This document shows positions 1 to 64,000 of a stretch of DNA of 64,000 nucleotides, piece after piece (positions within the stretch are counted from its first letter, which is position 1; each line of letters starts with the position of its first letter). The notes below the pieces were generated by a model, which saw only the letters and a list, made by a program, of their open reading frames with translations, had not been told where the DNA came from and did not search any database. The stretch is from Enterobacteria phage GiZh. The position numbers and the translations under genes were made by a program. The stretch is from sequence record NC_054903.1. One strand, written 5' to 3'.

Positions 1-1
1 T

Positions 2-571
2 GTACCTTCTACATCATCTAATTGGATTCGTGGGGTTGATAATAAAGAAGCACTAACTACCGACGAAGAACGCGCAGCAGAAGAAGAAAAATTAAAGCAA
101 CTTTCACCTGAAGAAAGAAAAAATGCTTTAATGAAGGCTAATGAAGCCCGTGCCGCAATGATTCGCTTTGAAAAATATGCTGATTCAGCTGATATGAGTA
201 AAGACTCAACGGTTAAATCTGTTGAATCTGCCTATGAAGACCTTAAAAAACGGATGGATGACCCGGATTTAAATAATTCACCGGCGGTTAAAAAAGAACT
301 TGCTGCTAGATTTTCTAAAATTGATGCTACTTATCAAGAGCTCAAGAAGAATCAGCCTAATGCCAAACCTGAAACTTCTGCTAAATCGCCAGAAGCAAAA
401 CAAGTCCAGGTAATAGAAAAGAACAAAGCACAGCAAGCTCCTGTTCAACAAGCATCTCCTTCGATCAATAATACTAATAATGTTATTAAGAAAAATACTG
501 TCGTTCATAATATGACACCCGTAACGAGCACGACTGCTCCTGGTGTATTTGATGCGACTGGGGTTAATTAA
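2..571 (+). CDS. 29: C-terminal part of baseplate hub / tail-length protein gp29 (5' end cut by window edge)
   Basis: Reading frame is open from the window start (no stop codons 2..130) to the stop at 569-571, so the listed 131..571 ORF is a continuation; Ala/Lys/Glu/Gln-rich; directly upstream of gp48-gp54 as in T4 order 29-48-54. Confidence 0.55.
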   Translation, partial: VPSTSSNWIRGVDNKEALTTDEERAAEEEKLKQLSPEERKNALMKANEARAAMIRFEKYADSADMSKDSTVKSVESAYEDLKKRMDDPDLNNSPAVKKELAARFSKIDATYQELKKNQPNAKPETSAKSPEAKQVQVIEKNKAQQAPVQQASPSINNTNNVIKKNTVVHNMTPVTSTTAPGVFDATGVN

Positions 572-579
572 GGAATAAT

Positions 580-1674
580 ATGGCAATTGTTAAAGAAATA
601 ACTGCTGATTTAATTAAAAAGTCCGGTGAGAAAATTTCAGCCGGGCAGAGTACTAAATCAGAAGTAGGAACTAAAACATACACAGCCCAGTTTCCAACTG
701 GGCGTGCTAGTGGTAATGACACTACAGGGGACTTCCAGGTAACAGATCTATATAAGAATGGATTATTATTTACTGCATACAATATGTCATCTAGGGATTC
801 TGGAAGTCTTAGATCGATGAGATCTAACTACTCTTCTTCATCTTCGAGTATTTTACGTACAGCTAGAAACACTATTAGTAGTACAGTATCAAAACTATCA
901 AATGGATTAATATCAAATAATAATTCAGGAACAATAAGTAAAGCTCCTATCGCAAACATTCTTTTACCGAGATCTAAATCTGATGTTGATACATCATCAC
1001 ATAGATTTAATGATGTTCAAGAAAGCCTTATCAGTAGAGGCGGAGGTACTGCTACTGGAGTGCTAAGTAATATTGCTTCAACCGCAGTATTTGGGGCGTT
1101 GGAAAGTATAACACAAGGTATAATGGCTGATAATAATGAACAGATTTATACGACAGCCAGAAGTATGTATGGCGGTGCTGAAAATAGAACTAAAGTGTTT
1201 ACATGGGATTTGACTCCACGTTCAACAGAAGATTTAATGGCTATTATTAATATCTATCAATATTTTAACTATTTTTCTTATGGTGAAACAGGTAAATCTC
1301 AATATGCTGCTGAAATAAAGGGGTATTTAGATGATTGGTATCGTTCTACGTTAATTGAACCTTTATCTCCAGAAGACGCAGCTAAAAATAAAACACTATT
1401 TGAGAAAATGACATCGAGCTTAACTAACGTTCTAGTAGTTTCAAATCCGACAGTTTGGATGGTGAAAAACTTTGGTGCAACATCTAAGTTTGATGGAAAA
1501 ACGGAAATATTTGGTCCATGTCAAATACAGAGCATCAGATTTGATAAAACACCTAATGGTAACTTTAACGGATTAGCTATTGCTCCAAACCTCCCTAGTA
1601 CATTTACTCTCGAGATTACTATGAGAGAAATTATCACGTTAAACCGTGCTTCTTTATATGCGGGGACTTTTTAA
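580..1674 (+). CDS. 48: Baseplate-tail tube junction protein gp48
   Basis: 364 aa, same length as T4 gp48; position between 29 and 54; AGGA-type RBS before ATG. Confidence 0.8.
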   Translation: MAIVKEITADLIKKSGEKISAGQSTKSEVGTKTYTAQFPTGRASGNDTTGDFQVTDLYKNGLLFTAYNMSSRDSGSLRSMRSNYSSSSSSILRTARNTISSTVSKLSNGLISNNNSGTISKAPIANILLPRSKSDVDTSSHRFNDVQESLISRGGGTATGVLSNIASTAVFGALESITQGIMADNNEQIYTTARSMYGGAENRTKVFTWDLTPRSTEDLMAIINIYQYFNYFSYGETGKSQYAAEIKGYLDDWYRSTLIEPLSPEDAAKNKTLFEKMTSSLTNVLVVSNPTVWMVKNFGATSKFDGKTEIFGPCQIQSIRFDKTPNGNFNGLAIAPNLPSTFTLEITMREIITLNRASLYAGTF

Positions 1675-2639
1675 TGTATTCTTTAGAGGAATTTAATAAT
1701 CAAGCAATAAACGCAGATTTCCAACGTAATAATATGTTTAGCTGCGTTTTTGCAACAACTCCATCAACTAAAAGCTCTTCGTTGATAAGTTCAATTAGCA
1801 ACTTTTCTTATAATAACTTGGGCCTAAATTCAGATTGGTTAGGATTAACTCAAGGTGATATTAATCAGGGAATTACTACGCTAATTACAGCTGGCACACA
1901 AAAACTGATAAGAAAATCAGGGGTTAGTAAATATCTTATTGGTGCTATGAGTCAGCGTACTGTCCAGAGTTTATTAGGCTCATTTACAGTTGGTACATAT
2001 TTAATTGACTTCTTTAACATGGCATATAACTCATCTGGATTGATGATATACTCTGTAAAAATGCCAGAGAATAGATTATCTTATGAAACTGACTGGAACT
2101 ATAATTCTCCTAATATTCGTATAACCGGAAGAGAATTAGACCCTTTGGTTATTTCATTTAGAATGGATTCAGAAGCTTGTAACTATCGTGCAATGCAAGA
2201 CTGGGTTAACTCTGTTCAAGACCCAGTAACTGGATTGCGTGCTTTGCCACAAGATGTCGAGGCAGATATTCAGGTTAATCTTCATGCTCGTAATGGATTA
2301 CCTCATACTGCGGTGATGTTCACCGGATGCATTCCAGTGTCAGTGAGCGCTCCTGAGTTATCATATGATGGAGATAACCAAATAACTACATTTGATGTTA
2401 CTTTTGCGTATAGAGTCATGCAGGCTGGGTCGGTTGATAGACAAGCTGCGCTTGAGTGGCTTGAATCTGCTGCTATAAATGGCATTCAAAGTGTTCTCGG
2501 AAATAGTGGAGGTGTTACTGGATTATCTAATTCGCTTTCACGACTTAGTAGATTAGGAGGAACTGCGGGGAGCATTTCAAACATTAATACTATGACAGGA
2601 ATTGTCAATTCGCAAAGTAAAATATTAGGAGCAATATAA
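1674..2639 (+). CDS. 54: Baseplate tail tube initiator gp54
   Basis: 321 aa (T4 gp54 about 320 aa); start overlaps gp48 stop (TAATG); followed by hairpin terminator. Confidence 0.8.
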   Translation: MYSLEEFNNQAINADFQRNNMFSCVFATTPSTKSSSLISSISNFSYNNLGLNSDWLGLTQGDINQGITTLITAGTQKLIRKSGVSKYLIGAMSQRTVQSLLGSFTVGTYLIDFFNMAYNSSGLMIYSVKMPENRLSYETDWNYNSPNIRITGRELDPLVISFRMDSEACNYRAMQDWVNSVQDPVTGLRALPQDVEADIQVNLHARNGLPHTAVMFTGCIPVSVSAPELSYDGDNQITTFDVTFAYRVMQAGSVDRQAALEWLESAAINGIQSVLGNSGGVTGLSNSLSRLSRLGGTAGSISNINTMTGIVNSQSKILGAI

Positions 2640-2643
2640 CAAT

Positions 2644-2661
2644 GGGGACCTTTCGGTCCCC
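2644..2661 (+). terminator. Stem-loop ggggacc-tttc-ggtcccc followed by T-rich run, after gene 54
   Basis: Perfect 7-bp GC-rich inverted repeat then ATGTTTTTATTT; sits between convergent gene 54 and the 96-aa minus-strand ORF. Confidence 0.6.
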
Positions 2662-2667
2662 ATGTTT

Positions 2668-2958
2668 TTATTTACGGAATGAAATAAAAGCAGCAACTGA
2701 AGCAACTAAACTGTCTTCAATATAAACTTCAATTTTTACCGGAGCTTCTGACTCAAATTTACCTGTTACTACACCTTGGAAAATACTTTCAGTTTGTTCT
2801 GGCTTTGAAAAATTTTCAGAAGGAAAAATTCCGAACTTTTTATCTGTTCCAAAAATTTTAATAAATTCATCGTAAACTGCTTCATTAAAAGCATTATCAG
2901 CAGGAATAACGCCTTCAACTACAAGTTCTTGACCTAAAAAGCGCAAAGAAGATTTCAT
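2668..2958 (-). CDS. Hypothetical protein (96 aa), downstream of alt
   Basis: ORF with early-type promoter and GAGGA RBS upstream; no recognisable motif. Confidence 0.5.
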   Translation of the reverse strand: MKSSLRFLGQELVVEGVIPADNAFNEAVYDEFIKIFGTDKKFGIFPSENFSKPEQTESIFQGVVTGKFESEAPVKIEVYIEDSLVASVAAFISFRK

Positions 2959-2984
2959 TTTGTGTTCCTCATGTTATGTCAGTA

Positions 2985-3020
2985 AGATTACTATAACACA
3001 ACACGAGGGACTTGTAAACT
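2985..3020 (-). promoter_or_regulatory. T4 early-type promoter (-35 TTTACA, 17-bp spacer, -10 TATAGT on minus strand)
   Basis: Plus-strand tgtaaa at 3013-3018 and actata at 2990-2995; part of a 54-bp cassette nearly identical to 18248..18301. Confidence 0.5.
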
Positions 3021-5076
3021 ACATTTTGAACTTTTTAGACATTCCGTTAATGTTAACCAAAGAAGCTAAGATTTGAGAAACTTCGTTTTCCTCTTCTTTT
3101 GATTCTTCTACAAGGAATTGATTAAATCCAGCCATTGGACGAACTTCACCAGTTTCCATTAAATGGTCGCCATCATATACTGATTCTTCTAATTGTTCAG
3201 AAGGAGGAACGATTGTACCTTCGATTAGATACTTATTATAAGCAGTTTCTTTCATAAAGTACGTACTTACTTTATTAATCTTCAGTAAAATTCCACGTGG
3301 TAGAATAACTTCAGCTTCTGATGGAAATCCTGATAAATGACCTGGAACGATAACTTTGATTCGCTCAGCTCCTTTAATTACCATACCCACGCTAGTTTCA
3401 GCATCTTCATTAGCATATGTAGAATGACTACCCATATACATCAAATCTTCAGCATCAACAGAACCTTCTCCTTCACCAGAAAATACTGCGCCGGAATCAT
3501 CTAGAGCCATATAGTTTTTACCATGCTCACCGAAGATATTTGGTTTAAGCGATGTTGATACGAAGTTCTTGAAATAGAACATTTTATTTTCAATATTATG
3601 ACGTAAAGTTTTAAAGGTAACTTCTTGTCCACGGTAAAGTGTAGTTCCCGGAGGAAGAACTGATCCTTTGGCGAATGCAGAATCCAGCGTCTCGATGTGT
3701 TTAATAGCTCGTTCCATGTATTCTTCACGGGTAGAATCTGGTTTACCTAAAAGGAACGAGTTCATTTCAACATATGAATCTGCACAATAATCTTCAATTA
3801 CATCAGACTCAGCCTGAGTTAATCCTTTTGGAGTTACTTCAGTACTTGCATATTCATATGCCTGGGCAGCAGATTCATTAATCAATTTATAAATGCCATT
3901 CATGACAAATTGAATAATAGCTGTCTTTTCATCTGGTGTGGCTTTAGAACCTTTAACTAAATCATTGATAATTTTCTTAATAACATCAAAGCTATTAGAA
4001 ATATTAATATCAGCAAGATCGCTTAAAATTTTATCAGTTTTATAATCAAAGAATTCTTTATTCTTTAAATATTCTTGAGAACCTTGATATGTTATATCGC
4101 TCTGCAACTTGATGGATGGATCACGTAAACGTGCATGGGCTAATGCAATATGATTTCGGAAGTTTTCTAGTTCATAATCGCTAGATTTAAAACGAGAAGC
4201 ACTTCTCATACCACCGATAGCTCCTTTGCTGAAGTTTGAACCAATCTGAATAACGCCAGAGTTCATTGGTCCTTCTGCTTTATATACCGGAACTTTAGAT
4301 TCAAACTCTTGATATTTCTTGGCAGCGAAGCTATCACCCTGAAGTGAAGCATCGACAGTAGAATATTGAGCTTGTGCTGCTAATCGACGACTAATTTTAG
4401 TTTTCTGAATAACAGCTTGATCCGTGCGCTTATCATTTTCTAAGGCAATAGAAGCAGCAACAGCAACAGCTTTAGGAACAGCATTACCTGTTTTAACATC
4501 CACATAAACATCACCAACCTTTGATTCAACTTTTGTGAATAACTCAGTTGAAATAGGAGGTACACCTGGAATGTCTTCTAAATTGGCATTTTTACGGTAA
4601 ACCATAATATATGCATACTTTTTATCATAATCCCAGATTTCCTTTAAAAGAACATATCGACCTGCTCCTTTAGTACGTACTAAACGGTCAGCAATAACTT
4701 GCATTTGACGAGCTGCGCCATTTGTTTTACTTTTTAGTACGCGGAATAAGCATGCATCAATTTTATACTGTTTCATTGTTTGAAGAGCAGTATCAAAAAC
4801 GGCATTAATGACACCAATTGGATTTCCACCTAAGTTTTTAAGTTTAACTAATGATAGTTTCTCATTGACACCTATCATTACGATATGCATCATTTTATCG
4901 CCTGGCTTAACGTTTTTATTTGTATCACCACCAGAGGTGTATGTACAAAATCTAAATCCAGGAAGCACACTTTCTTCGCCGGCTTGAATAGCAAAAATTT
5001 GAGGTATTTTATGCTTAGGATTTAAGTTAACAACCGGCGCCGAAGCGCCGTCAAATAATTCTGTAATAAGTTCCAT
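3019..5076 (-). CDS. alt: Alt-like ADP-ribosyltransferase, paralogue A (685 aa)
   Basis: Length close to T4 Alt (682 aa); R-S-E ART motifs (YRGQ, FVSTSL, EAEVILPRG); position between 54 and DNA ligase. Confidence 0.8.
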   Translation of the reverse strand: MELITELFDGASAPVVNLNPKHKIPQIFAIQAGEESVLPGFRFCTYTSGGDTNKNVKPGDKMMHIVMIGVNEKLSLVKLKNLGGNPIGVINAVFDTALQTMKQYKIDACLFRVLKSKTNGAARQMQVIADRLVRTKGAGRYVLLKEIWDYDKKYAYIMVYRKNANLEDIPGVPPISTELFTKVESKVGDVYVDVKTGNAVPKAVAVAASIALENDKRTDQAVIQKTKISRRLAAQAQYSTVDASLQGDSFAAKKYQEFESKVPVYKAEGPMNSGVIQIGSNFSKGAIGGMRSASRFKSSDYELENFRNHIALAHARLRDPSIKLQSDITYQGSQEYLKNKEFFDYKTDKILSDLADINISNSFDVIKKIINDLVKGSKATPDEKTAIIQFVMNGIYKLINESAAQAYEYASTEVTPKGLTQAESDVIEDYCADSYVEMNSFLLGKPDSTREEYMERAIKHIETLDSAFAKGSVLPPGTTLYRGQEVTFKTLRHNIENKMFYFKNFVSTSLKPNIFGEHGKNYMALDDSGAVFSGEGEGSVDAEDLMYMGSHSTYANEDAETSVGMVIKGAERIKVIVPGHLSGFPSEAEVILPRGILLKINKVSTYFMKETAYNKYLIEGTIVPPSEQLEESVYDGDHLMETGEVRPMAGFNQFLVEESKEEENEVSQILASLVNINGMSKKFKM

Positions 5077-5079
5077 GAT

Positions 5080-7176
5080 TTATCCTTGAACGAACTTGTA
5101 AGGCATGTTTGTAATATCTATGCAAGACGCAATAATTCCAAGAGATGATTCTACTTTTTGTTTAACATTTGATGAAACAAATGATGCAAAGTCAACTCTG
5201 TCTTCTATTTCAATATCACCTGTCATTGCAACTACTTCGCCGGTTTCCATTAAATGGTCTCCGTCATAGATTACCGATTCGGTGAGTTCTTCGGTGGTCA
5301 TAACTTCAGCTTGAATGAGTTTTGTATTATTAGACGTGGTTCCGTCATTATTAGAAGCATCAGTTATTTTATTAACTTTGACCATCAATCCGCGCGGTAG
5401 AATAACTTCAGCTTCTGTTGCTATTCCGAGATTTCCTGGATATACAACATTAACTTTATGAGCTCCATCAATTGCCCATCCTATTTGAACTTTAACGTAT
5501 TCAGGATTTTCTTTATACGCTCTTATTTCGTTTGGATTAATAGTTATTCCTTCTTCATTTTTATCAACTGTCAATTCATTACGAGCTTCTGGTTCTAAAA
5601 GACCAATACCAGCATGTGTAATTCCAAAACGTCCAAAAATGATAGGAGTTAAAGAAGTAGATACAAAATTTCTGAAATAGAACACTTTATTTTTAACTAG
5701 TGCTTCGTATATAGGAGCAGTCATGCTTTGAGCACGATAAACTGTAATGCCTTCTGGTATACGGTCACCATTTTCAAAAGCTGAATCTAAGTTATTTATA
5801 GCAGATTCAATTTCTTTTTCACTCATTACATCATATCGTTCTGGATTGTAGCGTCCTAAAAGAAGATTATTGATGTCAGTATATCCTGAACCGCAATACT
5901 CTCTAATGCCACGCTTTTGTGATGGAGTATATTTAGAACCATCACGGGCAATAGTAATATCAATCATTGGACCTGCACCAATTCCAGAGAAACTATAAAT
6001 CATTCTTTTGAGGAATTTAGTTTTTGTCGCGTTCCAGGAATTTTTAGTTATTTCTTCCCAGACTTCATCTGGCTGTCCTTTACGTGTTTTATTATGTTTA
6101 TCAAGCCAATTATCTTTATATTCTTCAAAGAATTGATTAACAGCTGCTGCGTATTTCTCTAAACATTTTATTGAAGTAGTTGGTTCATTTTTAATCGCAT
6201 TAAGAATTACATCTTTAATTTTTTCAGAAACTTCATTAACCTCACTTTTTGAAAAGAATTTATAGTCATAATGAAGTTCATCTGCAGTTCCTTCAGCAAT
6301 AATTTTTGCTGCCTTAGTTTTAGAAGCTAATGAATTAATTCCAAGCTTCATTTCTTCTGCTTCGGGAATTAAAGGAGCCGTAGCAGGTTTATTGAAATTA
6401 GCTGCGGTAGATTCATACTTTTGGAATAATTCACTTTCAAATCTAGAAGATTCTAATGATTGACTTTGTGCAATTGCTCTACGGGAAATTTTAACTTTAA
6501 CGATTACAGCTTGGTCAGAACGTTTATCGTTTTCTTGCGCAATAGATGCAGCAATTGCCTCATTTTTAGTTACTTGAGCTCCAGTATCTTTATTGATATA
6601 AACATCACCAACCTTTGATTCAACTTTAGTAAAGAGCTCGGTACTAATTTCAGGAACTCCTGGAATGTCTTCTAATGATACATTTTTGCGATGTATAAGA
6701 ATATATGCATACTTTTTATCGTAATCCCAGAGTTCCTTAAGAAGGACGTATCTACCACCTGAACGACTACGGATAAGTCTATCAGCAATAAGTTGAATTT
6801 GTCGAGCTTGACCAGCAGTTTTAGACTTAAGAATACGGAGCATACAGGCATCAATTTTATACTGACGCATCGTTTGCATCGCAACAGTAAAAACTGAATT
6901 GATGTAATTAATTGGGCTTGGACCGAGACCTTTTAATTTAGCAATTGAACCTTTAGCAGTTAATGTAAAAGGAACAATATGCATCATTTTATCGCCCATC
7001 TTTAAATCGCGATTAGTATCACCTCCAGATGTATAGGTACACAAACGAAAGCCTGGTTGTTCAATTGCGTCATCAACATGAACTGAAAAAATTTGCGGTA
7101 TTTTCTTCTTTGGATTTAAGTTTGTAATCGGAAGAGTAGTATCTTCGTCAAATAATTCTGTAATGAGTTCCATCAT
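5080..7176 (-). CDS. Alt-like ADP-ribosyltransferase, paralogue B (698 aa)
   Basis: N-terminal 230 aa and C-terminal ART region align with paralogue A (MELITELFD..., YRAQ, FVSTSL, EAEVILPRG); central region divergent; TATAAATA late promoter upstream. Confidence 0.75.
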   Translation of the reverse strand: MMELITELFDEDTTLPITNLNPKKKIPQIFSVHVDDAIEQPGFRLCTYTSGGDTNRDLKMGDKMMHIVPFTLTAKGSIAKLKGLGPSPINYINSVFTVAMQTMRQYKIDACMLRILKSKTAGQARQIQLIADRLIRSRSGGRYVLLKELWDYDKKYAYILIHRKNVSLEDIPGVPEISTELFTKVESKVGDVYINKDTGAQVTKNEAIAASIAQENDKRSDQAVIVKVKISRRAIAQSQSLESSRFESELFQKYESTAANFNKPATAPLIPEAEEMKLGINSLASKTKAAKIIAEGTADELHYDYKFFSKSEVNEVSEKIKDVILNAIKNEPTTSIKCLEKYAAAVNQFFEEYKDNWLDKHNKTRKGQPDEVWEEITKNSWNATKTKFLKRMIYSFSGIGAGPMIDITIARDGSKYTPSQKRGIREYCGSGYTDINNLLLGRYNPERYDVMSEKEIESAINNLDSAFENGDRIPEGITVYRAQSMTAPIYEALVKNKVFYFRNFVSTSLTPIIFGRFGITHAGIGLLEPEARNELTVDKNEEGITINPNEIRAYKENPEYVKVQIGWAIDGAHKVNVVYPGNLGIATEAEVILPRGLMVKVNKITDASNNDGTTSNNTKLIQAEVMTTEELTESVIYDGDHLMETGEVVAMTGDIEIEDRVDFASFVSSNVKQKVESSLGIIASCIDITNMPYKFVQG

Positions 7177-7196
7177 ATCCTCTCTAGTGTTTATTC

Positions 7197-7204
7197 TATT
7201 TATA
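7197..7204 (-). promoter_or_regulatory. Late promoter TATAAATA (minus strand) upstream of Alt paralogue B
   Basis: Plus-strand tatttata at 7197-7204 is the reverse complement of the T4 late promoter consensus, 21 nt upstream of the ATG at 7176. Confidence 0.55.
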
Positions 7205-7209
7205 AAATT

Positions 7210-7227
7210 AAAGGCCCGAAGGCCTTT
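7210..7227 (-). terminator. Hairpin aaaggcc-cgaa-ggccttt (UUCG tetraloop in minus-sense RNA)
   Basis: Perfect 7-bp stem; identical hairpin recurs at 53856..53873. Confidence 0.5.
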
Positions 7228-7414
7228 AATAATCTATTGGTAAGAGAGTACGATATATTTCAAACTTTGGACCTTTTTCATAGGCATCAAATGTTTCTGT
7301 GAATTTATTATAAGCATATGCATCTATAAATTCAATCATAATTTGTGATACAGAAGTAGAAACATCTCCACCTTCTTTTTGAGCCACGACAATTGTTTCT
7401 AAGTAAGCTTTCAT
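7226..7414 (-). CDS. Hypothetical protein (62 aa)
   Basis: Small ORF whose start overlaps the ligase stop; no motif. Confidence 0.4.
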   Translation of the reverse strand: MKAYLETIVVAQKEGGDVSTSVSQIMIEFIDAYAYNKFTETFDAYEKGPKFEIYRTLLPIDY

Positions 7415-8874
7415 AGACCAGTTACCTCATGAAAATCACCAAATACATCCTCGAATGTATTAGCTTTAGTTTTATCTTCACGTAAACGAATCGCAATCGG
7501 AAGAAATAATTTAACGTAATCGGTGCGGCCATCAGATTTTAACCAACCATTGCATTCGCACTCTAGAATTTTTCCAATATAATAATTTTGGTTTTCCATA
7601 ATGCGAGTACGGTCAAGTTCATGCGATTTTACACCGGCTTTATCTTTTAAGCCTGAACCAGCATTTACTTTAATTTTTCCACACTCTGATTCAAGAATAA
7701 ATCCACCCGCTTTAGTAGGGTCTTTACGGTGAGGATAAATTCCTACAATTTTTAAATCAACATCAATTACTTCTTTAAATTTATAAAGATTTTTTGAACG
7801 AGCATTTTCCCATAATCCATCGATATTTTTGAGAATAATACCTTCAAGACCTTGGTCAATATACTTTTTATAAATTACCTTAGCTTCATCTAGGTTATTT
7901 ACTACCTGGTTTTCAATTAAAATTACTTTATCATATCCTGATGTCATTTGTTCTAGTTTAGAAAAACGTACATCATATTTTAAACGAAACGCCGGAAGAC
8001 CGTATATTTCTACCAACGGGACATAATCCCAAACCTGAAACTTCATGCATTGAGCTTCTTTTTCAGAAATGGTTCCTTTTAAGGATTTATTGGCGATTCC
8101 ATTAGAAGTAGTACGAGATTCCGCTACTTCGGCGAATTCTTTAGCTTTACTAATTTCAGGATAAGCATCAAAAAGAAAATCTAGGCCTTCTGGTTCCTTT
8201 TTAACTTGCTCATGGTATACCAATTCGCCATCAATTAACACACCTTCTGGATGAATCTGGCGGGCTTCAGCAGTCATTTTGATTAATTCTTCCTTAAGAA
8301 GATCTAATCCTAGATATTCATTACCAGCTCGTGATAAAAGACGAACATCATCTAATTCATCGCCTCGGACTTCAGCAAAACACCGGGCTCCATCTGCTTT
8401 TAACTGTGCAAAGGCTGGAAATTTGATATTCTTACTAATGCCTTTTTCATCATAAGAACTTGCCAGCATTTGAGGTTGTTCAGGAATTAAACCTGGCCAA
8501 ACTTTGTTTGCAATAGATACTGAAGCACCGCATTCAAGGTCTCGCATCATCACCCGACGCAAAACTTCAACATCATCTTTTTTACCGTCAGCAATATATC
8601 CAGTTAATTCCTCAATTGCCGCATTTCCGGTCAATTTCCGAGTAGCTAACGTGAATTCAATGAAGTCAAGCATATCGGTAAGAGTCAACATTCCAAAACT
8701 CTGGGTAGCAATACTAGGTTTAGGCCATTTCTTGATATAATACTGTAACCCACGAGAATAAGTCAGACGATATACTCGTTTAAGCAATTCATTATCTTTA
8801 TTCTTTTCAAGAATTGCTTGCTTCTGCTTAGTTGAACCAATAGATGCTATTTCGTTCAGAATTTTAAGAATCAT
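7411..8874 (-). CDS. 30: ATP-dependent DNA ligase gp30
   Basis: 487 aa, same as T4 DNA ligase; adenylation motif KADGAR (FAQLKADGARCF). Confidence 0.95.
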   Translation of the reverse strand: MILKILNEIASIGSTKQKQAILEKNKDNELLKRVYRLTYSRGLQYYIKKWPKPSIATQSFGMLTLTDMLDFIEFTLATRKLTGNAAIEELTGYIADGKKDDVEVLRRVMMRDLECGASVSIANKVWPGLIPEQPQMLASSYDEKGISKNIKFPAFAQLKADGARCFAEVRGDELDDVRLLSRAGNEYLGLDLLKEELIKMTAEARQIHPEGVLIDGELVYHEQVKKEPEGLDFLFDAYPEISKAKEFAEVAESRTTSNGIANKSLKGTISEKEAQCMKFQVWDYVPLVEIYGLPAFRLKYDVRFSKLEQMTSGYDKVILIENQVVNNLDEAKVIYKKYIDQGLEGIILKNIDGLWENARSKNLYKFKEVIDVDLKIVGIYPHRKDPTKAGGFILESECGKIKVNAGSGLKDKAGVKSHELDRTRIMENQNYYIGKILECECNGWLKSDGRTDYVKLFLPIAIRLREDKTKANTFEDVFGDFHEVTGL

Positions 8875-9140
8875 TGTTCATCCTTTAGAGTTTGGTTTAC
8901 AGCTCTATTATAAATCAATTCATCATTAAGCTCAGTCAAAGACTTGTGGTACGTGGTTCTAACTTTATTTCCTTTCATCCAGTGCTTGACGTAAATGAAA
9001 CCTTGCTCTACGCATTTTTTAAAAATTCGTTCGTCTTTTTGAGCTCGAAATTCTGGATTGCATCTAAAAAATTGATTTACGTGACCGTAATCACGTGTAG
9101 TATTACCTTCATTTTCATAAATAGTGTGAACGACAAACAT
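8871..9140 (-). CDS. Hypothetical protein (89 aa)
   Basis: ORF overlapping ligase start by 4 nt; no motif. Confidence 0.5.
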   Translation of the reverse strand: MFVVHTIYENEGNTTRDYGHVNQFFRCNPEFRAQKDERIFKKCVEQGFIYVKHWMKGNKVRTTYHKSLTELNDELIYNRAVNQTLKDEQ

Positions 9141-9976
9141 TAGAATGCTCCTTGGAAAATATTATCACCACTAGTAGGTCTATTATACAAATACTCTATG
9201 CCACCGGGTTTAATATAGTTCCATGTCTGAAAAGGATGCGTCTGATATGGATGATATAGATTATAAGGATTAAATCCAGGAGTTCTCCAGGTAGTGTTCC
9301 AAGGAAAAGAATCGTTTTTAATCATCTTCTCAATTACATCTTTTATAACTTTTTCACTATCAAAACTTTCTTTATTTTCCTTCGATGGAAAAAGCTTATT
9401 CTCTACATCATTCCATGTATAAACTCGCTGCGCAGTTTTTGGAATATTGTCACGCTCTCCTCGAGCCATCCAATAAACAGGAACATTTAATATTTCACTT
9501 GCATGATCGCAATGGTGAGCGAGATCGTCAATATAACAAATCACGTTATATTTCTCTTTTGCCTTTTTGAACAACTCTTCTTTTGAAGAATCATGACCAC
9601 ACATCAGTACTTCTGAGAAGGCACCAGGAAAAAGAGCGTTCAAATTAAATTGACGATTCAGCAGAGCGTCAATAGAATCACCCAATGCTGTAACAGCTAC
9701 AAAATTATAATCTTCTTTTAATTTGTTAATTACACATAGAGCATCTTTATATGGAGACAAGTAACGAATAAAATCTGATCGATTATATTTTTCAATTAAC
9801 TTGACACCAAGTTCTTCATCGCAATTAAAGAGCTTACCAGGAGAAATAAATTTTTCGTCCTGAATCATTTTTAAAATATGTTCTAATGGAAGATTATATT
9901 TTTGGGCAAAATAAGGAAGACCTGATTGCCAGCTTAAACATACACCATCAATATCAGTCAAAATAGTAGGCTTCAT
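9140..9976 (-). CDS. HAD-superfamily hydrolase-like protein (278 aa)
   Basis: N-terminal motif ILTDIDGV matches HAD motif I (DxDG[TV]); start overlaps upstream stop. Confidence 0.55.
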   Translation of the reverse strand: MKPTILTDIDGVCLSWQSGLPYFAQKYNLPLEHILKMIQDEKFISPGKLFNCDEELGVKLIEKYNRSDFIRYLSPYKDALCVINKLKEDYNFVAVTALGDSIDALLNRQFNLNALFPGAFSEVLMCGHDSSKEELFKKAKEKYNVICYIDDLAHHCDHASEILNVPVYWMARGERDNIPKTAQRVYTWNDVENKLFPSKENKESFDSEKVIKDVIEKMIKNDSFPWNTTWRTPGFNPYNLYHPYQTHPFQTWNYIKPGGIEYLYNRPTSGDNIFQGAF

Positions 9977-10437
9977 AGAGAGTCTCTTAGTAGGTTTAAC
10001 ACATCAATAAATTCAGCTTCGGTTAGTATTGTATCATCTTTTGTTAGACCACTAGCCATGCTGTGCTTCAAAACTTTTCCTTTTGAGGCTTGTAAGGCAT
10101 CACGAAACCCCTTGTTTTGAATCGCTGCTTCAAAATATGCATTTGTGTATAATTCTTTCCACGCCGGGGAGTATCTTGAAAACGGAACTCCAATCCAGAA
10201 GAGGGTCCCACGGTCCTGAGCTCTAGCATAAGACCTTCCAGCTTGTTGGGCGGCAAGCCCGGATAACCCAAATATACGACGTTGTTGTTCAACATTTTTC
10301 ACCTTACACCCTTGGAGGAATCCTTCAAGACCTCCAAATTGAATACCATCCATAACGAAAGGCCATTGGGCGAAATTACTTAATGCACATGATGGCCACC
10401 TAAAATTGCTTCTAATCTCTAACTCAGACATTTTCAA
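9973..10437 (-). CDS. NADAR / YbiA-like (DUF1768) protein (154 aa)
   Basis: Signature F..WPSCALSNFAQWPFVMDGIQF..LEGFLQGCK resembles YbiA/NADAR motif FSNFxxWP..DG..F.S.EHYFQAQK as I recall it. Confidence 0.55.
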   Translation of the reverse strand: MKMSELEIRSNFRWPSCALSNFAQWPFVMDGIQFGGLEGFLQGCKVKNVEQQRRIFGLSGLAAQQAGRSYARAQDRGTLFWIGVPFSRYSPAWKELYTNAYFEAAIQNKGFRDALQASKGKVLKHSMASGLTKDDTILTEAEFIDVLNLLRDSL

Positions 10438-10630
10438 TGCTTATAATTTCAACATCAGCCCAATGACCATAGCAAGGAAGACGAAATTCAACTGGCCAGT
10501 TAGGGTCCTTTTCTAATATAATAGACTCAACTCGTGGTTCTTCATGTTCATCAGTATATGGATTTTTATCTGTTACTTTATATGTGACCTTAATGTACTG
10601 AATTCCAAAAATCTTATTAATTATATTCAT
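10424..10630 (-). CDS. Hypothetical protein (68 aa)
   Basis: Small ORF in early operon, overlapping neighbours. Confidence 0.45.
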   Translation of the reverse strand: MNIINKIFGIQYIKVTYKVTDKNPYTDEHEEPRVESIILEKDPNWPVEFRLPCYGHWADVEIISIENV

Positions 10631-10824
10631 ACTAATTCCTTTAATCCGTAGATAGGAGATAATTCATCACCCATACGAAGGTCTTCATTTCCATCTACCC
10701 AGGAAACAATATAAGCCTCTTTTATTTGAATACCACTCCATTTAAATGGAGGTAGAACCTTAGAAATTAATCCAGGTATACCAACTCCCTTTAATTCAAC
10801 AGTTTGACCTAAAAAGAATTTCAT
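10627..10824 (-). CDS. Hypothetical protein (65 aa)
   Basis: Small ORF in early operon, ATGA-type overlaps. Confidence 0.45.
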   Translation of the reverse strand: MKFFLGQTVELKGVGIPGLISKVLPPFKWSGIQIKEAYIVSWVDGNEDLRMGDELSPIYGLKELV

Positions 10825-11111
10825 TAGAACCTCATCTGAAAACCGTGCGATTTAACATTACCGCCGCCAATATCAGAAATGTTAATTTCACGCGCAATTG
10901 AAGGGTCAATGTCAATTTCGCGATTGAGTTTAGTGATAGCTAAAGTATCACGCCCATTTACAGTACGAAACTCTAAAGGACAAACCACATCAACGTAGTT
11001 TTTAATCGATTCGCTAGTAGGTTGCAAATGTGCAGGAAGGTCTTTAGGCGACTTTGAGAAAACTACTTCGCAGAAGTTTTTACGGGTATCAAAATAAGTA
11101 GTCATAAACAT
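10824..11111 (-). CDS. Hypothetical protein (95 aa)
   Basis: ORF preceded by GAGGA RBS and hairpin 11129..11142. Confidence 0.5.
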   Translation of the reverse strand: MFMTTYFDTRKNFCEVVFSKSPKDLPAHLQPTSESIKNYVDVVCPLEFRTVNGRDTLAITKLNREIDIDPSIAREINISDIGGGNVKSHGFQMRF

Positions 11112-11152
11112 AGTATTTTCCTCAGTAAGGGGCCGAAGCCCCTCATTTTATT

Positions 11153-11518
11153 TTAAATATCAAATTCGTTAAGAACTACATCAAAGATTGCTTCAAGATG
11201 CTCAGGTTTAGCTCTGTTACTCAGAATATGGCGAATCCAAGTTTTAACCAGAAGCTTGCGATTAACGCCATTCCAGCAAGGATGAGTCCCTAAATCGCGT
11301 TGACGAAAATCATCATCCAAAGCGATTTTGAAGTTGGAACCTTCCATTGTGATTGAAACCGTGATGCCATTTTCAAATCGCATATAAACGTAGTTAGGAG
11401 TCATATACTGTTCAATTTCGCATACTGATCCATTTTGATGTTTCCAAAGGCAAATAGTATCAATAGAACCTGCAATACCATTAGAAACATATTTACGTTC
11501 AAAGTTGATGTAGTTCAT
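11153..11518 (-). CDS. Hypothetical protein (121 aa)
   Basis: ORF in early-gene orientation; no motif. Confidence 0.5.
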   Translation of the reverse strand: MNYINFERKYVSNGIAGSIDTICLWKHQNGSVCEIEQYMTPNYVYMRFENGITVSITMEGSNFKIALDDDFRQRDLGTHPCWNGVNRKLLVKTWIRHILSNRAKPEHLEAIFDVVLNEFDI

Positions 11519-11586
11519 TTTTATTCTCCGAGATGTTTAATTGCGGTACAGGTATATAATATCATATCCTGTACCAAAGTAAACAA

Positions 11587-11919
11587 TTATTTTACTACTT
11601 TCCAGTGCTGCATGTCAAGTTTACCAACTTTTTTCATCTTCTCAATTAAGCGTTCTGCGCGTTGGCGAGCTGTAACATAATGCCATTCACCTAATTCATT
11701 TTGTTCAATTTTTCCAACGATTACTGTGTTCAATTCATAAATCCAACCAGTAAAGAAATTATGAACTTGAATTGTAAAGGTGAAATCTGTTCCCATACCT
11801 TCTGTTGTTTCTACTTCAATAATATCACCTTCAACTGCCATTAAGAACCACATAGTTTCATCATATTTACCGTTGAAGCATTTAGTTTTAACTGTAGCGT
11901 TCAGATTAATCGTTTTCAT
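11587..11919 (-). CDS. Hypothetical protein (110 aa)
   Basis: ORF with early-type promoter (gtaaac at 11971-11976) upstream. Confidence 0.5.
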   Translation of the reverse strand: MKTINLNATVKTKCFNGKYDETMWFLMAVEGDIIEVETTEGMGTDFTFTIQVHNFFTGWIYELNTVIVGKIEQNELGEWHYVTARQRAERLIEKMKKVGKLDMQHWKVVK

Positions 11920-12006
11920 TTTATTCTCCTTTGTTTGTGTAAGATAATACTATCACAAAGGAACCATACTGTAAACAACTTTGTGCAATCTTTGGAAAAT
12001 AAAAAA

Positions 12007-12024
12007 GGACTCCCGAAGGAGTCC
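12007..12024 (-). terminator. Rho-independent terminator (ggactcc-cgaa-ggagtcc then U-run in minus sense)
   Basis: 7-bp perfect stem, UUCG loop in RNA, preceded on plus strand by A6 (U6 after the hairpin on the minus transcript). Confidence 0.65.
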
Positions 12025-12029
12025 TCAAC

Positions 12030-12206
12030 TTATGCTTTCTGCTTACCAAAACGAGAAGCATCATCTCGAAGAACCGCACGTGCTCGGCGCATGATCTTCT
12101 CAACAGTTTGATTGATACGAGAGTTCGACCCACGCTTGTAACCAGCGCGTTTAGAATCACCAACTTTCTTTTCAACTGCTTTCTTTGCTTTAGCTTGTTT
12201 TGCCAT
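12030..12206 (-). CDS. Small highly basic protein (58 aa from MAKQAKAKK)
   Basis: Lys/Arg-rich ORF; listed 72-aa ORF probably starts at internal Met 12206; followed by terminator. Confidence 0.45.
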   Translation of the reverse strand: MAKQAKAKKAVEKKVGDSKRAGYKRGSNSRINQTVEKIMRRARAVLRDDASRFGKQKA

Positions 12207-12451
12207 TATAAATTCTCTTTTAAATGAAAATGCAGGACTTATTGGCATTGCCTGCGCAAGCCCTCAAGGGGAACATAGGTTTTTGGATATTTAACGACCA
12301 GGATAACCATAAACCCGTCATCATTCACATTCAAGAGGTACACCATAAAACTGCCGGGGTCTTAAAACTATAATGATTCGCAAATCATTAATCAGACAGT
12401 TCGATGGCTCCTCGATTTTAGCTCACACTAAGGCAGTGAATCTCCAATAAA

Positions 12452-12700
12452 TTACTTCAGTGTTACCACAAAGTGACGAACTGCTTTTCGTGCAGCAGAA
12501 GCCAGAGGCTTAGCATACTTAAGTTCATCTTTTTCCTGGAGCTCAGCAGCTAATGCAGTTTGAGCAGGATTTAGATGTTTGAAATAACGCAGGATTTCAA
12601 GAGCTTCGGCCTCAACATCAATAGATGCGCCATAGTTTTCGTGACCATTATTCCATGCGTTTCGTTGCAGTTCAAGAGCGTGTTGTAATTGTTTAATCAT
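12452..12700 (-). CDS. rIII: Probable lysis-inhibition accessory protein RIII (82 aa)
   Basis: 82 aa and location between 30.x ORFs and gene 31 match T4 rIII as recalled; not confirmed by alignment. Confidence 0.5.
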   Translation of the reverse strand: MIKQLQHALELQRNAWNNGHENYGASIDVEAEALEILRYFKHLNPAQTALAAELQEKDELKYAKPLASAARKAVRHFVVTLK

Positions 12701-12847
12701 TTAAAAATTCTCGTTAGAGATTAAAACTCGGTAGTCACGTTCTTCTGAATTTCATCTTCTTTCGACAGATCTCTCAGTTGTAGACTACCACATAGAATTG
12801 TTCGGTTAACTTATTATTCCGACACCCAATTCATATTATTATTTATA

Positions 12848-13183
12848 TCACTTATAAAGACACGGAATAGCTTTATAGTGACAGGTAACAAATTTTTGTT
12901 TAATTTCTTTTGGCTGCTTAAGACCCAGAGCTACAAAAGGATGCGGAACGTTTCGAATTTGACCAACTGGAAGAGAAGTCAAATCACCAACTTCACAGAA
13001 ACCTTCAGGAACATCAGGACCAACAGAGTGAATTACACACAGTTCAGGAACTTCACCTTGAACACGTTTACCGATAATAAGTCCTGATTCTGTAACTTCT
13101 TCATCACCGGCTTGTGCAGGTTCAGAAACTAAAATAACATATTCACCGACAGCACGAATTGGTAGCTGTTGTACTTCAGACAT
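12848..13183 (-). CDS. 31: Capsid assembly co-chaperonin gp31 (GroES analogue)
   Basis: 111 aa, same as T4 gp31; [21 protein letters not shown]... recognisable. Confidence 0.9.
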
Positions 13184-13239
13184 CGTTTTTCCTTTTTGTT
13201 AACAGATGAATTAATAATAACAAATAATTCTTAAAGCAT

Positions 13240-13548
13240 TTATTTACCAATAAATTGGAGTAAATGCTCAACTTTCATACCATTAACGGAAATCAATTTG
13301 TCAATAGAAAAACCTCGCCATGCACCAAGCTCAACATCAAATACTGGAATCATGTCAGTAGATTCTTTCCGAGTAGATTCAGTCAATTTACCAGTTTGCA
13401 TGGTTGGCATAAAGTCTGCATCACGAGTACCTTTCATAGTACGAATAGTACCATCAGACTTTTCAAAAACTACGTTTGAAATACCCATGGACAATTTAGT
13501 TTTCAAAATTTCACGAATTGCTACTTTTTGTTCAGTCGTCAATTTCAT
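13240..13548 (-). CDS. Hypothetical protein (102 aa)
   Basis: ORF between cd and 31. Confidence 0.5.
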   Translation of the reverse strand: MKLTTEQKVAIREILKTKLSMGISNVVFEKSDGTIRTMKGTRDADFMPTMQTGKLTESTRKESTDMIPVFDVELGAWRGFSIDKLISVNGMKVEHLLQFIGK

Positions 13549-13785
13549 TTATTTACCTATTACAGTTTTAATATGAGTTGTTCCACGTTCTTTAAGAGTG
13601 GAAAGCAACTTTTGGCATTTTTCTAAATCAGATTTCCAACTATACGGCCTATCAATACAAACCCATTCTGACTTATAATACTGTTTCCATTTAGAGAAAA
13701 AATACTTCTTATACTCTACAGCAAATGAAATGTTCTCGTTAGAATAAGAACTAATTGCTGTGAGCTGTACCAAACGAAATTTCAT
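13549..13785 (-). CDS. Hypothetical protein (78 aa)
   Basis: ORF between cd and 31; start overlaps cd stop. Confidence 0.5.
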   Translation of the reverse strand: MKFRLVQLTAISSYSNENISFAVEYKKYFFSKWKQYYKSEWVCIDRPYSWKSDLEKCQKLLSTLKERGTTHIKTVIGK

Positions 13786-14366
13786 TATTCACCACAGAAT
13801 TCGTTGATGTTTTCCCAGTTTAACTTATTCAAGTTTTTCTTAGGAACATTAAACACTTCAATACCCGCATTTCGCAGAATATCATCCCAGCCAGGTTTAT
13901 TTTTATCGTATGTTTCACAATAAACCAGCTTTTTAATACCAGATTGAGCTATCGCTTTTGCACAATCTGGGCAAGGAGAAAGTGTTACATACATAGTAGC
14001 ACCTTCAATAGAAGAACCATTTCGTGCAGCAAACAAAATTGCATTTAGTTCAGCATGAATTTCATTTTTAGACGACCATTCAGAGTGAGCGCTCCGGTGT
14101 TCTTTTGCCAAGACAAAACGATCAGTTGAACCAAATGATACACATTCGGGCTTATGACCTTGGATGATAGTATGTTTAGGTTTATTCAGCAACCAACCTT
14201 GCTCGGCGGCATAATCACAACAGTTCACACCACCAGCAGGTGAACCATTATATCCGGTAGAAATAATACGTCCATTCTTTTCAATTACTGCTCCTACCTT
14301 CCAGGAGCAACATTTTGATTCTTGTGATACTAAATATGCAATTTGAAGTACTGTACTCGCTTTCAT
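13785..14366 (-). CDS. cd: dCMP deaminase
   Basis: 193 aa as in T4 Cd; zinc-binding deaminase motifs HAELNAI and PCPDCAKAI. Confidence 0.9.
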   Translation of the reverse strand: MKASTVLQIAYLVSQESKCCSWKVGAVIEKNGRIISTGYNGSPAGGVNCCDYAAEQGWLLNKPKHTIIQGHKPECVSFGSTDRFVLAKEHRSAHSEWSSKNEIHAELNAILFAARNGSSIEGATMYVTLSPCPDCAKAIAQSGIKKLVYCETYDKNKPGWDDILRNAGIEVFNVPKKNLNKLNWENINEFCGE

Positions 14367-14701
14367 TTCATAATCACCAGATAAGCAGATTTAGCAGTTT
14401 CAACACGATAAATTTCGTGACGAAGTTTAGTTATACTTTTAATAACAGAACTAATTATATTCTGCCCATCTTTAAAGCGGTTTTTCTTATCAATAAAAAT
14501 TGCGCCAACCATCTTTTTGTGAAGCTCAACTGGATACTTCGTCACAATAATAGCATCATACACAGAAGGATGAATACTATTCACTAGAGTGTCATTCATT
14601 AAAGTTATTCTAATGAACTGTGCTGTGTCAGAGTCAAGCGCTCTATGATCGCCAGTATCATTTTCAAGACAATTATCAATTATATCAGTTAAATTCATCA
14701 T
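14363..14701 (-). CDS. Hypothetical protein (112 aa)
   Basis: ORF in cd-pseT interval. Confidence 0.5.
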   Translation of the reverse strand: MMNLTDIIDNCLENDTGDHRALDSDTAQFIRITLMNDTLVNSIHPSVYDAIIVTKYPVELHKKMVGAIFIDKKNRFKDGQNIISSVIKSITKLRHEIYRVETAKSAYLVIMK

Positions 14702-14934
14702 AGTACGCCATACACCCTTTGTGCTTCAACTAATCCATCAAAATCCAATTTGAGATGTGTTATTTGGTCACCATCACCTGGATTCACAATTACTAATACT
14801 GAACGAGGAGTTTCGGTAATAACACGAACCGATGTTTCTGGAAATCGTTCAGAAACCTTATTTACCAATTCCTGAGCAAATAGTTTAACTTTTTCTTGGA
14901 ATTCTTTAACAGTAATTGGTTTTTCACTTAGCAT
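14698..14934 (-). CDS. Hypothetical protein (78 aa)
   Basis: ORF in cd-pseT interval. Confidence 0.5.
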   Translation of the reverse strand: MLSEKPITVKEFQEKVKLFAQELVNKVSERFPETSVRVITETPRSVLVIVNPGDGDQITHLKLDFDGLVEAQRVYGVL

Positions 14935-14997
14935 TTTGTTTTCCTCATTTGTTTTGGTAGAGCTATAATATCACAACTCTACCAAAAAGTAAAACTA

Positions 14998-15279
14998 TTA
15001 AATTGCCTTGAATTCTGATGTCTGTGATTCAAAGCGAATATCGCCTTTGATGACTAGCTCAGCATCAAGACCAAATACGACAATGATATGCGCGGAACCC
15101 GGATACAGCGTAATTGCAATAGAATCCACCTGGTCTGGAAGCAAAGTGTTCAATACATGAGTCACTTGAGCATGAATTCGAAGCTCGGCTGCGTTATCAA
15201 GCTTTTCAAACATATTATTAGCGATAATTTGACTAAACACTACTTCTACGATTTTAGAATAAGTCGGAAACATATTCAC
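14998..15279 (-). CDS. Hypothetical protein (93 aa)
   Basis: ORF in cd-pseT interval. Confidence 0.5.
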   Translation of the reverse strand: MNMFPTYSKIVEVVFSQIIANNMFEKLDNAAELRIHAQVTHVLNTLLPDQVDSIAITLYPGSAHIIVVFGLDAELVIKGDIRFESQTSEFKAI

Positions 15280-15468
15280 CTCACATAATTTTCTTCAAGC
15301 CAATTAATAACATCCAACGCATTATCAAAAGTTGAACCATCTACTATGTCTTCTGTTTCATAATCAAGAATATCTAAGTCTACTCTTCCATCAACAATAG
15401 GCCATAAACAAAATAGATATTTCTTTTCTTTTTCAATTTTATCACAAAGTCGATAAATCTTTTCTATG

Positions 15469-15476
<8 letters not shown>
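15276..15476 (-). CDS. Hypothetical protein (66 aa)
   Basis: ORF in cd-pseT interval. Confidence 0.45.
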
Positions 15477-16869
<1,393 letters not shown>

Positions 16870-16873
<4 letters not shown>

Positions 16874-17106
16874 TTATTTTTCTCAACCAATGATTGAATA
16901 TAATCATGTAGGTCTTTAGATGCTTTACCCCACTTATTTTGATATTCATTTTTGAGATTAGCACGTGATTGAGCTAATAAAACATCATTAGTTGGAGGTA
17001 AAGATTCTAACCGCTGAATCTGGCGTCCGTAAATCATTGCAGCCATCTCGGATTCATAAATCAATCCTTTGAGATGTTCAAATTGATGCCATGAAATCAT
17101 TTGCAT
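16870..17106 (-). CDS. Hypothetical protein (78 aa)
   Basis: ORF in pseT-alc interval. Confidence 0.5.
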
Positions 17107-17396
17107 TTATCCTCTTTTAACTCTTGACGATAATAACATATCATAGTTTTCTGATCATGTACATATCGTTTTACATCATTAAGCCAAATACGAAATTCCT
17201 GAGAATCTTCAAATGGCATACCGACCCAAGCTTTACCATCAATAACTTTAACTTGCCAAGATAGTTTAGCTTCGTCATATGACTTTATTTGCACAGGCCA
17301 ATTAGGATGAACTGTTTCTTTCTTTACTTCTAGAGGCTTTGTCGAACAACCAACTAGAAGACCAATAGATAATATTACTGCTGATAGTTTAATCAT
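17097..17396 (-). CDS. Predicted lipoprotein (99 aa)
   Basis: N-terminal signal peptide MIKLSAVILSIGLLVGC with lipobox L-V-G-C. Confidence 0.55.
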   Translation of the reverse strand: MIKLSAVILSIGLLVGCSTKPLEVKKETVHPNWPVQIKSYDEAKLSWQVKVIDGKAWVGMPFEDSQEFRIWLNDVKRYVHDQKTMICYYRQELKEDKCK

Positions 17397-17746
17397 TTAG
17401 AAAGGTCCTGGATGTCTTCTGCGAACTTGTTGAAGGAGTTGTTAATTTGTTTTTCAACCAATCCTGGCTTACGAGCCACCACATCCGCCTTCTTTGCATC
17501 TTTGCGCAGTTTTTCATTTTCACGCTCAATAGCAGCGATTGCCTCACGATTTTTAGTATTCATCGCATCAATATAATTATACTGAATTCGCAAATTATTT
17601 AATGCTAAAGCGTTTTCATTGGCTGTTTTTGTAATTTCAGTAACTGATGTTTCTAATCTTTCTACCTTATTTTTTAAAATAATAGATGTTCCGCCCAATG
17701 CTATTACAATTAATAGCAAACCTGCTGTCGTATTACTTAATTGCAT
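17393..17746 (-). CDS. Predicted membrane-anchored coiled-coil protein (117 aa)
   Basis: N-terminal hydrophobic helix (AGLLLIVIALGGTSIIL) followed by charged helical region. Confidence 0.5.
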   Translation of the reverse strand: MQLSNTTAGLLLIVIALGGTSIILKNKVERLETSVTEITKTANENALALNNLRIQYNYIDAMNTKNREAIAAIERENEKLRKDAKKADVVARKPGLVEKQINNSFNKFAEDIQDLSK

Positions 17747-18243
17747 AAAGTTTTAATAACCTCTATAATATCGTCTTGAGAAAGACCGTTAATTAAAATA
17801 TGATGTTCAGCTGGAGATTTAGAAATTTTAAAGCATGCCTCAACATCTTCTGCCATATCCGATGCACTACGATTTGGATTACTAATTCCAAGACGATGCT
17901 TTCCAGTCAAAGGATTAACGATGATATAGCATTTGCAGCTATTGATATGAACATTGGGCTGAGTCTGATTAATGAACACTTCGCAATCATACTTAGCGAG
18001 TTGATTTTCTAAAAAGACTTTCATCTCTTCAACCGCATCAGGAAGCATATCACGGGCTTGCTCAAGACGACGATTTCGATATTCTTTAATGGTCGTTTTC
18101 CGCTTGACTTGCTTAGCTAAATCTTTCTTAAGATCGGTGATATATCCAACTCGACGATTTCCTTTGAATACAGAAATCCCATCTGTAGTATCACCGTATG
18201 CTTCAACGACCATTTCAGTAGTAATAAGCTGCAAATCCATCAT
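17737..18243 (-). CDS. alc: Alc (inhibitor of host transcription on cytosine DNA)
   Basis: 167-168 aa as in T4 Alc; position between pseT cluster and rnlA. Confidence 0.8.
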   Translation of the reverse strand: MMDLQLITTEMVVEAYGDTTDGISVFKGNRRVGYITDLKKDLAKQVKRKTTIKEYRNRRLEQARDMLPDAVEEMKVFLENQLAKYDCEVFINQTQPNVHINSCKCYIIVNPLTGKHRLGISNPNRSASDMAEDVEACFKISKSPAEHHILINGLSQDDIIEVIKTLCN

Positions 18244-18263
18244 AAAGTCCTCATGTTATGTCA

Positions 18264-18302
18264 GTAAGACTACTATAACACAACACGAGGGACTTGTAAA
18301 CA
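18264..18302 (-). promoter_or_regulatory. T4 early-type promoter and leader upstream of alc
   Basis: gtaaac at 18296-18301 (rc TTTAC on minus), -10 TATAGT-like; 54-bp cassette nearly identical to 2966..3019. Confidence 0.5.
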
Positions 18303-18304
18303 GC

Positions 18305-19892
<1,588 letters not shown>

Positions 19893-19919
19893 AATAAAAT
19901 GGGCCTTGCGGCCCACTCC

Positions 19920-21098
19920 TTAAAAGTATTTTTTAAAACTCATCATAACTTTATCATCAACATCATTATCAATCTGTGCAACAAGGTAAGATGACAGTTC
20001 TACTTCTTGTGGCGCGGATTGAACATTATCAGAATTAAGATATTCACGAATCCAAGGATATGGATGTTTAACCGGAGCATCGGTAATTGGGCATGGAAGA
20101 CCGCACTGTTTCATACGAGATACAGTTAAGTAATCAATAAAGCTCCACATGCTATTTGTATTTAATCCAGGAACATCACCATCTTTAAATAAATGAACTG
20201 CCCAGTCTTTTTCCTGGCGGTTAACTTCCATGAAAATATCAACTGCTTCTTGTTCACACTCTTTAGCAATTTTAACCCATTCATCGCCGTCTGTTCCAAG
20301 CTGAAGCTGACGAATAATATATTGGGTGCCTTTAAGGTGAAGCTGTTCATCGCGTGCAATGAACTTCATAATCTTGGCATTACCTTCCATGATTTCCATG
20401 TTCTTATGGAAGTTAAATGTACATGCGAAAGATACATAAAAACGAATAGCTTCCAATGCATTGATTACATGCAAACAGAGGTAAAGAGATTTCATTAGCT
20501 CACGCTTCCAATATGTCTCATGCTCAATAGCATCTTCAATAACGTCTTCGTCTGCATTAATTTCTTTTTGGTATTCGATATCAGCTTTAGCGTTTTCCAA
20601 ATAACGAGTTTTAATCAGAACATCATCATAATAACGTCCAATGGATTCAGCACGTTTCATAATAGCTTCATCTAATACAATTTCATCAAATACCTTCGAT
20701 GGATCAGTATAAAGATTTCGCATGATATGAGTATATGAACGACTGTGAATGGTTTCACTAAAAGTCCATGTAGCAACCCATGTATCAAGGCTTGGGTCTG
20801 AAATCAATGACATAAGTACAGCAGACGGTGCACGACCCTGAATGCTATCTAGAAGTGATTGATACTTCAGATTATTAGTAAAAATATTCTGCTGATATTG
20901 AGGAAGCTTATTAAACTGTGCAGCATCCATCATTAAGTTTACTTCTTCAGGACGCCAGAAAAATGACAACTGCTTTTCGGTTAAATCTTCAAAAACTTTA
21001 TGACGTTGAATATCATAACGCGCAATACCAAGACCTGAACCAAAAAACATAGGTTCTTTTAAAACATCAACTGGATTTGTATTAAAAACTGTGCTCAT
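19920..21098 (-). CDS. nrdB: Ribonucleotide reductase small subunit (class Ia), uninterrupted
   Basis: 392 aa contiguous ORF of the expected size; no intron-sized interruption. Confidence 0.9.
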   Translation of the reverse strand: MSTVFNTNPVDVLKEPMFFGSGLGIARYDIQRHKVFEDLTEKQLSFFWRPEEVNLMMDAAQFNKLPQYQQNIFTNNLKYQSLLDSIQGRAPSAVLMSLISDPSLDTWVATWTFSETIHSRSYTHIMRNLYTDPSKVFDEIVLDEAIMKRAESIGRYYDDVLIKTRYLENAKADIEYQKEINADEDVIEDAIEHETYWKRELMKSLYLCLHVINALEAIRFYVSFACTFNFHKNMEIMEGNAKIMKFIARDEQLHLKGTQYIIRQLQLGTDGDEWVKIAKECEQEAVDIFMEVNRQEKDWAVHLFKDGDVPGLNTNSMWSFIDYLTVSRMKQCGLPCPITDAPVKHPYPWIREYLNSDNVQSAPQEVELSSYLVAQIDNDVDDKVMMSFKKYF

Positions 21099-21149
21099 AA
21101 ATTTTCCGCTTAGTTAATAGTTGGTGACTCGTCCGTGAGTCAAATTATA

Positions 21150-23414
21150 TCATAATTTACAGGATGAACAATCTTCAGCTTTTGGAGTTTCTATTTCATA
21201 ATCATCAGTACCAGAACCATCACGGGTATTATGATAATAGAAATTTTTTCCGCCAAAATACCAAAAATACAAAAGGTCATCAATCATTATTGACATTGGA
21301 ACCTTGCCTTTAGGGAAGATTTGGGGGTCATAGTATGTATTCGCCGAAGCTGATTGACAAACCCATTTCAGCATAATAGCTACCTGCGTAAGATAAGGTT
21401 TATTACCTTTCTTAGCTAATTTCCATGTATAATCATAAAGGTCTATGTTATGCTCAATATTGGGCACGACTTGATTAAAGGAGCCCTCTTTTGATTCTTT
21501 AACAGAGACTGGTCCACGTGGAGGCTCGATACCGTTTGTACTGTTAGAAACTTGGGAAGATGACTCACATGGCATAAGTGCTGATAATGTGCTATTACGG
21601 ATGCCAAAGAGCTTAAGGTCTTCCCGCAGCGACGACCAGTCACAAACGTATTTTGGAGCTGCGATTTGGTCAATCTTTTTATTGTACCAGTCGATAGGTA
21701 ATTCGCCTCGAGACCAACGAGTGTCTGAATAATATTCGCAAGGTCCTTTTTCTTTGGCGAGCTTAATGGATGCTTTAATGAGTCCATACTGTAATCTCTC
21801 AAATAGTTCATGTGTTAAATCGTTAGCATCTTCATAAGAAGCAAAGTTACTTGCCAGCCAAGCTGCATAGTTAGTAACACCTACACCAAGGTTTCGACGC
21901 TTTTTAGCTTTTTCTGCTTCAGGAACTGGATATCCTTGGTAATCCAAAAGATTATCAAGAGCACGAACTTGAACTTCTGCTAATTCATTAATTTTATCTT
22001 GGTCTTGCCAATCGAAGTTATCCAGCACAAATGCAGATAACGTGCACAATCCAATTTCAGCATCAGGACTATTCACATCATTTGTTGGAATAGCAATTTC
22101 ACAGCACAAGTTACTCTGACGAATAGGTGCCTTTTCACGAATAAACGGAGTGTAGTTATTCGTATTATCAATGAACTGCACATAAATCCTTGCTGTTCCT
22201 GAACGTTCAGTCATGAGCAATTCAAATAGTTCACGGGCTTTAATACGCTTTTTGCGAATATTAGGGTCTTTTTCTGCTGCTTCGTATAATTCACGGAAAC
22301 GGTCTTGGTCTTTAAAATAAGAATAATAAAGCTCTCCACCCATTTCGTGTGGACTGAACAAAGTAATGTAATCGTTCTTTCCGAATCGTTCCATCATCAA
22401 ATCATTCAGTTGAACACCATAATCCATATGACGGATACGGTTTTCTTCTACGCCTTTGTTATTTTTCAAAACGAGAAGATTTTCAACTTCCAAATGCCAA
22501 ATAGGATAATAAGCAGTAGCAGCGCCGCCACGAATTCCACCCTGTGAACATGATTTAACTGCAGTCTGAAAATGTTTCCAAAAAGGAATAACACCAGTAT
22601 GACGTACTTCACCCATGCCAATCTTAGAACCTTCGGCACGAATCATACCAACGTTAATACCAATTCCAGCACGTTTGGAGATATATTCAACAATTGAAGC
22701 GGAAGCCTTGTTGATAGACTTTAATGAATCACCTGCCTCAATAACAACGCATGAACTAAACTGTCTAGTCGGAGTACGACAACCAGCCATAATAGGAGTT
22801 GGCAGTGAAATCTGTCGAGTAGATACTGCTTCATAAAAACGGATAACATGTTTTAATCTATCAACAGGTTCATCTTGATGCAGTGCCATTCCAATAGCCA
22901 TAAATGCAAACTGTGGAGTTTCATAAATTTGACCAGTGGTTTTATCTTTAACTAGATATTTTTCTTTTAATTGCATCGCCCCGGAATAAGTAAATTCCAT
23001 ATCCCGTTCGTGCTTAATTTTTGATTCTAAAAATGTAATTTCTTCTGCTGAATATTTTGACAATAATTCAGGGTCGTATTTACCTTCATTTACGCAATAA
23101 GAAATATGGTCAATAAATGAACGTGGTTCATATTGTCCGTAAACATGCTTACGAAGAGCGAACATTAAACAACGTGCAGCTACATATTGATAATCAGGCT
23201 CTTCAACCGAAATAGAATTCGCAGCAGCCTTAATGACAATAGTCTGAATATCATCAGTTGTCATTCCATCACGGAGATAAGATTTAATATTTTCATATAA
23301 TTCATAAGGATCTACTGATGTTCCTTCAGCTGCCCAAGATAAAACTTTAATAATTTTTTGTGGGTCAAAGCTCTGAGAAACACCACTACTTTTGATAACA
23401 TTAATTAATTGCAT
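21150..23414 (-). CDS. nrdA: Ribonucleotide reductase large subunit (class Ia)
   Basis: 754 aa as in T4 NrdA; active-site NLCCEIA and C-terminal CSSCKL cysteine pair. Confidence 0.95.
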   Translation of the reverse strand: MQLINVIKSSGVSQSFDPQKIIKVLSWAAEGTSVDPYELYENIKSYLRDGMTTDDIQTIVIKAAANSISVEEPDYQYVAARCLMFALRKHVYGQYEPRSFIDHISYCVNEGKYDPELLSKYSAEEITFLESKIKHERDMEFTYSGAMQLKEKYLVKDKTTGQIYETPQFAFMAIGMALHQDEPVDRLKHVIRFYEAVSTRQISLPTPIMAGCRTPTRQFSSCVVIEAGDSLKSINKASASIVEYISKRAGIGINVGMIRAEGSKIGMGEVRHTGVIPFWKHFQTAVKSCSQGGIRGGAATAYYPIWHLEVENLLVLKNNKGVEENRIRHMDYGVQLNDLMMERFGKNDYITLFSPHEMGGELYYSYFKDQDRFRELYEAAEKDPNIRKKRIKARELFELLMTERSGTARIYVQFIDNTNNYTPFIREKAPIRQSNLCCEIAIPTNDVNSPDAEIGLCTLSAFVLDNFDWQDQDKINELAEVQVRALDNLLDYQGYPVPEAEKAKKRRNLGVGVTNYAAWLASNFASYEDANDLTHELFERLQYGLIKASIKLAKEKGPCEYYSDTRWSRGELPIDWYNKKIDQIAAPKYVCDWSSLREDLKLFGIRNSTLSALMPCESSSQVSNSTNGIEPPRGPVSVKESKEGSFNQVVPNIEHNIDLYDYTWKLAKKGNKPYLTQVAIMLKWVCQSASANTYYDPQIFPKGKVPMSIMIDDLLYFWYFGGKNFYYHNTRDGSGTDDYEIETPKAEDCSSCKL

Positions 23415-23731
23415 AAGTCCTCAACTTGAAAATCGTCTTTAAACAATCGGTTAACTATATGAGCTATTATATCACCATGACACGGCTTTGGTTTACATGT
23501 GCATCCTAGCCTCATTCCACGTAAAGGCTCTAAATGTGCTTTAGTTATTTCTCCGGATTTAATTCGACGTATAAAATCTTTTTTGAATAATTCAATGGCA
23601 GCCTCCCGGCTGCCAGCATCTTTACCGACGTAATTTCCCCAAAATGTACCACGGTGAATATTAACATCAAAGTCGGATTTATATTTATTCACTACCCGGC
23701 ATAGACGGCCCACGCTGGAATAATTCGTCAT
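23405..23731 (-). CDS. Hypothetical protein (108 aa)
   Basis: ORF overlapping nrdA start; Cys/His-containing ([12 protein letters not shown]). Confidence 0.5.
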
Positions 23732-23960
23732 ATTGTTTTTCCGTTAATACAGTAATATCATAGTAACAATCGGAAGAAGTTTTAACTGTGGAAATTTTAT
23801 TATCAAAATACTCACGAGTCATTTTATGAGTATAGTATTTTTTACCATAAATGGTAATAGGCTGTTCTGGTCCTGGAACTTCTAACTCGCTTGGGTTAGG
23901 AAGTGTAAAAAGAACAACGCCAGAAGTATCTTTAAATCGTAAAATCATATATCCTCGCAA
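23685..23960 (-). CDS. Hypothetical protein (91 aa)
   Basis: ORF between td and nrdA. Confidence 0.5.
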
Positions 23961-23968
23961 TAATAAAA

Positions 23969-24829
23969 TTACACCGCCATCTTTCCTTTAATAGGAGGGT
24001 GTGATTCATAGTTGTTAAGAACAAAATTATGTGGCTTTGCGAATTGACTCAGCCAAAATACCTGCGATTCTGTGTCCCATTCATCAAATTCATCTGGAAA
24101 TTTTAATTGCAATTCGCATAAATCCATAGGTTCACGACGTAAAATTTCTTTACATTGTTCTACGTGATTCATATAGATATGAGTATTACCACCAGAAAAT
24201 ATCAAATCTCCGGGAATAAGATTACACATCTTAGCTACAATATGCGTCAAGGCAGCGTACGAGGCAATGTTGAATGGCAAGCCCAAGAAAACATCTACAC
24301 TTCTTTGGTACCACTGCAAATCCAAATAGCCATTACGCACATTAAACTGATAGAACATATGACAAGGCGGTAATGCCATATATTTAAGTTCAGCTGGATT
24401 CCACGCAGAAACAATTTGACGCCTATCATTCGGCAGTTTTTTAATACGATCAATAACTTCTACAATTTGGTCTACACCGCCAAAATCACGCCATTGTTTT
24501 CCATAAATTGGACCAAGTTCACCGCTATGGTATCCTAAATCTTTTGCCTGATTTTCGTAATTTTCATCCCAAACTGTTTTGCCTTGGATTAATGAATCAT
24601 GCTGAATTAATCGTAAATCATTGACATTTGTGCTTCCTGACAAAAACCATATTAACTCAGCAATGCATGCATTCCAGGCGAGCTTTTTAGTTGTTACTGC
24701 AGGAAAACCTTTGGTTAAATCCCAACGCAATTTAGTACCGAACAAAGCAATTGTTCCTGTGCCTGTTCGGTCATCGGTTTCATAACCATTTTCAAAAATG
24801 TCTTTAATTAAATCTTGGTATTGTTTCAT
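23969..24829 (-). CDS. td: Thymidylate synthase, uninterrupted
   Basis: 286 aa contiguous; active-site PCH ([12 protein letters not shown]); no group I intron present. Confidence 0.95.
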
Positions 24830-24873
24830 TTAGTACCTTATATAAATTATAATACATTTTATGAAGCTAATAA

Positions 24874-25233
24874 TTAATACGGTTTAGCATCAAATTTTCT
24901 CTCAATTTCAGGCGTGAAATATAATTCTTTACCGCGTTTGGAAAAACGACCAATAATATGATAATTATTCTCATCAAACGTGATATTGCCGATATCCATA
25001 GCTTTCAACCAAATATCGATATTTCTGTCAAGCTTTATATCAAAATTCCAATACGGAGAACTATTACCAAAAATACTGCAAGCGGATTCAGTGAAACAAC
25101 TGCTATAAATCTTGTCTTTAGGAACTACTAATTGATAGACACCTTTAATAAACTGAGGACCCTGCCACTTTGGCTGTTTCGCGTCTTTTTCTAATAAAAT
25201 AGGGTAATAATTAAAATTCATATTTTCCGCCAC
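24874..25233 (-). CDS. Hypothetical protein (119 aa) between frd and td
   Basis: Complete ORF with no recognisable motif, in the interval where T4 frd and td abut as I recall. Confidence 0.5.
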   Translation of the reverse strand: MAENMNFNYYPILLEKDAKQPKWQGPQFIKGVYQLVVPKDKIYSSCFTESACSIFGNSSPYWNFDIKLDRNIDIWLKAMDIGNITFDENNYHIIGRFSKRGKELYFTPEIERKFDAKPY

Positions 25234-25241
25234 GCGTTATT

Positions 25242-26068
<827 letters not shown>

Positions 26069-26079
26069 ATTATCTCCTA

Positions 26080-26412
26080 TTAAAAAGGATCAGGAACATA
26101 TCCGCTAGCTTTAATCATTTTAATTAACGTTAACATTCCTTTGTTAACTGCTCGTGAGATTTCATCAAAAACTTCATCACTAAAAAGTTCTAACACGCCC
26201 TTCTGAACTTTTAATTTACAGCCAATAATTTCTTCATCGCCTATAGTAAATTCATTACCACCAATTCCACCGAAAAACTTAATTACGCCAGTTAACTGTC
26301 TTCCACGAGAATATGGATCATGTGATAAAGTAATATGAGTCACCCCAGGTACAGTTTTAAATTGACAGCGAATGTTTACTTGAGCAATTCCAGTTACATG
26401 AATGTCAGACAT
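26080..26412 (-). CDS. Hypothetical protein (110 aa)
   Basis: ORF in 32-frd interval. Confidence 0.5.
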   Translation of the reverse strand: MSDIHVTGIAQVNIRCQFKTVPGVTHITLSHDPYSRGRQLTGVIKFFGGIGGNEFTIGDEEIIGCKLKVQKGVLELFSDEVFDEISRAVNKGMLTLIKMIKASGYVPDPF

Positions 26413-26422
26413 AATATTTTCC

Positions 26423-26665
26423 TCAAACAGACTTTTTCACAGTTTTCCAATCAGCTTTAAACTGATCAACATCAGAATGGTAAATCCAGAATCCTGCGCT
26501 TTCTCCATCTTCATAAAGAGGACATCCATCGCATTCATCTTCCCATCCCATATCACGCAAAAGACGTTCAGCTTTTTCAACAAGTTCAGAATCTTTACCG
26601 ATGATATTAAAATACCATTTACCTCTAACTTCTGAATCTTTGATGCTTTGGCGTTGTAATCTCAT
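26423..26665 (-). CDS. Hypothetical protein (80 aa)
   Basis: ORF with early-type promoter (gtaaac 26717-26722) upstream. Confidence 0.5.
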   Translation of the reverse strand: MRLQRQSIKDSEVRGKWYFNIIGKDSELVEKAERLLRDMGWEDECDGCPLYEDGESAGFWIYHSDVDQFKADWKTVKKSV

Positions 26666-26725
26666 TTTATTCTCCTCAGTAGTTGATAGGGTAATAGTAT
26701 CACACTACTACCCTGTTGTAAACAA

Positions 26726-27028
26726 TTATTTTTGAATTTTATCGAGCCACTTACCAAGCTTAATCATTTCTTTAGTAGCCTTTTCCATACTTCTGAACTT
26801 AACCAATAGAGGATAGGTATCGACACCCATAACTAAACTGGTTACAAGACTGTGTTCACCCACAAGCCATAACGAATACGTTTGAATATCGAGCCCGTAA
26901 TTTCTGTCTTTATGGACCCGTACACCCATCACTTCAAATTTCTCACTAGCTTTTTCTACCGCATCCAGGAAATCATCTTTAGTCATATTAGGCCTTAAAA
27001 GTTTTTCGCAAAAGTTCAATGATTTCAT
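26726..27028 (-). CDS. Hypothetical protein (100 aa)
   Basis: ORF in 32-frd interval. Confidence 0.5.
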   Translation of the reverse strand: MKSLNFCEKLLRPNMTKDDFLDAVEKASEKFEVMGVRVHKDRNYGLDIQTYSLWLVGEHSLVTSLVMGVDTYPLLVKFRSMEKATKEMIKLGKWLDKIQK

Positions 27029-27425
27029 CTACATTGTTTTCGTCAACAATACAGTGAATTTTTGTTACGCCAGAAACCTTGTCTTTGACTTCATCTTTTT
27101 CAGAAGTCGGTTCTTTATACTCACGAAAACAATGAAATTCGTCTTCGCAAATTTCTAAAAGTCTATCTTTGAGGTAAAAATGCTTTCCATTTGCGCATTC
27201 AATGTGTTTTACTGCTTTATATCCATTAGCGACGGAAACTTCTTTAACTTCAAACCATCCGCCATTATCTCGAATCGCTTTAACTATTGATGAATTAGAA
27301 CGTGGGCTATAATTAATAAATGTATCAATAAGTCTTGGAACAAGCTCATACTTTTTACCGATATACATTACGGTTTCCTCATTTTGATAGGGGCTTGATA
27401 GAGCCCCTTGATAATTATTGTTCAA
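26988..27425 (-). CDS. Hypothetical protein (145 aa; possibly starts at internal Met 27368)
   Basis: ORF in 32-frd interval; several Cys/His. Confidence 0.45.
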
Positions 27426-27663
27426 TCAGTCCCATGTAAAATTCTGCGTCTTCAGAATCCATGCCATCACAATATTCATTAGCCATAAAGCGGGTGAGGT
27501 CTTCAAGAGGACCTTCAATAACGATTTGAATACTCCAAAACTTAGAATCTTGCACGCTTGTGATACTAAGTTCAGGATAACGATTACGAATAATTTCTTC
27601 GATATATTCAAAATCAACGATGTCAATATCAACTTTAGCCATATTATTTTCCTCTTTAATCAT
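27415..27663 (-). CDS. Hypothetical acidic protein (82 aa)
   Basis: ORF immediately downstream of the gene 32 terminator and early-type promoter. Confidence 0.5.
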
Positions 27664-27747
27664 CAGCAGTATTGCCGATAGTTGTATAGTACCATGGAAG
27701 AATAGGGATGTAAACAGTTTTGTGAAAAAATTTTTGAAATAAAAAAA

Positions 27748-27767
27748 GGGGGACCTCTAGGGTCCCC
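27748..27767 (-). terminator. Rho-independent terminator after gene 32
   Basis: GC-rich hairpin gggggacc-tcta-ggtcccc, preceded on plus strand by A7 (U7 after the hairpin on the minus transcript). Confidence 0.7.
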
Positions 27768-27789
27768 AATTAATTAGTAATATAATCTA

Positions 27790-28698
27790 TTAAAGGTCAT
27801 TCAAAAGGTCATCCAGGTCCGTGTCATCAGCACTAGATGAACTGCCAGAGCTTGAGCTCATAAAATCATCTTCAGTTTTTGTATTGAAGTCATCAACATT
27901 GAATGCATCCAAATCATCAGCAACTTTATCAGCTTTCTTAGCGGCAGTTGCTGCGGCACCGCCCATCACAGCAGTTCCCATAATTTGACCGAATTTAGTG
28001 CTCAGTTCTTCAAATGATTTGAATTTATCTTTAGAAGTCATTTCAGAAAGGTCAACCATTTGTTCGAACAGTTCTTTCTGGAAAGATTCATCATCAATGT
28101 TTGGAATCGCAGATTGATTCAGGAATTTAGATTCGTCGTAGTTACTAAATCCAGAAACCTGTTTAACTTTCAGTACAAAGTTAGCACCTTCCCACGGACA
28201 AGTTACATCAACTGGAGTTTCACCCATTTCAACATCAACTGCAATCATTGCATTGATTTTATCCCAGATTTTCTTACCAAAACGGTATTTAAATACTTTA
28301 CCTTCATTTTCTGGAGCAGCTGGGTCTTTTACAACAAGAATGTTAGCCCAGTAAGAAGTTTTACGTTTAACAAGACTGTACTCTTTATTGTCAGTGTTGT
28401 ACAGATCATTTTTACTGATGTATTGACATACTGGGCAAGAATCGTAATCACCGTGGGTAGATGAACAGTTTTCAATATACCATTTACCATTTTTCTTGAA
28501 ACCGTGATTTACAAGAATTGCGAATGGTGCTTGTTCATCATTTTTAGACGGAAGAAAACGAATTACTGCTTGACCGTTACCCGCATTGTCGAGTTTCAGT
28601 TTCCACTCGCCTTTATCTTCAGAAGAAAAACCACCTTTATTTCCAGCCAGTTTAGCCATTTGTGCAGCGAGTTCAGCAGTAGATTTACGTTTAAACAT
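27790..28698 (-). CDS. 32: Single-stranded DNA-binding protein gp32
   Basis: About 301 aa; [18 protein letters not shown]-terminus, Zn site C..H..CPVC, acidic Ser/Asp-rich C-terminus. Confidence 0.95.
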
Positions 28699-28797
28699 TT
28701 TTATTTCCTTTTTAATTTAATTAACAGTTGGTGCTATGACGATGTATGACCTCATAGCTGGTCAGTGAGATAATTATAATCTATTTATAATAAGCAA

Positions 28798-29451
28798 TTA
28801 ATACTTACAAGATTTCACAGTTTCAATGAAAACACTTTTAGCTTTCTGTGAATCAATATTTAAAATTTTTCTATAAGCCTTTAACTTTATAGAATAATTA
28901 TTCCAGACTAAATTATCAGTCTGTTCATCGTGTTTATCAATTATATTTAAAAATGAATCAAGCAAGATAAACGTCTCAAACGAAATTATGTTCGATTGCA
29001 GAAGTTTAAAAATATAACTTGACTGAACTTTTGGATTATACTCAAAAATTTCTTTAAAAGCAGAAACTTCAACTTTTTTACTAAAATAATAAATGTTGCG
29101 AATATCTTCTTCAAACTTAAATTTAATTTGCTTTAAGCGTCCGATATATTCACGATAAAACACAAGTGCATCAGCGTCAGAGATGTCACCAATCCAAGCA
29201 TCTTGGTTAGCAACCAAATTACTTATAAAGATTAAAGCAAGTTCCTTTAATTTATATTTTTCTGATAACTTCTGGAAAAAATACTTATCCCTTCGCTTTT
29301 GATAAGCGGCATCAGACACCCGCATGCACCAATTATACTTAATTACATCATACTTTCCATTCATATGTTGTTTTATCATTAAGTATAATTTATAAACTGA
29401 TTTACCATCAATGTATCTTTCACCACCAGCAGGCATGCGGAGTTTAATCAT
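28798..29451 (-). CDS. 59: Helicase loader gp59
   Basis: 217 aa as in T4 gp59; position between 32 and 33. Confidence 0.85.
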   Translation of the reverse strand: MIKLRMPAGGERYIDGKSVYKLYLMIKQHMNGKYDVIKYNWCMRVSDAAYQKRRDKYFFQKLSEKYKLKELALIFISNLVANQDAWIGDISDADALVFYREYIGRLKQIKFKFEEDIRNIYYFSKKVEVSAFKEIFEYNPKVQSSYIFKLLQSNIISFETFILLDSFLNIIDKHDEQTDNLVWNNYSIKLKAYRKILNIDSQKAKSVFIETVKSCKY

Positions 29452-29786
29452 AGTAGAAAATCTAATGTATTAGTTTTTTCACAACGAACAACAGAAGGAC
29501 GTAAAAGATTTTCGTCAATGGCTTCTGACTGAATTTTTTCAATTATACCCGAAGGAATAAATTTAGCAAATTGAGTTTCAGGAATAGAATTTTCTTCCAA
29601 GAATGCTGTCGTAGCTTCAAGATAACTCATTCCAAACTCTTCTACCATTTTTTCAATAATAAATCCATTTTCTTGACGATCAAGAAGCTTTGCTATTTCA
29701 TCCTTTTCTTTCTTAATTGAAAGTTCTTTTTCTGAAAGACCGGTCTCATCGACCGGACGAATATCATTTAGAGAAAACTGTGTCAT
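29448..29786 (-). CDS. 33: Late transcription co-activator gp33
   Basis: 112 aa from MTQFSLND; position between 59 and dsbA. Confidence 0.8.
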   Translation of the reverse strand: MTQFSLNDIRPVDETGLSEKELSIKKEKDEIAKLLDRQENGFIIEKMVEEFGMSYLEATTAFLEENSIPETQFAKFIPSGIIEKIQSEAIDENLLRPSVVRCEKTNTLDFLL

Positions 29787-30033
29787 AAAGTTCAACTACC
29801 TCTTCAGTTTCAGCTTCAAACACATCACGGTTATCTTTATGATACAAAGCTAATAGACGATTAAACATCTTACCATCAACGCCAAGTTCATCTTTGGCAC
29901 GAATTCGAATATCTTTAATCAGTTCATTATAACCGGAAATTTTCAGTTTATGATCAGATGCTTCTTTAATAAATTTAGCCAAGTCTTCGCCATGAATAGC
30001 TTCATCAAATTCAACCATTTCTTTTTTAGCCAT
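29764..30033 (-). CDS. dsbA: dsDNA-binding protein DsbA
   Basis: 89 aa as in T4 DsbA; position between 33 and rnh. Confidence 0.8.
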   Translation of the reverse strand: MAKKEMVEFDEAIHGEDLAKFIKEASDHKLKISGYNELIKDIRIRAKDELGVDGKMFNRLLALYHKDNRDVFEAETEEVVELYDTVFSK

Positions 30034-30041
30034 TATTCACC

Positions 30042-30959
30042 TCAAAATTCATTAATGCTATTAGTTAATTTAGAAAGACCCGCTTTTACAAAATATGAAT
30101 AAATTTTGCCACGCGGTGGTAATTTATATGAATTATAGTAATTCACAATGTTTGAAGCAATATTATCAGGAATATAATCAAAATCAATTAGAACTAAATT
30201 TTCTTTATAACGATTATATTCAGATTCTGTGAGAAGCACCTTAGCTTGCTCACGGTCATTAGCAATAGCTTCAACGATTGAAGTTTTCATTGAAGGAGTT
30301 CGTTCACCTTCAACTCTGGTAAACCAAAAGTCAGATCGTACTTTAACTGAAGCAACGTTATCCTTTTTGTCGCCTTTAAGGATTTTAGTCATACAGTCAA
30401 TTTCAGCAGAACCGCTTTTAATTTTAACCCATTTCTTATGCATCGGTGACCATTGCTTAACATTTGGGTATTTGTGAAGCTGTGTAAAGTCACCATCCGA
30501 TGAAATGATTAAAATCTTGTGTCCTTCTAAAGAGAACTTTTTAACAAGAACAGCAATGTGGTCATCCGCTTCATACTTATCAATATCCATAACAATGTAT
30601 GGCATATAAGCTTTCAATTCATCTATAACTTTATGGCTGGATTCAAAATAACCTTCCCAGTCCCAAGTAGATTCTTCTCGTGCTTTTCCACGGTTTTTCT
30701 TGTAATAATACGCAAAATCACGACGCCAGTATCCAGATTTCGCGTTATCAATACACAGTACAATTTTAGTGTATCCAAGAGCTTTTGCTTTTTTGACATT
30801 AAACTTAATTGAGTTCAATATCAAATGACGAACCATTGATAAATTAATTTTTTCTTTATCTGGGAAGTTTACCAAAGCAGTTGAAAGCGCAATTTGACTA
30901 AAGTCAATTAAGCAGATTCCTTCTTTGTAATCTTCATCCAGCATCATTTCTAAATCCAT
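30042..30959 (-). CDS. rnh: RNase H (5'-3' exonuclease, FEN family)
   Basis: 305 aa from MDLEMMLDEDYKEGICLIDFSQ; position adjacent to divergent gene 34. Confidence 0.9.
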   Translation of the reverse strand: MDLEMMLDEDYKEGICLIDFSQIALSTALVNFPDKEKINLSMVRHLILNSIKFNVKKAKALGYTKIVLCIDNAKSGYWRRDFAYYYKKNRGKAREESTWDWEGYFESSHKVIDELKAYMPYIVMDIDKYEADDHIAVLVKKFSLEGHKILIISSDGDFTQLHKYPNVKQWSPMHKKWVKIKSGSAEIDCMTKILKGDKKDNVASVKVRSDFWFTRVEGERTPSMKTSIVEAIANDREQAKVLLTESEYNRYKENLVLIDFDYIPDNIASNIVNYYNSYKLPPRGKIYSYFVKAGLSKLTNSINEF

Positions 30960-31021
30960 ATGAACCTCGTTCAATTAGTGAGATTTCTATTATATACCAT
31001 CCAAATCTTAAAGTAAACAAG

Positions 31022-31029
31022 TATAAATA
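31022..31029 (+). promoter_or_regulatory. Late promoter TATAAATA for gene 34
   Basis: Exact TATAAATA 35 nt upstream of the gene 34 ATG; GGAG RBS at 31051-31054. Confidence 0.75.
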
Positions 31030-31063
31030 CTTATTATTGAAAACACAATAGGAGCCCGGGAGA

Positions 31064-34000
31064 ATGGCCGAGATTAAAAGAAAGTTCAGAGCAGAAGATG
31101 GTCTGGACGCAGGTGGTGATAAAATAATCAACGTAGCTTTAGCTGATCGTACCGTAGGAACTGACGGTGTTAACGTTGATTACTTAATTCAAGAAAATAC
31201 AGTTCAACAATACGATCCAACTCGTGGATATTTAAAAGATTTTGTAATCATTTATGATAACCGCTTTTGGGCTGCTATAAATGATATTCCAAAACCAGCA
31301 GGAGCTTTTAATAGCGGACGCTGGAGAGCATTACGTACGGACGCAAACTGGATTACGGTTTCATCTGGTTCATATCAATTAAAATCCGGTGAAGCTATTT
31401 CGGTTAACACTGCAGCTGGTAATGATATTACATTTACTTTACCATCTACTCCAATTGACGGTGATACTATCGTTCTCCAAGATATTGGAGGAAAACCTGG
31501 AGTTAACCAAGTTTTAATTGTAGCTCCGGTGCAAAGTATTGTAAACTTTAGAGGTGAACAGGTACGCTCAGTACTAATGACTCATCCAAAGTCACAGCTA
31601 GTTTTAATTTTTAGTAATCGTCTGTGGCAAATGTATGTTGCTGATTATAGTAGAGAAGCTGTAATTGTAACACCAGCGAATACTTATCAAGCGCAATCAA
31701 ATGATTTTATCGTACGTAGATTTACTTCTGCTGCACCAATAAATATTAAACTTCCAAGATTTGCTAATCATGGCGATATTATTAATTTCGTCGATTTAGA
31801 TAAACTAAATCCGCTTTATCATACAATTGTTACTACATACGATGAAACGACTTCAGTACAAGAAGTTGGAACTCATTCCATTGAAGGCCGTACATCGATT
31901 GACGGTTTCTTGATGTTTGATGATAATGAGAAATTGTGGAGATTGTTTGACGGGGATAGTAAAGCGCGTTTACGCATTATAACGACTAATTCTAATATTC
32001 GTCCAAACGAAGAAGTTATGGTATTTGGTGCGAATAACGGAACAACCCAAACAATTGAGCTTCAGCTTCCAACTAATATTTCTGTTGGTGATACTGTTAA
32101 AATTTCCATGAATTACATGAGAAAAGGACAAACAGTTAAAATCAAAGCTGCCGGTGAAGATAAAATTGCTTCTTCAGTTCAATTACTGCAATTCCCAAAA
32201 CGCTCAGAATATCCGCCTGAAGCTGAATGGGTTACAGTCCAAGAATTAGTTTTTAACGGTGAAACTAATTATGTTCCAGTTTTGCAACTTGCTTACATAG
32301 AAGATTCTGATGGAAAATATTGGGTTGTACAGCAAAACGTTCCAACCGTAGAAAGAGTAGACTCTTTAAATGATTCTACTAGAGCAAGATTAGGCGTAAT
32401 TGCTTTAGCTACACAAGCTCAAGCTAATGTCGATTTAGAAAATTCTCCACAAAAAGAATTAGCAATTACTCCAGAAACATTAGCTAACCGTACTGCTACT
32501 GAAACTCGTAGAGGTATTGCAAGAATAGCAACTACTGCTCAAGTGAATCAGAACACCACATTCTCTTTTGCTGATGATATTATCATCACTCCTAAAAAGC
32601 TGAATGAAAGAACTGCTACAGAAACTCGCAGAGGTGTCGCAGAAATTGCTACGCAGCAAGAAACTAATACAGGTACTGATGATACTACAATCATTACTCC
32701 TAAAAAGCTTCAAGCTCGTCAAGGTTCTGAATCATTATCTGGTATTGTAACTTTTGTATCTACTGCAGGAGCTACTCCAGCTTCTAGTCGTGAATTAAAT
32801 GGTACAAATGTTTATAATAAAAACACTAATAATTTAGTTGTTTCGCCTAAAGCTCTGGATCAGTATAAAGCTACTCCAACACAACAAGGTGCAGTAATTT
32901 TAGCAGTTGAAAGTGAAGTAATTGCTGGAAAAAGTCAAGAAGGATGGGCAAATGCTGTTGTAACGCCAGAAACGTTACATAAAAAGACATCAACTGATGG
33001 AAGAATTGGTTTAATTGAAATTGCTACACAAAGTGAAGTTAATACAGGAACTGATTATACTCGTGCAGTCACTCCTAAAACTTTAAATGACCGTAAAGCA
33101 ACTGAAAGTTTAAGTGGTATAGCTGAAATTGCTACACAAGTTGAATTCGACGCAGGCGTCGACGATACTCGTATCTCTACACCATTAAAAATTAAAACTA
33201 GATTTAATAGTACTGATCGTACTTCTGTTGTTGCTCTATCTGGATTAGTTGAATCAGGAACTCTCTGGGACCATTATACCCTTAATATTCTTGAAGCAAA
33301 TGAGACGCAACGTGGTACACTTCGTGTAGCTACACAAGTTGAAGCTGCTGCAGGAACATTAGATAATGTTTTAATAACTCCTAAAAAGCTTTTAGGTACT
33401 AAATCTACCGAATCGCAAGAAGGTGTTATTAAAGTTGCAACTCAAGCTGAAACCGTAGCTGGAACATCAGCAAATACTGCTGTATCTCCAAAAAATTTAA
33501 AATGGATTGTGCAGAGTGAACCTACCTGGGCAGCTACTACTGCAATAAGAGGTTTTGTTAAAACTTCATCTGGTTCAATTACATTCGTTGGTAATGATAC
33601 AGTCGGTTCTACCCAAGATTTAGAACTGTATGAGAAAAATAGCTATGCGGTATCACCGTATGAATTAAACCGTGTATTAGCAAATTATTTGCCATTAAAA
33701 GCAAAAGCTGCTGATACAAATTTATTGGATGGTCTAGATTCATCTCAGTTCATTCGTAGGGATATCGCACAGACGGTTAATGGTTCACTAACCTTAACAC
33801 AACAAACGAATCTGAGTGCCCCTCTTGTATCATCTAGTACTGCTACGTTTGGTGGTTCAGTTTCGGCAAATAGTACATTAACTATTTCTAATACTGGAAC
33901 GGTAACTCGTCTGATTTTTGAGAAAGGACCTCAAACTGGAACTAACCCAGCGCAGACGATGACTATTAGAGTTTGGGGAAATCAGTTTGGTGGCGGATCA

Positions 34001-34933
34001 GATACAACACGTTCTACTGTATTTGAAGTTGGTGATGAAACATCTAATCACTTTTATTCTCAACGTAATAAAGCTGGTAATATTACGTTTAGCATTAATG
34101 GTACTGTGATGCCAATAAATGTTAACGCTTCCGGTTCATTGAATGCGAATGGCGTAGCAACATTTGGTAGTTCAGTTACAGCCAATGGTGAATTCATTAG
34201 CAAGTCTGCAAATGCTTTCAGAGCAATAAACGGTGATTATGGATTCTTTATCAGGAATGATGGCGGCAGCACATATTTTATGCTTACTGCATCGGGTGAT
34301 CAGACTGGCGGATTTAATGGATTACGTCCTTTAGCTATTAATAATGCATCTGGTCAAGTAACTATTGGTGAAAGCTTAATCATTGCCAAAGGTGCTACTA
34401 TAAATTCAGGTGGTTTAACTGTTAACTCGAGAATTCGTTCTCAGGGCACTAAAACTTCTGACTTATATACCCGTGCGCCAACATCTGATACTGTAGGATT
34501 CTGGTCAATCGATATTAATGATTCAGCTACTTATAACCAATTCCCGGGTTATTTTAAAATGGTTGAAAAAACTAATGAAGTGACTGGACTTCCATACTTA
34601 GAACGTGGCGAAGAAGTTAAATCTCCTGGTACATTGACTCAGTTTGGTAACACACTTGATTCGCTTTACCAAGATTGGATTACTTATCCAACGACTCCAG
34701 AAGCACGTACCACTCGCTGGACACGTACATGGCAGAAAACCAAAAATTCTTGGTCGAGTTTTGTTCAGGTATTTGATGGAGGTAACCCTCCTCAGCCGTC
34801 TGATATCGGTGCTTTGCCATCTGATAATGCTACAATGGGGAATCTTACTATTCGTGATTTCTTACGAATTGGTAATGTTCGCATTATTCCTGACCCAGTG
34901 AATAAATCTGTTAAATTTGAATGGATTGAATAA
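31064..34933 (+). CDS. 34: Long tail fibre proximal subunit gp34
   Basis: 1289 aa, same as T4 gp34; first gene of the 34-35-36-37 block. Confidence 0.95.
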   Translation: MAEIKRKFRAEDGLDAGGDKIINVALADRTVGTDGVNVDYLIQENTVQQYDPTRGYLKDFVIIYDNRFWAAINDIPKPAGAFNSGRWRALRTDANWITVSSGSYQLKSGEAISVNTAAGNDITFTLPSTPIDGDTIVLQDIGGKPGVNQVLIVAPVQSIVNFRGEQVRSVLMTHPKSQLVLIFSNRLWQMYVADYSREAVIVTPANTYQAQSNDFIVRRFTSAAPINIKLPRFANHGDIINFVDLDKLNPLYHTIVTTYDETTSVQEVGTHSIEGRTSIDGFLMFDDNEKLWRLFDGDSKARLRIITTNSNIRPNEEVMVFGANNGTTQTIELQLPTNISVGDTVKISMNYMRKGQTVKIKAAGEDKIASSVQLLQFPKRSEYPPEAEWVTVQELVFNGETNYVPVLQLAYIEDSDGKYWVVQQNVPTVERVDSLNDSTRARLGVIALATQAQANVDLENSPQKELAITPETLANRTATETRRGIARIATTAQVNQNTTFSFADDIIITPKKLNERTATETRRGVAEIATQQETNTGTDDTTIITPKKLQARQGSESLSGIVTFVSTAGATPASSRELNGTNVYNKNTNNLVVSPKALDQYKATPTQQGAVILAVESEVIAGKSQEGWANAVVTPETLHKKTSTDGRIGLIEIATQSEVNTGTDYTRAVTPKTLNDRKATESLSGIAEIATQVEFDAGVDDTRISTPLKIKTRFNSTDRTSVVALSGLVESGTLWDHYTLNILEANETQRGTLRVATQVEAAAGTLDNVLITPKKLLGTKSTESQEGVIKVATQAETVAGTSANTAVSPKNLKWIVQSEPTWAATTAIRGFVKTSSGSITFVGNDTVGSTQDLELYEKNSYAVSPYELNRVLANYLPLKAKAADTNLLDGLDSSQFIRRDIAQTVNGSLTLTQQTNLSAPLVSSSTATFGGSVSANSTLTISNTGTVTRLIFEKGPQTGTNPAQTMTIRVWGNQFGGGSDTTRSTVFEVGDETSNHFYSQRNKAGNITFSINGTVMPINVNASGSLNANGVATFGSSVTANGEFISKSANAFRAINGDYGFFIRNDGGSTYFMLTASGDQTGGFNGLRPLAINNASGQVTIGESLIIAKGATINSGGLTVNSRIRSQGTKTSDLYTRAPTSDTVGFWSIDINDSATYNQFPGYFKMVEKTNEVTGLPYLERGEEVKSPGTLTQFGNTLDSLYQDWITYPTTPEARTTRWTRTWQKTKNSWSSFVQVFDGGNPPQPSDIGALPSDNATMGNLTIRDFLRIGNVRIIPDPVNKSVKFEWIE

Positions 34934-34941
34934 GAGGTATT

Positions 34942-36057
34942 ATGGAAAAATTTATGGCAGAGTTTGGACAAGGATATGTCCAAACGCCATTTTTATCGGA
35001 AAGCAATTCAGTAAGATATAAAATAAGCATAGCGGGTTCTTGCCCGCTTTCTACAGCAGGACCATATGTTAAATTTCAGGATAATCCTGTAGGAAGTCAA
35101 ACATTTAGCGCAGGTCTTCATTTAAGAGTTTTTGATCCTTCTACAGGAGCATTAGTTGATAGTAAGTCATATGCTTTTTCGACTTCAAATGATACTACAT
35201 CAGCTGCTTTTGTTAGTTTCATGAATTCTTTGACAAATAATAGAATTGTTGCTATATTAACTAGTGGAAAGGTTAATTTTCCTCCTGAAGTAGTATCTTG
35301 GTTAAGAACCGCAGGAACGTCTGCTTTTCCATCTGACTCTATATTGTCAAGATTCGACGTATCATATGCTGCTTTTTATACTTCTTCTAAAAGAGCTATC
35401 GCATTAGAGCATGTTAAATTAAGTAATAGAAAAAGCACAGATGATTATCAAACTATTTTAGATGTTGTATTTGACAGTTTAGAAGATGTCGGAGCTACCG
35501 GGTTTCCAAGAAGAACGTATGAAAGCGTTGAGCAATTCATGTCAGCGGTTGGTGGAACTAATAACGAAATTGCGCGTTTACCGACTTCATCCGCGATAAG
35601 TAAACTATCTGACTACAATTTAATTCCTGGTGATGTTCTTTATCTTAAAGCACAGCTATACGCCGATGCTGATTTACTTGCTCTTGGAACTACAAATATA
35701 TCTATCCGTTTTTATAATGCATCTAATGGATATATTTCCTCGACACAAGCTGAATTTACTGGGCAAGCTGGGTCATGGGAATTAAAGGAAGATTATGTAG
35801 TTGTTCCAGAAAACGCAGTAGGATTTACGATATACGCACAGAGAACTGCTCAAGCGGGACAAGGCGGTATGCGAAATTTAAGCTTTTCTGAAGTATCAAG
35901 AAATGGCGGCATTTCAAAACCTGCTGAATTTGGCGTCAATGGTATTCGTGTTAATTATATCTGTGAATCTGCTTCACCTCCGGATATAATGGTACTTCCT
36001 ACGCAAGCATCGTCTAAAACTGGTAAAGTGTTTGGGCAAGAATTTAGAGAAGTATAA
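34942..36057 (+). CDS. 35: Long tail fibre hinge connector gp35
   Basis: 371 aa (T4 gp35 about 372 aa). Confidence 0.9.
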   Translation: MEKFMAEFGQGYVQTPFLSESNSVRYKISIAGSCPLSTAGPYVKFQDNPVGSQTFSAGLHLRVFDPSTGALVDSKSYAFSTSNDTTSAAFVSFMNSLTNNRIVAILTSGKVNFPPEVVSWLRTAGTSAFPSDSILSRFDVSYAAFYTSSKRAIALEHVKLSNRKSTDDYQTILDVVFDSLEDVGATGFPRRTYESVEQFMSAVGGTNNEIARLPTSSAISKLSDYNLIPGDVLYLKAQLYADADLLALGTTNISIRFYNASNGYISSTQAEFTGQAGSWELKEDYVVVPENAVGFTIYAQRTAQAGQGGMRNLSFSEVSRNGGISKPAEFGVNGIRVNYICESASPPDIMVLPTQASSKTGKVFGQEFREV

Positions 36058-36061
36058 ATTG

Positions 36062-36086
36062 AGGGAGCCTTCGGGTTCCCTTTTTC
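36062..36086 (+). terminator. Hairpin gggagcc-ttcg-ggttccc followed by TTTTT after gene 35
   Basis: UUCG-loop stem then T-run; next gene has its own late promoter. Confidence 0.6.
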
Positions 36087-36088
36087 TT

Positions 36089-36096
36089 TATAAATA
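36089..36096 (+). promoter_or_regulatory. Late promoter TATAAATA for gene 36
   Basis: Exact TATAAATA 24 nt upstream of the gene 36 ATG. Confidence 0.75.
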
Positions 36097-36119
36097 CTAT
36101 TAAAATAAAGGGGCATACA

Positions 36120-36785
36120 ATGGCTGATTTAAAAGTAGGTTCAACAACTGGAGGCTCTGTCATTTGGCATCAAGGAAATTTTCCATTGAATCCAGCCGGT
36201 GACGATGTACTCTATAAATCATTTAAAATATATTCAGAATATAACAAACCACAGGCTGCTGATAACGATTTCGTTTCTAAAGCTAATGGTGGTACTTATG
36301 CATCAAAGGTAACATTTAACGGTGGAGTTCAAGTTCCGTATGCTGTAAACAACACAAACCTATGCGGTGTTTATCCAGGTAACGGTGATAATGCTACTTT
36401 TGCTGTAGCAAATATCGATATTGTTTCGTGGAATGGTATTGGTTTTAAATCATCACAAGGTTCAGCAGCTCGAACTGTTGTAATTAATGCACGTAATGGT
36501 GATATTAGTACAAAAGGCGTTGTGTCGGCAGCAGGTCAAGTAAGAAGTGATGCGGCTGCTCCTATAGCAGCGAATGACCTTACTAGAAAGGACTATGTTG
36601 ATGGAGCAATAAATACTGTTACGGCAAATGCAAACTCTAGGGTGCTACGGTCTGGTGACACCATGATAGGTAATTTAACAGCGCCAAACTTTTTCTCGCA
36701 GAATCCTGCATCTCAACCTTCACACGTTCCACGATTTGACCAAATCGTAATTAAGGATTCTGTTCAAGATTTCGGCTATTATTAA
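36120..36785 (+). CDS. 36: Long tail fibre distal connector gp36
   Basis: 221 aa as in T4 gp36. Confidence 0.9.
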
Positions 36786-36793
36786 GAGGACTT

Positions 36794-39700
36794 ATGGCTA
36801 CTTTAAAACAAATACAATTTAAAAGAAGCAAAACCGCAGGTGCACGTCCTGCTGCTTCAGTATTAGCCGAAGGTGAATTGGCTATAAACTTAAAAGATAG
36901 AACAATTTTTACTAAAGATGATTCAGGAAATATCATCGATTTAAGCATTTCTGCTGGTGGTAATATCAGTGGTAATATTACTCAAACTGGTGATTATACA
37001 CAGACTGGAAAATTTAATTTAATTGGTCCGCAAATTGTAGAAAGCGGTGGATATATTGAGTTTAATTATCGTACTACTGGAAGTGGGGCTTGGTCCGGTC
37101 AACATACTGCGAAAGCTCCAATTTTTGTAGATTTAAGCTCAGCTACTTCCACATCTGAATATAATCCTATAATTAAACAGCGCTTTAAAGATGGAACTTT
37201 TTCATTAGGTACTTTAGTTTCTGAAGGTTCGTTGAAGATTCATTATATCAATGAATCTGGCGATTCGAAATATTGGACGTTTCGACGTGACGGCGGATTT
37301 ACTGTTGACGGTGGAGGTTTAGGAGTATCAGGAGGTAGTATAACTACATCTGGAAATATTGCAGCTCTCGGAAATATTACTTCGCCTCAGATTAATACTA
37401 AAAATATTATTTTAGATACAAAAGCATTTGGACAATACGATTCGCAGTCATTAGTTCAATATGTTTATCCTGGAACCGGTGAAGAAAACGGTATAAACTA
37501 TCTTCGTAAAGTTCGAGCTAAATCAGGCGGAACTATTTACCATGAAATCGCTTCAGCTCAAACCGGTAAAAATGATGAAATTTCTTGGTGGACCGGAAAT
37601 ACACTTACTACTAAATTAATGGGTCTTCGTAATGATGGCGCAATGGTATTACGTCGTTCACTTGCTATTGGCACAATTACCACTGACGAAAATACTAACA
37701 ACTATGGTTCTCCTACTCCAATGGGAGAAAGATATATTGCTTTGGGCGATGCTGCCACTGGTTTAAAATACATTAAGCAGGGCGTTTATGATTTAGTAGG
37801 TAATTGGAATTCTGTTGCGTCTATTACTCCTGATAGTTTCCGTAGTACTCGTAAAGCGATATTTGGACGTTCAGAAGACCAAGGCGGAACCTGGACAATG
37901 CCTGGAACGAACGCTGCCTTTTTATCAGTTCAAACACAGGCTGATGAAAACACTGCTGGAGACGGCCAGACGCATATTGGCTATAACTCAGGCGGAAAAA
38001 TGAACCACTATTTCCGTGGTAAAGGCAAAACTAATATTAATACTCAGGAAGGTATGGAAGTTAATCCGGGTATTTTGAAATTGGTAACTGGCTCTAATAA
38101 TGTAATGTTTTATGCTGATGGCGGTATTACATCTGTTAAGCAGCTTTCAATATATAATGGCATATATTTAGCAGCTAATAATTCTACTGCTGGGCTAACA
38201 TTCGCTCCAACTACTACAATTGATGGCACTAAGCAAATTTTGTGGGAAGGCGGTACTCGTGCTGGTCAGAATAAAAGCTATGTAACTGTTAAAGCATGGG
38301 GTAATTCATTTAACGCATCTGGCGATCGTAATCGTGAAACGGTTTTTGAAGTAGCTGATGGACAAGGATATTATTTTTATTCACAGCGTGTGGCTCCAAG
38401 TGGCTCTGAAACTACTGGGCCTGTTGTAACCCAGTTCAATGGACAAGTTAATGCTAGAGGAAGTATTATTACTGACGGAAGTTTTAAAGTTAATGGATTA
38501 AGCACTTTAGTCGGTAATGTTACCATGTCTAATGGTTTGTTTGTCCAAGGTGGTTCTTCTATTACTGGACAAGTAAAAATTGGTGGAACTGCTGATGCAT
38601 TAAGAATTTGGAATGCCGAATACGGTGCTATTTTCCGTCGCTCAGAAACAGCATTACATATTATCCCGACTCCTAAAGATGCCGGTGAAAGTGGTGGAAT
38701 AAGTAATCTCCGCCCACTTAGTATTAGTCTTAATAATGGTATGGTACAAATGCGCCATTCTGTTACGTTAGGCGATGATGGCGCTGGCGGTAATATGATT
38801 ACTGTGGACAACGATACCAAACTTGTTGTTGTTACTAGTCATAGTCGTATTTCTCCTAATTACCGTATGCAGGTAGGACAAGCAGCTTATATTGATGCTG
38901 AATGTACTGACACCGTTCGCCCGGCTGGCGCAGGGTCTTTTGCTTCACAAAATAATGAAAACGTTCGTGCTCCGTTCTATATGAATATTAATCGCACAGA
39001 TACAAGTACTTACGTTCCTATTTTAAAACAACGTTATGTTCAAGGAAATAGCTGTTATTCTTTAGGTACTTTAATAAATGGCGGTAACTTCAGAGTTCAT
39101 TATCATGAAGGTGGAGACGGAAGTTCAACAGGCGCAATTATAAAAGATTTAGGCTGGGAATTTACACGTTCTGGTGATTTTATATCTCCTAAGCGCATTT
39201 CTGCTGGGGGTTCAGTTTATTTAGGTACAGACGGTAACATTACTGGTGGTTCTGGTAATTTTGCCAACTTAAATAGTACAATTGAATCACTTAAAACTGA
39301 TATTGTTTCAAGTTATCCTATTGGAGCTCCGATTCCTTGGCCTACTGATACACCTCCTGAAGGTTATGCCATAATGGAAGGTCAAACATTTGATGTTGGC
39401 TTGTATCCTAAGTTAGCTGCGGTGTATCCTTCCGGCTCTCTGCCTGATATGCGCGGGCAAACTATCAAGGGTAAACCATCTGGGCGTGCTGTATTAAGTA
39501 CAGAAGCAGACGGTGTTAAGTCACATAGTCATAGTGCAAGTGCATCAAGCACGGATTTGGGTACTAAGACCACATCAAGCTTTGACTATGGTACTAAGAC
39601 GACAAGTAGTTTCGACTATGGTACTAAGACCAGTAATAATACTGGTGCTCATACGCATAGTTTGAGCGGTTCCACAAACACCGCCGGTGCGCACAGCCAC

Positions 39701-40015
39701 ACAAGCGCTCTTTATGCGGGAAGTAACAACTCTCCTGGTACTGGTTCTATAAGAGGATCCGCCGGTGGTGGTAATACGCTTGGAACTTCTTCTTCTGGGG
39801 CACATTCGCACTCTATATCTGGTACTGCTGCAAGCGCAGGCGCTCACGCGCATACTGTTGGTATTGGTGCTCATACCCATACTGTAGGTATCGGTGCTCA
39901 TACCCACACGGTAGCAATTGGCTCGCATGGTCATACTATCACTGTAAATAGTACAGGTAATACAGAAAACACGGTTAAAAACATTGCTTTTAACTATATT
40001 GTTCGTTTAGCATAA
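36794..40015 (+). CDS. 37: Long tail fibre distal subunit / receptor-binding protein gp37
   Basis: 1073 aa; C-terminal Gly/His-rich HxH boxes ([16 protein letters not shown]...) and C-terminus ...[11 protein letters not shown] typical of T4-type gp37. Confidence 0.9.
39853..39940 (+). repeat. In-frame tandem His-box repeats within gene 37
   Basis: About three copies of a 27-nt unit ggtgctcatacccatactgtaggtatc encoding GAHTHTVGI; a second repeat ([10 protein letters not shown] x2-3) lies at 39560..39640. Confidence 0.8.
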
Positions 40016-40020
40016 GGAGA

Positions 40021-40034
40021 GGGGCTTCGGCCCC
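40021..40034 (+). terminator. Hairpin ggggc-ttcg-gcccc after gene 37
   Basis: Perfect 5-bp GC stem with UUCG loop then TTCT; gene 38 starts 9 nt later so it may act as attenuator or stability element. Confidence 0.45.
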
Positions 40035-40042
40035 TTCTAAAT

Positions 40043-40594
40043 ATGAAAATCTATCATTATTATTTTGACACTAAAGAATTTTACAAAGAAGAAAATTACA
40101 AACCTGTTAAAGGTCTCGGTCTTCCTGCTCATTCAACAATTAAAAAACCTTTAGAACCTAAAGAAGGATACGCAGTTGTATTTGATGAACGTATTCAGGA
40201 TTGGATTTATGAAGAAGACCATCGCGGTAAACGGGCTTGGACTTTTAATAAAGAAGAAATCTTAATAACTGACATAGGAAGCCCGGTTGGTATAACTTTT
40301 GATGAACCCGGCGAATTTGATATATGGACTGATGATGGTTGGAAAGAAGACGAAACATATAAACGCGTTTTAATTCGCAATAGAAAAATTGAAGAATTAT
40401 ACAAAGAATTCCAAGTTTTAAATAATATGATTGAAGCTTCTGTCGCGAATAAAAAGGAAAAATTCTATTATAAAAACCTTAAGCGGTTCTTTGCTCTTTT
40501 AGAAAAGCATGAGCATTTAGGTGGTGAATTTCCTAAATGGCCTGAAAAAGAACAGAAGCCTTGGTATAAGCGTTTATTCAAGCATTACGTATAA
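40043..40594 (+). CDS. 38: Tail fibre assembly chaperone gp38 (T4 type)
   Basis: 183 aa as in T4 gp38 (not the longer T2-type adhesin); follows gp37. Confidence 0.85.
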   Translation: MKIYHYYFDTKEFYKEENYKPVKGLGLPAHSTIKKPLEPKEGYAVVFDERIQDWIYEEDHRGKRAWTFNKEEILITDIGSPVGITFDEPGEFDIWTDDGWKEDETYKRVLIRNRKIEELYKEFQVLNNMIEASVANKKEKFYYKNLKRFFALLEKHEHLGGEFPKWPEKEQKPWYKRLFKHYV

Positions 40595-40597
40595 ATA
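40590..40597 (+). promoter_or_regulatory. Late promoter TATAAATA for holin gene t
   Basis: Exact TATAAATA 18 nt upstream of the t ATG; AGGAGG RBS. Confidence 0.75.
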
Positions 40598-40614
40598 TCT
40601 TAAAAGGAGGGTCT

Positions 40615-41271
40615 ATGGCAGCACCTAGAATATCATTTTCGCCCTCTGATATTCTATTTGGTGTTCTAGATCGCTTGTTCAAAGATAACGCTACCGGGAA
40701 AGTTCTTGCTTCCCGGGTAGCTGTCGTAATTCTTTTATTTATGATGGCGATTGTTTGGTATAGGGGAGATAGTTTCTTTGAGTACTATAAGCAATCAAAG
40801 TATGAAACATACAGTGAAATTATTGAAAAGGAAAGAAATGCACGCTTTGAATCTGTCGCCCTGGAACAACTCCAGATAGTTCATATATCATCTGAGGCAG
40901 ACTTTAGTGCGGTGTATTCTTTCCGCCCTAAAAACTTAAACTATTTTGTTGATATTATAGCATACGAAGGAAGATTACCTTCAACAATAACTGAAAAATC
41001 ACTTGGAGGATATCCTGTTGATAAAACTATGGATGAATATACAGTTCATTTAAATGGACGTCATTATTATTCTGACTCAAAATTTGCTTTTTTACCAACT
41101 AAAAAGCCTACTCCCGAAATAAACTACATGTACAGTTGTCCATATTTTAATTTGGATAATATCTATGCTGGAACGATAACCATGTACTGGTATAGAAATG
41201 ATCATATAAGTAATGACCGCCTTGAATCAATATGTGCTCAGGCGGCCAGAATATTAGGAAGGGCTAAATAA
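40615..41271 (+). CDS. t: Holin T
   Basis: 218 aa as in T4 T holin; N-terminal TM segment (VAVVILLFMMAIVWY) and large periplasmic domain. Confidence 0.9.
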   Translation: MAAPRISFSPSDILFGVLDRLFKDNATGKVLASRVAVVILLFMMAIVWYRGDSFFEYYKQSKYETYSEIIEKERNARFESVALEQLQIVHISSEADFSAVYSFRPKNLNYFVDIIAYEGRLPSTITEKSLGGYPVDKTMDEYTVHLNGRHYYSDSKFAFLPTKKPTPEINYMYSCPYFNLDNIYAGTITMYWYRNDHISNDRLESICAQAARILGRAK

Positions 41272-41544
41272 TTATTTGTTCGTATACATCTCTAGATATC
41301 GATATACACCCTCAAAACCCTCGTTGAATTCGTCGATGAGGGTTTTCTTATCTTCTTGGGTTAATTCAGAAACAATTTTACGGAATGAATTTTGATTTAA
41401 CTTTCTACCTTCATGCGTTACTCCAATCTCATTCAGAAATGCAATAAAATTAGCACGATTTTCAACAATATCTTCTCTGGAAAATTTAATCAAAATAGAC
41501 GCAACAGTAATAATTTCACGAACTGTATCAATGTTTTTATTCAT
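41272..41544 (-). CDS. asiA: Anti-sigma-70 factor AsiA
   Basis: 90 aa; MNKNIDTVREIITVASILIKFSREDIVENRANFIAFLNEIGVTHEGRKLNQNSF matches AsiA as recalled. Confidence 0.9.
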   Translation of the reverse strand: MNKNIDTVREIITVASILIKFSREDIVENRANFIAFLNEIGVTHEGRKLNQNSFRKIVSELTQEDKKTLIDEFNEGFEGVYRYLEMYTNK

Positions 41545-41556
41545 TAACTATACCAC

Positions 41557-41709
41557 TCAATTAGTTGACTTTGTTATAATATCATCAGACGTTTGATTTG
41601 TAAACTGGTCTGTATTATTTTCTTCAAAAATTTTTTCTACGAATTCTTTGAACGACTCACGTTCCTGAGCTACATTATGCTCGATTACTTTTTCAAGATT
41701 ATGACTCAT
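41557..41709 (-). CDS. Small acidic hypothetical protein (50 aa)
   Basis: Unlisted ORF (below 60 aa) MSHNLEKVIEHNVAQERESFKEF...; start overlaps arn stop (ATGA). Confidence 0.35.
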   Translation of the reverse strand: MSHNLEKVIEHNVAQERESFKEFVEKIFEENNTDQFTNQTSDDIITKSTN

Positions 41710-41984
41710 TCGAAATAATCTTCAATTTCATAATCATGGACATAAATCATTATAGTTTTTAATACATCATCGATACTTTTTCCTGGAGCTGGAATTACGT
41801 AAAAATATCCTGCTTTTGAGAGGTCTTTATAAGTTCCAATCAAGAAATCATTATTCTCAAGATGCAGTTCTTCAACTAATTCATTGACAATTGAATGGTA
41901 TAAATTTGGTAGAAACTTATATAGCTTTTCTAGAATATCAATTTTGATTGTGTATTGAACCACGGACTGAGAATCAATAATCAT
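41706..41984 (-). CDS. arn: Probable anti-restriction nuclease Arn (McrBC inhibitor, DNA mimic)
   Basis: 92 aa acidic protein between asiA and motA, size and location as T4 Arn. Confidence 0.6.
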   Translation of the reverse strand: MIIDSQSVVQYTIKIDILEKLYKFLPNLYHSIVNELVEELHLENNDFLIGTYKDLSKAGYFYVIPAPGKSIDDVLKTIMIYVHDYEIEDYFE

Positions 41985-42067
41985 AGACCTTCCCCTTATG
42001 TTTCTGTTTGCGATTAGATTCTTTAAACGCTTTCTTCTTATCCTTATGAACAGAAGCTTTATTAAAA

Positions 42068-42286
42068 TTATGTTTTGCGACTAAATTGTTCATAGTGCTG
42101 AATTACCTCTCTCAAACATTTGCATGTGAATGAAAACTTTTTAGCTACACCACATTCAAATATATGTTCTCTTAAATCACGTGTATCGGTATATCCCATC
42201 TCAACAATAAAATGCCGTATTAGATTTTTATCTTTATCATTGAGAGAATTAAAATAATCAGATTTTGAATTAATTTCCCTGGCCAA
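42068..42286 (-). CDS. Hypothetical protein (72 aa)
   Basis: ORF in arn-motA interval; four Cys. Confidence 0.45.
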   Translation of the reverse strand: MAREINSKSDYFNSLNDKDKNLIRHFIVEMGYTDTRDLREHIFECGVAKKFSFTCKCLREVIQHYEQFSRKT

Positions 42287-42566
42287 ATTGAATCACCTTC
42301 AGTTGACGTTTTAGTTCTTTTATCATCTCTTCGTTCATCGCAATATAAAGATCGCGTAAAGCAGGCTTTAGCATTCCATTTATTGGGGAACTAAATGGAC
42401 ATACATAATCTTTTCCTACGAGCTTTTTAGTGAATTCCATATTACAGAACTGAAATGCCGGTTCATTGGCATAAATTCCCCATTTGGTTGACATCATTTT
42501 ATTGGCATATTCCAATGCCTGGATTTGATTCATAATTCCATCAATTTGAAACTTTTTAATATTCAT
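42270..42566 (-). CDS. Hypothetical protein (98 aa)
   Basis: ORF in arn-motA interval. Confidence 0.5.
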   Translation of the reverse strand: MNIKKFQIDGIMNQIQALEYANKMMSTKWGIYANEPAFQFCNMEFTKKLVGKDYVCPFSSPINGMLKPALRDLYIAMNEEMIKELKRQLKVIQFGQGN

Positions 42567-43027
42567 TAGTAAAGGTCCTCAGAGTAAAGTTCTTTTTCAC
42601 TACCACCGCGTTCAATACGTACTTGTCCAGCGTAAGTTGCAATAATCATTGCTTCTTCACGTGTCCAATAATTACTATATTGGTCAATAAACCCTTGGTC
42701 ATCATCACAAACTTGTTGAGTAACTAATTGAGGTTTAACTACATCTAAAACTGCTGCCATATCTTTAGAATAATGACGAGCACCCGGAATAACAAGAATT
42801 CGTCCATCTTTTAATTTAAAACGGTTGGCTGCGCAAACAATCCGTCGTTGGTACTTTTGGTTTTCATCCCAGTATGCAGACTGCCAACAGATTTCCGGAA
42901 CTTCTGCAAGAATATCTTCTTCTGTGCATTTATAACCATGTGCTTTAAACTTTTGAACAAGACTTTCTGGAGTCTCACGAGATAAAGGAATATTCAACAT
43001 TTTTAAACGATTAATAAATGGGTTCAT
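42566..43027 (-). CDS. Hypothetical protein (153 aa)
   Basis: ORF in arn-motA interval. Confidence 0.5.
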
Positions 43028-43353
43028 TTAAACCATCCTTTAATACGCTGCCACAAAGTTTTCTGTTGAGCTTTGTTAACACCAATTGAGCGAATAACTG
43101 GTTGAGATTCCTGGAATTCTTTATAATCGGCAAGGTAAATTTCGTAAGCTGCATCCGTAAATGAACTTATCGCTGCCATAAAATTATTGCGAATACCTAC
43201 TGGAGCATCTTTACTTTCACGAATAATCATGTATTTACCAGTCTTAATCTTTACAATAGTTCCAAGATAAGCTCCATGGTACCAAATATCCCAGCCCTCT
43301 TGAGTAGGTTCTGCGCAACGACGAAGTTCATTGACAATTTCTAACTTGTTCAT
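43024..43353 (-). CDS. Hypothetical protein (109 aa)
   Basis: ORF immediately downstream of motA. Confidence 0.5.
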
Positions 43354-43363
43354 TATTTATTCC

Positions 43364-43999
43364 TCACAGTTCAGATGCTACAGTGATTACAGCTTCAATG
43401 TTTTCTACTGAGCGTTTAATGTCAAGATACACATTACCGTTTTTAGCGATTTTACATGACATTCCGATATCAGTAAATTTCTGAATATGATGTTCCATCA
43501 TTTTGTATCCAAAAATTCGCATGTTTCCATTGTTGTTAATTTCAAAATTACGAATTCCGTGAGTGCGTTTTTCTAAAATAGCGAGATAGTTACTGCGATA
43601 AGTTTCGACCTTTTTAAGAACAAATCCATTTTCATCTAAAAGTTTTAACATGAGGTCTTTATCTTCTTCCATATCAGAAGTAATCTCACGAGCTTTACGA
43701 GTTGCTCGTTTTTTCAGCAGTTCCGGAGCATTTTCCTGCGCGTATAAAGTTGCTGCGTTTGAAATAATATCCTGAGCTTCACCTGTAATGATTAATCCAT
43801 CACCAGATTTCTCCACCAGGCCTTTTTTAATCAATACCCCAATATTACTATTAACTACTGCGTTACCTAAATCTGGATGCACCTCACGAACTTCTGCAGC
43901 TGTAATGAAATCTTTCTTAGCAATGGTAATTAAAATCGCAGCAGTTTTTTCATTCAGAACATCGTTAGAAGCTTTGATGATGTAAGTTACTTTAGACAT
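43364..43999 (-). CDS. motA: Middle-transcription activator MotA
   Basis: 211 aa as in T4 MotA; early-type promoter at 44030-44070 upstream. Confidence 0.85.
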   Translation of the reverse strand: MSKVTYIIKASNDVLNEKTAAILITIAKKDFITAAEVREVHPDLGNAVVNSNIGVLIKKGLVEKSGDGLIITGEAQDIISNAATLYAQENAPELLKKRATRKAREITSDMEEDKDLMLKLLDENGFVLKKVETYRSNYLAILEKRTHGIRNFEINNNGNMRIFGYKMMEHHIQKFTDIGMSCKIAKNGNVYLDIKRSVENIEAVITVASEL

Positions 44000-44029
44000 T
44001 TTCTAATCTCCGTAATTCTGTATCAGTAG

Positions 44030-44070
44030 TTGATAGTTGTATAGTACCACAGTATGCTTTGGTTGTAAAC
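44030..44070 (-). promoter_or_regulatory. T4 early-type promoter upstream of motA
   Basis: Conserved cassette ...cagtagttgatagttgtatagtaccac...ggttgtaaac (rc gives -35 TTTACA and -10 region). Confidence 0.5.
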
Positions 44071-44100
44071 CGTTTTGTGAAAAAATTTTAAAATAAAAAA

Positions 44101-44120
44101 GGGAGAGCCTCGGCTCTCCC
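44101..44120 (-). terminator. Rho-independent terminator downstream of gene 52 cluster
   Basis: GC-rich hairpin gggagagcc/ggctctccc with A8 on plus strand (U-run after the hairpin on the minus transcript). Confidence 0.65.
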
Positions 44121-44125
44121 TAAAA

Positions 44126-44275
44126 TTACTGCATGACAGTTATCACAGTCATGATAACACGTTGAATTCCGAACGCAAGAAGACCTCCTGCTATGGCTGG
44201 AACAACGCCTAAACCCGCCAGTAAAATGCTACCAGATACTAATGCAGCGCTTGTAATACCAATGAATGGACTCAT
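44126..44275 (-). CDS. Small hydrophobic glycine-zipper peptide (49 aa)
   Basis: Unlisted ORF MSPFIGITSAALVSGSILLAGLGVVPAIAGGLLAFGIQ...; ATGA overlap with gene 52 stop. Confidence 0.4.
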   Translation of the reverse strand: MSPFIGITSAALVSGSILLAGLGVVPAIAGGLLAFGIQRVIMTVITVMQ

Positions 44276-45600
44276 TTGATTTCCTCTAAATCTTTGGTGT
44301 ATTCGGTAACTACATCAGTAGTTTTCCAATATTCGTTTTCTTCTTTTTTAGCTTTAGCTTCTTCAGCAAGTTTCTTTGCTTCATCGGAAGTCATATGAAA
44401 AATATTCATTCCAACTAGTTTATCAACATAAGAAGAATACATATCGATTTTCGAAAGTTCTTCGGTCAGTTCTTTACGAGTTTTACCCTGTACAACAATT
44501 TCACCTGAAATTACTTTCTTAATGAAATGTGCCTTGGCAAAGGCTAAACGAAAAGCTGACTCAGTTTCTTTGATTTTGTTATCAATTCGTTTTTGGACAT
44601 AAGTTTTACGAACTTCAACAAAGTCTTTAATTAAATCGACTACGTTATCGTAAACTTGTAGTTTTCCTTTCTCATTAATAACCGTAATATTCTGAGAACG
44701 ACGCTCAATCAACCCAAAGTCTTTCATAATTTTTGCATGGCGTTCTTCTTCATTATCGCTCAAAGAATATTCTTTACGGAATTTAACTTTAAAGCCAAAA
44801 CCATGCTCACCACAAGCATCATCCCATGTAATGAAGCCTTTATCTTCAAGTGGGTCTAAGATTTTACTCACATAAGTTTCACGATCATACTTATACGGAA
44901 TCTCAGTGATATGCATTTGAGTTCGTGAAGTAAACTTATATGTTCCACGAATTTCATATTGCCCATCAATTTCAACGACTTCACCACGAAATTCTGGGAA
45001 TTCTACCTTCGGTTTAGTTACTTTCTTTCCTTGAAGAGCTTGCAGTACAGCTTTCTTAACAGAAGAAACACTATGAGGAAGAATGTAAGTTGCATAACCA
45101 GTTGCAATACCGGAAACGCCATTAAGAAGAACAGTAGGAATAATAGGCAAATAGAAAGCAGGCGGAATGTGTTCTTTATCTTGATGTACCGGAGCATATT
45201 CAGTATCTTTATATACGTTATAGAAATTTTTACTTACACGAGCAAAAATATAACGACTTGCTGCTGCTTTTTGGACGGTACGAGAACCAAAGTTTCCTTG
45301 ACCATCTAACAGAGGAAAATTATTATTCCAAGTGTTAGCCATCAAAGCACCTGCGTCTTGCGCAGAGTTTTCACCATGATGATATCCAAGGTCCGCTACA
45401 CCACCTGCAATAGAAGCGAGTTTGTGAAATTTATCTTTATTTCCTCGTGCCAAATCAAGAGCTCGAGCAATAACAAATCGTTGAACTGGCTTAAATCCGT
45501 CAATCATGTTTGGGATAGCACGATTTTCAACCGTGTACATAGCATAAGCCAATGCTTCATTATCAATGATACTTTTTAAATCGCGATTATTCAGTTGCAT
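44272..45600 (-). CDS. 52: DNA topoisomerase II medium subunit gp52
   Basis: 442 aa as in T4 gp52; GyrA-like cleavage-religation domain. Confidence 0.9.
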   Translation of the reverse strand: MQLNNRDLKSIIDNEALAYAMYTVENRAIPNMIDGFKPVQRFVIARALDLARGNKDKFHKLASIAGGVADLGYHHGENSAQDAGALMANTWNNNFPLLDGQGNFGSRTVQKAAASRYIFARVSKNFYNVYKDTEYAPVHQDKEHIPPAFYLPIIPTVLLNGVSGIATGYATYILPHSVSSVKKAVLQALQGKKVTKPKVEFPEFRGEVVEIDGQYEIRGTYKFTSRTQMHITEIPYKYDRETYVSKILDPLEDKGFITWDDACGEHGFGFKVKFRKEYSLSDNEEERHAKIMKDFGLIERRSQNITVINEKGKLQVYDNVVDLIKDFVEVRKTYVQKRIDNKIKETESAFRLAFAKAHFIKKVISGEIVVQGKTRKELTEELSKIDMYSSYVDKLVGMNIFHMTSDEAKKLAEEAKAKKEENEYWKTTDVVTEYTKDLEEIK

Positions 45601-45604
45601 AAAT

Positions 45605-45745
45605 TTACCATACTAGTGAATGTAGTGCCATAATAACATCAGAAATGAAAAGCACGACTTGAATTAATCCGAACATTACTCCATAATATAGTGCTACTAA
45701 TAAAGTAGCAAGGGCTAATGAATAGCCCAAGATTTTCTTAATCAT
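45605..45745 (-). CDS. Small hydrophobic peptide (46 aa)
   Basis: Unlisted ORF MIKKILGYSLALATLLVALYYGVMFGLIQVV... Confidence 0.35.
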   Translation of the reverse strand: MIKKILGYSLALATLLVALYYGVMFGLIQVVLFISDVIMALHSLVW

Positions 45746-45896
45746 TAGTAGATAACAACACAAATGTTAAATATGCACACATACCCTGGGCTAAAGCTTG
45801 TGAAAACACACTGCTAGCATCGATACAGATAGTTAAAACACATGCTACTATCCAACAAATAAATGAAATAACTCCTAATAATTTTGCGATATTCAT
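45738..45896 (-). CDS. ac: Small membrane protein, probable Ac (acridine sensitivity)
   Basis: Unlisted 52-aa hydrophobic ORF between 52 and stp, as T4 ac (about 51 aa). Confidence 0.45.
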   Translation of the reverse strand: MNIAKLLGVISFICWIVACVLTICIDASSVFSQALAQGMCAYLTFVLLSTND

Positions 45897-45903
45897 ATTT
45901 TCC

Positions 45904-45984
45904 TCACTGGCGTCCGAAGACGCCTTTAGTTTTAAGATTGTTACGATAAAACTGCATCACATGTTCGTTGTGGAAATTACTCAT
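45904..45984 (-). CDS. stp: Stp peptide (suppressor of three-prime phosphatase; activator of PrrC anticodon nuclease)
   Basis: Unlisted 26-codon ORF translating to [26 protein letters not shown], which matches T4 Stp as recalled; start overlaps ndd stop. Confidence 0.85.
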
Positions 45985-46427
45985 TAATATGCCTGCAAAA
46001 CGAATTTAAAGTTATCAGCCAACATACGGTTCATTTCTTCAAGTGTTTGATACTCAGAATGATGATTACGAGTAAACGCCAAAGCTAACTGACCTTTACC
46101 AAATCCTGTCGTCAGAGGTTTCATCTTAGAAGCAGGCAGATAAAATACTGTGTATGGAACATTGTTATTTGCAATAGTACGCGCAAGTTGAGACCGGCGT
46201 TGACGAATATGACTTAGAACTGCGCTGAATCCTTGCTTAGAACGCTGATTACCCACATAAAATCGTGCGGATACGCATGAACCATCGAATTCATTTACTA
46301 AAAAGTAAAATCCAGGTTTAGATAAAATATCTTTATGCGGAGTTCCCAAAAACCACTCACCGCCCTTGATTGTACCAATAACAGTAGCGCCTGCGTTGTT
46401 CAGATCAGTAACAGCCATATATTTCAT
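45984..46427 (-). CDS. ndd: Nucleoid disruption protein Ndd
   Basis: About 147 aa from [28 protein letters not shown]; position between stp and denB. Confidence 0.8.
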
Positions 46428-46487
46428 TTTAATTTCCTCTAAATTATTTTCTACTCCAAGGCCGCATGAATACATACGGCCGATAAA

Positions 46488-46703
46488 TTAATCGTCGCAG
46501 TCGACGCTCAATTCCCAAAACTCTTCTACAGTATAAGTTTCAGTATCATTTTCAATACAGAAACGTTCATTACTATTATTTGCTAAAGTAGCATTAACTG
46601 TCGGTTTCTCGCTAGTGCTCTTAAGAGGTGAAATACGAATTAACTGATCACCATTATCTAAACAGAAAATTTCACCAACTTTTACATCTTTAAAACTTTT
46701 CAT
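46488..46703 (-). CDS. Hypothetical protein (71 aa)
   Basis: ORF in ndd-denB interval. Confidence 0.45.
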   Translation of the reverse strand: MKSFKDVKVGEIFCLDNGDQLIRISPLKSTSEKPTVNATLANNSNERFCIENDTETYTVEEFWELSVDCDD

Positions 46704-46818
46704 AATTCACCTCAAGGAGTATAAAATCCAAATGCAGTTGTTGACCATCCCATCCAATATGGGAAATTTGCACCAATGTAAAACATGAGAATATAAAACC
46801 AACCACTCAGCAAATTCA

Positions 46819-47037
46819 TCATTTTACACCATTCCAAATTGTTTCAACCACAGATTTTAAACCATTTTGATGAATATCCATTCCGACTACCGCCATCAAA
46901 TAGATTCCAACTACAACTGAACCTAAGGCAAAAATCAGCATGAAAATGAATAAAGCCGGAAAAATATTATCGAAAAACCATTCAATAAATGTAAAAGCAC
47001 TACGTTTACGCTTCATATTTTCCTCACATAAATCCAA
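46819..47037 (-). CDS. Small membrane protein (72 aa or shorter)
   Basis: Hydrophobic core FPALFIFMLIFALGSVVVGIYLMAVVG. Confidence 0.45.
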   Translation of the reverse strand: MDLCEENMKRKRSAFTFIEWFFDNIFPALFIFMLIFALGSVVVGIYLMAVVGMDIHQNGLKSVVETIWNGVK

Positions 47038-47136
47038 AATAAGCGTTTAATACATCAATCATTAAAACGATTGGGAATATACTCAAAACTACTAGTATTA
47101 TAACTACATTCCATATAGCTTTAATAATCTTTTTCA
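47024..47136 (-). CDS. Small membrane peptide (about 37 aa from MKKIIKAIWNVV)
   Basis: Listed 69-aa ORF reads through the promoter cassette; likely true start is the internal Met. Confidence 0.35.
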
Positions 47137-47379
47137 TTTTCTGTTCCTCCGTAGTTGATAGGGTAATAGTACCACGGAAGAACAGTCTTGTAAACAACTT
47201 TTTAAAAATATTCGTAATAAATGTGAATACCAACTACTACCGCTGAAACCTGTGCAACCCACCACGCACAAGCAATAAGTACAGAATTCAAAATTTTCAT
47301 AATAACCTCATCACAAAAGTAAATGTTAAACAAATTACTGGAATACTAATTAACCAAACAAAACACCACCATAATGAAC

Positions 47380-47643
47380 TCATAGCTCAATCTCAGCGAT
47401 TTTCATTTCATTACTATTAATAGCCTCTTTAAGACTATCTGAAAGAATTACATTCCAGTGGTCATTCATATGACCATTAACTAAGCGTGTAATTTCTTCA
47501 GGAGTTGAAAAATAAGGCTGATCAGACTCCCAATGCGATAATCCTAAGCGAGTATAAATCATGCCTTCATCATCGCTCGAATATTCAACTGACACAAACT
47601 CATCAGTTATTTTATGCTTAGCATAATAAAATTTAAATTTCAT
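47380..47643 (-). CDS. Hypothetical protein (about 87 aa from MKFKFYYAKHK)
   Basis: Listed 120-aa ORF reads through early-promoter cassette 47662-47707; internal Met preceded by GGAG. Confidence 0.45.
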   Translation of the reverse strand: MKFKFYYAKHKITDEFVSVEYSSDDEGMIYTRLGLSHWESDQPYFSTPEEITRLVNGHMNDHWNVILSDSLKEAINSNEMKIAEIEL

Positions 47644-47723
47644 TTTACTCTCCAAATCCGTATCAGTTGATAGTTGTATAGTACCACGGTCCTTGTGGTA
47701 TGTAAACCGTTTTGTGAAAATTT

Positions 47724-48281
47724 TTAAATGGAAAGATACCATCCGTTGTAGTTGCTTTTTCTTACAACCTTACGAAGGTCTTCTCTGTCACCGATGAACT
47801 TCGGAGTGTACTGGATGACACCTGGATGAATTTCTTTAGTGTTGAATATAATTATACAGTCGGCGACTTGATGATTTAGAATGGGCCCTAGATTTATTCC
47901 AGAACCATATGGATACTCTCCGCTGCATCCTGTTGTTACCGAAATCCAACGTGAGTCAGTTTGATGTGTCTTAACTTCTACACGAAGCCCACAGTATTTT
48001 GGATGCGCCAATACATCCCATGCGTATGTATACGGGTCATTAACATCCTCTTGGCCTTTATTAACATACCCGCTTAGCCAATCTGCTACAAAAAATTCTG
48101 CGTACACAGCGATACGGCATCTTTCGATAACTTCTGCCTTATCCTGATTTGGATTTTGTTTTAAAGAGTATCTTGCTGTATCAGCAATTTTGACCTTCAT
48201 TTCACTAGTCAAGTCACTGTTCGATAGGGTAAATGTCGGAATCTGAAATAGTCTCTGTAAACCCGGATTCGTTTTCTGCAT
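47724..48281 (-). CDS. denB: Endonuclease IV
   Basis: 185 aa as in T4 DenB; position between ndd cluster and rIIB. Confidence 0.8.
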   Translation of the reverse strand: MQKTNPGLQRLFQIPTFTLSNSDLTSEMKVKIADTARYSLKQNPNQDKAEVIERCRIAVYAEFFVADWLSGYVNKGQEDVNDPYTYAWDVLAHPKYCGLRVEVKTHQTDSRWISVTTGCSGEYPYGSGINLGPILNHQVADCIIIFNTKEIHPGVIQYTPKFIGDREDLRKVVRKSNYNGWYLSI

Positions 48282-48367
48282 TAAACTTTCCTTTTACGTC
48301 GGAATCACTGATATTCATACAATAAATCATAGTTTCCCTTAAAACAAAAGGGCCGAAGCCCCTTATT

Positions 48368-48562
48368 TTATTTGAATTGTGCAATTCTTTTTTCTAAACA
48401 CTCTGCGTAAGATTTCATTGAGATGAACTGTGAAAGTAGAAGTTCTTGCTCAACTGCACTAACTGTTAGAAACTTTGTGCTTTCTAAAAATTTGCTCAGT
48501 GCATTAATTTTGAGCATTAATTGATCGTATTCTTCTTTTACTCGTGCTTGATAACCTAACAT
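48368..48562 (-). CDS. Hypothetical protein (64 aa)
   Basis: ORF flanked by two tetraloop hairpins (48343-48358, 48573-48588). Confidence 0.45.
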   Translation of the reverse strand: MLGYQARVKEEYDQLMLKINALSKFLESTKFLTVSAVEQELLLSQFISMKSYAECLEKRIAQFK

Positions 48563-48590
48563 AATTTTCCTTAGTTAAGGGCCAAAGCCC

Positions 48591-49529
48591 TTATTTAAAT
48601 TGTTCAGTAACGTCTTCAACTACTTCGTATTGGCAGGTACGCATTTTAGCATCGTTGTAATCAATCGGAATTGATACTACATCACGTGGATGTACTTTAA
48701 CTTTTACAACTCGGCTGGTTGAACTGCCAAAGTGACGAATATAAGATTTAGAACACACATGCAGACCACGAGAACAAGTTTGTGTATCATCGTCATTCAC
48801 ACGAGTACGCGGCATTTTAACTACTTTACCAGGACTGTTATCAAAGGTGTTTGAGTGACAGTCAAAGTAGTTGTCACGAACTACTTTCCAAGCATAGAAG
48901 TAACCATCTTCTGTAATTTCAATATCGTTTGCTACCAAGAAATCAAAGAGTCGAGATACCGCTTTCTGGCTTGGGTTTTCCAGCAGATTTTCCAAGAACG
49001 GAAAATAAAATTCAAAGTTTTCACCTTTTTCCATCGAATCGAGAATACGATCAACTAAACCAGACCGTAATTCGATATTTTGATAGAACAAGCTTCCGCC
49101 TTCAATTCGAACATCGCCGGAAATATATTTTTCAACAGCGCGACGAACATTAATTTTTTGTGCCGCTTCTTCCAACTTATCTGCTACAAGCAGATTAAGA
49201 ATTTCCTGGAAGTTTGAATGAGTATTAGGAGTTGCGTTATAAGTTACACCGTCAACAGTAATTGAAATGAATTTTTTAGATGCATTCCAAATAATGTCAG
49301 ATTTAGCAACTGGAGCAATAACTGCATCGCTATTAACTTTAATTGTAATATCACCGCTAATAGTAACTTTAGAGCGTTTAGCTTCTTCAGCATTTTTCAA
49401 AACACGACGAATTGTGTCAACCGATACACCTTGCCAATCAGCCAATTCCTGTTGGGTGTAATTACCACTTGAATACAGCTTAACAATTTCAGCTTGTTCG
49501 TTTTTGGTCAGGCATTTAATATTGTACAT
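48591..49529 (-). CDS. rIIB: RIIB
   Basis: 312 aa as in T4 rIIB; immediately downstream of rIIA. Confidence 0.9.
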   Translation of the reverse strand: MYNIKCLTKNEQAEIVKLYSSGNYTQQELADWQGVSVDTIRRVLKNAEEAKRSKVTISGDITIKVNSDAVIAPVAKSDIIWNASKKFISITVDGVTYNATPNTHSNFQEILNLLVADKLEEAAQKINVRRAVEKYISGDVRIEGGSLFYQNIELRSGLVDRILDSMEKGENFEFYFPFLENLLENPSQKAVSRLFDFLVANDIEITEDGYFYAWKVVRDNYFDCHSNTFDNSPGKVVKMPRTRVNDDDTQTCSRGLHVCSKSYIRHFGSSTSRVVKVKVHPRDVVSIPIDYNDAKMRTCQYEVVEDVTEQFK

Positions 49530-49540
49530 AATTTTCCTTA

Positions 49541-51718
49541 TTAGGCCGCAAGGGCCTTCATAGTTTTAGCGATTTGGGAAACTTCATCATCACTTAAAGA
49601 GTTGCGATAACCGATGAAGTCGGAAACAATACGGAATTTCTTGGTAAACTCAGCAACCATTTTATCACTATTTTTTGAAGCATTACGTGATAATTCATCA
49701 AAGAGATTAGTTACTGTCCAGATATCATGACCGATGGTATCTTTTCCACCATTGAAATACACACCGCGTAATGAACTAACCATATTACCAAGTCGTGTAT
49801 ATTCTTCAGAAACTTCATCTGTACTGAAGTACTTCATCATAAAATCTAGTTCAGGATACTTGATAATTTTATCAATATATCGTTGAGCTGAACTTGAATA
49901 ACCTACATACTTATCATAATCTACATCATCAAAAGCATCTACATATAAATCACGCAAAGCTTCAAAAATACATTGGCACTGACCGAGTTCTTTTACCTTT
50001 TTCTGTAAAAGCGGACGAATAACATAAAATTCATTAATGCCAATAAGATTAGCCATACGAATCAAAATATTCATAGATGGATGACAAAGTGATGTAGTAC
50101 CATCCATAGAGAAAATATCAGAACGATGCATATACGCTACATAACCAGTAATTTCATCTGCTTCTGACGTAAGTGTAAATAATTCCTCTTTTTCCCAACG
50201 CCCATCTTTAATTTCAAACTTAAATGCTGTAGCAGCTTTAGGACGAGGAGCTTTACTTTTAACTACCTTTGGAATATAGCTTTTAACTAAAGCTTCAATT
50301 TCTGACAAATAATGAATGTTAACTTCATCACTTTCAAACATTGCCATAATATCAGGTAGTAAATCAATCTGCGATTCTACTTCCGGATTAATAAACAGAA
50401 GACGCTCATTGTGATGAATATTTAAAGTGTTATTAAATTCACTATCATCTAGCGCATGTGCTAATCCACGGACAATATTAACACGATTTTTAATATTATC
50501 AATAACGATATTAATTTTTGTTGTATTAATACCAAACAGACGATAACTTGACGCAACGGCTGATGTTTCATGACTTTGCTTAATGCGCTTCAGTCGAGGG
50601 TCAAGATTTACTTCATACACAACTCCTGCATTACATAACTTACTGTCAGGTTCAAACATGCTCTGCATTTTCTTATATGACAGATTTTTAGTCGTGAATT
50701 TGACTGAATTACTAATCATATAATCTCGAGCAGAATACCCCATCTTCATCAATTCACGATATGTGTGACGAGGAGATGTAGATTCTTTAAATCGTTTTAC
50801 ATCTTCATTAAATGCTTTCTCACTAAGCTCTTTAACTCGTTCAATGATATTTTTACGAGTGCGATCATCTAGTGAAAGAGCCTCGCGAGATGGAGCAATA
50901 TCAAGTGAACCCATTGGAAACTTAATGTAATTCACTTCATTGCGAATGCTTAGCCAGTTACGGTCTCTAATAACACCATCGATAGGATAAACAATACCGC
51001 CATAGATAGCATATAATCCACCACGATCAGGCCAGTATCTTTCTGGATTTACACCATAATAATCATCAAAATCAGGAAAATAATCAATTTCGCGGTCAAG
51101 ACCATTAATGATAGCCAAATCTTTGAACGGTCGCATGATATAAGAAACTTCATAAGCAAAGTTTCTAAAGTCTTTTTCTTCAACTGGAACTACGATTTCA
51201 ATACCAGTTTTATCATCTGGACCCATTTCTTTTACGAATGTAGGTTTAATCTGTGGGCCATCACCATCCATGTAAGCTACATAACCACGAATTTCACCTT
51301 TATGATACGAAGTAATACTAAACGTATCAGTATAACTAAACGGAGATTTAGAACCTAAACCAAATCCGCCAATAAAGTCATTAGATTCAGCCTTAGATGA
51401 ACTGAAGTATGAATTATACAGCCCAGGAGAATTATCATCACCCTGAATATCAAAATCACTCATACCCGGACCAAAATCTCGACAAACAAATCGTGGATCT
51501 AATCGTCCTGGAACTTGAATGATAAATTTTTCAGGATTTCCATTAAGTGCATGAGCATCAATCATGTTAGTAATCAATTCACGGACTACTGCGCGAATCT
51601 TGTTTGTATACAAATCAGATGACAGAATTTTAAATACTTTAGGATTTGCTGCGATGCTAAATGCTTTTGATTTAGAACCATTGCCAAGAATTGTTTCTTT
51701 TTCAGTGGTGATAATCAT
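49541..51718 (-). CDS. rIIA: RIIA
   Basis: 725 aa as in T4 rIIA; GHKL-ATPase-like N-terminal region. Confidence 0.9.
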
Positions 51719-51728
51719 AATTTCCTCA

Positions 51729-52001
51729 TTAATTCATATTACGTTTAATAACTTCAGCAACTTCTAGTAGTTCATCTTTAGTTGCGGTGTCGGATTGAAT
51801 TTTATCTCTAATATCTTTAAAGCGGTTTTTAAATTCTTCGGCTTCTCCCATATCGAAAAAGCGTTGAATGATTCTATATTCTCGATGAACTGCTTTATCA
51901 AAAAGTTCTAAATTTACTCTATATGATTTCATTTCAATATCCTCATTTGCCCAATTAATTATACCACATCCTTGTGTAAAGTAAACTACTGGCTCATCCA
52001 T
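51729..52001 (-). CDS. Hypothetical protein (90 aa)
   Basis: ORF between gene 39 and rIIA. Confidence 0.5.
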
Positions 52002-53806
52002 TCTTTACGAAGGTCAGCATTATCTCCCATGAGCATTTCAAAAAGCTCTTTCCAATTCTCAGGAAGTTTAACAACATCATATACTGGATTTTGAATCATC
52101 TCACGATATTCAGATTTTTCCAAAGAGCCAAGTCCCTTAATATAACGGATGCTATGTTTAGGTAGAGCATCTTTGGCACTCTCATATTCAGCGACTGTAT
52201 AAAACCATTCTTGTTTTTTACCGACCTGAGCGATGATTACAGGAGTTTTGACAAAGCGAATTCGTCCTTGCTCAAACAATTCTGGCCAATTACTAAAAAA
52301 TCCGAGCAGAGAAGGATAAATGCTTCCTAGACCATCATGGTCAGCATCAGTCATAATAGCAATATTGCGATAATTCAAGTTTTCAGCTTTTTCACCAAGA
52401 ACTAGACCAGTGATTGCGCAAATATCAAATAGTTCTTTGTTTTTAAGCATATCGGCATATGACATACCCCAGCTATTAAGAACTTTACCGCGCAATGGAT
52501 AACCACCATGAAGTTCTTTATCGCGAACATCAATAAGATATCCGATAGCTGAATCACCCTCAGTCAAGAACAATGTAGTGTCAGCATCTTTACCGCAAAG
52601 ATTCGCTTTAATATGTTTATGAACCTTAGCTTTAGAAGCCTTTTTAGCTGCTTTAGTTTCTGCTGCTTTTTCTGCCGCCAATTTACGAGCCAAAGCAGCT
52701 TCAATAATCGGCATCAGAATTGCTTCATTATTTAGAATAGCGCGTGAAATCTTTTTAGCGTCAAGTTGAATATGACTACGAATTTCGCCAAATGGAGAAG
52801 TCAAACGCTCTTTAGTTTGAGAATCAAATCGCATGTTTTTCATATCACGAACAAACATAACGATAGTCAAACATTCTTTAACGCGTGCTTTAGTTACATC
52901 AATTTTGAACTTACGTTTGATTTGTGGAATAAGGTCTTCACAAATATCATCCATAACACAGTCAATGTGATGGCCACCATTCTTAGTATGAATGTTATTG
53001 ACGTATGTTAATTGACGAAAACCATCCGGTGAACGACCAACCGCAATAGAACAATTTTCTTGTTCTTGAACGATAGCATGTTCATCATATTGGCGTGCGT
53101 ATTTCTTAAAATTACCCTGAACCTTTTTACCATTAAAGGTAAATTGAATATCAGGATAAACAACAGCAAGTGTTTGGAGACGATCTAGTGTAATGTCAAG
53201 ATAAACTTGGGACAGCTCATTAGTTTCAAATGACATAAAATCAGGAATGAAAGTAACACGGGTTCCTTTCCATTTTCCAGGAATATCTTCCCATGATTTA
53301 TTTTCCATGCCGTTTGAACAACGAACTACAATATTATTTTGACCATCACCAGTTTCACCGACAAACATCACAGAAAAAATGTTTGTCAAACTAGAACCAA
53401 CACCATTCATACCACCGGTGACGCGTTCTTTATCATCACCGAAGTTACCACCTGCTTTTGGAATAGTCCACGCAGCAACAGGACCAGGAATTTCTTCACC
53501 GGTAGGTGTTTTAACCATCGCCTGTGGAATACCACGACCGTTATCTTCAACTGTTACTTGATTATTTTTAATAGTAACATTAATTTTATTCGCGAATTTA
53601 AACTTAGTACGAATACCTTCATCTACTGAGTTATCGATAATTTCATCAATAAGCTTAACAAGACCAGGTACATACTGAACACTTTCCCATTTACCAAACA
53701 GAAAGCGCTCATGCATTTCATTAGCTGAAGAGCCAATGTACATGCCGCTACGCTTTTTGATATGTTCAATATCGCTCAGAATTTTAATTTCATTCTTAAT
53801 CATCAC
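51986..53806 (-). CDS. 39: DNA topoisomerase II large subunit, unsplit gene 39 (ATPase plus Toprim)
   Basis: 606 aa; GHKL ATPase motifs (EDNGRGIP, GGMNGVGSS) and complete Toprim (LFLTEGDSA ... IMTDADHDG) in one ORF; C-terminal part corresponds to T4 gp60. Confidence 0.9.
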   Translation of the reverse strand: MMIKNEIKILSDIEHIKKRSGMYIGSSANEMHERFLFGKWESVQYVPGLVKLIDEIIDNSVDEGIRTKFKFANKINVTIKNNQVTVEDNGRGIPQAMVKTPTGEEIPGPVAAWTIPKAGGNFGDDKERVTGGMNGVGSSLTNIFSVMFVGETGDGQNNIVVRCSNGMENKSWEDIPGKWKGTRVTFIPDFMSFETNELSQVYLDITLDRLQTLAVVYPDIQFTFNGKKVQGNFKKYARQYDEHAIVQEQENCSIAVGRSPDGFRQLTYVNNIHTKNGGHHIDCVMDDICEDLIPQIKRKFKIDVTKARVKECLTIVMFVRDMKNMRFDSQTKERLTSPFGEIRSHIQLDAKKISRAILNNEAILMPIIEAALARKLAAEKAAETKAAKKASKAKVHKHIKANLCGKDADTTLFLTEGDSAIGYLIDVRDKELHGGYPLRGKVLNSWGMSYADMLKNKELFDICAITGLVLGEKAENLNYRNIAIMTDADHDGLGSIYPSLLGFFSNWPELFEQGRIRFVKTPVIIAQVGKKQEWFYTVAEYESAKDALPKHSIRYIKGLGSLEKSEYREMIQNPVYDVVKLPENWKELFEMLMGDNADLRKEWMSQ

Positions 53807-53855
53807 TTATCCTCGTTTGGTTTCGGGAATATTATACTCCGGTAATCATAAAGCT

Positions 53856-53873
53856 AAAGGCCCGAAGGCCTTT
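53856..53873. other. Hairpin aaaggcc-cgaa-ggccttt (second copy)
   Basis: Identical to hairpin at 7210..7227; between lipoprotein ORF stop and gene 39 start. Confidence 0.5.
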
Positions 53874-54142
53874 TATTTAAAACGAATAGTTGAATCCTTA
53901 AAGAACAGCCCAGAACATACTGTTCCTTCTACTTTCTGCCCGGTAGGTCCAATAGCACGAAATCCAGTATGTTGGAAATCATTTTCAGAACAACCGAACC
54001 AGTTATATCCAGTGATTTCAATATTAGTAAAACCGCTTGAAGATAAAACTTTGGTTGCATTATCAGCATCAGTACATCCTACTAAAGACACTGTTAATAC
54101 TAATGCTGCAATAGAACGATTAATATATTTCATAATTTTCAC
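53873..54142 (-). CDS. Predicted lipoprotein (89 aa)
   Basis: Signal peptide with lipobox SLVGC (MKIMKYINRSIAALVLTVSLVGC). Confidence 0.55.
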   Translation of the reverse strand: MKIMKYINRSIAALVLTVSLVGCTDADNATKVLSSSGFTNIEITGYNWFGCSENDFQHTGFRAIGPTGQKVEGTVCSGLFFKDSTIRFK

Positions 54143-54510
54143 TTAAATTTAATGGCTTGAAGAAGACTAATAATTCTCAAGCGACTTCTTTCATCTTTAA
54201 CTGTAAAAGAAAGAGGGTCACCAGATTTCATAGTAATAGTACATTCAAAATCAAAATCTTCGGAAACTTCTTTGAAGAAGTCAAATTCTTCATCATAAAT
54301 TAGAACATTACTCTGACAACTATGAAGAATTTTTCCATCATTTCCAGATGCTGTACTAATCATTGTAACATTATGACCTTTCATATCTTCAATGATAAAT
54401 TCACTAGTCAATATTACAGCATTAATAGAACTATTCCTATTACTAGCAGAAAGTAGATATTTCTGTTCTTCACCTTCACGAATGCAATATTTCTTACCGA
54501 TTTTAAACAT
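54139..54510 (-). CDS. Hypothetical protein (123 aa)
   Basis: ORF upstream of the lipoprotein gene. Confidence 0.5.
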   Translation of the reverse strand: MFKIGKKYCIREGEEQKYLLSASNRNSSINAVILTSEFIIEDMKGHNVTMISTASGNDGKILHSCQSNVLIYDEEFDFFKEVSEDFDFECTITMKSGDPLSFTVKDERSRLRIISLLQAIKFK

Positions 54511-54512
54511 AA

Positions 54513-54689
54513 TTATCCTTTAAGTAAGTCGTAAAATCCGCCATTCACATGCTTAGGAGCAGAAGGCCGACGAGTAGACAAACGATGACATTTAGGGCAA
54601 ACATCATTTTCTCGTTCAGAAATCTTTTTAATTTTTTCATATTCATGCCCGCAATCTTCGGATTGGCATTTATAATCATACATTGGCAT
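54513..54689 (-). CDS. FmdB-like zinc-ribbon protein (58 aa)
   Basis: Unlisted ORF MPMYDYKCQSEDCGHEYEKIKKISERENDVCPKCHRLS...; CxxC...CxxC zinc ribbon with MPxYxYxC start. Confidence 0.45.
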   Translation of the reverse strand: MPMYDYKCQSEDCGHEYEKIKKISERENDVCPKCHRLSTRRPSAPKHVNGGFYDLLKG

Positions 54690-54691
54690 AA

Positions 54692-55117
54692 TTATTCCTT
54701 AAAGTGTGCTTTCAGCATTTGATACAAGGACCATGCCTGTTCATTATTTTCAATAGTAACTTTCATGACAGGAAATTCTGTGAAATCTTCTATTTGTTCT
54801 TGCTCTTTCTCTTCCTGCTCTTGCTCTTCAGCTGCCTGATATGGATTTTCCACTTCATCAAAGAACTCGGCTTCGTTAGTAGAGAGCCAGATAAAGTTTT
54901 CGTCAAGGATATCACCATGTGTTGCATATCCAATTGTGCCAGTAAATGACATAATTTTAGTAGGACGACCAAGATGGTCAACATCTAAAATTTTAAAAGG
55001 ATGCATACCTAAACGGCGTGCATAGATTCCGTTATCAGTATGATCTTTAATAAAATTTTCTTGAGCTTGTTTATTTTTAAATTGATACCATTTATTAACT
55101 TCAAATCTAATAGCCAT
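54692..55117 (-). CDS. Hypothetical acidic protein (141 aa), possibly goF
   Basis: Glu/Gln-rich central tract ([16 protein letters not shown]); T4 goF assignment is by position and recalled size only. Confidence 0.45.
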
Positions 55118-55332
55118 TAATAAATTTCCTTCCAGTAAGTTGTGCCATCTTCAGTAATTTCACGAAATACACCGTAAATTGGTTGTTTATCACCAACCTT
55201 TTCATACACATAAACCGAAGTCAAGTGAGTAAACTTAACGGTATGTTCCTTTTGAACCACTACCAAATCTGGATCAAATAATACATCTTCAAATTCGTCA
55301 TTAGTGCAATTCTGAACAATTTTACGTTTCAT
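55117..55332 (-). CDS. Hypothetical protein (71 aa), possibly cef
   Basis: Size and position suggest T4 cef; not verified. Confidence 0.4.
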
Positions 55333-55345
55333 TACAATTTCCTCA

Positions 55346-55615
55346 TTAATTAAACATTGGAGCGATACGTTTCAGAAGAGTAGCAGCACCTTTAGCGAAT
55401 TTTACATCATGAAAAACAGTTTCTTCTTCTGTAACAACTCGAACTTTAATATTTTCACAATCCCAATTTTTACGAACAATCTTCAAAAGCTGCAGTAAAT
55501 CTTTACATTCAGCAATATCGATAACACATCCACGAGAATCTTCCATTATCGCACGATAACCGTAAGCCATACCATAATCATTAAAAGATTGCTCGATGAT
55601 AATTAAGTTTTCCAT
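55346..55615 (-). CDS. Hypothetical protein (about 89 aa from MENLIIIEQ)
   Basis: Listed 108-aa ORF reads into the promoter cassette; internal Met likely start. Confidence 0.45.
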   Translation of the reverse strand: MENLIIIEQSFNDYGMAYGYRAIMEDSRGCVIDIAECKDLLQLLKIVRKNWDCENIKVRVVTEEETVFHDVKFAKGAATLLKRIAPMFN

Positions 55616-55725
55616 TTTATTCTCCAAGTTTTTCTGTATCAGTAGTTGATATTGATATAGTACCATAATCAACTACTGATGTATATAGTTTTATGAAAAA
55701 AAAAAAATTTAAACTTTATGCAAAT

Positions 55726-56145
55726 TTATGCTAAAGCTGCTTCGCACCATTTTTTAATTTGGAATTCAGGAACTACCATGAACTGGCCTGCAAAAACAAT
55801 ATTGTAGAGCTTGACACCATCTTCTACCCAACGGTCCGAAATAAAACCAGCGACTTGATTCGTTGTCCATGGAGTTCCATCTGTTGCCGCCGCAATTGTG
55901 AATTTATGGTCTTTTACAACTAAAACTGAAGAACAAAGTTTCCATTTAAATGCGCGTTCTTCTGGCTCAATGAACTGACTTGAGACATAACCAATGTTAC
56001 CATCAGCGTCACGAACTTTAACCTCGTTACGACCAAAAACTGGATCACTTACAGAAAGAACTTCAACCAGCTTTCCTGCAACTTTAGAACGAGAAGCAAC
56101 GGATACATATACGTAATCACCAGTAGAGAGATTTACAATATTCAT
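55726..56145 (-). CDS. Paralogue family member 1 (139 aa)
   Basis: Shares N-terminal SVASRSKVAGKLVEV and C-terminal WVEDGVKLYNIVFAGQFMVVPE with the next two ORFs. Confidence 0.55.
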   Translation of the reverse strand: MNIVNLSTGDYVYVSVASRSKVAGKLVEVLSVSDPVFGRNEVKVRDADGNIGYVSSQFIEPEERAFKWKLCSSVLVVKDHKFTIAAATDGTPWTTNQVAGFISDRWVEDGVKLYNIVFAGQFMVVPEFQIKKWCEAALA

Positions 56146-56154
56146 AATAATTCC

Positions 56155-56673
56155 TTAAGCTTTACGAGGAGAAGCATAACGAGTGATTTCAGATTCTTCA
56201 ACAACCCGGAAGTCACCTAAGAATACGATATTGTAGAGCTTTTCACCATCTTCAACCCATTGGTCTGTGATGAAGCCACACATCCTATCAGTTTTACTTG
56301 GACCAGCGAAATCATCAATATAATCGAATTCTTCATCAGTTACAAATTCAACGCCTTTACACAACGCCCATTTAAATTGTGTATTAGACTCAGTGGATTC
56401 AACTTCTTCAACAGAAGCAAAATGAGAGCTAACACGAGTTTCCAGAAATTTAGGACTTACGTAAGCGTACTGAGTTTCAGTTTTTCCAGAACTAGGAATG
56501 ATTCGAACTTTAACTTCTTTAACACGACCAGTACCATTAGTACGAAGTCCTACCACTTCAACTAGACGACCTGCAGCTTTAGAACGAGATGCAGACGATA
56601 CACGCTTAATTTCACCGATAGTAATCATAATTTTTCTCTCTTTGTTGTTAAGATTTATACTCCGCAGGACCAT
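56155..56673 (-). CDS. Paralogue family member 2 (172 aa), possibly MotB-like
   Basis: SSASRSKAAGRLVEV ... QWVEDGEKLYNIVFLGDFRVVEE; size near T4 MotB but identity unverified. Confidence 0.5.
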   Translation of the reverse strand: MVLRSINLNNKERKIMITIGEIKRVSSASRSKAAGRLVEVVGLRTNGTGRVKEVKVRIIPSSGKTETQYAYVSPKFLETRVSSHFASVEEVESTESNTQFKWALCKGVEFVTDEEFDYIDDFAGPSKTDRMCGFITDQWVEDGEKLYNIVFLGDFRVVEESEITRYASPRKA

Positions 56674-56700
56674 TATACTCTGGTCCCAAGAGTTTGTAAA

Positions 56701-57138
56701 CTAGCTTACACGAACATTAATCACTGCGCTGCGAGGAACTACAGAGTACTCTCCAGCATGAACTACGTTCAGAAGTTCAACACCATCTTCAATCCACTGA
56801 TCAGTCACCCATCCACCCACAGGATTCGCGAATGGACGACGAATATAAACTGCCTTACACAGCAGATCAGTTGGATCTTCAGGTTTTTCAATTTCTGTCA
56901 ATAGACTAAAATCTTTTTCATAAATAATAAGCGGTGATACCATTCCATAATAGTTTCTAATTTCAATATACATCATACCGATAAGAATTCCGCTATTAAC
57001 ACTAATAACAGTAAAAGGATATCCGCCAGTTAAACCAAGAAGTTCACAAAACTTATTATGAGCTGTATTAGACAGTACCGAAAAATTCTTAATTTCATCA
57101 AATTTTTTCAATTGATAAACAGCATTATTTTTAATCAT
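56701..57138 (-). CDS. Paralogue family member 3 (145 aa)
   Basis: C-terminal DQWIEDGVELLNVVHAGEYSVVPRS shared with members 1 and 2; N-terminus divergent. Confidence 0.5.
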   Translation of the reverse strand: MIKNNAVYQLKKFDEIKNFSVLSNTAHNKFCELLGLTGGYPFTVISVNSGILIGMMYIEIRNYYGMVSPLIIYEKDFSLLTEIEKPEDPTDLLCKAVYIRRPFANPVGGWVTDQWIEDGVELLNVVHAGEYSVVPRSAVINVRVS

Positions 57139-57148
57139 AATTTTCTCT

Positions 57149-57652
57149 TTAATCTAAGGTAATAAAGCCTTTTAATTCGGCATGGGATTTACGGAACATT
57201 ACTTGGTGCCCGCCAATGATAACTTGATCATCTGGAACTTCGTATACAGCAAGATAAAATCCTTTAGAAGATAATTCTTCACGCTCTTCTCGTGTGAACC
57301 ATCTCATCATATCATATTCACTAGCAAAAGCAAAATGATAAAGAGCTATAAACCATCCGGGAATATAATGATCTACGCCTACATATTCTTCTTTCTCAAA
57401 GTTAGTATTAATTGCTATATTAGCATTTTTAACTAATAATTTGTCTTCGTGTGGAAGAGGAATTCTTTTATTATCATTACTATGATGCATAAAATTAGGT
57501 CTGTCATAACCTACGTGTAATAACCACTCTTCGCTCCATGAATCTATTATACTCCTGTATGGCGTTATTTGAACACAAAGATCTCGACGTATTGTTATAG
57601 CATCTTCATAATTAAGAATACTAAACGATGATTCAACACGATAAATTTTCAT
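57149..57652 (-). CDS. Hypothetical protein (about 168 aa from MKIYRVESS)
   Basis: Listed 180-aa ORF reads into promoter cassette 57670-57709. Confidence 0.5.
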   Translation of the reverse strand: MKIYRVESSFSILNYEDAITIRRDLCVQITPYRSIIDSWSEEWLLHVGYDRPNFMHHSNDNKRIPLPHEDKLLVKNANIAINTNFEKEEYVGVDHYIPGWFIALYHFAFASEYDMMRWFTREEREELSSKGFYLAVYEVPDDQVIIGGHQVMFRKSHAELKGFITLD

Positions 57653-57715
57653 TTTATTATCCTCAGTAGCTATGGTGTTATAGTACCACAACTAACCGAG
57701 GAAGTAAACAACTTT

Positions 57716-58399
57716 TTATCGTTTTGTTGGAAGAGATAGAGGATCGCAATCTTCCTCTGATGGAGCATCTTCAAGACCCATAGCATATCGCAAAGCATAC
57801 TTCATCATCAGGATGTCTTTCGCACAGTCATGAATAGAATCATGTGCAACGAATCCATCTAAAGTTCCCTTTGGAAGAGGACATGTGGTCATATCACGAA
57901 CAAGCAAAAGTGCTTCAATTCTAGTACGAATATCACGTTGATTCCAGAATTTACATGGTTCTAACTTAAATGTGTCAAGTTCATTCTCGGAAACGCCGTT
58001 AAGACGCTGAATATCGCGAATGAGATCGACTAAAATTGGAAAATCAAACGACATTCCACGGCACCAGCCTTGAGATTTCCAAGGATCGATGTTATGTGCA
58101 TTGATGTAATCATTAAATTTTGCAATACCATCGATAGTGCTTACATCTTCATCTGATGGCGCAATATTTTTTCGAGCTTCAGGAGATTGATTCTTCCACC
58201 ATTCGATAGTGCTTTTAGTAAAAAGACGATGTCCTTTTTGGCTTTTTAAATCAAATTTGATTTTAATGCCACGTGAAACTAATTCATCAAATGTTTCAAC
58301 GACTTCTGGGTTAGGGTCAAAAGCAATTACAGCCAAATCAATAACAGCTGCTTTTTCACCGCTTCCCATTGTTTCAAAATCTATAATAAAATCAAACAT
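57716..58399 (-). CDS. dexA: Exonuclease A (DEDD-family 3'-5' exonuclease)
   Basis: 227 aa as in T4 DexA; Exo motif I DFETMG near N-terminus. Confidence 0.85.
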   Translation of the reverse strand: MFDFIIDFETMGSGEKAAVIDLAVIAFDPNPEVVETFDELVSRGIKIKFDLKSQKGHRLFTKSTIEWWKNQSPEARKNIAPSDEDVSTIDGIAKFNDYINAHNIDPWKSQGWCRGMSFDFPILVDLIRDIQRLNGVSENELDTFKLEPCKFWNQRDIRTRIEALLLVRDMTTCPLPKGTLDGFVAHDSIHDCAKDILMMKYALRYAMGLEDAPSEEDCDPLSLPTKR

Positions 58400-58656
58400 T
58401 AAATTTTCCTCGCTAAATCACGAATTTGACCTACAGTATAGTCTTGAATATAAACTTTATTAATAGGCTCATCAATAAATTTTGCCATAGATTCAATGTC
58501 TTTTTGTATCTCTTCAAGACTGTATACTATCTTTAAAGCTTTTTCGCGAATAGTAACATTATCAGGTCCTGAATTTTCTTGAATGACAGCTTTAACATTT
58601 GCCATAAGAGATTTAAACTGGTACCAACTTAATTCAATCATTAATAATCGCCTCAT
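58399..58656 (-). CDS. Small paralogue A (85 aa)
   Basis: MRRLLMIELSWYQF...LEEIQKDIES; tandem with the next two ORFs. Confidence 0.5.
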   Translation of the reverse strand: MRRLLMIELSWYQFKSLMANVKAVIQENSGPDNVTIREKALKIVYSLEEIQKDIESMAKFIDEPINKVYIQDYTVGQIRDLARKI

Positions 58657-58894
58657 AAAGATAGCTAATTTCGCCTAAAACGTAATCATTGATTGTAACA
58701 GTTTTCACTTCACCACAAAAGAATTCTAACGCAATTAAATCTCGTTCAATTTCTTCTAATTGAAGCATCAACTTACTAGATTCAATTTTTACAGTTTCAC
58801 GATTTTTACCATGAGCAATTTCATAAATTTCGCTAACTTTATCCTGAAGAAGATAAAACTGGTCTTTAGTTATTTCCACGAATAGCTTCCTCAA
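58634..58894 (-). CDS. Small paralogue B (86 aa)
   Basis: MRKLFVEITKDQF...LEEIERDLIA, clearly related to paralogue A; 23-nt overlap. Confidence 0.5.
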   Translation of the reverse strand: MRKLFVEITKDQFYLLQDKVSEIYEIAHGKNRETVKIESSKLMLQLEEIERDLIALEFFCGEVKTVTINDYVLGEISYLYEAIIND

Positions 58895-59126
58895 ATTTAA
58901 TTAGTAATTTACAGACACTTTCATCTAGTGTAATTACCGTATCTGTATTACTGTGATATGATTGTTTTTCAATTCGTTTAATTGCTAATATAGTATCACT
59001 TATAAGATAAAGCTTATGAAGGAGCTCAGCTCCTGTTACCATAACATCGAGATTATCTTGCTTATTAGTATGCTTCCTTATACCATCTATTAGACGATTT
59101 AAATATTTTGAATTGATGTTAATCAT
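58866..59126 (-). CDS. Small paralogue C (86 aa)
   Basis: Same size and arrangement, more divergent sequence; 29-nt overlap with B. Confidence 0.45.
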   Translation of the reverse strand: MININSKYLNRLIDGIRKHTNKQDNLDVMVTGAELLHKLYLISDTILAIKRIEKQSYHSNTDTVITLDESVCKLLIKFEEAIRGNN

Positions 59127-59132
59127 ATAGCC

Positions 59133-60452
59133 TCACACATAAAACACATCATAACGACCACGTGTTACACCAACATAAAGAAGTTGTTGAGCTAATTCAG
59201 CATCTGCATAATGAATACAAGGCGTATAAATGAAAGCACGGTCTACAGACATACCCTGTGCTTTATGGAATGTTGATGCAGGAAGTGCTTTCACTTTACT
59301 AAACTGTGATTTAGCATCCCAAAAATCACTCCATGGAGCTTTTCCGCCTTTGTTCCAATTTTTATAAGTTTCTGCTGTTTTACCTAAAAATAGGTTAAAC
59401 TTATACAATTCTTCATCAGATGAAATTATTTTAATCTTTTCACGATAATATTCATCATCGCCGTAAGTTTCTACTGTTAAATCCCAATGACGAATTAAGT
59501 ATTCTCCTGGAACACCACGAGCTTTAACAAACGTTGATGTATACTCTGCTTCTATAATACGAACTAATTGTCCGTTATTAAAAATAATTTCTGACACAGG
59601 CTTTCCATCAATTTTATATGTTTTAATTAATGGTTCCTGCATTACAATAATTTCACCGACAATAAAATCTTTATCAGTTTCAAAAATCTTTTTACGAATA
59701 ATGCTATTTAACTTGTCAACAGATTTATTCGTAAATGCCATTACGCGATTTTCAAACAAATCATCTAGTGATTTGACGATTGAAAAATAATTTACCATAA
59801 AATCGCGTAAAGCGGTATCACCAGTAAATCCACGTACTCCATGCCCGTCAACAACTTTATCATAAATCCACTTACCGTTGCGAACATCAGTAGCTACATC
59901 AATAATAGGAGCATTACTGCGTTTAACTTCAGTGAGTTCACACTGATAAAAATCTTTATGTGTAAAGAATGGACTGATATAAGCAGTGTTTTCTCCTGGG
60001 TCAACAGGTCTAATTTGCTTATTATCACCTATTCCAATTATAGTACACCACGGCGGGATAGTTGAAAGCAGAATTTTAAATAGCTTTCTATCATACATTG
60101 ACACTTCATCGCAGATTAATACTCTGCATTTAGCTAAATCTGGTACTTCCTTCTGCTCAAAGAGGACATTTTCTTCATATGTTACCGGGTTAATTTTGAG
60201 AATACTGTGAATAGTACTCGCTTCTTTCCCTGATAGTTTTGAAAGAATCTTTTTAGCTGCATGAGTAGGAGCTGCTAAAATAATGCCAGTTTCGCCCGTA
60301 GATATTAAGGCTTCAATGATGAACTTAGTAAGAGTAGTCTTACCAGTACCAGCAGGTCCATTAATAGTTACATGATGTTTCTTTTCTTTAATAGCCCTCA
60401 TAACGATGTTAAAGGCATTTTTCTGGCCTTCTGTCAAATCATCAAATGTCAT
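59133..60452 (-). CDS. dda: Dda DNA helicase (SF1B)
   Basis: 439 aa as in T4 Dda; Walker A GPAGTGKT. Confidence 0.9.
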   Translation of the reverse strand: MTFDDLTEGQKNAFNIVMRAIKEKKHHVTINGPAGTGKTTLTKFIIEALISTGETGIILAAPTHAAKKILSKLSGKEASTIHSILKINPVTYEENVLFEQKEVPDLAKCRVLICDEVSMYDRKLFKILLSTIPPWCTIIGIGDNKQIRPVDPGENTAYISPFFTHKDFYQCELTEVKRSNAPIIDVATDVRNGKWIYDKVVDGHGVRGFTGDTALRDFMVNYFSIVKSLDDLFENRVMAFTNKSVDKLNSIIRKKIFETDKDFIVGEIIVMQEPLIKTYKIDGKPVSEIIFNNGQLVRIIEAEYTSTFVKARGVPGEYLIRHWDLTVETYGDDEYYREKIKIISSDEELYKFNLFLGKTAETYKNWNKGGKAPWSDFWDAKSQFSKVKALPASTFHKAQGMSVDRAFIYTPCIHYADAELAQQLLYVGVTRGRYDVFYV

Positions 60453-60760
60453 CGGAAAGTCCCTGCAATTGGAATACTAACAATACGCCCAGTATCTAGA
60501 ATTCGTTGATATAATCTTTGTGTATCTACATCAGGCTTAACATGTTTAACTTCTATTTTATTAAACCAAAACTTACGTGGAGTCTCAACTAATCTTGGAA
60601 TTCCTTTACCTAAAGCTAGTTTATATTGGTCTTTGAGAGTAGTAAAAACTCTATCAGCAATCTCTCTTTCAAAAAACACAGCAGGACGATGTTCATCAAG
60701 TGGAACTGGCGCCGTAAATCCGTCTTTGTCTCGGTAAACTATCGCATATACATAAACCAT
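60449..60760 (-). CDS. Hypothetical protein (103 aa)
   Basis: ORF overlapping dda start (ATGA); between srd and dda. Confidence 0.5.
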   Translation of the reverse strand: MVYVYAIVYRDKDGFTAPVPLDEHRPAVFFEREIADRVFTTLKDQYKLALGKGIPRLVETPRKFWFNKIEVKHVKPDVDTQRLYQRILDTGRIVSIPIAGTFR

Positions 60761-60761
60761 A

Positions 60762-61508
60762 TTATCCTCGGATAAGTTTAAAAATTGAACAATTTAGCGG
60801 GTATCCTCTTTTCAGTTTAAGTTTATCAATAAAAGACAAGTTTTGATACCGCTCTACACCTTGAATAATTTTATCACACATATCATATTGCATTTCTGCT
60901 TCTGACAACTTTTTCACAATTTTCCAATCCGAGCCTTTAAGAAGAACGTTCAGTTTAACAACTTCAGCGCCTTCTGCTATGCGAGAACCATCAATACGAG
61001 CTTTAAGTGCTATAATCCTTAGCTTAATGTCAGAGGTCTGTTTTGATTTAGAAAGCTGAGAAATATGTTCAATTCGATTTTCACGCTTTTTCTGTATAGC
61101 TTTAATTTGATTATAAGTCTTTTTGATTTTAGCCCATTTCTTTTCATCTAAATTTAGTTTATGAACTTTTTTCGCAGATGAACGACCAATTCGCAAAGCA
61201 AATAAATCCCGTTTTTCAATCAACTCTTCTAAAGTATAATCAGAACGAAATGTATTATACTTTTTCTTTACTGCAATAACATTCCCTTTAATGTATCCAA
61301 TGTTATTATCAAAACGTTCTAATGATAATTTCTCTCCTTCAATACGATTATCAAAAGGTTCTCCCGAGTAAGCACAAACTTTTTGATCTAAAATGTTCTT
61401 AATGTAATTGAAGTCTAAGTTAAAATCTTTAGAACGTCTTTTTGCAGATGCCTGAGTATGCTCTAAACGACGTTTAATTTTACGAATTTGGTTATTAGAC
61501 AGCTTCAT
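60762..61508 (-). CDS. srd: Srd (sigma-70/sigma-38 similarity protein)
   Basis: 248 aa, Lys/Arg-rich; position between modA and dda as in T4. Confidence 0.7.
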   Translation of the reverse strand: MKLSNNQIRKIKRRLEHTQASAKRRSKDFNLDFNYIKNILDQKVCAYSGEPFDNRIEGEKLSLERFDNNIGYIKGNVIAVKKKYNTFRSDYTLEELIEKRDLFALRIGRSSAKKVHKLNLDEKKWAKIKKTYNQIKAIQKKRENRIEHISQLSKSKQTSDIKLRIIALKARIDGSRIAEGAEVVKLNVLLKGSDWKIVKKLSEAEMQYDMCDKIIQGVERYQNLSFIDKLKLKRGYPLNCSIFKLIRG

Positions 61509-61631
61509 ATTTTTCTCACATCTTACGGACGGTTAACTACTTATACTATAACATTTTTACTTTAACTTGTAAACAACTTTATGTAAAAATGCTTTAAAAA
61601 TTTCATGGTATAATGAATCTAAGTCCTTCCA

Positions 61632-62234
61632 TTATAGATTAAATCCTTCAAAATCAAGAGTATAGATAGTGTATGTTGAATACTTTTTGTACTCATATCT
61701 ATCTGCAATTCTAAATACACTTCCAGCTGGTATCATTACTTCTTGTTCATCTGAAACTAATTCCATATTACGATAACGATGGCTATCCGGAAACTTAAAG
61801 TTTGGATTGTATTCTTTACAGCGTAGAGCTTTTATAGCATACTCCTGGAAATTGAATACCATAGGAGCTTTGAATTCAAAAATAACTTGTGTGTTATACT
61901 CTAAACCGGAAGCAAAATGTAGAGCTATATTTTTATCATATGAAGCTGATACGACTTTATCAAATGTAATAATATCAATTCCTTGATTTAATACTTGCTT
62001 AGTCTCAGCTGGAACACCTCTCCAAAGAGGTTTATCGTTTGGAACCAAACGAGATTTGATTATTTCATTTAACCAAGTATGGTCATCTGGTTTATTAGTA
62101 ATACAATGAATTAAAAGTTCAATTTCAGATAAATTAAACCCTTCAGAAAGTAATTCTTCACGAATAGAAGCACGCACCGATGCATCCATTGATTTTATTT
62201 TAAAATCTTTTAGTTGCATTACTGAGTATTTCAT
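61632..62234 (-). CDS. modA: ADP-ribosyltransferase ModA
   Basis: 200 aa; R-S-EXE motifs (LWRGV, ASYDK..FASG, EQEVMIPAG); adjacent paralogue modB. Confidence 0.8.
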   Translation of the reverse strand: MKYSVMQLKDFKIKSMDASVRASIREELLSEGFNLSEIELLIHCITNKPDDHTWLNEIIKSRLVPNDKPLWRGVPAETKQVLNQGIDIITFDKVVSASYDKNIALHFASGLEYNTQVIFEFKAPMVFNFQEYAIKALRCKEYNPNFKFPDSHRYRNMELVSDEQEVMIPAGSVFRIADRYEYKKYSTYTIYTLDFEGFNL

Positions 62235-62854
62235 TCAACTACCTCAATATCATAAACTTTAAATGTTCCAAATGAATCGTGTAATTTTTCTTTTGAAATA
62301 GAAGTTATTCTATACTTTCCAATTGGAATCATCCATTCTTGTTCATGTACAATCATCATTAAGTTATCAGTTCTTTCTGAATCTAACCCATCAGTATCTT
62401 CATACGTGTACTTAAACTCAGTATTAGGAGAAGAAAGTATAATATCGCTGATATGGTCAGAATAATTAAAAGCTTTATCAGTTTTTAAGCGAAGTACTAT
62501 TTCAGTGAAATATTCATCATAAGAAAAAGAACACGCTGTATGCAAACTAGTAGTAAATGAATCTACCCTGTTCGTTGAAAACACTTCTCCAACTTGCAAA
62601 TCTTTAATAAGTTCTTTTGTCGATTTTGATATACCACGATATAATTGATAAGGCGATTTAGTTAAATGCTTTTTAATGATTTTATTCAACTGTCTGTGAA
62701 GAGCTTCATTCTTTTTGGCTTCCATACATTGCCAAAGAACAGACTGCTCAAAGTCAGTAAATTTTTCACAGACTTTTTTATACATATCATATTGAAAATC
62801 AACGCTTTCAGCTTTTATAGATAACTGTTCAACATCTACAGGATTAATAATCAT
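62231..62854 (-). CDS. modB: ADP-ribosyltransferase ModB
   Basis: 207 aa; LYRGIS, STNR, EQEWMIPIG; start preceded by early-type promoter (gtaaac 62905-62910). Confidence 0.8.
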   Translation of the reverse strand: MIINPVDVEQLSIKAESVDFQYDMYKKVCEKFTDFEQSVLWQCMEAKKNEALHRQLNKIIKKHLTKSPYQLYRGISKSTKELIKDLQVGEVFSTNRVDSFTTSLHTACSFSYDEYFTEIVLRLKTDKAFNYSDHISDIILSSPNTEFKYTYEDTDGLDSERTDNLMMIVHEQEWMIPIGKYRITSISKEKLHDSFGTFKVYDIEVVE

Positions 62855-62879
62855 GATAGCCTCCGTATACTTCAGAAGC

Positions 62880-62912
62880 TATCATATCATCGTTAGAAAG
62901 GAAAGTAAACAA
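62880..62912 (-). promoter_or_regulatory. T4 early-type promoter upstream of modB
   Basis: gtaaacaactttttga cassette shared with other early promoters in the window. Confidence 0.45.
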
Positions 62913-62921
62913 CTTTTTGAA

Positions 62922-63104
62922 TTATTTTGCCCAGGGAGCCCAAGGCGGAGGGTCAAGATGGTATGAAGCTAGTTCTTCTAGAAGAGCATCTGGGGCTTCA
63001 ATTCCATAATTCTGTAATACTATACGGTACTCTTTCTTATAATCACTAGAATCATTCTGGTTATTCGTAGAATGATTATCTTCTAACATCTCAAATAAAT
63101 CCAT
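62922..63104 (-). CDS. Hypothetical protein (60 aa)
   Basis: Small ORF upstream of modB. Confidence 0.4.
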   Translation of the reverse strand: MDLFEMLEDNHSTNNQNDSSDYKKEYRIVLQNYGIEAPDALLEELASYHLDPPPWAPWAK

Positions 63105-63112
63105 ATTAATTC

Positions 63113-63583
63113 CTAGCGATAAAAACCAAAGTGACGATTAGCTTCAATGATCTTTCTTTCTTCTTCGGACATTCTCCAGCGTAGTCCAACATCAAAATGA
63201 GCCCAGACCATCCTAACAAATGCATTTATATCTTTAATATCTTCAATAATGAATGTTTTACTTTTAGAAGGTTGACTCGCTAATTTAACTTTATCGTCTT
63301 CAAACATGTCAAAAAGACCATATTCATGAGCTCTTTTATAGCCTTTAATAGTTAAAGCTTCAGAAGAAGAAAATGGTGAATCTGTATTCTGCAAAATATC
63401 TTCAGTATGCTTTATAATTAGAATAACATTTTCTGGATATTTTCTTTCTTTTATATCTTTAATTAAAATATCCGGATTTTCTGCTAAAGGAATAATTAAC
63501 GAGCATTTTTTATCAAGTGTATTTACTGATTTACCTTCTTTAGACATAAATTCTATTGAATATAATTTTGCTACTTCAATCAT
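63113..63583 (-). CDS. Hypothetical protein (156 aa)
   Basis: ORF upstream of modB cluster. Confidence 0.5.
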
Positions 63584-63740
63584 GTGATTTCCTTTTGCCT
63601 ACTAATGGACCGTCAGGAATTTTGTTTTCCTGAATGTATTTCTCATTTTCTTCCATCATTTTACTACCGATTTTAAGAAGCAAATCCATTGCTTCATTTG
63701 CTTTAGCCTTTGCCTCTTCTAACGTCATATCTTTGGTCAT
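63576..63740 (-). CDS. Small hypothetical protein (54 aa)
   Basis: Unlisted [29 protein letters not shown]...; ATGA overlap with upstream ORF stop. Confidence 0.35.
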
Positions 63741-63940
63741 GATTTATCACCATAGATGTCTCTCATCAATTTAAGCGCTGAGCGTTCTAATTTCTTTTCT
63801 TTCTCAGCACTAATCATTGATTTCATCCATTCTTCTGACTCGTTCTGTATTTCTTTATTTGCCTGTTCAACCCAACCATCATCAATATACATTGAGTTTG
63901 GTCTATTGAACCATTCAAGCATTTTCTTCAGAACTTTCAT
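63737..63940 (-). CDS. Hypothetical protein (67 aa)
   Basis: Small ORF at the window end. Confidence 0.45.
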
Positions 63941-64000
63941 TTGTTTTACCTAAAACAATAGTAGGAGCATCGTCAAATTCATGAATTTTTAGCAATTTTG

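Follow-up and report, generated by a model that had tools for sequence, protein, structure and literature searches.

Two minus-strand genes of a T4-like phage, alc and alt.-3, are preceded by nearly identical 54-bp cassettes, each of which reads as an early promoter, a leader and a Shine-Dalgarno sequence and is predicted to fold, in RNA that enters it from the gene upstream, into a hairpin that buries the ribosome-binding site. The reading that we favour, and hold to be probable though well short of secure, is that this is an early cassette whose hairpin would silence read-through RNA, that it is ancestral at alc, and that it was copied to alt.-3 and has since undergone gene conversion between its two locations.

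Within the 64,000-nt stretch of DNA that was analysed (hereafter the window), the 54-mer has exactly two matches, at 2966-3019 (site 1) and 18248-18301 (site 2), which are identical at 53 of 54 positions and differ by a t at 2987 versus a c at 18269. None of 100 dinucleotide-preserving shuffles matched the 54-mer, and a repeat-family search of the window placed both copies in a single family at 98% identity. These results bear out the preliminary description of this DNA, which had reported a near-identical 54-bp pair with a single mismatch and had placed one copy upstream of a 96-residue open reading frame, here recognised as alt.-3, and the other directly upstream of alc. The two copies and the genes around them are as follows.

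2966-3019, minus strand: cassette copy 1 (promoter, leader and Shine-Dalgarno), upstream of alt.-3; its minus-strand reading is GTTTACAAGTCCCTCGTGTTGTGTTATAGTAATCTTACTGACATAACATGAGGA
18248-18301, minus strand: cassette copy 2, upstream of alc; matches copy 1 at 53 of 54 positions
2668-2958, minus strand: alt.-3, 96 aa, DUF5498 (Pfam), the gene predicted to be driven by copy 1
3019-5076, minus strand: full-length second Alt-like ADP-ribosyltransferase, 685 aa, the source of read-through RNA into copy 1
17737-18243, minus strand: alc, inhibitor of host transcription, PF17527 (Pfam), the first gene predicted to be driven by copy 2
18305-19429, minus strand: rnlA (RNA ligase 1), the source of read-through RNA into copy 2

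All of the relevant genes at both loci thus lie on the minus strand, and each copy occupies the space between two of them. Copy 1 fills a 60-nt gap from the TAG stop codon of the alt paralogue to the ATG of alt.-3, the last base of that stop being the G of its GTTTAC, and copy 2 fills a gap of about 60-61 nt between the rnlA stop (18305) and alc, the rnlA stop codon ending 3 nt before the GTTTAC. The second Alt paralogue is full-length in the window and truncated to alt.-1/alt.-2 in T4. The limits of the repeat are sharp, running from the G of GTTTAC at the -35 element to the last A of the GAGGA Shine-Dalgarno sequence; no extension into the flanks or coding regions was found, the alignment of the flanks being no better than that of shuffled controls, and comparison of the Alt.-3 and Alc proteins revealed no similarity. 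An apparent likeness between their N-termini (ELVVEG and EMVVEA) was dropped as not significant.

By sequence criteria, the assignment of both copies to the T4-type early promoters is well supported. On the minus strand each reads GTTTACA, TGT and TATAGT with a spacer of 17 bp; TTTACA and TATAGT together match 10 of 12 positions of the sigma-70 consensus, and in both copies the TGT stands directly before TATAGT as an extended -10 (TGn) element. With the GAGGA lying 7 nt from the start codon, the early promoter, leader and ribosome-binding site that the preliminary description had read on the minus strand are upheld as far as the sequence goes. The individual elements are listed below.

3013-3018, minus strand: -35 element TTTACA of copy 1 (GTTTAC at 3014-3019)
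2990-2998, minus strand: extended -10 element of copy 1, TGT plus TATAGT
2983, minus strand: predicted transcription start of copy 1, an A, the seventh base after the -10, in the usual sigma-70 geometry
2966-2970, minus strand: Shine-Dalgarno GAGGA of alt.-3, whose ATG (2956-2958) follows after 7 nt
18295-18300, minus strand: -35 element TTTACA of copy 2 (GTTTAC at 18296-18301)
18272-18280, minus strand: extended -10 element of copy 2, TGT plus TATAGT
18265, minus strand: predicted transcription start of copy 2, an A
18248-18252, minus strand: Shine-Dalgarno GAGGA of alc, whose second ATG (18238-18240) follows after 7 nt

In T4 the annotated start of alc is this second ATG, and GenBank records annotate predicted T4-type early promoters at both sites in SA21RB and at site 1 in fPS-65. 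Sequences of the form GTTTAC-N16-19-TAnnnT number 19 in the window against 3.5 expected, and 17 of the 19 are on the minus strand. It had been proposed that so long an identity implies co-regulation of the two genes; this is plausible but not very informative, as the early promoters of T4 are all active at the same time, and what the identity would add is an equal core promoter strength, an equal leader and an equal translation-initiation region. The two copies have in common with the published class of T4 early (Pe) promoters, defined by UP, -35, TGn and -10 elements (Hinton 2010, PMC2988021), the GTTTACA at -35, the 17-bp spacer, the TGn and the TAnnnT -10, as well as a position immediately ahead of early genes, on the strand that carries them. 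They differ from that class in being identical to each other through spacer, leader and Shine-Dalgarno, and in that the A/T-rich regions upstream of them, each inside a different coding sequence, are not common to both. As regards a putative A/T-rich UP element (-40 to -60), both upstream coding ends carry A-tracts (TCTAAAAAGTTCAAAATGTA at site 1 and GAAAAATTATAAAAAATTTAT at site 2), which differ between the sites. In a T4 dRNA-seq study, alc was among the qPCR targets for validating A-initiated, NAD-capped T4 transcripts (bioRxiv 10.1101/2024.04.04.588121), which lends weak and indirect support to the promoter.

The cassette is at the same time an imperfect palindrome, in which the spacer and -10 element form a 5′ arm and the leader and Shine-Dalgarno sequence form a 3′ arm. 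This complementarity was first seen on comparing alc-upstream regions across genera; a hairpin burying the Shine-Dalgarno sequence did not figure in the preliminary description. Numbered along the cassette, the 5′ arm begins at position 7 or 9 and ends at 31, the loop spans 32-35 and the 3′ arm spans 36-57, with GAGGA at 50-54. The following hairpins are predicted in read-through RNA.

2964-3011, minus strand: hairpin at copy 1, 20 bp, -23.0 kcal/mol, loop at 2985-2988
18245-18295, minus strand: hairpin at copy 2, 22 bp, -24.4 kcal/mol, loop at 18267-18270

When folded in silico, the read-through RNAs reached -32.2 kcal/mol (z -4.0) at site 2 and -24.0 kcal/mol (z -3.7) at site 1, which none of 200 shuffles equalled, and GAGGA was wholly paired in both the MFE and the centroid structures, so that on read-through RNA the Shine-Dalgarno sequence is shown in silico to be buried. 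The predicted transcription start, cassette position A37, falls immediately 3′ of the loop, and transcripts from the cassette's own promoter would therefore lack the 5′ arm. RNAs beginning at A37 fold at -4.8 and -2.2 kcal/mol, with z about 0, and we infer from these models that the ribosome site would be open on them. For alc, the probability that the Shine-Dalgarno sequence pairs with sequence upstream of the start is 1.00, against 0.45 ± 0.26 in controls whose upstream sequence was shuffled, none of 100 of which reached it. The corresponding value for alt.-3, 0.76 against 0.59 in controls, is not distinctive, as it was reached by 13 of 100 shuffles.

Both loci are positionally conserved across genera, and early-type promoters are present at both in RB69 (Mosigvirus), IME08 (Dhakavirus), STP4-a (Gelderlandvirus) and EcL8g (Karamvirus), in each of which the alc and alt.-3 promoters are unlike each other. 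Upstream of alc, complementarity built from differing arms was found in Dhaka-, Gelderland-, Karam-, Jiaoda-, Winkler- and Moonvirus and in several IMG/VR contigs, as in the following pairs of arms.

EcL8g and Moon: 5′ arm TCTCCATTTGGTT, 3′ arm AACCAAATGGAGA
CHI14: 5′ arm TCCTCATTTCGTT, 3′ arm AACGAAATGAGGA
W1W2-10: 5′ arm ATCCTCATCAG, 3′ arm CTGATGAGGAT
IME08: 5′ arm TCTCCTCAT, 3′ arm ATGAGGAGA
IMG/VR contig L062: 5′ arm CCTCGTTTGTT, 3′ arm AACAAACGAGG
IMG/VR contig L054: 5′ arm AACCTCTCATTTT, 3′ arm AAAATGAGAGGTT

The predicted promoter-in-hairpin layout upstream of alc is kept, with compensatory changes, in at least seven genera, and the comparison shows that throughout the subfamily the alc promoter had this predicted arrangement ancestrally. 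Applied to a 7-sequence MAFFT alignment in which the arms lay out of register, RNAalifold returned a weak consensus (-4.2 kcal/mol); it was replaced by folding each sequence separately, by a duplex test with swapped arms and by counting pairs over 18 sequences. In a structure-blind MAFFT alignment of these 18 distinct alc-upstream sequences, evaluated against a 14-pair structure, 80.3% of cells were paired, as compared with 33-54% when the partners were slid; double changes were present in 7 of the 14 pairs (34 cells), and the covariation score was 0.296 against 0.163 ± 0.019 in shuffles, none of 500 of which attained it. The pair count is conservative, the T4-type and IME08-type rows being out of register in the alignment. 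A covariance model built from the same alignment, in which the T4-type row was still misaligned, mostly recognised early-promoter cassettes in general and was not used for the counts. Because the arms covary without conservation of their sequence, a nucleic-acid structure is favoured over a protein-binding palindrome. The hairpin is absent at alc in RB69, in 44RR2.8t and in a few IMG/VR contigs, which indicates that it is dispensable. Within Tequatrovirus, variable positions are enriched among the unpaired ones (5/7 versus 10/39, Fisher P = 0.029), of the substitutions that fall at paired positions about half disrupt the pairing (positions 18, 19, 29 and 50), and SHFML-26 carries a double change from C15-G50 to U15-A50; taken together, this within-genus variation weakly supports the hairpin structure.

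On the favoured reading, each copy would be a complete cassette composed of a strong sigma-70 early promoter, some 20 nt of leader and, at a distance of 7 nt from the start codon, a GAGGA, and the host sigma-70 polymerase would read both promoters. RNA begun at the cassette's own promoter would be without the 5′ arm and its ribosome site would be free; RNA reading through from rnlA or from the Alt paralogue would contain both arms, and a hairpin of 20-22 bp would bury the Shine-Dalgarno sequence. The downstream gene would then be silent on read-through RNA, or would be translated only when a terminating ribosome opens the stem, and an early promoter placed inside the hairpin would confine synthesis of Alc and Alt.-3 to their own immediate-early RNA. 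The T4 genes e, soc, 49 and I-TevI offer a parallel (Uzan & Miller 2010, PMC3014915): their long transcripts contain both arms and hide the Shine-Dalgarno/AUG, as is seen here in silico, and a promoter in the DNA that encodes the 5′ arm gives rise to transcripts that are translatable, as is predicted here. In those four genes the internal promoter is late (gp55) and limits translation to late times (PMC3014915). The cassette differs in having an early sigma-70 promoter rather than the late-promoter sequence TATAAATA, which is absent from it, and would by its predicted folding limit translation to early-promoter RNA.

The same geometry could serve other ends. In each of the genera examined, 0-7 nt separate the stop codon of the upstream gene from the GTTTAC that follows it, and the part of the 5′ arm that pairs with the Shine-Dalgarno sequence starts just 8-15 nt past the stop, which, given the established footprint of a terminating ribosome, should be within its reach. 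A ribosome terminating there might therefore melt the base of the stem and free GAGGA, tying alc and alt.-3 to translation of the gene upstream. We take such translational coupling seriously but think it unlikely, as the stem is long (20-22 bp) and a terminating ribosome would cover its lower third only, and as the known T4 cases of this geometry (e, soc, 49 and I-TevI) are silencers. It is also conceivable, though improbable, that the stem-loop is an attenuator or terminator of the PeSL type that stops transcripts of the upstream gene, its pairing with the Shine-Dalgarno sequence being incidental. Arbiol et al. (2010, PMC2839356) interpret the promoter-embedded stem-loops of RB49 and phi1 in this way, having found that a PeSL stem-loop cut lacZ expression as much as a strong terminator. 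At our two sites, however, no U-tract follows the stem, site 1 continuing with ACACAAAAUG and site 2 with CUUUAUGAUG, and neither copy has the G+C-rich stem plus U-tract of an intrinsic (Rho-independent) terminator; a terminator scan flagged neither of them but did flag a genuine bidirectional hairpin at 2642-2663. Moreover, A-rich sequence follows the stem in the outgroups, and the 3′ arm always ends on the Shine-Dalgarno sequence, for which a terminator would have no need. A search of Rfam 15 gave no gathering-level match anywhere in the window and only a chance match to a microRNA precursor (E = 0.9).

In its architecture the cassette nonetheless corresponds to the structural definition of the PeSLs (Arbiol et al. 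2010, PMC2839356; Comeau et al. 2014, PMC4122927), with which it shares a sigma-70-type early promoter and an overlapping stem-loop, a unit bounded by an upstream stop codon and a downstream Shine-Dalgarno/ATG, and signs that the unit or a part of it has moved between loci. It departs from them in its much longer stem (20-22 bp), which reaches from the spacer to the Shine-Dalgarno sequence and buries it, whereas PeSL stem-loops are interpreted as terminators and in PST/T4 are described upstream of the promoter (PMC4122927). It is also found as two copies at conserved loci, as opposed to the many copies of PeSLs in hyperplastic regions and beside ORFans, and no indel bounded by copies of the cassette was seen. 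The papers searched yielded no description of a hairpin-promoter arrangement for alc or alt.-3, though the older T4 literature may contain one, and nothing usable on the cassette sequence or on experimentally located starts of alc or alt.-3. Elements of this kind are known, and the hairpin-promoter layout and its copying between two loci are apparently new within the papers searched; what the present analysis would add is the hairpin burying the Shine-Dalgarno sequence, the retention of that hairpin at alc, an ectopic copy at alt.-3 and the signs of gene conversion.

The outgroups also bear on where the cassette came from. No close outgroup to Tequatrovirus was present among the genomes searched, in which the DNA identity of alc drops from at least 90% to about 70%. 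The alt.-3 promoters of RB69, IME08, STP4-a and EcL8g share a spacer motif of their own, CACATGGA(T/A)GTG, and form no hairpin (z -0.4 to -1.7, whereas the alt.-3 copy of Tequatrovirus scores -5.1). Spacers of the alc type are similar to the T4-type spacer, that of IME08 alc being its best match, and the T4-type spacer finds in the alc leader of RB69 a better pairing partner than in the leader of its own cassette. Outgroup alt.-3 leaders are in turn similar to the T4-type leader (AACATGAGGA), and in RB69 the alc and alt.-3 leaders share ATCAACAACAYGAGGA at 15 of 16 positions; the cassette may be chimeric. Most likely, as judged from these comparisons, its native place is alc, from which it was copied to alt.-3 in the ancestor of Tequatrovirus; this direction, from alc to alt.-3, is, we infer, the most economical reading. 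The opposite direction, considered on the strength of the AACATGAGGAA leader and of a break in RB69/T4 homology, was reversed in view of a hairpin that is conserved at alc and absent at outgroup alt.-3. In the ancestor, a copy of the alc cassette would have replaced the original promoter and leader of alt.-3, with copying junctions at GTTTAC, which is common to early promoters, and at ...ATGAGGA, which was already in both leaders. In Mosigvirus LF82-41, a half-cassette that extends from the -10 element to the ATG and includes the site-1-specific AACACAAAATG lies upstream of an unrelated 66-aa ORF beside ndd, and together with the alc-to-alt.-3 copy this suggests mobility at the level of the cassette itself.

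The window is from a Tequatrovirus (T4-like), with Shigella phage ESh33 as its best match (99.9%). A 63-mer around copy 1 matched 505 phage records in 1002 places, and the Tequatrovirus records among the matches listed, those of T4 and T2 included, have two places each and no third copy, so that the duplication appears to be a fixed feature of the genus. A search for further copies, which the preliminary description had recommended, thus returned exactly two in the window and two in each of those listed records. In T4 the two copies are likewise 53/54 identical, with the mismatch at another position. A pattern scan of IMG/VR gave seven stretches, and variation was read from GenBank records, in which both copies could be read in 17 genomes. 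Five of the seven variable positions at alc have the identical variant at alt.-3 (16A, 19C, 27C, 32A and 34T; hypergeometric P = 0.006). The variant 19C (T19C) occurs in YwIITB1 only among the 17, and in both of its copies, and 34T at alc occurs among the paired genomes in SfPhi01 only, whose alt.-3 copy is also 34T. The distance between paralogues is 2.24 within genomes versus 2.64 between them (permutation p = 0.023), and paralogue divergence is not above orthologue divergence (1.55 for alc and 3.35 for alt.-3). This pattern suggests recurrent short-patch gene conversion, by which the copies would have swapped short patches since the duplication; parallel mutation or shared ancestry may also lie behind the shared variants, all of which are transitions and are found in related genomes.

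Two further accounts of the resemblance between the copies deserve consideration. Given that an extended consensus is common to T4 early promoters, selection for the best possible early promoter and ribosome-binding site could in principle have made both sites alike. The other early promoters of the window argue strongly otherwise: compared pairwise, the 17 minus-strand promoters of this type are alike at just 23.5 ± 4.8 of 54 positions, and the next-best pair scores 42/54. As the alc/alt.-3 pair, at 53/54, stands far above these, its near-identity points to copying and not to consensus. In other genera the functional orthologues of the alc promoter differ widely from it in spacer and leader, and the identity covers spacer and loop positions that are freely variable elsewhere, and convergence is in our view effectively refuted. 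The other account holds that this is an ordinary promoter pair and chiefly a homology substrate through which modules are exchanged or shuffled between the copies. It draws on the documented role of PeSL-type cassettes as recombination substrates in T4-like phages and on the half-cassette with AACACAAAATG next to ndd in LF82-41, yet we find it highly doubtful. The copies lie 15.3 kb apart in direct orientation, with genes 30 and 31 in the interval between them. Both of these genes are essential in T4, and a crossover between the copies would therefore be lethal, producing an inviable deletion. Among about 500 relatives no cassette-bounded rearrangement was found and both loci are kept in all; the 505 records with their 1002 places, including the listed Tequatrovirus records with two places each, give no sign of one, and the sole exchange that is visible concerns the cassette sequence itself. 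The idea that the cassettes act as substrates for module exchange, as the preliminary description put it, is thus largely unsupported.

A wider generalisation, which we advance tentatively and with slightly more doubt than confidence, is that T4-like phages may possess a class of 'self-insulating' early cassettes, in which the spacer encodes an anti-Shine-Dalgarno sequence and the gene is translated only from RNA of its own promoter, read-through RNA being translated never or conditionally. The alc cassette would be the conserved archetype of this class, in at least seven genera, and would have been copied as a unit, to alt.-3 and as a half to the ndd-adjacent Mosigvirus ORF, and homogenised by gene conversion. 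On such a reading, three further early promoters of the window, with their -35 elements at 11976, 47195 and 57709, have the same construction.

Should the hairpin prove to be without effect, what is left is an ordinary duplicated early promoter, already in T4. With their two copies per genome, these phages offer a natural system in which to measure ectopic gene conversion between 54-bp repeats. If the arrangement works as we propose, a trick known from the late genes e, soc, 49 and I-TevI would be extended to early promoters, and PeSL-type stem-loops would gain a second possible function, translational insulation, beside termination. For Alc, a protein that aborts transcription on cytosine DNA, a hairpin that acts as predicted would explain how the protein is confined to the first minutes of infection despite long overlapping early, middle and late transcripts: transcription of alc may go on, but only the promoter-proximal RNA would be translatable.

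The predicted fold that buries the Shine-Dalgarno (SD) sequence in read-through RNA of the cassette, in which the promoter spacer and -10 arm pair with the leader and SD, has counterparts elsewhere in the window. We found six further early-type promoters in which the spacer is predicted to pair with transcribed sequence, located here by their -35 element (GTTTAC in the first three):

11976, minus strand: spacer-SD hairpin, minimum free energy (MFE) -12.5 kcal/mol
47195, minus strand: spacer-SD hairpin, MFE -22.7 kcal/mol
57709, minus strand: spacer-SD hairpin, MFE -23.7 kcal/mol
11584: spacer pairs with the first transcribed bases, SD left out
26723: as at 11584
56701: as at 11584

Because three of these pair the spacer with the SD as the cassette does and three more pair it with the first transcribed bases, promoter-embedded hairpins seem, on these predicted folds, to be common among the early promoters of this phage.

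Repetition of promoter units likewise extends beyond the cassette. A second unusually similar early promoter/leader pair (26662-26740 versus 47134-47212; 79 nt, 76% identity) matches at 42 of 54 positions in the cassette register and ranks next after the alc/alt.-3 pair. Classical units resembling the promoter-early stem-loop (PeSL) cassette of T4-like phages, in which a G+C-rich stem-loop (AAGGGGCCGAAGCCCCT) and T-run are followed by an A/T-rich stretch and then GTTTACA, are also repeated, with 70-82% identity among the units of families D1, D17 and D18:

11127-11170, PeSL-like unit
48347-48390, PeSL-like unit
27677-27745, PeSL-like unit
44032-44100, PeSL-like unit
47669-47737, PeSL-like unit

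Around the alt.-3 copy, the window carries a tandem pair of full-length Alt-like ADP-ribosyltransferase genes (3019-5076, 685 aa; 5080-7176, 698 aa) that share several DNA segments of 70-80% identity; in T4, only the fragments alt.-1 and alt.-2 are left of the downstream gene. A bidirectional terminator-like hairpin at 2642-2663 (9 bp, six of them G-C, with T-runs on each strand), where the SA21RB and fPS-65 records annotate terminators, separates the convergent gene 54 and alt.-3, which is therefore a one-gene transcription unit. A further difference from T4 concerns nrdB (19920-21098), a single uninterrupted 392-aa ORF; since, in addition, an Rfam scan of the window (1-64000) returned no family at its gathering score, the group I intron carried by T4 nrdB is absent.

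The two cassette copies vary in their -10 elements among relatives. At cassette position 27 (window 18275 and 2993), a T-to-C change that converts TATAGT to TACAGT occurs in the alc copy of six of the 19 genomes read and in the alt.-3 copy of two. A G-to-A change elsewhere in the hexamer, yielding the consensus TATAAT, is confined to the alt.-3 copy, in four genomes. The alc locus of Yersinia phage vB_YenM_P8 (PP693301.1, 1-261) is arranged differently: 'host transcription inhibitor' is the annotation of two neighbouring ORFs, alc has a partial alc-like ORF ahead of it, and the gap contains no GTTTAC promoter.

Part of the cassette also occurs in another genus. In Mosigvirus LF82-41 (PV660463.1, ~19998-20058, minus strand), its 3' half (TATAGTAGTCTTACTGA-AACATGAGGAACACAAAATG), carrying alt.-3-site-specific bases, precedes an unrelated small ORF adjoining ndd; the -35 and spacer differ from those of the full cassette and the SD-burying hairpin is absent from this locus. 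In the Mosigvirus RB69 (5752-5810 and 18515-18582), the alt.-3 and alc leaders have ATCAACAACAYGAGGA in common (15/16) despite unlike promoter spacers, and the alc leader is predicted to pair with the T4-type (Tequatrovirus) spacer at -19.8 kcal/mol, better than the T4-type leader does (-16.6 kcal/mol). This sharing and pairing hint at older or repeated exchange between the alt.-3 and alc loci.

Follow-up and report, generated by a model that had tools for sequence, protein, structure and literature searches.

A 64,000-nucleotide stretch of Enterobacteria phage GiZh (sequence record NC_054903.1; hereafter the window) very probably carries the alt locus in the two-gene form usual for T-even phages, that is, a pair of late-expressed tandem paralogues, alt and alt2, whose products are packaged, injected and directed at different host targets, and whose parts behave as recombining cassettes. 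As a genome observation the pair is ordinary, the tandem arrangement being standard in T-even phages and already known by annotation. Its interest lies in function. About 40 copies of T4 Alt are packaged per head and enter the cell along with the DNA; the protein is an NAD:arginine mono-ADP-ribosyltransferase that modifies RNA polymerase alpha and MazF. Nearly all functional studies of injected phage ADP-ribosyltransferases (ARTs) were done with T4, a phage that lacks Alt2, while most T-even phages, T2 and T6 included, probably inject two ARTs with different effector cassettes. Because the work has centred on T4, and because, judging from recent transposon data, alleles of Alt are not alike in the host defences they help to evade, the targets of Alt2 would extend the current picture of early takeover and counter-defence.

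The alt–alt2 locus and its distribution

Both open reading frames are intact in the window and lie between gene 30/alt.1 and alt.-3/gene 54, 3' of a late promoter (Table 1). For the upstream gene, alt (copy A), we use the start annotated in T4; an alternative in-frame ATG at 7176 gives a 698-aa frame (5080-7176(-)). The four ART genes of the original prediction, namely alt, alt2 (copy B), ModA and ModB, were all located, and the two adjacent Alt-like proteins do share an N-terminal region, at 66-68% identity over 235 aa. The novelty that had been implied for the pair did not hold, as the same two genes occur in T2 and T6 at 98-99% protein identity and are already annotated there; by and large, the relatives carry the same annotated pair (T2, T6 and about 400 records).

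Table 1. Coordinates of the alt–alt2 locus, its parts and the remaining ART genes in the window
Feature	Position	Strand	Description
alt (copy A)	5080..7173	(-)	697 aa; ATG at 7173, as annotated for T4
alt2 (copy B)	3019..5076	(-)	685 aa; second Alt-like ADP-ribosyltransferase
ModA	61635-62234		99% to T4
ModB	62234-62854		95% to T4
Alt2 residues 1-237	4366..5076	(-)	6-residue propeptide MELITE and conserved alpha/beta N domain
Alt2 residues 238-420	3817..4365	(-)	all-helical central region
Alt2 residues 421-631	3184..3816	(-)	ART domain: R482, S507-T-S509, E587-A-E589; ends LEE-631
Alt2 residues 632-685	3022..3183	(-)	predicted C-terminal propeptide
Alt residues 239-632	5278..6459	(-)	exchangeable effector cassette: helical centre and ART domain
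Late-promoter motif TATAAATA	7197-7204	(-)	20 nt 5' of the first alt ATG, immediately after the hairpin
G+C-rich hairpin AAAGGCC-TTCG-GGCCTTT	7210..7227	(-)	followed by a T-rich run
alt–alt2 junction	5077..5088	(-)	alt TAA, 3 nt, then alt2 ATG
alt2 segment absent from T4	3039..4728	(-)	~1.69-kb deletion, blastn breakpoints

In T2 and T6, the upstream copies are 98-99% identical to copy A at the protein level and the downstream copies 99% identical to copy B. More widely, the second copy is found at an identity of at least 95% in about 400 phage records and the whole 4.9-kb locus in 337, commonly annotated as 'Alt-like RNA polymerase ADP-ribosyltransferase (x2)', alt_1/alt_2 or Alt/Alt2. The downstream gene is named 'Alt2' in BASEL records and alt' in phage Bp7, and one Dhakavirus phage has three tandem copies. 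Copy B is thus the same gene, of the same length and in the same position, as the Alt2/alt'/alt_2 of T2, T6, BASEL phages Bas37, Bas39 and Bas44 and about 400 Tequatrovirus genomes, with no substantive difference from these known genes. A search of the literature on Alt2 as a phage ADP-ribosyltransferase found no paper characterising it.

Domain plan and divergence of the two paralogues

The two products, each of about 76 kDa, would be built to a common five-part plan, consisting of a 6-residue propeptide, an alpha/beta N domain, a helical centre, an ART domain and, at the C terminus, a second propeptide of about 55-65 residues. The ART domain would be a C3/VIP2-type R-S-ExE (arginine-type) mono-ADP-ribosyltransferase; in R-S-E ARTs the ExE motif is at most a lead towards arginine specificity. 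Full-length matches to PHROG 802 (E = 9e-273 for copy A, 8e-257 for copy B) and matches to Pfam ADPrib_exo_Tox PF03496 (E = 4.5e-37 and 5.8e-20, respectively) place both proteins in the family; PF26846 is a precomputed assignment on P0001, a cluster representative that is 99% identical. Neither protein was matched in NCBIfam, and a sequence search of the PDB returned no match for copy B and weak CdtA-type ART matches only for copy A. For the N domain, a Pfam search with five N domains at E up to 10 gave only two sub-threshold chance matches, and a PDB search with a 15-sequence profile gave no match. The N domain of Alt was also compared with GNAT acetyltransferases, in fold and acetyl-CoA motif, and a weak GNAT-like signal was seen.

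Overall, copies A and B are 41% identical (BLASTP, E = 4e-163), with the similarity unevenly spread: identity is 56-75% over residues 1-238, drops to 4-29% with many gaps over residues 240-410 and returns to 35-50% in the ART region, its variable insert aside, the ART domains of the two proteins being 33-38% identical. The centres are unrelated, as had been proposed; no homology between them was detected by BLASTP at E < 1e-3, and profile-profile comparison by hhalign gave a probability of only 4%. The motifs YRGQ/YRAQ, FVSTSL and EAEVILPRG are intact in both copies, and in a 57-sequence family alignment the R, S and ExE positions are invariant (R480, S505, E587 and E589 in copy A; R482, S507, E587 and E589 in copy B). 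The same alignment served to look for a loss of catalytic residues in one copy, and none is lost in either. Purifying selection acts strongly on both genes, with a dN/dS of 0.01-0.07 across the two, the Alt2 centre included; on the values for alt2 by itself (0.01-0.06), the reading of copy B as a pseudogene was rejected.

Structure models were made for copy B, at full length and for residues 1-420, the AF2 model having a pLDDT of 83 and a pTM of 0.76. They bear on the role of the centre, which, according to the original prediction, may define different host targets. From the sequences this is plausible, and also too narrow, because the ART domain varies with the centre, the two behaving as a single exchangeable cassette. 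It is also conceivable, if rather unlikely, that the centre serves as a helical spacer or scaffold that drifts fast, and that specificity resides in loops of the ART domain, as in C3-like toxins. The Alt2 centre is all-helical in the model; BLAST separates the centres of 57 family representatives into about 30 unlinked groups, although most of the centres are similar in length (127-203 aa); the full-length model superposes on SP18 Alt with a TM of 0.71-0.78 at 31% identity; and the ART domain is itself variable, with an insert after the STS motif. A spacer free to drift, however, fits poorly with the conservation of the Alt2 centre, which is at least 95% identical in 400 phage records (about 45% in 44 others) and has a dN/dS of about 0.02-0.12. 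The centre also travels with the ART domain as one cassette.

Predicted expression, packaging and function

Late transcription of both genes would start at the TATAAATA promoter upstream of alt, where the predicted late-promoter motif was indeed located. With 8 occurrences across the window, where 8.9 would be expected, the motif is no commoner than chance, and only its position upstream of alt is informative. The hairpin that precedes it is a terminator-like element separating alt.1 from the alt promoter, and a conserved predicted terminator has been described upstream of alt (Nolan 2006, PMC1524935). The hairpin was read directly from the sequence; a simple terminator scan did not list it. 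A promoter scan gave 20 matches of the sigma-70 type where chance predicts 19.8, and we therefore propose no early promoter. The alt–alt2 junction shows no promoter of its own, and co-transcription of alt2 with alt is inferred solely from the 3-nt gap. Translation of alt2 would then begin from its own ribosome-binding site, 3 nt past the alt stop, with a Shine-Dalgarno-like GGA provided by the final codons of alt (..CAA GGA); the junction, GGATAAATCATGG, is retained in T4 before alt.-1.

In T4 Alt, the sites cut by the gp21 protease, ITE-6 and LTE-619, have been mapped by mass spectrometry, the protein losing 63 residues after the second (Ali et al. 2017, PMC5694885). Motifs of the gp21 type are present in both window proteins (ITE at residues 4-6 in each, LTE at 630-632 in copy A and LEE at 629-631 in copy B), and the protease-site glutamate, E6, is kept in 55 of 57 family members. 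Residues 632-685 of Alt2 are predicted to correspond to the 63-residue C-terminal piece that T4 Alt loses. Alt and Alt2 would be built into the prohead core, trimmed by gp21 at ITE-6 and at an LxE near residue 631, and delivered to the host together with the DNA, after which they would ADP-ribosylate different sets of host proteins. It is improbable that Alt2 instead stays unpackaged, as a late enzyme at work in the cell that makes the phage, perhaps on host or phage proteins while virions assemble. Literature searches on Alt2 and on the virion proteomics of two-copy phages found no direct evidence of Alt2 in virions or of its enzymatic activity, and we infer its packaging from motifs alone; Alt2 nevertheless conserves the MELITE propeptide, the N domain and both gp21 motifs, features that it shares with the packaged Alt of T4.

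Published transposon data from phage Bas37, whose Alt is about 99% identical to copy A, address the division of labour between the two proteins. On the clinical strain CFE331, alt was depleted (log2FC -1.56, adjusted p 0.00000) and alt2 was not (+0.12, adjusted p 1), and baseline saturation was 0.71 for alt2 ('Intermediate') against 0.92 for alt ('Non-essential'). These data show that Alt and Alt2 are non-redundant, CFE331 requiring Alt and not Alt2. As the lower baseline counts of alt2 insertions are not seen with insertions in alt, either the Bas37 alt insertions are non-polar or alt2 has another promoter, and one copy of TATAAATA does lie within alt at 5793-5800; the low alt2 counts could also come from toxic truncated products and not from loss of function. 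Alleles of Alt differ too, since T4 Alt contributes to evasion of Mokosh type I defence, under which phage growth is rescued by T4 Alt and not by Bas37 Alt.

On this evidence it is very improbable that Alt2 is a redundant or dosage copy, which would share the targets of Alt (chiefly RNA polymerase alpha) and raise the injected dose. Alt and Alt2 do have the domain plan, the R-S-ExE residues and the processing motifs in common, but their ART domains have diverged to the extent given above, their centres lack detectable homology, the Bas37 data separate the two genes both on CFE331 and at baseline, and both lineages are old and maintained side by side in several genera.

Loss in T4, probable cassette exchange and related systems

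By position as well as by sequence, copy A is orthologous to T4 Alt; it is 70% identical to it overall and resembles it in late-promoter context and in the ITE-6 and LTE cleavage motifs. The two are 99-100% identical over the N-terminal 238 aa and 92-95% identical in the C-terminal propeptide; at the nucleotide level, the C-terminal ~75 aa are 93-99% identical and the interior 39-76%. The cassette between these ends differs from that of T4 (centre about 33-36% identical, ART domain 62%) and is of the type carried by T2, T6 and Bas37. Copy B has the whole architecture in common with T4 Alt and is 66-68% identical to it in the N domain, yet it is a separate paralogue (41% overall) with an unrelated centre.

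The original prediction gave T4 a single alt, and T4 does possess one full-length gene; the duplication is not absent there, however, but survives as a remnant, alt.-1/alt.-2. In the T4 record itself these are described as duplicating the first part of alt. Comparison with copy B, whose first ~350 nt they match almost exactly in DNA apart from a 1-nt frameshift, shows them instead to be what is left of a full-length alt2. The single alt of T4 is thus a derived state, since a deletion removed most of alt2, and of 497 records, 91 (T4 and 90 others) have a junction of the T4 type. That copy B is a decaying duplicate of the kind left in T4 and those 90 records is hardly credible, given that its 685-aa frame is unbroken in the window, as it is in about 400 records, and that all catalytic residues are kept.

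The cassette of copy A is mosaic. Its ART domain is 94-95% identical in protein to those of Dhakavirus Bp7 alt and QL01 gp200, against 62% to T4 Alt. In nucleotides, identity to Bp7 alt is 81-95% over aa 399-623 and 39-65% in the N domain, the ART domain being 89-95% identical to Bp7 alt while the flanks are 96-99% identical to T4. In Dhakavirus phages this locus is likewise occupied by Alt-like genes in tandem (Bp7 alt and alt'; QL01 gp200, gp199 and gp198), in arrays of two or three copies in which the cassette types occupy different positions; QL01 gp198 is an Alt2-type copy, with 47-48% identity in the centre and 52% in the ART domain. The N domains, in contrast, follow genus, at 89-94% among Dhakavirus paralogues and 43-47% against Tequatrovirus.

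The N domain and C-terminal propeptide would be regarded as a lineage-specific delivery frame, and the centre and ART domain as an effector cassette that may recombine between paralogues, phages and genera. We tentatively propose, as one possible reading among others, that the alt locus as a whole is a cassette-exchange array, in which cassettes move between paralogues and genera within such a frame and Alt2 is a distinct injected ART with a host or defence target of its own. If this is true, T4, having lost Alt2, under-represents the repertoire of enzymes injected by T-even phages.

Two known systems invite comparison. The T4 internal proteins IPI-IPIII and effectors of the polymorphic-toxin type likewise join a conserved delivery tag or frame to a hypervariable injected cargo, and processing by gp21 is a further predicted point in common. 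Unlike IPI-IPIII, the Alt proteins are large enzymes of low copy number (~40 per T4 head), with a delivery frame that extends to a domain of 230 aa and a propeptide at the C terminus. The second system comprises the C3-like and binary-toxin ARTs (Vis, C3bot, Certhrax, CDTa, VIP2 and iota), with which the Alt proteins have the R-S-ExE fold in common (Foldseek E = 6e-7 to 3e-4), the Alt2 ART region matching Vis toxin, C3, Certhrax, CDTa and VIP2. Membership of the secreted binary-toxin/C3 class itself was rejected, the proteins showing neither a signal peptide nor a B-component binding domain. Where those toxins are secreted or rely on a B component, the Alt proteins would be delivered by the phage head, and they carry an N domain and a centre that are specific to Alt.

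Distribution and origin of the alt pair

The alt region belongs to a Tequatrovirus (T4-like) genome and holds two adjacent genes, here called copy A (alt) and copy B (alt2), with a spacing of 3 nt between the stop codon of the former and the ATG of the latter. The original prediction described them as tandem ADP-ribosyltransferase genes sharing an N-terminal region and a C-terminal ADP-ribosyltransferase (ART) domain around a divergent centre of ~200 residues, all of which proved real. The proteins align at 41% identity (E = 4e-163), with 56-75% per 40-residue block over residues 1-238, 4-29% in a heavily gapped stretch over residues 240-410, 35-50% in the ART region outside a variable insert that follows the STS motif, and 33-55% over the final 60 residues. 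The two centres give no BLASTP match and an hhalign profile-profile probability of 4%, so that no relationship between them is visible to sequence methods. Both proteins match Pfam ADPrib_exo_Tox, and the R-S-E catalytic motifs are intact as claimed, with R482, S507, E587 and E589 (copy B numbering) invariant across 57 diverse aligned members of the family. The late-promoter motif described ahead of the upstream copy, TATAAATA, is also present, immediately past a hairpin 3' of alt.1, and ModA and ModB were located in the window beside the two Alt genes.

Features of the alt region and of the copy B protein (window positions unless given as residues)
Feature	Position	Strand	Remark
Gene 48	580-1674	+	
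Gene 54	1674-2639	+	
Hairpin	2642-2663		9-bp stem
alt.-3	2668-2958	-	DUF5498
Sigma-70-like sequence	3018-2990	-	TTTACA-17-TATAGT, upstream TG
Copy B (alt2)	3019-5076	-	685 aa
Copy A (alt)	5080-7173/7176	-	697/698 aa
Internal TATAAATA	5793-5800	-	codons A-I-N
Upstream TATAAATA	7197-7204	-	
alt.1	7226-7414	-	Pfam PF24647 'Phage_blade', E = 7.5e-29
DNA ligase gene 30	7411-8874	-	
gp30.3 homologue	9973-10437	-	99% identical to T4 gp30.3
ModA and ModB	61635-62854		
Short helix	copy B N-terminus		AF2 model
Alpha/beta N domain	residues 9-200		AF2 model
All-helical centre	residues 202-415		AF2 model
ART domain	residues 421-622		AF2 model; low-confidence insert 518-538
C-terminal tail			AF2 model; poorly ordered, one helix

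In copy A the window has the orthologue of T4 alt; identity between the two proteins is 99-100% in the N-terminal 238 residues and 92-95% in the final ~65, but only ~20-70% in the interior. Copy B is the gene annotated 'ADP-ribosyltransferase Alt2' in BASEL phage records and named alt' in Bp7. Both genes occur in T2 and T6 at the same lengths, with 98-99% protein identity to the window. In the phage collection, 337 records cover ≥80% of the 4.9-kb locus and 400 contain the centre of copy B at ≥95% identity, with no record nearer to the window than ~96-97.7% identity. Duplications of alt in T4-like phages, some partial and some full-length, were noted earlier (Nolan et al. 2006, PMC1524935), and two paralogous Alt-like proteins of 43% identity were described in a 2026 paper (PMC13600099). 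The original interpretation thus holds in part, but its implied novelty does not, since the tandem pair is already known at annotation level and is carried by the classical phages T2 and T6. Elsewhere in the records, alt.1 is labelled 'siderophore-interacting protein' (T6 RefSeq and BW-1), apparently an annotation error that has spread between records, and some alt genes are labelled 'thymidylate synthase' or 'DNA ligase'.

T4 itself is the derived state. The DNA of its alt.-1 and alt.-2, noted in the T4 record as a 'duplication of the first part of gene alt', is near-identical to the opening ~350 nt of copy B but has lost 1 nt. By blastn, the T4 breakpoints fall at window positions 3038/3039 and 4728/4729, which leaves T4 without 1.69 kb of alt2. 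PHROG families from the two fragments fit copy B better than copy A, and the T4-type junction occurs in only 91 of 497 records; it makes better sense to see alt.-1 and alt.-2 as what is left of a full-length alt2.

The second, internal TATAAATA, 720 nt ahead of the alt stop codon, could be a late promoter for alt2 or a chance occurrence; it is found in seven of seven T2/T6/Bas-type alleles and is missing from T4 alt and Bp7 alt, a conservation that is uninformative because the alleles are too closely related. The hairpin between the convergent gene 54 and alt.-3 is flanked on either side by T runs and resembles a terminator for both directions, and the sigma-70-like sequence lies just before alt.-3.

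Proposed modular exchange of the centre and ART domain

The N domain tracks phage genus (68% identity between Tequatrovirus copies A and B, 89-94% among Dhakavirus paralogues, 43-47% across genera), and the centre and ART domain track cassette type across genera. The copy A ART domain is 94-95% identical to those of Bp7 alt and QL01 gp200 and 62% to that of T4 Alt, the T4 Alt centre is 62% identical to that of Bp7 alt', and the partner of copy B is QL01 gp198 (centre 47-48%, ART 52%). Nucleotide identity profiles switch abruptly near residues 240-250 and 624-630, the latter at the C-terminal cleavage site, and the centres of 57 family representatives fall into ~30 groups without BLAST links. 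By these sequence comparisons, then, it is the centre plus ART domain that varies as a unit, set between a lineage-specific N domain and a C-terminal propeptide. The proposal that the centre sets targets is plausible, but in these data the role of the centre is inseparable from that of the ART domain.

Tandem Alt-like genes number three in Dhakavirus QL01 (NC_028847, stretch 1-5910) and two in Bp7 (stretch 3751-7890). Within each genome, the N domains are 89-94% identical and the centres unrelated, a pattern suggestive of either gene conversion or recurrent replacement of the cassette.

Structure model, constraint and predicted delivery of Alt2

The AF2 model of copy B (pLDDT 83, pTM 0.76) has an ART domain with structural matches to Vis toxin, C3, Certhrax, CDTa and VIP2. 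The full model superposes on that of SP18 Alt with a TM of 0.71-0.78 at 31% identity, suggesting that the predicted overall architecture is kept even at low sequence similarity. In a five-phage comparison, dN/dS is 0.01-0.06 for alt2, its centre included in this constraint, and 0.03-0.07 for alt, at a synonymous divergence of 0.09-0.19.

T4 Alt is a prohead-core protein of ~40 copies that enters the host along with the DNA. Mass spectrometry has shown that the prohead protease, gp21, cuts it after ITE-6 and LTE-619, with loss of 63 C-terminal residues (PMC5694885). Both motifs are kept in copy A (ITE 4-6, LTE 630-632) and copy B (ITE 4-6, LEE 629-631), and the cleavage-motif Glu in 55 of 57 family members; from the motifs in both copies, we infer that Alt2 would be packaged and, after trimming to residues 7-631, injected.

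Probable functional divergence of Alt and Alt2

T4 Alt helps to evade Mokosh type I defence, for which the Alt of BASEL phage Bas37 is no substitute (HIDEN-SEQ preprint, 10.1101/2025.11.20.689424); copy A and Bas37 Alt represent one allele (dN 0.004). The preprint does not discuss Alt2, and the reading of its Extended Data Table 7 in this respect is our own. In Bas37, TA-site saturation is 0.71 ('Intermediate') for Alt2 (bas37_0032) and 0.92 ('Non-essential') for Alt (bas37_0033), with mean control reads per site of 44.5 and 203.6, respectively; on the clinical strain CFE331, log2FC is +0.12 for Alt2 (adjusted p 1) and -1.56 for Alt (adjusted p 0.00000). The table argues against redundancy of the two proteins and suggests a role for Alt2 on K-12; the low alt2 insertion counts might, however, also stem from toxic truncated products.

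Two neighbouring genes also feature in the preprint. The window alt.-3 homologue is 99% identical to bas37_0031, insertions in which are depleted on uropathogenic CFT073 (log2FC -2.70, adjusted p 0.020; supplementary table). T4 gp30.3 is named AdfN there, a NADAR enzyme reversing DarT ADP-ribosylation of DNA (10.1101/2025.11.20.689424), and its homologue in the window therefore places an ADP-ribosylation eraser gene at 2.8 kb from the alt pair.

What the first reader, a model, noticed from the sequence alone, without database searches (positions are those of the whole stretch)
9140..10437. NADAR/YbiA-like protein next to a HAD-like hydrolase downstream of DNA ligase
ORF 9973..10437 carries the motif ALSNFAQWPFVMDGIQF...LEGFLQGCK, which resembles the YbiA/NADAR (DUF1768) signature as I recall it. 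NADAR proteins process ADP-ribose-derived substrates and can reverse guanine ADP-ribosylation of DNA. The adjacent ORF 9140..9976 begins with the HAD phosphatase motif I (TDIDGV). In a phage that encodes four ADP-ribosyltransferases, this pair could be an ADP-ribose or nucleotide processing module, possibly countering DarT-like defence toxins or handling the phage's own ADP-ribosylation products.
Basis: partly seen in the sequence, partly recalled or inferred. Interest (0 to 1): 0.6.

Follow-up and report, generated by a model that had tools for sequence, protein, structure and literature searches.

The report
Known anti-DarT NADAR plus uncharacterised HAD phosphatase
The two genes are T4 genes 30.3 and 30.2: the first is the already published AdfN enzyme that strips ADP-ribose from phage DNA to defeat the bacterial DarTG1 defence. 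The second is a real but uncharacterised HAD-type phosphatase that published transposon data show is not needed for that job.

Summary
The window is a T4-like phage (Tequatrovirus), and both ORFs lie on the minus strand.

**ORF 9973-10431 (gene 30.3)**
- The true start is the ATG at 10431, not the TTG at 10437.
- It is 150/152 identical to T4 gp30.3.
- My tests agree. The AlphaFold model's three best PDB matches are the three NADAR structures. hhalign against E. coli YbiA gives 85% probability. E36, K43 and H123 are invariant.

**ORF 9140-9976 (gene 30.2)**
- It is a genuine HAD-superfamily phosphatase with all four motifs.
- It has a helical C1 cap, and its closest fold is 5'(3')-deoxyribonucleotidase.
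- It carries a disordered 80-residue tail.

**The "module" idea fails**
- The two genes overlap (ATGA), but so does the whole 30.6-to-30 chain.
- Only 10 of 27 gp30.2 lineages have a 30.3 homologue within 6 kb, whereas 24 have DNA ligase within 1.6 kb.
- In a published T4 transposon screen, 30.2 insertions are neutral on DarTG1 hosts (log2FC -0.12), while 30.3 insertions vanish (-7.25).

**Verdict:** correct recognition of an already-known counter-defence gene, next to an ordinary, still uncharacterised phosphatase. Low novelty.

The parts
9973..10431 (-). Gene 30.3 = adfN. It encodes a 152-aa NADAR-family DNA ADP-ribosylglycohydrolase. The stop codon is 9973-9975.
   Evidence: 150/152 identical to T4 gp30.3. 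Pfam PF08010 at E 4.5e-70. Top-3 PDB fold matches are 2b3w, 8bat and 8bau. hhalign against YbiA gives 85% probability. Function shown for the T4 protein in PMC11825919 and PMC11125620.
10432..10437 (-). Probably not translated.
   Evidence: The T4 annotation starts at the ATG. Homologues P0002 and P0003 are 152 aa. The published E36/K43 numbering fits the ATG start.
10303..10326 (-). Catalytic segment E36-G-F-L-Q-G-C-K43 of AdfN. The E36 codon is 10324-10326 and the K43 codon is 10303-10305.
   Evidence: Invariant in alignment A2. Aligned to SEHYFQAQK of YbiA. E36A and K43A impair T4 AdfN. Codons read directly.
10063..10065 (-). H123 codon, in the last beta-strand (model residues 120-124).
   Evidence: Invariant in A2; strand seen in the model. 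The literature describes a histidine here as the hallmark of phage gp30.3-type NADARs, in place of Glu or Asp. The hhalign register around it is uncertain by a residue or two.
9976..10017 (-). C-terminal helix of AdfN (residues 138-151). It is intact here.
   Evidence: Model helix H138-151. In RB69 a frameshift removes the last 15 residues and makes the phage DarTG1-sensitive. The window gene is full length.
9377..9976 (-). Gene 30.2, residues 1-200: HAD-superfamily phosphatase core with an all-helical C1 cap (residues ~16-86).
   Evidence: AF2 pLDDT is above 90 over residues 1-190. 93 PDB matches at E<=1e-3, and all 50 listed are HAD-fold entries; the best is 5'(3')-deoxyribonucleotidase 2jao/2i7d/3bwv. 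Members hit PF00702, PF06941 and PF13419.
9941..9955 (-). HAD motif I, D8-I-D10-G-V (nucleophile Asp8, general acid/base Asp10).
   Evidence: D8, D10 and G11 are invariant in 34 homologues. Aligned to the DMDGV motif of deoxyribonucleotidase. Codons read.
9524..9691 (-). HAD motifs II-IV: T96 (9689-9691), K132 (9581-9583), D150-D151 (9524-9529).
   Evidence: K132 is invariant; T96, D150 and D151 are at least 90% conserved. They sit at the ends of model strands E91-96, E120-125 and E145-150.
9140..9376 (-). Gene 30.2, residues 201-278 plus stop: aromatic/proline-rich tail predicted to be disordered. It holds a conserved G-I-E-Y-L-x-x-[QR]-P-T motif at 9173-9199.
   Evidence: pLDDT 40-60. The tail is absent or different in many homologues of ~200 aa. 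The motif is seen in a subset of alignment A1 and occurs only once in the window.
7411..8874 (-). Gene 30, ATP-dependent DNA ligase (context). It is the gene most consistently linked to 30.2.
   Evidence: Ligase lies within 1.6 kb of the 30.2 homologue in 24 of 27 lineages.
10424..10630 (-). Gene 30.4 (context). Its last 8 nt overlap the adfN start (ATGTCTGA).
   Evidence: In the T4 Tn-seq it is the only other gene significantly depleted on DarTG1 (log2FC -1.79, padj 0.014). I read this as a likely polar effect on adfN.

Best explanation
These are two adjacent early genes of a T4-like phage that work independently of each other.

**Gene 30.3 (adfN).** It encodes a stand-alone NADAR enzyme. When the host DarT1 toxin ADP-ribosylates guanines in replicating phage DNA, AdfN hydrolyses the guanine-ADP-ribose N-glycosidic bond. 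It uses E36 and K43, with the clade-specific H123. This restores the base, releases ADP-ribose and lets replication continue. The activity is shown experimentally for the T4 protein and is inferred here from 99% identity.

**Gene 30.2.** It encodes a Mg-dependent HAD phosphatase. Asp8 is the nucleophile, Asp10 the acid/base, T96 and K132 bind phosphate, and D150/D151 bind the metal. It has a helical C1 cap of the type that encloses small substrates. Its fold is closest to 5'(3')-deoxyribonucleotidases, so it most likely dephosphorylates a nucleoside monophosphate or a similar small phosphoester. This function is inferred, not shown.

**Relationship.** 30.2 is not part of the anti-DarT mechanism. 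The two genes are neighbours because both sit in the conserved, tightly packed 30.6-30 early gene chain next to DNA ligase.
For: AdfN:
- 150/152 identity to T4 gp30.3 with only conservative changes, L80I and I125M.
- PF08010 at E 4.5e-70.
- hhalign against YbiA gives 85% probability, E 6.3e-6, over 98 columns. YbiA reciprocally hits PF08010 at E 0.004.
- The Foldseek top three are the three NADAR structures.
- E36, K43 and H123 are invariant.
- Published genetics and biochemistry for T4 AdfN and Tn-seq log2FC -7.25 on DarTG1.

gp30.2:
- Motif residues are invariant.
- The core model is high-confidence.
- 93 PDB matches at E<=0.001; all 50 listed are HAD-fold entries, headed by cdN/mdN deoxyribonucleotidases.
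- Many phage proteins named '5' nucleotidase' appear in BFVD matches.
- Relatives found at E~1e-20 pass Pfam gathering scores for NT5C (P0280) and HAD Hydrolase (P0270).

Independence:
- Every junction from 30.6 to 30 overlaps by 1-8 nt.
- 30.3 lies within 6 kb in only 10 of 27 gp30.2 lineages.
- 8 of 9 divergent 30.3 loci lack a 30.2 homologue.
- In Vibrio phage QD01 the two genes are ~97 kb apart.
- T4 30.2 insertions are neutral on K-12 (72/72 TA sites hit), on DarTG1 (log2FC -0.12, p 0.61) and in minimal medium (-0.10).
Against: - No enzymatic data exist for gp30.2. The window protein itself reaches no Pfam or NCBIfam threshold, so the substrate class rests on fold similarity and weak profile hits.
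- At whole-genome level both genes are present in nearly the same set of T4-like phages: 1,509 versus 1,438 records, with matching genus counts. Co-retention therefore cannot be excluded as meaningful, although shared ancestry explains it.
- AdfN needs an unidentified T-even factor for full activity.
- The Tn-seq is a single library comparison in one host, with one DarTG1 allele expressed from a plasmid.
- The tight linkage of 30.2 to DNA ligase is unexplained.
Confidence: 0.85

Rival explanations
1. One reading: 30.3 and 30.2 form a two-enzyme module. NADAR releases ADP-ribose from DNA (or handles the phage's own ADP-ribosylation products) and the HAD phosphatase processes the product. Alternatively, gp30.2 is the unknown T-even factor that potentiates AdfN.
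For: - A 4-nt ATGA overlap suggests translational coupling.
- When both genes are in one locus, 30.3 is always upstream on the same strand.
- Genome-level distributions are almost the same.
- AdfN is fully active only in T-even infection, and the authors postulate an unknown phage factor.
- ADP-ribosylglycohydrolase (ARG) genes are coupled to phosphatases, including HAD 5'-nucleotidases, in some bacterial systems (PMC9503650).
Against: - T4 30.2 transposon mutants are not depleted on DarTG1 (71 sites, log2FC -0.12, padj 1), while 30.3 mutants are lost.
- AdfN alone de-ADP-ribosylates DNA in vitro.
- Overlaps link the whole 30.6-30 chain, not just this pair.
- Adjacency is lost in 17 of 27 gp30.2 lineages and in 8 of 9 divergent 30.3 loci.
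Confidence: 0.04
2. gp30.2 works with the neighbouring DNA ligase as a DNA-end or ligation-related phosphatase, for example a PNKP-like 3'-phosphatase that prepares nicks.
For: - Ligase lies within 1.6 kb of the 30.2 homologue in 24 of 27 lineages. This includes lineages where the order is inverted, with ligase upstream (L096, L100-L106).
- There are weak hits to HAD_PNKP (Pfam E 0.17) and to the PHROG 415 polynucleotide kinase family (E 0.0025).
- Phage polynucleotide kinase/phosphatases appear among BFVD fold matches.
Against: - The model has a ~70-residue helical C1 cap. From general knowledge of HAD enzymes, such caps go with small-molecule substrates, whereas PNKP-type phosphatases that act on DNA ends are capless.
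- The best fold and profile matches are nucleotidases, not PNKP.
- T4 already encodes PseT, a 5'-kinase/3'-phosphatase (listed).
- T4-like genomes are strongly syntenic, so linkage alone is weak evidence.
- 30.2 is non-essential while the ligase is essential.
Confidence: 0.07
3. The 30.3 product acts mainly on small molecules rather than on DNA. Candidates are soluble ADP-ribose derivatives used as immune signals, or riboflavin intermediates as for YbiA.
For: This was proposed on contextual grounds for phage NADARs before the experiments were done (PMC9503650). YbiA-type NADARs are N-glycosidases of riboflavin intermediates.
Against: The T4 protein removes ADP-ribose from guanine in DNA in vitro. 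It is necessary and sufficient for DarTG1 resistance, with catalytic mutants impaired.
Confidence: 0.03

Closest known systems
T4 gp30.3 = AdfN (anti-DarT factor NADAR; Johannesman et al., Nat Commun 2025, PMC11825919; in vitro activity in Toxins 2024, PMC11125620)
   Same: It is the orthologue. Identity is 150/152, it occupies the same position between 30.4 and 30.2, it has the same E36/K43/H123, and the C-terminal helix is intact.
   Different: Two conservative substitutions (L80I, I125M). Nothing suggests a functional difference.
DarG1-type NADAR antitoxins and E. coli YbiA (Pfam PF08719; PDB 8bat, 8bau, 2b3w)
   Same: Same fold and the same Glu/Lys catalytic pair. These are the top three structural matches, and hhalign gives 85% probability.
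   Different: There is no direct PF08719 hit. It has His in the last strand where YbiA-type enzymes have Glu and DarG1-type have Asp. It lacks the N-terminal extension of DarG1. It is not encoded next to a DarT toxin. It cannot replace DarG1 in uninfected cells.
5'(3')-deoxyribonucleotidases cdN/mdN (Pfam PF06941 NT5C; PDB 2jao, 2i7d, 1mh9, 3bwv)
   Same: HAD core plus a helical cap inserted after motif I. Motif I is DxDGV. An aromatic residue sits eight positions after the nucleophile (W16 aligned to the Phe of ...DGVLADFE). These are the best fold matches, with rmsd 4-5 A and TM about 0.65-0.70 on the target.
   Different: Only 14-18% identity. The window protein does not reach the NT5C gathering score, and only some relatives do. 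It has an extra 80-residue disordered tail. The substrate is unknown.
T4 PseT / PNKP-type HAD 3'-phosphatases
   Same: HAD catalytic motifs. Both are phage-encoded and found in a DNA-metabolism context next to a ligase.
   Different: Sequence matches are only weak and non-significant. gp30.2 has a C1 cap and no kinase domain.

Membership tests
NADAR superfamily (YbiA fold, PF08719) | Direct match to the Pfam NADAR model PF08719 | tested here: not met
   Pfam gives only PF08010 Phage_30_3 (E 4.5e-70). There is no PF08719 hit at E<=1. PF08010 is the phage branch described in the literature as NADAR.
NADAR superfamily (YbiA fold, PF08719) | Remote sequence homology to bona fide NADAR proteins | tested here: met
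   hhalign of A2 against E. coli YbiA gives probability 85%, E 6.3e-6, over 98 columns. YbiA is the best PDB sequence hit, E 0.057. YbiA hits PF08719 at 1.5e-38 and PF08010 at 0.0041.
NADAR superfamily (YbiA fold, PF08719) | [quoted passage not shown] | tested here: met
   The AF2 model (pLDDT 79, pTM 0.78) has that layout. The Foldseek PDB top three are 2b3w YbiA (E 1.8e-4), 8bat and 8bau, and nothing else is above noise.
NADAR superfamily (YbiA fold, PF08719) | Catalytic Glu and Lys in the E-x(6)-K segment, plus a charged or His residue in the last strand | tested here: met
   E36, K43 and H123 are invariant in A2. E36 and K43 align with the YbiA E/K. His is the phage-clade variant according to PMC11125620. 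The exact register of H123 against the YbiA Glu is uncertain.
NADAR superfamily (YbiA fold, PF08719) | Hydrolysis of guanine-linked ADP-ribose on DNA | not testable with these tools
   Shown for the 99%-identical T4 protein in two papers.
AdfN (T4 gene 30.3 orthologue) | Orthology: near-identity, conserved position, full length including the C-terminal helix | tested here: met
   150/152 identity. The gene order 30.4-30.3-30.2-30.1-30 is as in T4. Helix 138-151 is present.
AdfN (T4 gene 30.3 orthologue) | Required for growth on DarTG1 hosts | not testable with these tools
   For T4 itself, the deletion is sensitive and Tn-seq gives log2FC -7.25.
HAD superfamily | Four catalytic motifs: DxD, S/T, K/R, DD | tested here: met
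   D8, D10 and K132 are invariant. T96, D150 and D151 are at least 90% conserved in 34 homologues.
HAD superfamily | Rossmannoid core fold | tested here: met
   pLDDT is above 90 over the core. There are 93 PDB matches at E<=0.001, and all 50 listed are HAD-fold entries.
HAD superfamily | Match to a curated HAD model above threshold | tested here: inconclusive
   The window protein has none. 9 of 34 homologues hit PF00702 below or near threshold. Relative P0270 (profile E 1.1e-20) passes PF00702 at 32.4 bits against a cut-off of 26.4.
NT5C 5'(3')-deoxyribonucleotidase family (PF06941) | Match to PF06941 above the gathering score | tested here: not met
   The window protein has no hit. 5 of 34 homologues and the L101 homologue hit over the full length but below 24.8 bits. 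One distant relative, P0280, passes at 26.6 bits. I treat gp30.2 as a neighbouring, unmodelled subfamily.
NT5C 5'(3')-deoxyribonucleotidase family (PF06941) | Closest structural neighbours, with a C1 helical cap | tested here: met
   2jao, 2i7d and 3bwv are top-ranked with the lowest rmsd. Cap helices lie between strand 1 and strand 2.
NT5C 5'(3')-deoxyribonucleotidase family (PF06941) | dNMP phosphatase activity | not testable with these tools
   I found no publication on gp30.2.
   Published T4 Tn-seq Data S6, read here: 30.2 has log2FC -0.12 and padj 1; 30.3 has -7.25 and padj 0.
   30.3 lies within 6 kb in 10 of 27 gp30.2 lineages, against ligase in 24 of 27. 8 of 9 divergent 30.3 loci lack 30.2.

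The most novel reading that the evidence does not exclude
gp30.2 is not a housekeeping nucleotidase. It could be a counter-defence or DNA-metabolism enzyme whose real partner is the DNA ligase, or a host system not yet tested. For example, it might dephosphorylate a nucleotide-derived immune signal or toxic nucleotide analogue. It might also act redundantly as a helper of AdfN against DarT variants other than the one screened. Its disordered tail, with the conserved GIEYLxx[QR]PT motif, would serve as a docking peptide.
Probability: 0.1. Interest if true: 0.5.

Novelty: already known. Interest (0 to 1): 0.15.

Why it matters
The core of the finding, a phage NADAR that reverses DNA ADP-ribosylation by DarT, was a real discovery, but it was published in 2024-2025 for the orthologous T4 gene. 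This window adds another intact allele and nothing more.

The remaining open item is small. gp30.2 heads a large family (about 1,500 clusters at 50% identity) of phage HAD phosphatases with no assigned substrate. It is persistently linked to DNA ligase in T4-like phages.

Knowing that gp30.2 is not the missing AdfN potentiator narrows the search for that factor slightly.

Tried and rejected
- **Single-sequence PDB searches.** Direct searches of both proteins gave only noise-level hits. Profiles and structure prediction were needed.
- **NCBIfam and PADLOC.** Both gave nothing for either protein.
- **Promoter/terminator scan of 7000-13500.** It found no more sites than shuffled sequence, so it says nothing about a dedicated transcription unit for the pair.
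- **afdb50 fold search.** The library was not available. I used BFVD instead.
- **Third homology search, with the A1 profile.** It returned the same T4-like phage family and no annotated cellular relatives. The exhaustive representative search was more useful.
- **gp30.2 as the unknown AdfN potentiating factor.** Considered, then rejected on the Tn-seq data.
- **gp30.2 as a PNKP-like DNA 3'-phosphatase.** Considered, then ranked low because of the C1 cap.
- **DarTG2 table.** I did not retrieve the 30.2 row of Data S7. The paper's text states that tk.4 was the single hit.
Full report
**What is there**

The window is a Tequatrovirus (T4-like phage). The 1.9 kb around the finding is 98% identical to many Escherichia and Shigella T4-like phages.

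All genes in this region lie on the minus strand, in the T4 order alt, 30 (DNA ligase), 30.1, 30.2, 30.3, 30.4 ... 30.9, rIII, 31, cd.
- ORF 9140-9976 is gene 30.2. It encodes 278 aa and is 271/278 identical to T4 gp30.2.
- ORF 9973-10437 is gene 30.3. T4 is annotated from the ATG at 10431 (152 aa), and homologues are 152 aa. With this numbering the published catalytic residues fall on E36 and K43.
- From the ATG start, the 30.3 product is 150/152 identical to T4 gp30.3. The two differences, L80I and I125M, are conservative.

The genes are transcriptionally upstream of the ligase, not downstream.

The phage does encode four ADP-ribosyltransferases: two tandem Alt paralogues, ModA and ModB.

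**Gene 30.3 is the known NADAR enzyme AdfN**

Pfam files the protein under PF08010 (Phage_30_3, E 4.5e-70) and gives no hit to the NADAR model PF08719.
- A profile of 11 homologues finds E. coli YbiA as the best PDB sequence (E 0.057). It aligns LSNFAxWPFVMDG...EGFLQGxK with FSNFAAWPIKVDG...SEHYFQAQK.
- Profile comparison with YbiA gives 85% probability, E 6.3e-6, over 98 columns.
- YbiA is a PF08719 member at 1.5e-38 and weakly hits PF08010 in return.
- An AlphaFold model (pLDDT 79, pTM 0.78) has as its three best PDB matches exactly the three NADAR structures. These are YbiA 2b3w (E 1.8e-4), Geobacter lovleyi NADAR 8bat and Phytophthora NADAR 8bau. Everything below them is noise.
- E36, K43 and H123 are invariant across homologues down to 40% identity.

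The literature settles the function.
- Toxins 2024 (PMC11125620) names gp30.3 proteins as the phage branch of NADARs, marked by a His in the last strand. It shows that the T4 protein removes ADP-ribose from guanine but not thymine in DNA.
- Nat Commun 2025 (PMC11825919) renames the gene adfN. Deleting it makes T4 and T2 sensitive to DarTG1. Expressing it rescues RB69, whose own copy is truncated by a frameshift. E36A and K43A mutants are impaired, and the purified protein de-ADP-ribosylates DNA.
- A 2025 preprint confirms this by transposon sequencing.

The window allele is full length, including the C-terminal helix lost in RB69. I therefore predict that this phage resists DarTG1. This part of the finding is correct and already known.

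**Gene 30.2 is a real HAD phosphatase of unknown substrate**

The protein itself reaches no curated threshold. The Pfam HAD_PNKP hit is at E 0.17, and NCBIfam gives nothing. The evidence for a HAD phosphatase comes from several other directions.
- **Motifs.** Among 34 homologues, D8, D10, G11 and K132 are invariant, and T96, D150 and D151 are nearly so. These are the four HAD motifs, including the second Asp typical of phosphatases.
- **Profile hits.** A profile finds mouse 5'(3')-deoxyribonucleotidase as the best PDB sequence (E 0.015). It aligns DvDGvlvkWqsGL with NMDGVLADFESGL (the crystallised D12N variant).
- **Homologue hits.** Individual homologues hit PF00702 (9/34), PF06941 NT5C (5/34) and PF13419 (4/34).
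- **Model.** The AlphaFold model is confident over residues 1-190 (pLDDT above 90). It shows a Rossmann-like core with about 70 residues of helices inserted after motif I, which is a C1 cap.
- **Fold matches.** Foldseek finds 93 PDB matches at E<=0.001. All 50 listed are HAD-fold entries, led by cytosolic and mitochondrial deoxyribonucleotidases with the lowest rmsd. Against viral models it finds many phage proteins named 5'-nucleotidase.
- **Family size.** An exhaustive profile search finds 1,543 cluster representatives, mostly stand-alone proteins of 190-220 aa. Of ten sampled, one passes the NT5C gathering score and one passes the HAD Hydrolase score.

I conclude that gp30.2 belongs to the HAD superfamily, in an unmodelled subfamily next to NT5C. 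Because C1-capped HADs generally act on small molecules (general knowledge of the superfamily), a nucleoside-monophosphate phosphatase is the most likely activity. This is an inference.

Residues 201-278 are predicted to be disordered and are rich in aromatic residues and proline. This tail is missing or different in many homologues. I found no publication on gp30.2.

**Are the two genes a module?**

Three lines of evidence say no.
- **Gene overlaps.** The 30.3 stop and the 30.2 start overlap (ATGA, 9973-9976). However, every junction from 30.6 to 30 overlaps by 1-8 nt, so this is how the whole early gene chain is built.
- **Linkage from the 30.2 side.** Among 80 viral contigs centred on a 30.2 homologue, 35 have a 30.3 homologue within 6 kb. 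When collapsed to lineages at 70% identity, this is 10 of 27. DNA ligase lies within 1.6 kb in 24 of 27, including lineages where the gene order is inverted.
- **Linkage from the 30.3 side.** Among contigs centred on divergent 30.3 homologues, 8 of 9 have no 30.2 homologue within 6 kb. In Vibrio phage QD01 the two genes are about 97 kb apart.
- **Genome-level co-occurrence.** Both genes are nearly universal in T4-like phages, with 1,509 and 1,438 records and matching genus counts. Shared descent explains this, so it does not show coupling.
- **Experiment.** I read the supplementary tables of the HIDEN-SEQ preprint (10.1101/2025.11.20.689424). On E. coli K-12, T4 30.2 tolerates insertions at 72 of 72 TA sites.
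- **Experiment, DarTG1 host.** Only two genes are significant. These are 30.3 (mean 261.0 to 0.7, log2FC -7.25, padj 0) and 30.4 (log2FC -1.79, padj 0.014). 30.2 is unchanged (271.5 to 249.8, log2FC -0.12, p 0.61).
- **Experiment, other conditions.** 30.2 is also neutral in minimal medium. The text reports a single hit, tk.4, for DarTG2.

The 30.4 effect is most simply polar, since its 3' end overlaps the adfN start. That is my inference.

AdfN also works alone in vitro. The authors of the AdfN paper postulate an unknown T-even factor needed for full activity in cells. The Tn-seq result makes gp30.2 an unlikely candidate, barring redundancy.

**Comparison with what is known, and verdict**

- Gene 30.3 is an orthologue of a characterised protein and a member of the NADAR superfamily. 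Membership rests on fold, remote homology and catalytic residues, though not on the Pfam NADAR model itself.
- Gene 30.2 is a member of the HAD superfamily. It works most like, but is not demonstrably a member of, the NT5C deoxyribonucleotidases.
The proposed two-gene module is not supported.
- Novelty is nil for the NADAR. For the phosphatase it is limited to "uncharacterised member of a known superfamily". Interest is low.
- The one loose end worth a note is the persistent linkage of the phosphatase to DNA ligase.

Noticed in passing
window 10068-10295 (-): The out-of-frame ORF inside 30.3 is annotated in T4 as 30.3' and has its own Pfam family, DUF2883 (E 9.6e-52). It diverges much faster than 30.3: about 61% identity where 30.3 is 85%. 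It loses its ATG in several phages and has an in-frame stop in L011. It looks like an annotation artefact rather than a gene.
   Followed up: partly
window 3019-5076 (-) and 5080-7176 (-): There are two tandem full-length Alt-like ADP-ribosyltransferases, 41% identical and both PF03496. In related contigs the second copy is sometimes broken into pieces (L001, L004). I did not test whether the small T4 ORFs alt.-1 and alt.-2 are remnants of such a copy.
   Followed up: partly
window 9173-9199 (-), within the gp30.2 tail 9143-9376: A short conserved motif, G-I-E-Y-L-x-x-[QR]-P-T, sits near the end of the otherwise variable, disordered C-terminal tail of gp30.2. It recurs in a subset of homologues from different genera. 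It may be a docking peptide for an unknown partner.
   Followed up: partly
window 7411-9976 (-); loci L027-L106: The gp30.2-type HAD gene stays within 1.6 kb of DNA ligase in 24 of 27 lineages. This includes metagenomic phages where ligase lies upstream instead of downstream (L096, L100-L106). The linkage is far more stable than that to 30.3 and is unexplained.
   Followed up: partly
window 10424-10630 (-): Gene 30.4 overlaps the adfN start by 8 nt (ATGTCTGA). In the published T4 Tn-seq it is the only other gene depleted on DarTG1 (log2FC -1.79, padj 0.014). This is probably polarity on adfN, but a small helper role is not excluded.
   Followed up: no
L101 5564-6004 (+), next to the 30.2 homologue at 6001-6597: In a distant metagenomic phage the HAD gene is preceded, with an overlapping start, by a 146-aa ORF with an acidic EExxE-type helix. 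To my eye it resembles MazG-like NTP pyrophosphatases, but it has no Pfam hit. UvsY follows downstream.
   Followed up: partly
window 61632-62234 (-) and 62231-62854 (-): ModA and ModB get no Pfam hit at E<=0.01. They are recognised only through PHROG 832 (RNA polymerase ADP-ribosylase), where they match the C-terminal end of a 1,480-position profile.
   Followed up: no
gene 30.3 product; PHROG 652: The PHROG 652 profile is 296 positions long and gp30.3 matches only positions 126-272, so some family members carry an N-terminal extension of about 125 residues. Separately, the Toxins 2024 methods list the 'T4 phage NADAR (gp30.3)' construct as residues 1-208, which does not fit the 152-aa T4 protein.
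   Followed up: no
window 12005-12026 (-) and 11589-11618 (-): A strong terminator-like hairpin (9 bp stem, T-run) lies at the annotated position of gene 30.9 in T4 (30.9 was not delimited in the window). A near-consensus sigma-70-like promoter (TTGACA-18-TAAAAT) lies upstream of 30.7. Together they could bound the 30.7-30 early transcription unit. Overall, the scan was not enriched over shuffled sequence.
   Followed up: no

Follow-up and report, generated by a model that had tools for sequence, protein, structure and literature searches.

In phage T4, the genes td (thymidylate synthase) and nrdB (small subunit of ribonucleotide reductase) are interrupted by group I introns of 1017 and 598 nt, respectively. 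A related phage in which both genes appear uninterrupted raises the question of whether it carries genuine intron-minus alleles and whether these can still serve as targets of the homing endonucleases I-TevI and I-TevIII. The locus in question lies in the genome of Enterobacteria phage GiZh (NC_054903.1), of which a stretch of 64,000 nucleotides, referred to as the window, was analysed. The window phage belongs to the genus Tequatrovirus, with Shigella phage Sf22 as its closest relative (98.4% over 5.9 kb, or ~1.6% divergence across this region).

The gene order frd-td-nrdA.2-nrdA.1-nrdA-nrdB-denA is that of the standard T-even nucleotide-precursor cluster (Table 1). As the initial annotation had proposed, td and nrdB are each one contiguous ORF of full length, colinear with the spliced T4 genes. 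The td product matches PF00303 over its full length (positions 1-266 of 266, E 3.5e-95, 318.6 bits), and NrdB matches PF00268 at positions 9-271 of 281 (E 5e-37, 128.2 bits), both above the curated cut-off. In blastn comparisons with T4 (NC_000866), the T4 exons of both genes abut in the window, and the two introns are lacking precisely where they would be inserted (24281/24280 and 20423/20422), which bears out the earlier claim that intron-sized insertions are lacking. While td is 861 nt long in the window and in its spliced T4 form, NrdB has 392 amino acids vs 388 in T4. The extra four residues belong to a variable region at residues ~162-200 and do not stem from an insertion element. Despite its GIY-YIG fold, denA is the conserved host-DNA nuclease and no homing endonuclease. 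The phages Sf22, ESh31 and Aplg8 match the window in gene order and gene lengths (861 and 1179 nt), both genes being intronless, and their td is 99.4-99.5% identical to the window td, including an identical B-type patch (see below).

Table 1. Features of the td-nrdB region and of its empty homing sites in the window (all on the minus strand).
Feature	Position	Strand	Remarks
td, thymidylate synthase, uninterrupted	23969..24829	-	single ORF, 286 aa; PF00303
Empty td intron insertion site	24280..24281	-	exon I ends at 24281, exon II starts at 24280; ...TTGGGT / CTACCG...; from T4 exon-boundary alignment
I-TevI homing site equivalent, 38 bp (-27..+11)	24270..24307	-	CAAAGAAGTGTAGATGTTTTCTTGGGC / TTGCCATTCAA; site definition from PMC2988022
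Cleavage motif CNNNG	24303..24307	-	CAAAG (T4 CAACG); -27..-23; critical C and G retained
B-haplotype recombination patch	24237..24313	-	identical to teqsoen from -33 to +44; 22 differences from PE37-type backbone, -28 to +36
td codons 235-268, allelic block of equal length	24026..24127	-	nearly every residue unlike T4; common to PE37, RB32 and EO1
nrdA.1 (DUF4326) and nrdA.2 (DUF5496)	23405..23960	-	small ORFs between nrdA and td; T4-like arrangement
nrdA, ribonucleotide reductase large subunit	21150..23414	-	754 aa, T4 length
nrdA-nrdB intergenic spacer	21099..21149	-	51 bp, empty site; T4 has nrdB.1 and mobE there (~700 bp)
nrdB, ribonucleotide reductase small subunit, uninterrupted	19920..21098	-	single ORF, 392 aa; PF00268
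Proposed MobE target in nrdB 5' region	20943..20985	-	polymorphic nt 114-131 (20985-20968) and FFWRPEE block (20963-20943)
I-TevIII cleavage positions -14/-16	20436..20438	-	positions from PMC1865063
Empty nrdB intron insertion site	20422..20423	-	...TTCGCAT / GTACAT...; from alignment to spliced T4 nrdB
denA, endonuclease II	19482..19916	-	GIY-YIG fold

Searches for introns and their endonucleases gave the same picture. Homing-endonuclease homologues were not found in the window by tblastn with T4 I-TevI, I-TevIII, MobE, nrdB.1, SegG, MobA, SegF and two other phage homing endonucleases; the best match (E 0.02) is a chance match within an alt paralogue, and the absence of I-TevI- or I-TevIII-like ORFs noted earlier is upheld. 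Among the ORFs absent from T4, Pfam revealed nothing endonuclease-like. The covariance model of group I introns (RF00028) had no match in positions 19000-26000 at E<=1 and none across the whole window at E<=0.01, while the same E-value scan picks up both T4 introns (E 9e-8 and 2e-6). An Rfam scan at the gathering threshold was also empty for the window, but it was discarded as uninformative because it also failed to detect the td and nrdB introns in T4 itself. The nrdA-nrdB interval lacks the 700-bp T4 segment comprising nrdB.1 and mobE, and neither segG nor the gene 60/mobA insertion occurs in the window. The two genes are genuine genomic intron-minus alleles, which would never have had group I introns or would have lost them since; thymidylate synthase and the ribonucleotide reductase small subunit would be made without any splicing.

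Intron-free td and nrdB are common among T-even phages, and the alleles seen here are present in phages sequenced before. In a collection without the window phage itself, the td intron was found in 197 records (at >=80% coverage) and the nrdB intron in 118, out of roughly 520 related records (the base being the 523 that cover >=80% of the region). The intron-free state is the majority state among the relatives of T4, and T4 is the outlier. Table 5 of PMC2993671 gives no intron-encoded endonuclease for T2, RB14, RB15, RB18, RB26, RB32 and RB51. A scan of IMG/VR for td relatives returned mainly other genera and few close relatives, and added little on population-level questions.

The 38-bp equivalent of the I-TevI site is identical to T4 at 28 positions, and the ten differences are all synonymous. 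The initial annotation had placed several synonymous differences around the td exon junction at 24230-24290; these are real, but this range, which takes in the insertion site and the exon II side, misses the cleavage-site half of the site (24303-24308). Over the wider stretch from -33 to +36, 21 of the 69 bp differ, the only amino-acid changes being T193A and V195T at +28 to +36. The site occupies the same codon position as the T4 td deltaI site (.../LPFN), in which CNNNG also lies at -27 to -23. Positions C1 and G5 of this motif are critical for I-TevI (PMC5009752); literature searches for direct data on the CAAAG version gave nothing relevant. Of the 20 bp of the primary binding region, which has the insertion site at its centre, 14 are identical to T4. 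I-TevI binds its own operator, with 15 of 20 bp identical, as tightly as the homing site (PMC2988022), and it is tolerant of many substitutions (PMC2988022, PMC5009752). Four of the changes in the window fall on spacer positions 1-4, adjoining the cleavage motif. Tev-TALEN activity is lowered by substitutions at spacer position 2 and by C3T at position 3, and the RB32 td substrate, which has CAAAGAAGT in common with the window and three further private changes, is cut less well. Finally, the last base of exon I is C in the window vs T in every intron-bearing allele examined, and it would need co-conversion to T for the intron to splice.

The substitutions at the td site are not scattered drift, but make up a single short recombination patch, 64-78 bp long, from a common alternative haplotype. 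Of 47 differences from PE37, 22 are clustered within 69 bp (hypergeometric p = 8.6e-14), a count reached in none of 5000 permutations. Identity to PE37 is 96.8% outside the patch and 68% inside, whereas it is 81% outside and 100% inside for teqsoen, and 75% outside and 94-96% inside for Mosigvirus td. The td backbone outside the patch is PE37/RB32-like, and the closest whole-region relatives, PE37, TH09 and teqhad, have an A-type td site. The exact patch haplotype, referred to as B-type, occurs in 212 records (59 at >=99% identity), and its carriers include RB14, teqsoen and Mosigvirus. RB32 has an even shorter B-type stretch (-24 to +12), which nearly coincides with the 38-bp site. Since the td alleles were picked by similarity at this very site, the sample is uninformative on the clustering of breakpoints there versus elsewhere. 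Homologous recombination with a phage of the B site haplotype (RB14/teqsoen/Mosigvirus type) would have brought the patch in.

An intron-bearing counterpart of this haplotype is found in phage U5. The td sequences of U5 (AY262155) and TuIa, which reportedly come from a 2004 study by Sandegren and Sjoberg in J Biol Chem, said to be the key comparative paper, were used directly in the comparison. Compared with the intronless teqsoen, U5 td has 17 differences over the 861 exon positions; nine of them make up a T4-type block (-28 to +3), located between the cleavage site and the intron. Outside this block, its teqsoen-like exons carry the window's B-type site haplotype; unlike the window, U5 has a 1016-nt td intron with I-TevI and the T4-type tract from the cleavage site to the insertion site. 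By its sequence, U5 corresponds to the window's site haplotype with an intron and a minimal co-conversion tract. This pattern suggests natural invasion of the td site haplotype, which probably still serves as a target. Alternatively, the pattern could reflect subsequent recombination in both flanks of the intron, without direct invasion; such flank shuffling does occur, as seen in phage 236Ecol005PP. Since the haplotype keeps the critical C and G and appears intron-invaded in U5, it is reasonable to regard the td site as a natural homing target. During co-infection with a phage that carries the intron, the td site would most likely still be bound and cut, because the patch keeps the CNNNG motif, and it would then gain the intron plus a short co-converted stretch.

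The nrdB site is identical to T4 from -31 to -6 and carries substitutions at -5, -2 and +5, the A at +5 being private to the window within the alleles sampled. The identity extends to the T4 nrdB deltaIn substrate of I-TevIII (from RB3), cleavage positions included. With its uninterrupted gene and its conserved cleavage-position sequence, the window nrdB is an intron-minus, candidate I-TevIII (RB3-type) target. Furthermore, nt 91-165 of nrdB are identical to T2, including nt 114-131 and the FFWRPEE block, compared with 92.5% identity in the rest of the exon I part. MobE-dependent nicks have been mapped to T2 nrdB nt 122-126, in T2 and a T2 plasmid clone only (PMC2790892), and T2, like the window, has no mobE between nrdA and nrdB. 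Because its nrdB 5' region is the T2-type sequence that is nicked in a MobE-dependent manner, the window phage should be open to entry of mobE and of the nrdB intron.

We thus favour, with good confidence, an intron-free T-even cluster with an imported B-type patch and empty sites that would be susceptible to homing. Its anatomy, mosaic structure and population frequencies are matters of observation, while susceptibility to cleavage is predicted from the sites themselves. An unlikely alternative is that the patch is a scar. It could have been left when an intron-bearing ancestor lost its intron through crossovers with a B-type intronless phage near the insertion site, or when I-TevI cut an intronless ancestor of A type and the break was repaired from a B-type intronless genome in the same cell. 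The patch (-28 to +36) brackets the insertion site, its left edge (-34 to -28) is situated slightly upstream of the -23/-25 cleavage site, as is that of the U5 co-conversion tract, and the A-type sites of PE37, TH09 and teqhad would fit such an ancestry. However, ordinary homologous exchange between phages in one cell would look no different, the Rfam E-value scans found no intron remnant in the window, and published I-TevI co-conversion is biased toward exon I (PMC2988022), yet the patch reaches mainly into exon II.

It also appears improbable that the patch represents an I-TevI escape allele, whose synonymous changes would have been retained, and propagated through exchange of short patches, because they reduce cleavage and thereby shield phages without the intron against its invasion and against marker exclusion. 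The crowding of changes in the recognition sequence, with none nearby, the sensitivity of spacer positions 2 and 3, the poorer cleavage of the related RB32 site and the near match of the RB32 stretch to the 38-bp site all speak for it. Nevertheless, C1 and G5 are retained, the enzyme tolerates many substitutions, and U5 combines the same haplotype with an intron and a minimal co-conversion tract. B-type exon II flanks also occur in other intron-bearing phages, a td intron variant with 90% identity is present in Mosigvirus AV116 while intronless Mosigviruses have the B-type site, and td has further mosaic blocks that bear no relation to the site. Haplotype frequencies of intron-bearing and intronless alleles were rejected as a test of resistance; they are uninformative because co-conversion puts donor flanks in place of those of the recipient. 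A related proposal, for which we see only a slim chance, is that the 64-78 bp patch and the shorter one of RB32 reflect endonuclease-driven exchange among intronless phages, either as a partly resistant mini-cassette or by repair of I-TevI breaks from intronless templates. That the contiguous ORFs are an artefact, namely a cDNA-like spliced sequence or an intron-collapsing assembly, is hardly credible and found no support, given that the same uninterrupted arrangement occurs in hundreds of independently sequenced phages (490 records cover >=80% of td in one place), that the exon sequence on either side represents a haplotype of its own and not joined T4 exons, and that splicing cannot account for the additional lack of mobE, segG and the gene 60/mobA insertion.

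The value of the case is modest: it provides a clean natural example, in which at least two synonymous haplotypes of the I-TevI target occur and exchange very short segments by recombination. Having both the mapped T2-type sequence for MobE and unoccupied intron sites, the window phage would be a convenient recipient for homing crosses. If exchange among intronless phages were indeed driven by the homing endonuclease, its influence on the diversity of target sites would extend to genomes that never gain the intron.

The window comes from a T4-like phage, with Shigella phage Sf22 (Tequatrovirus) as the top match (98.4% over 19400-25300); at least 80% of this interval is covered by 523 phage records. 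The genes from 18305 to 25850 all lie on the minus strand, in the order known from T4 (see table).

Genes around td and nrdB in the window
Gene	Position	Strand	Product or remark
rnlA	18305-19465	-	
denA	19482-19916	-	GIY-YIG nuclease DenA (Pfam)
nrdB	19920-21098	-	ribonucleotide reductase subunit, full length (Pfam)
nrdA	21150-23414	-	ribonucleotide reductase subunit, full length (Pfam)
nrdA.1, nrdA.2	23405-23960	-	
td	23969-24829	-	thymidylate synthase, full length (Pfam)
small extra ORF	24874-25233	-	absent from T4
frd	25242-25850	-	DHFR (Pfam)

The small extra ORF (115-119 aa, no Pfam match) is encoded by a cassette of about 408 bp between frd and td (24824-25248), with a copy of a 9-bp direct repeat, TAAATGAAA, on either side (25248-25240 and 24832-24824). 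T4 carries one copy of the repeat at its frd/td overlap, the empty site of the cassette, and the ORF is also found in T2, RB14, RB32, Sf22 and PE37, being annotated in RB32 as 'flanked by 9 bp repeat'. Elsewhere in the window, two full-length alt-like paralogues stand in tandem on the minus strand (685 aa, 3019-5076; 698 aa, 5080-7176), whereas in T4 a single alt gene is accompanied by the short remnants alt.-1, alt.-2 and alt.-3.

Both td and nrdB are uninterrupted, as the initial annotation had proposed. By blastn, T4 td exon I corresponds to 24282-24832 and T4 nrdA through td exon II to 21154-24277, T4 nrdB exon I corresponds to 20425-21098 and nrdB exon II with downstream sequence to 16867-20422, and in each gene the exons abut. 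The insertion sites, placed from the T4 exon boundaries, lie between 24281 and 24280 (td) and between 20423 and 20422 (nrdB), and alignment uncovered no intron at either, the 1017-nt td and 598-nt nrdB introns of T4 being missing to the base. The predicted lack of ORFs resembling I-TevI or I-TevIII, the homing endonucleases of these introns, was likewise borne out, as tblastn of the 64 kb with I-TevI, I-TevIII, MobE, SegG, MobA, SegF and two other phage homing endonucleases gave no match. An E-value-based Rfam scan, which recovers the two introns of T4 as positive controls (E 9e-8 and 2e-6), was negative for group I introns both over 19000-26000 and over the full window. The scan at the Rfam gathering threshold was also empty, yet it misses the T4 introns too and was not counted: the threshold is 50 bits, and the T4 introns (4459-5056 and 9545-10561) reach only 35.7 and 40.3 bits on account of the ORFs inserted in them, so that a negative gathering scan is uninformative on ORF-bearing phage introns.

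Related insertions of T4 are also absent. A 51-bp spacer replaces the nrdB.1 and mobE segment of about 700 bp between T4 nrdA and nrdB; segG, a GIY-YIG homing endonuclease gene between genes 32 and 59 in T4, is absent at 28761-28797; and gene 39 (topoisomerase large subunit, 51986-53806) is a single 606-aa ORF in which about 64 bp (52321-52386) stand where T4 has a 1.1-kb insertion (T4 2793-3911) carrying the 50-nt translational bypass of gene 60, 60.1 and a mobA remnant. All five endonuclease-associated insertions of T4 within these 64 kb (I-TevI, I-TevIII, mobE, mobA, segG) are thus missing.

The absence of introns from td and nrdB is the ordinary state and already known. At a coverage of at least 80%, the T4 td intron is present in 197 records and the T4 nrdB intron in 118; 143 records match the nrdB.1 and mobE segment over any part of its length. 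T2, RB14, RB15, RB18, RB26, RB32 and RB51 have no intron-encoded endonuclease in a table of T4-related genomes (PMC2993671), and T4 has been termed the outlier in a review (PMC2988022). Taken together, these minority counts and published accounts make the intron-free state the norm.

I-TevI recognizes about 38 bp, binds through its DNA-binding domain a 20-bp region with the insertion site at its centre, and cuts 23 and 25 nt upstream of that site, at a CNNNG motif (PMC2988022). The homing site (insertion point marked by a slash) reads CAAAGAAGTGTAGATGTTTTCTTGGGC/TTGCCATTCAA in the window and CAACGCTCAGTAGATGTTTTCTTGGGT/CTACCGTTTAA in T4. Inspection of this sequence upheld the suspected synonymous differences: 10 of 38 positions are changed, all synonymously, with both critical bases of the motif, C and G, retained and 14 of the 20 bp of the binding region the same as in T4. 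From -33 to +36 relative to the insertion site, the window departs from T4 at 21 of 69 bp; upstream of -28 there is a single difference in 116 bp (at -124), and from +37 to +68 there is none.

On sequence comparison, these substitutions make up a single recombination patch, a short import of a common haplotype, here called B and shared with RB14, teqsoen and Mosigvirus. Within it, identity to the window is 100% for teqsoen, 98.6% for RB14 and 94-96% for two Mosigviruses, and only 68-81% for PE37, RB32 and EO1; over the remainder of td, teqsoen falls to 81% and the Mosigviruses to 75%, while outside the patch PE37, RB32 and EO1 reach 96.8%, 97.7% and 95.8%. Nearly half of the differences from PE37 (22 of 47) fall within 69 bp (hypergeometric p = 8.6e-14; count reached in 0 of 5000 permutations). 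Identity to teqsoen is unbroken from -33 to +44 and the PE37-type differences span -28 to +36, giving a patch length of 64-78 bp. Haplotype B occurs in 212 records at a coverage of at least 80% (59 of them at 99% identity or more) and the PE37-type haplotype A in 138; a PE37-like backbone with the B patch, at 99.4% identity or more, was seen only in Sf22, ESh31 and Aplg8. The patch could alternatively be the trace of a repaired break or of a lost intron; the 14 relatives from which td was aligned were picked by similarity at the homing site, which makes the alignment no test for breakpoint clustering. In RB32 the B-type stretch is shorter still (-24 to +12), almost the extent of the 38-bp I-TevI site, and td carries three private substitutions (-16, -13, -10). 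Codons 235-268 of td (24026-24127) form another mosaic block of equal length, with 31 of 34 residues unlike T4; almost no residues are shared with T4 or T2, the block matches PE37, RB32 and EO1, and teqsoen, RB14 and Mosigvirus have a third version.

Around the nrdB insertion site, substitutions relative to T4 are confined to -5, -2 and +5; the stretch from -31 to -6 is the same, and with it the positions cleaved by I-TevIII, 14 and 16 bp upstream. Identity to T4 is 84% for the exon I part and 97% for exon II with downstream sequence, the exon I divergence stemming from a variable region with indels (aa 162-200) and from the 5' region, where T4 has polymorphisms of its own. The former (20499-20615), whose indels relative to T4 go with a NrdB length of 392 vs 388 aa, lies 75-190 nt upstream of the nrdB insertion site. 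MobE-dependent nicks have been mapped in T2 nrdB at nt 122-126, and a bipartite target of nt 114-131 plus the FFWRPEE block has been proposed (PMC2790892). Since the window equals T2 over nt 91-165 and has the 51-bp spacer, it would combine the mapped sensitive allele with an empty mobE site.

The B site is probably still an I-TevI target, on three lines of indirect evidence. Motif-plus-spacer sequences taken from a number of natural phage td genes serve as cleavage substrates, that of RB32, which has CAAAGAAGT as in the window plus three more changes, being cut less well (PMC4065259), and the I-TevI operator, with 15 of 20 bp the same as in the homing site, is bound with equal affinity (PMC2988022). 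Between intron-bearing U5 and intronless teqsoen, the td exons show only 17 differences over 861 positions; nine of them (-28, -24, -22 to -19, -1, +1, +3) make up a T4-type block located exactly between cleavage site and intron, the pattern that a minimal co-conversion tract would leave after homing into a B-type allele. Position -1 is T in every intron-bearing allele examined and C in the window; placed between cut and intron, this base would be co-converted. B-type exon II flanks also stand beside introns in Pu-Krd-SF6, TuIa and Mosigvirus AV116, with the caveat that flanks are shuffled independently of homing as well, as in Escherichia phage 236Ecol005PP, whose 254-nt td intron (1249-1496) lacks the I-TevI ORF and joins a B-type exon I to an A-type exon II. 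That intron matches T4 intron nt 1-84 and 860-1017, and several other phages, among them HMD-9 and Pinarejo, have similar partial matches. In AV116 (coordinates 781-1416 and 2063-3072), the td intron is only 90% identical to that of T4, as are those of TuIa, JM10, JM17 and AV115, and a separate HNH-type homing endonuclease gene adjoins the end of nrdA. The B patch might also be an escape allele; what is seen in natural phages speaks for lasting susceptibility and against immunity, and with the retained C and G of the motif and the intron in the B-type td of U5, the reading of this td allele as a natural homing target is reasonable.
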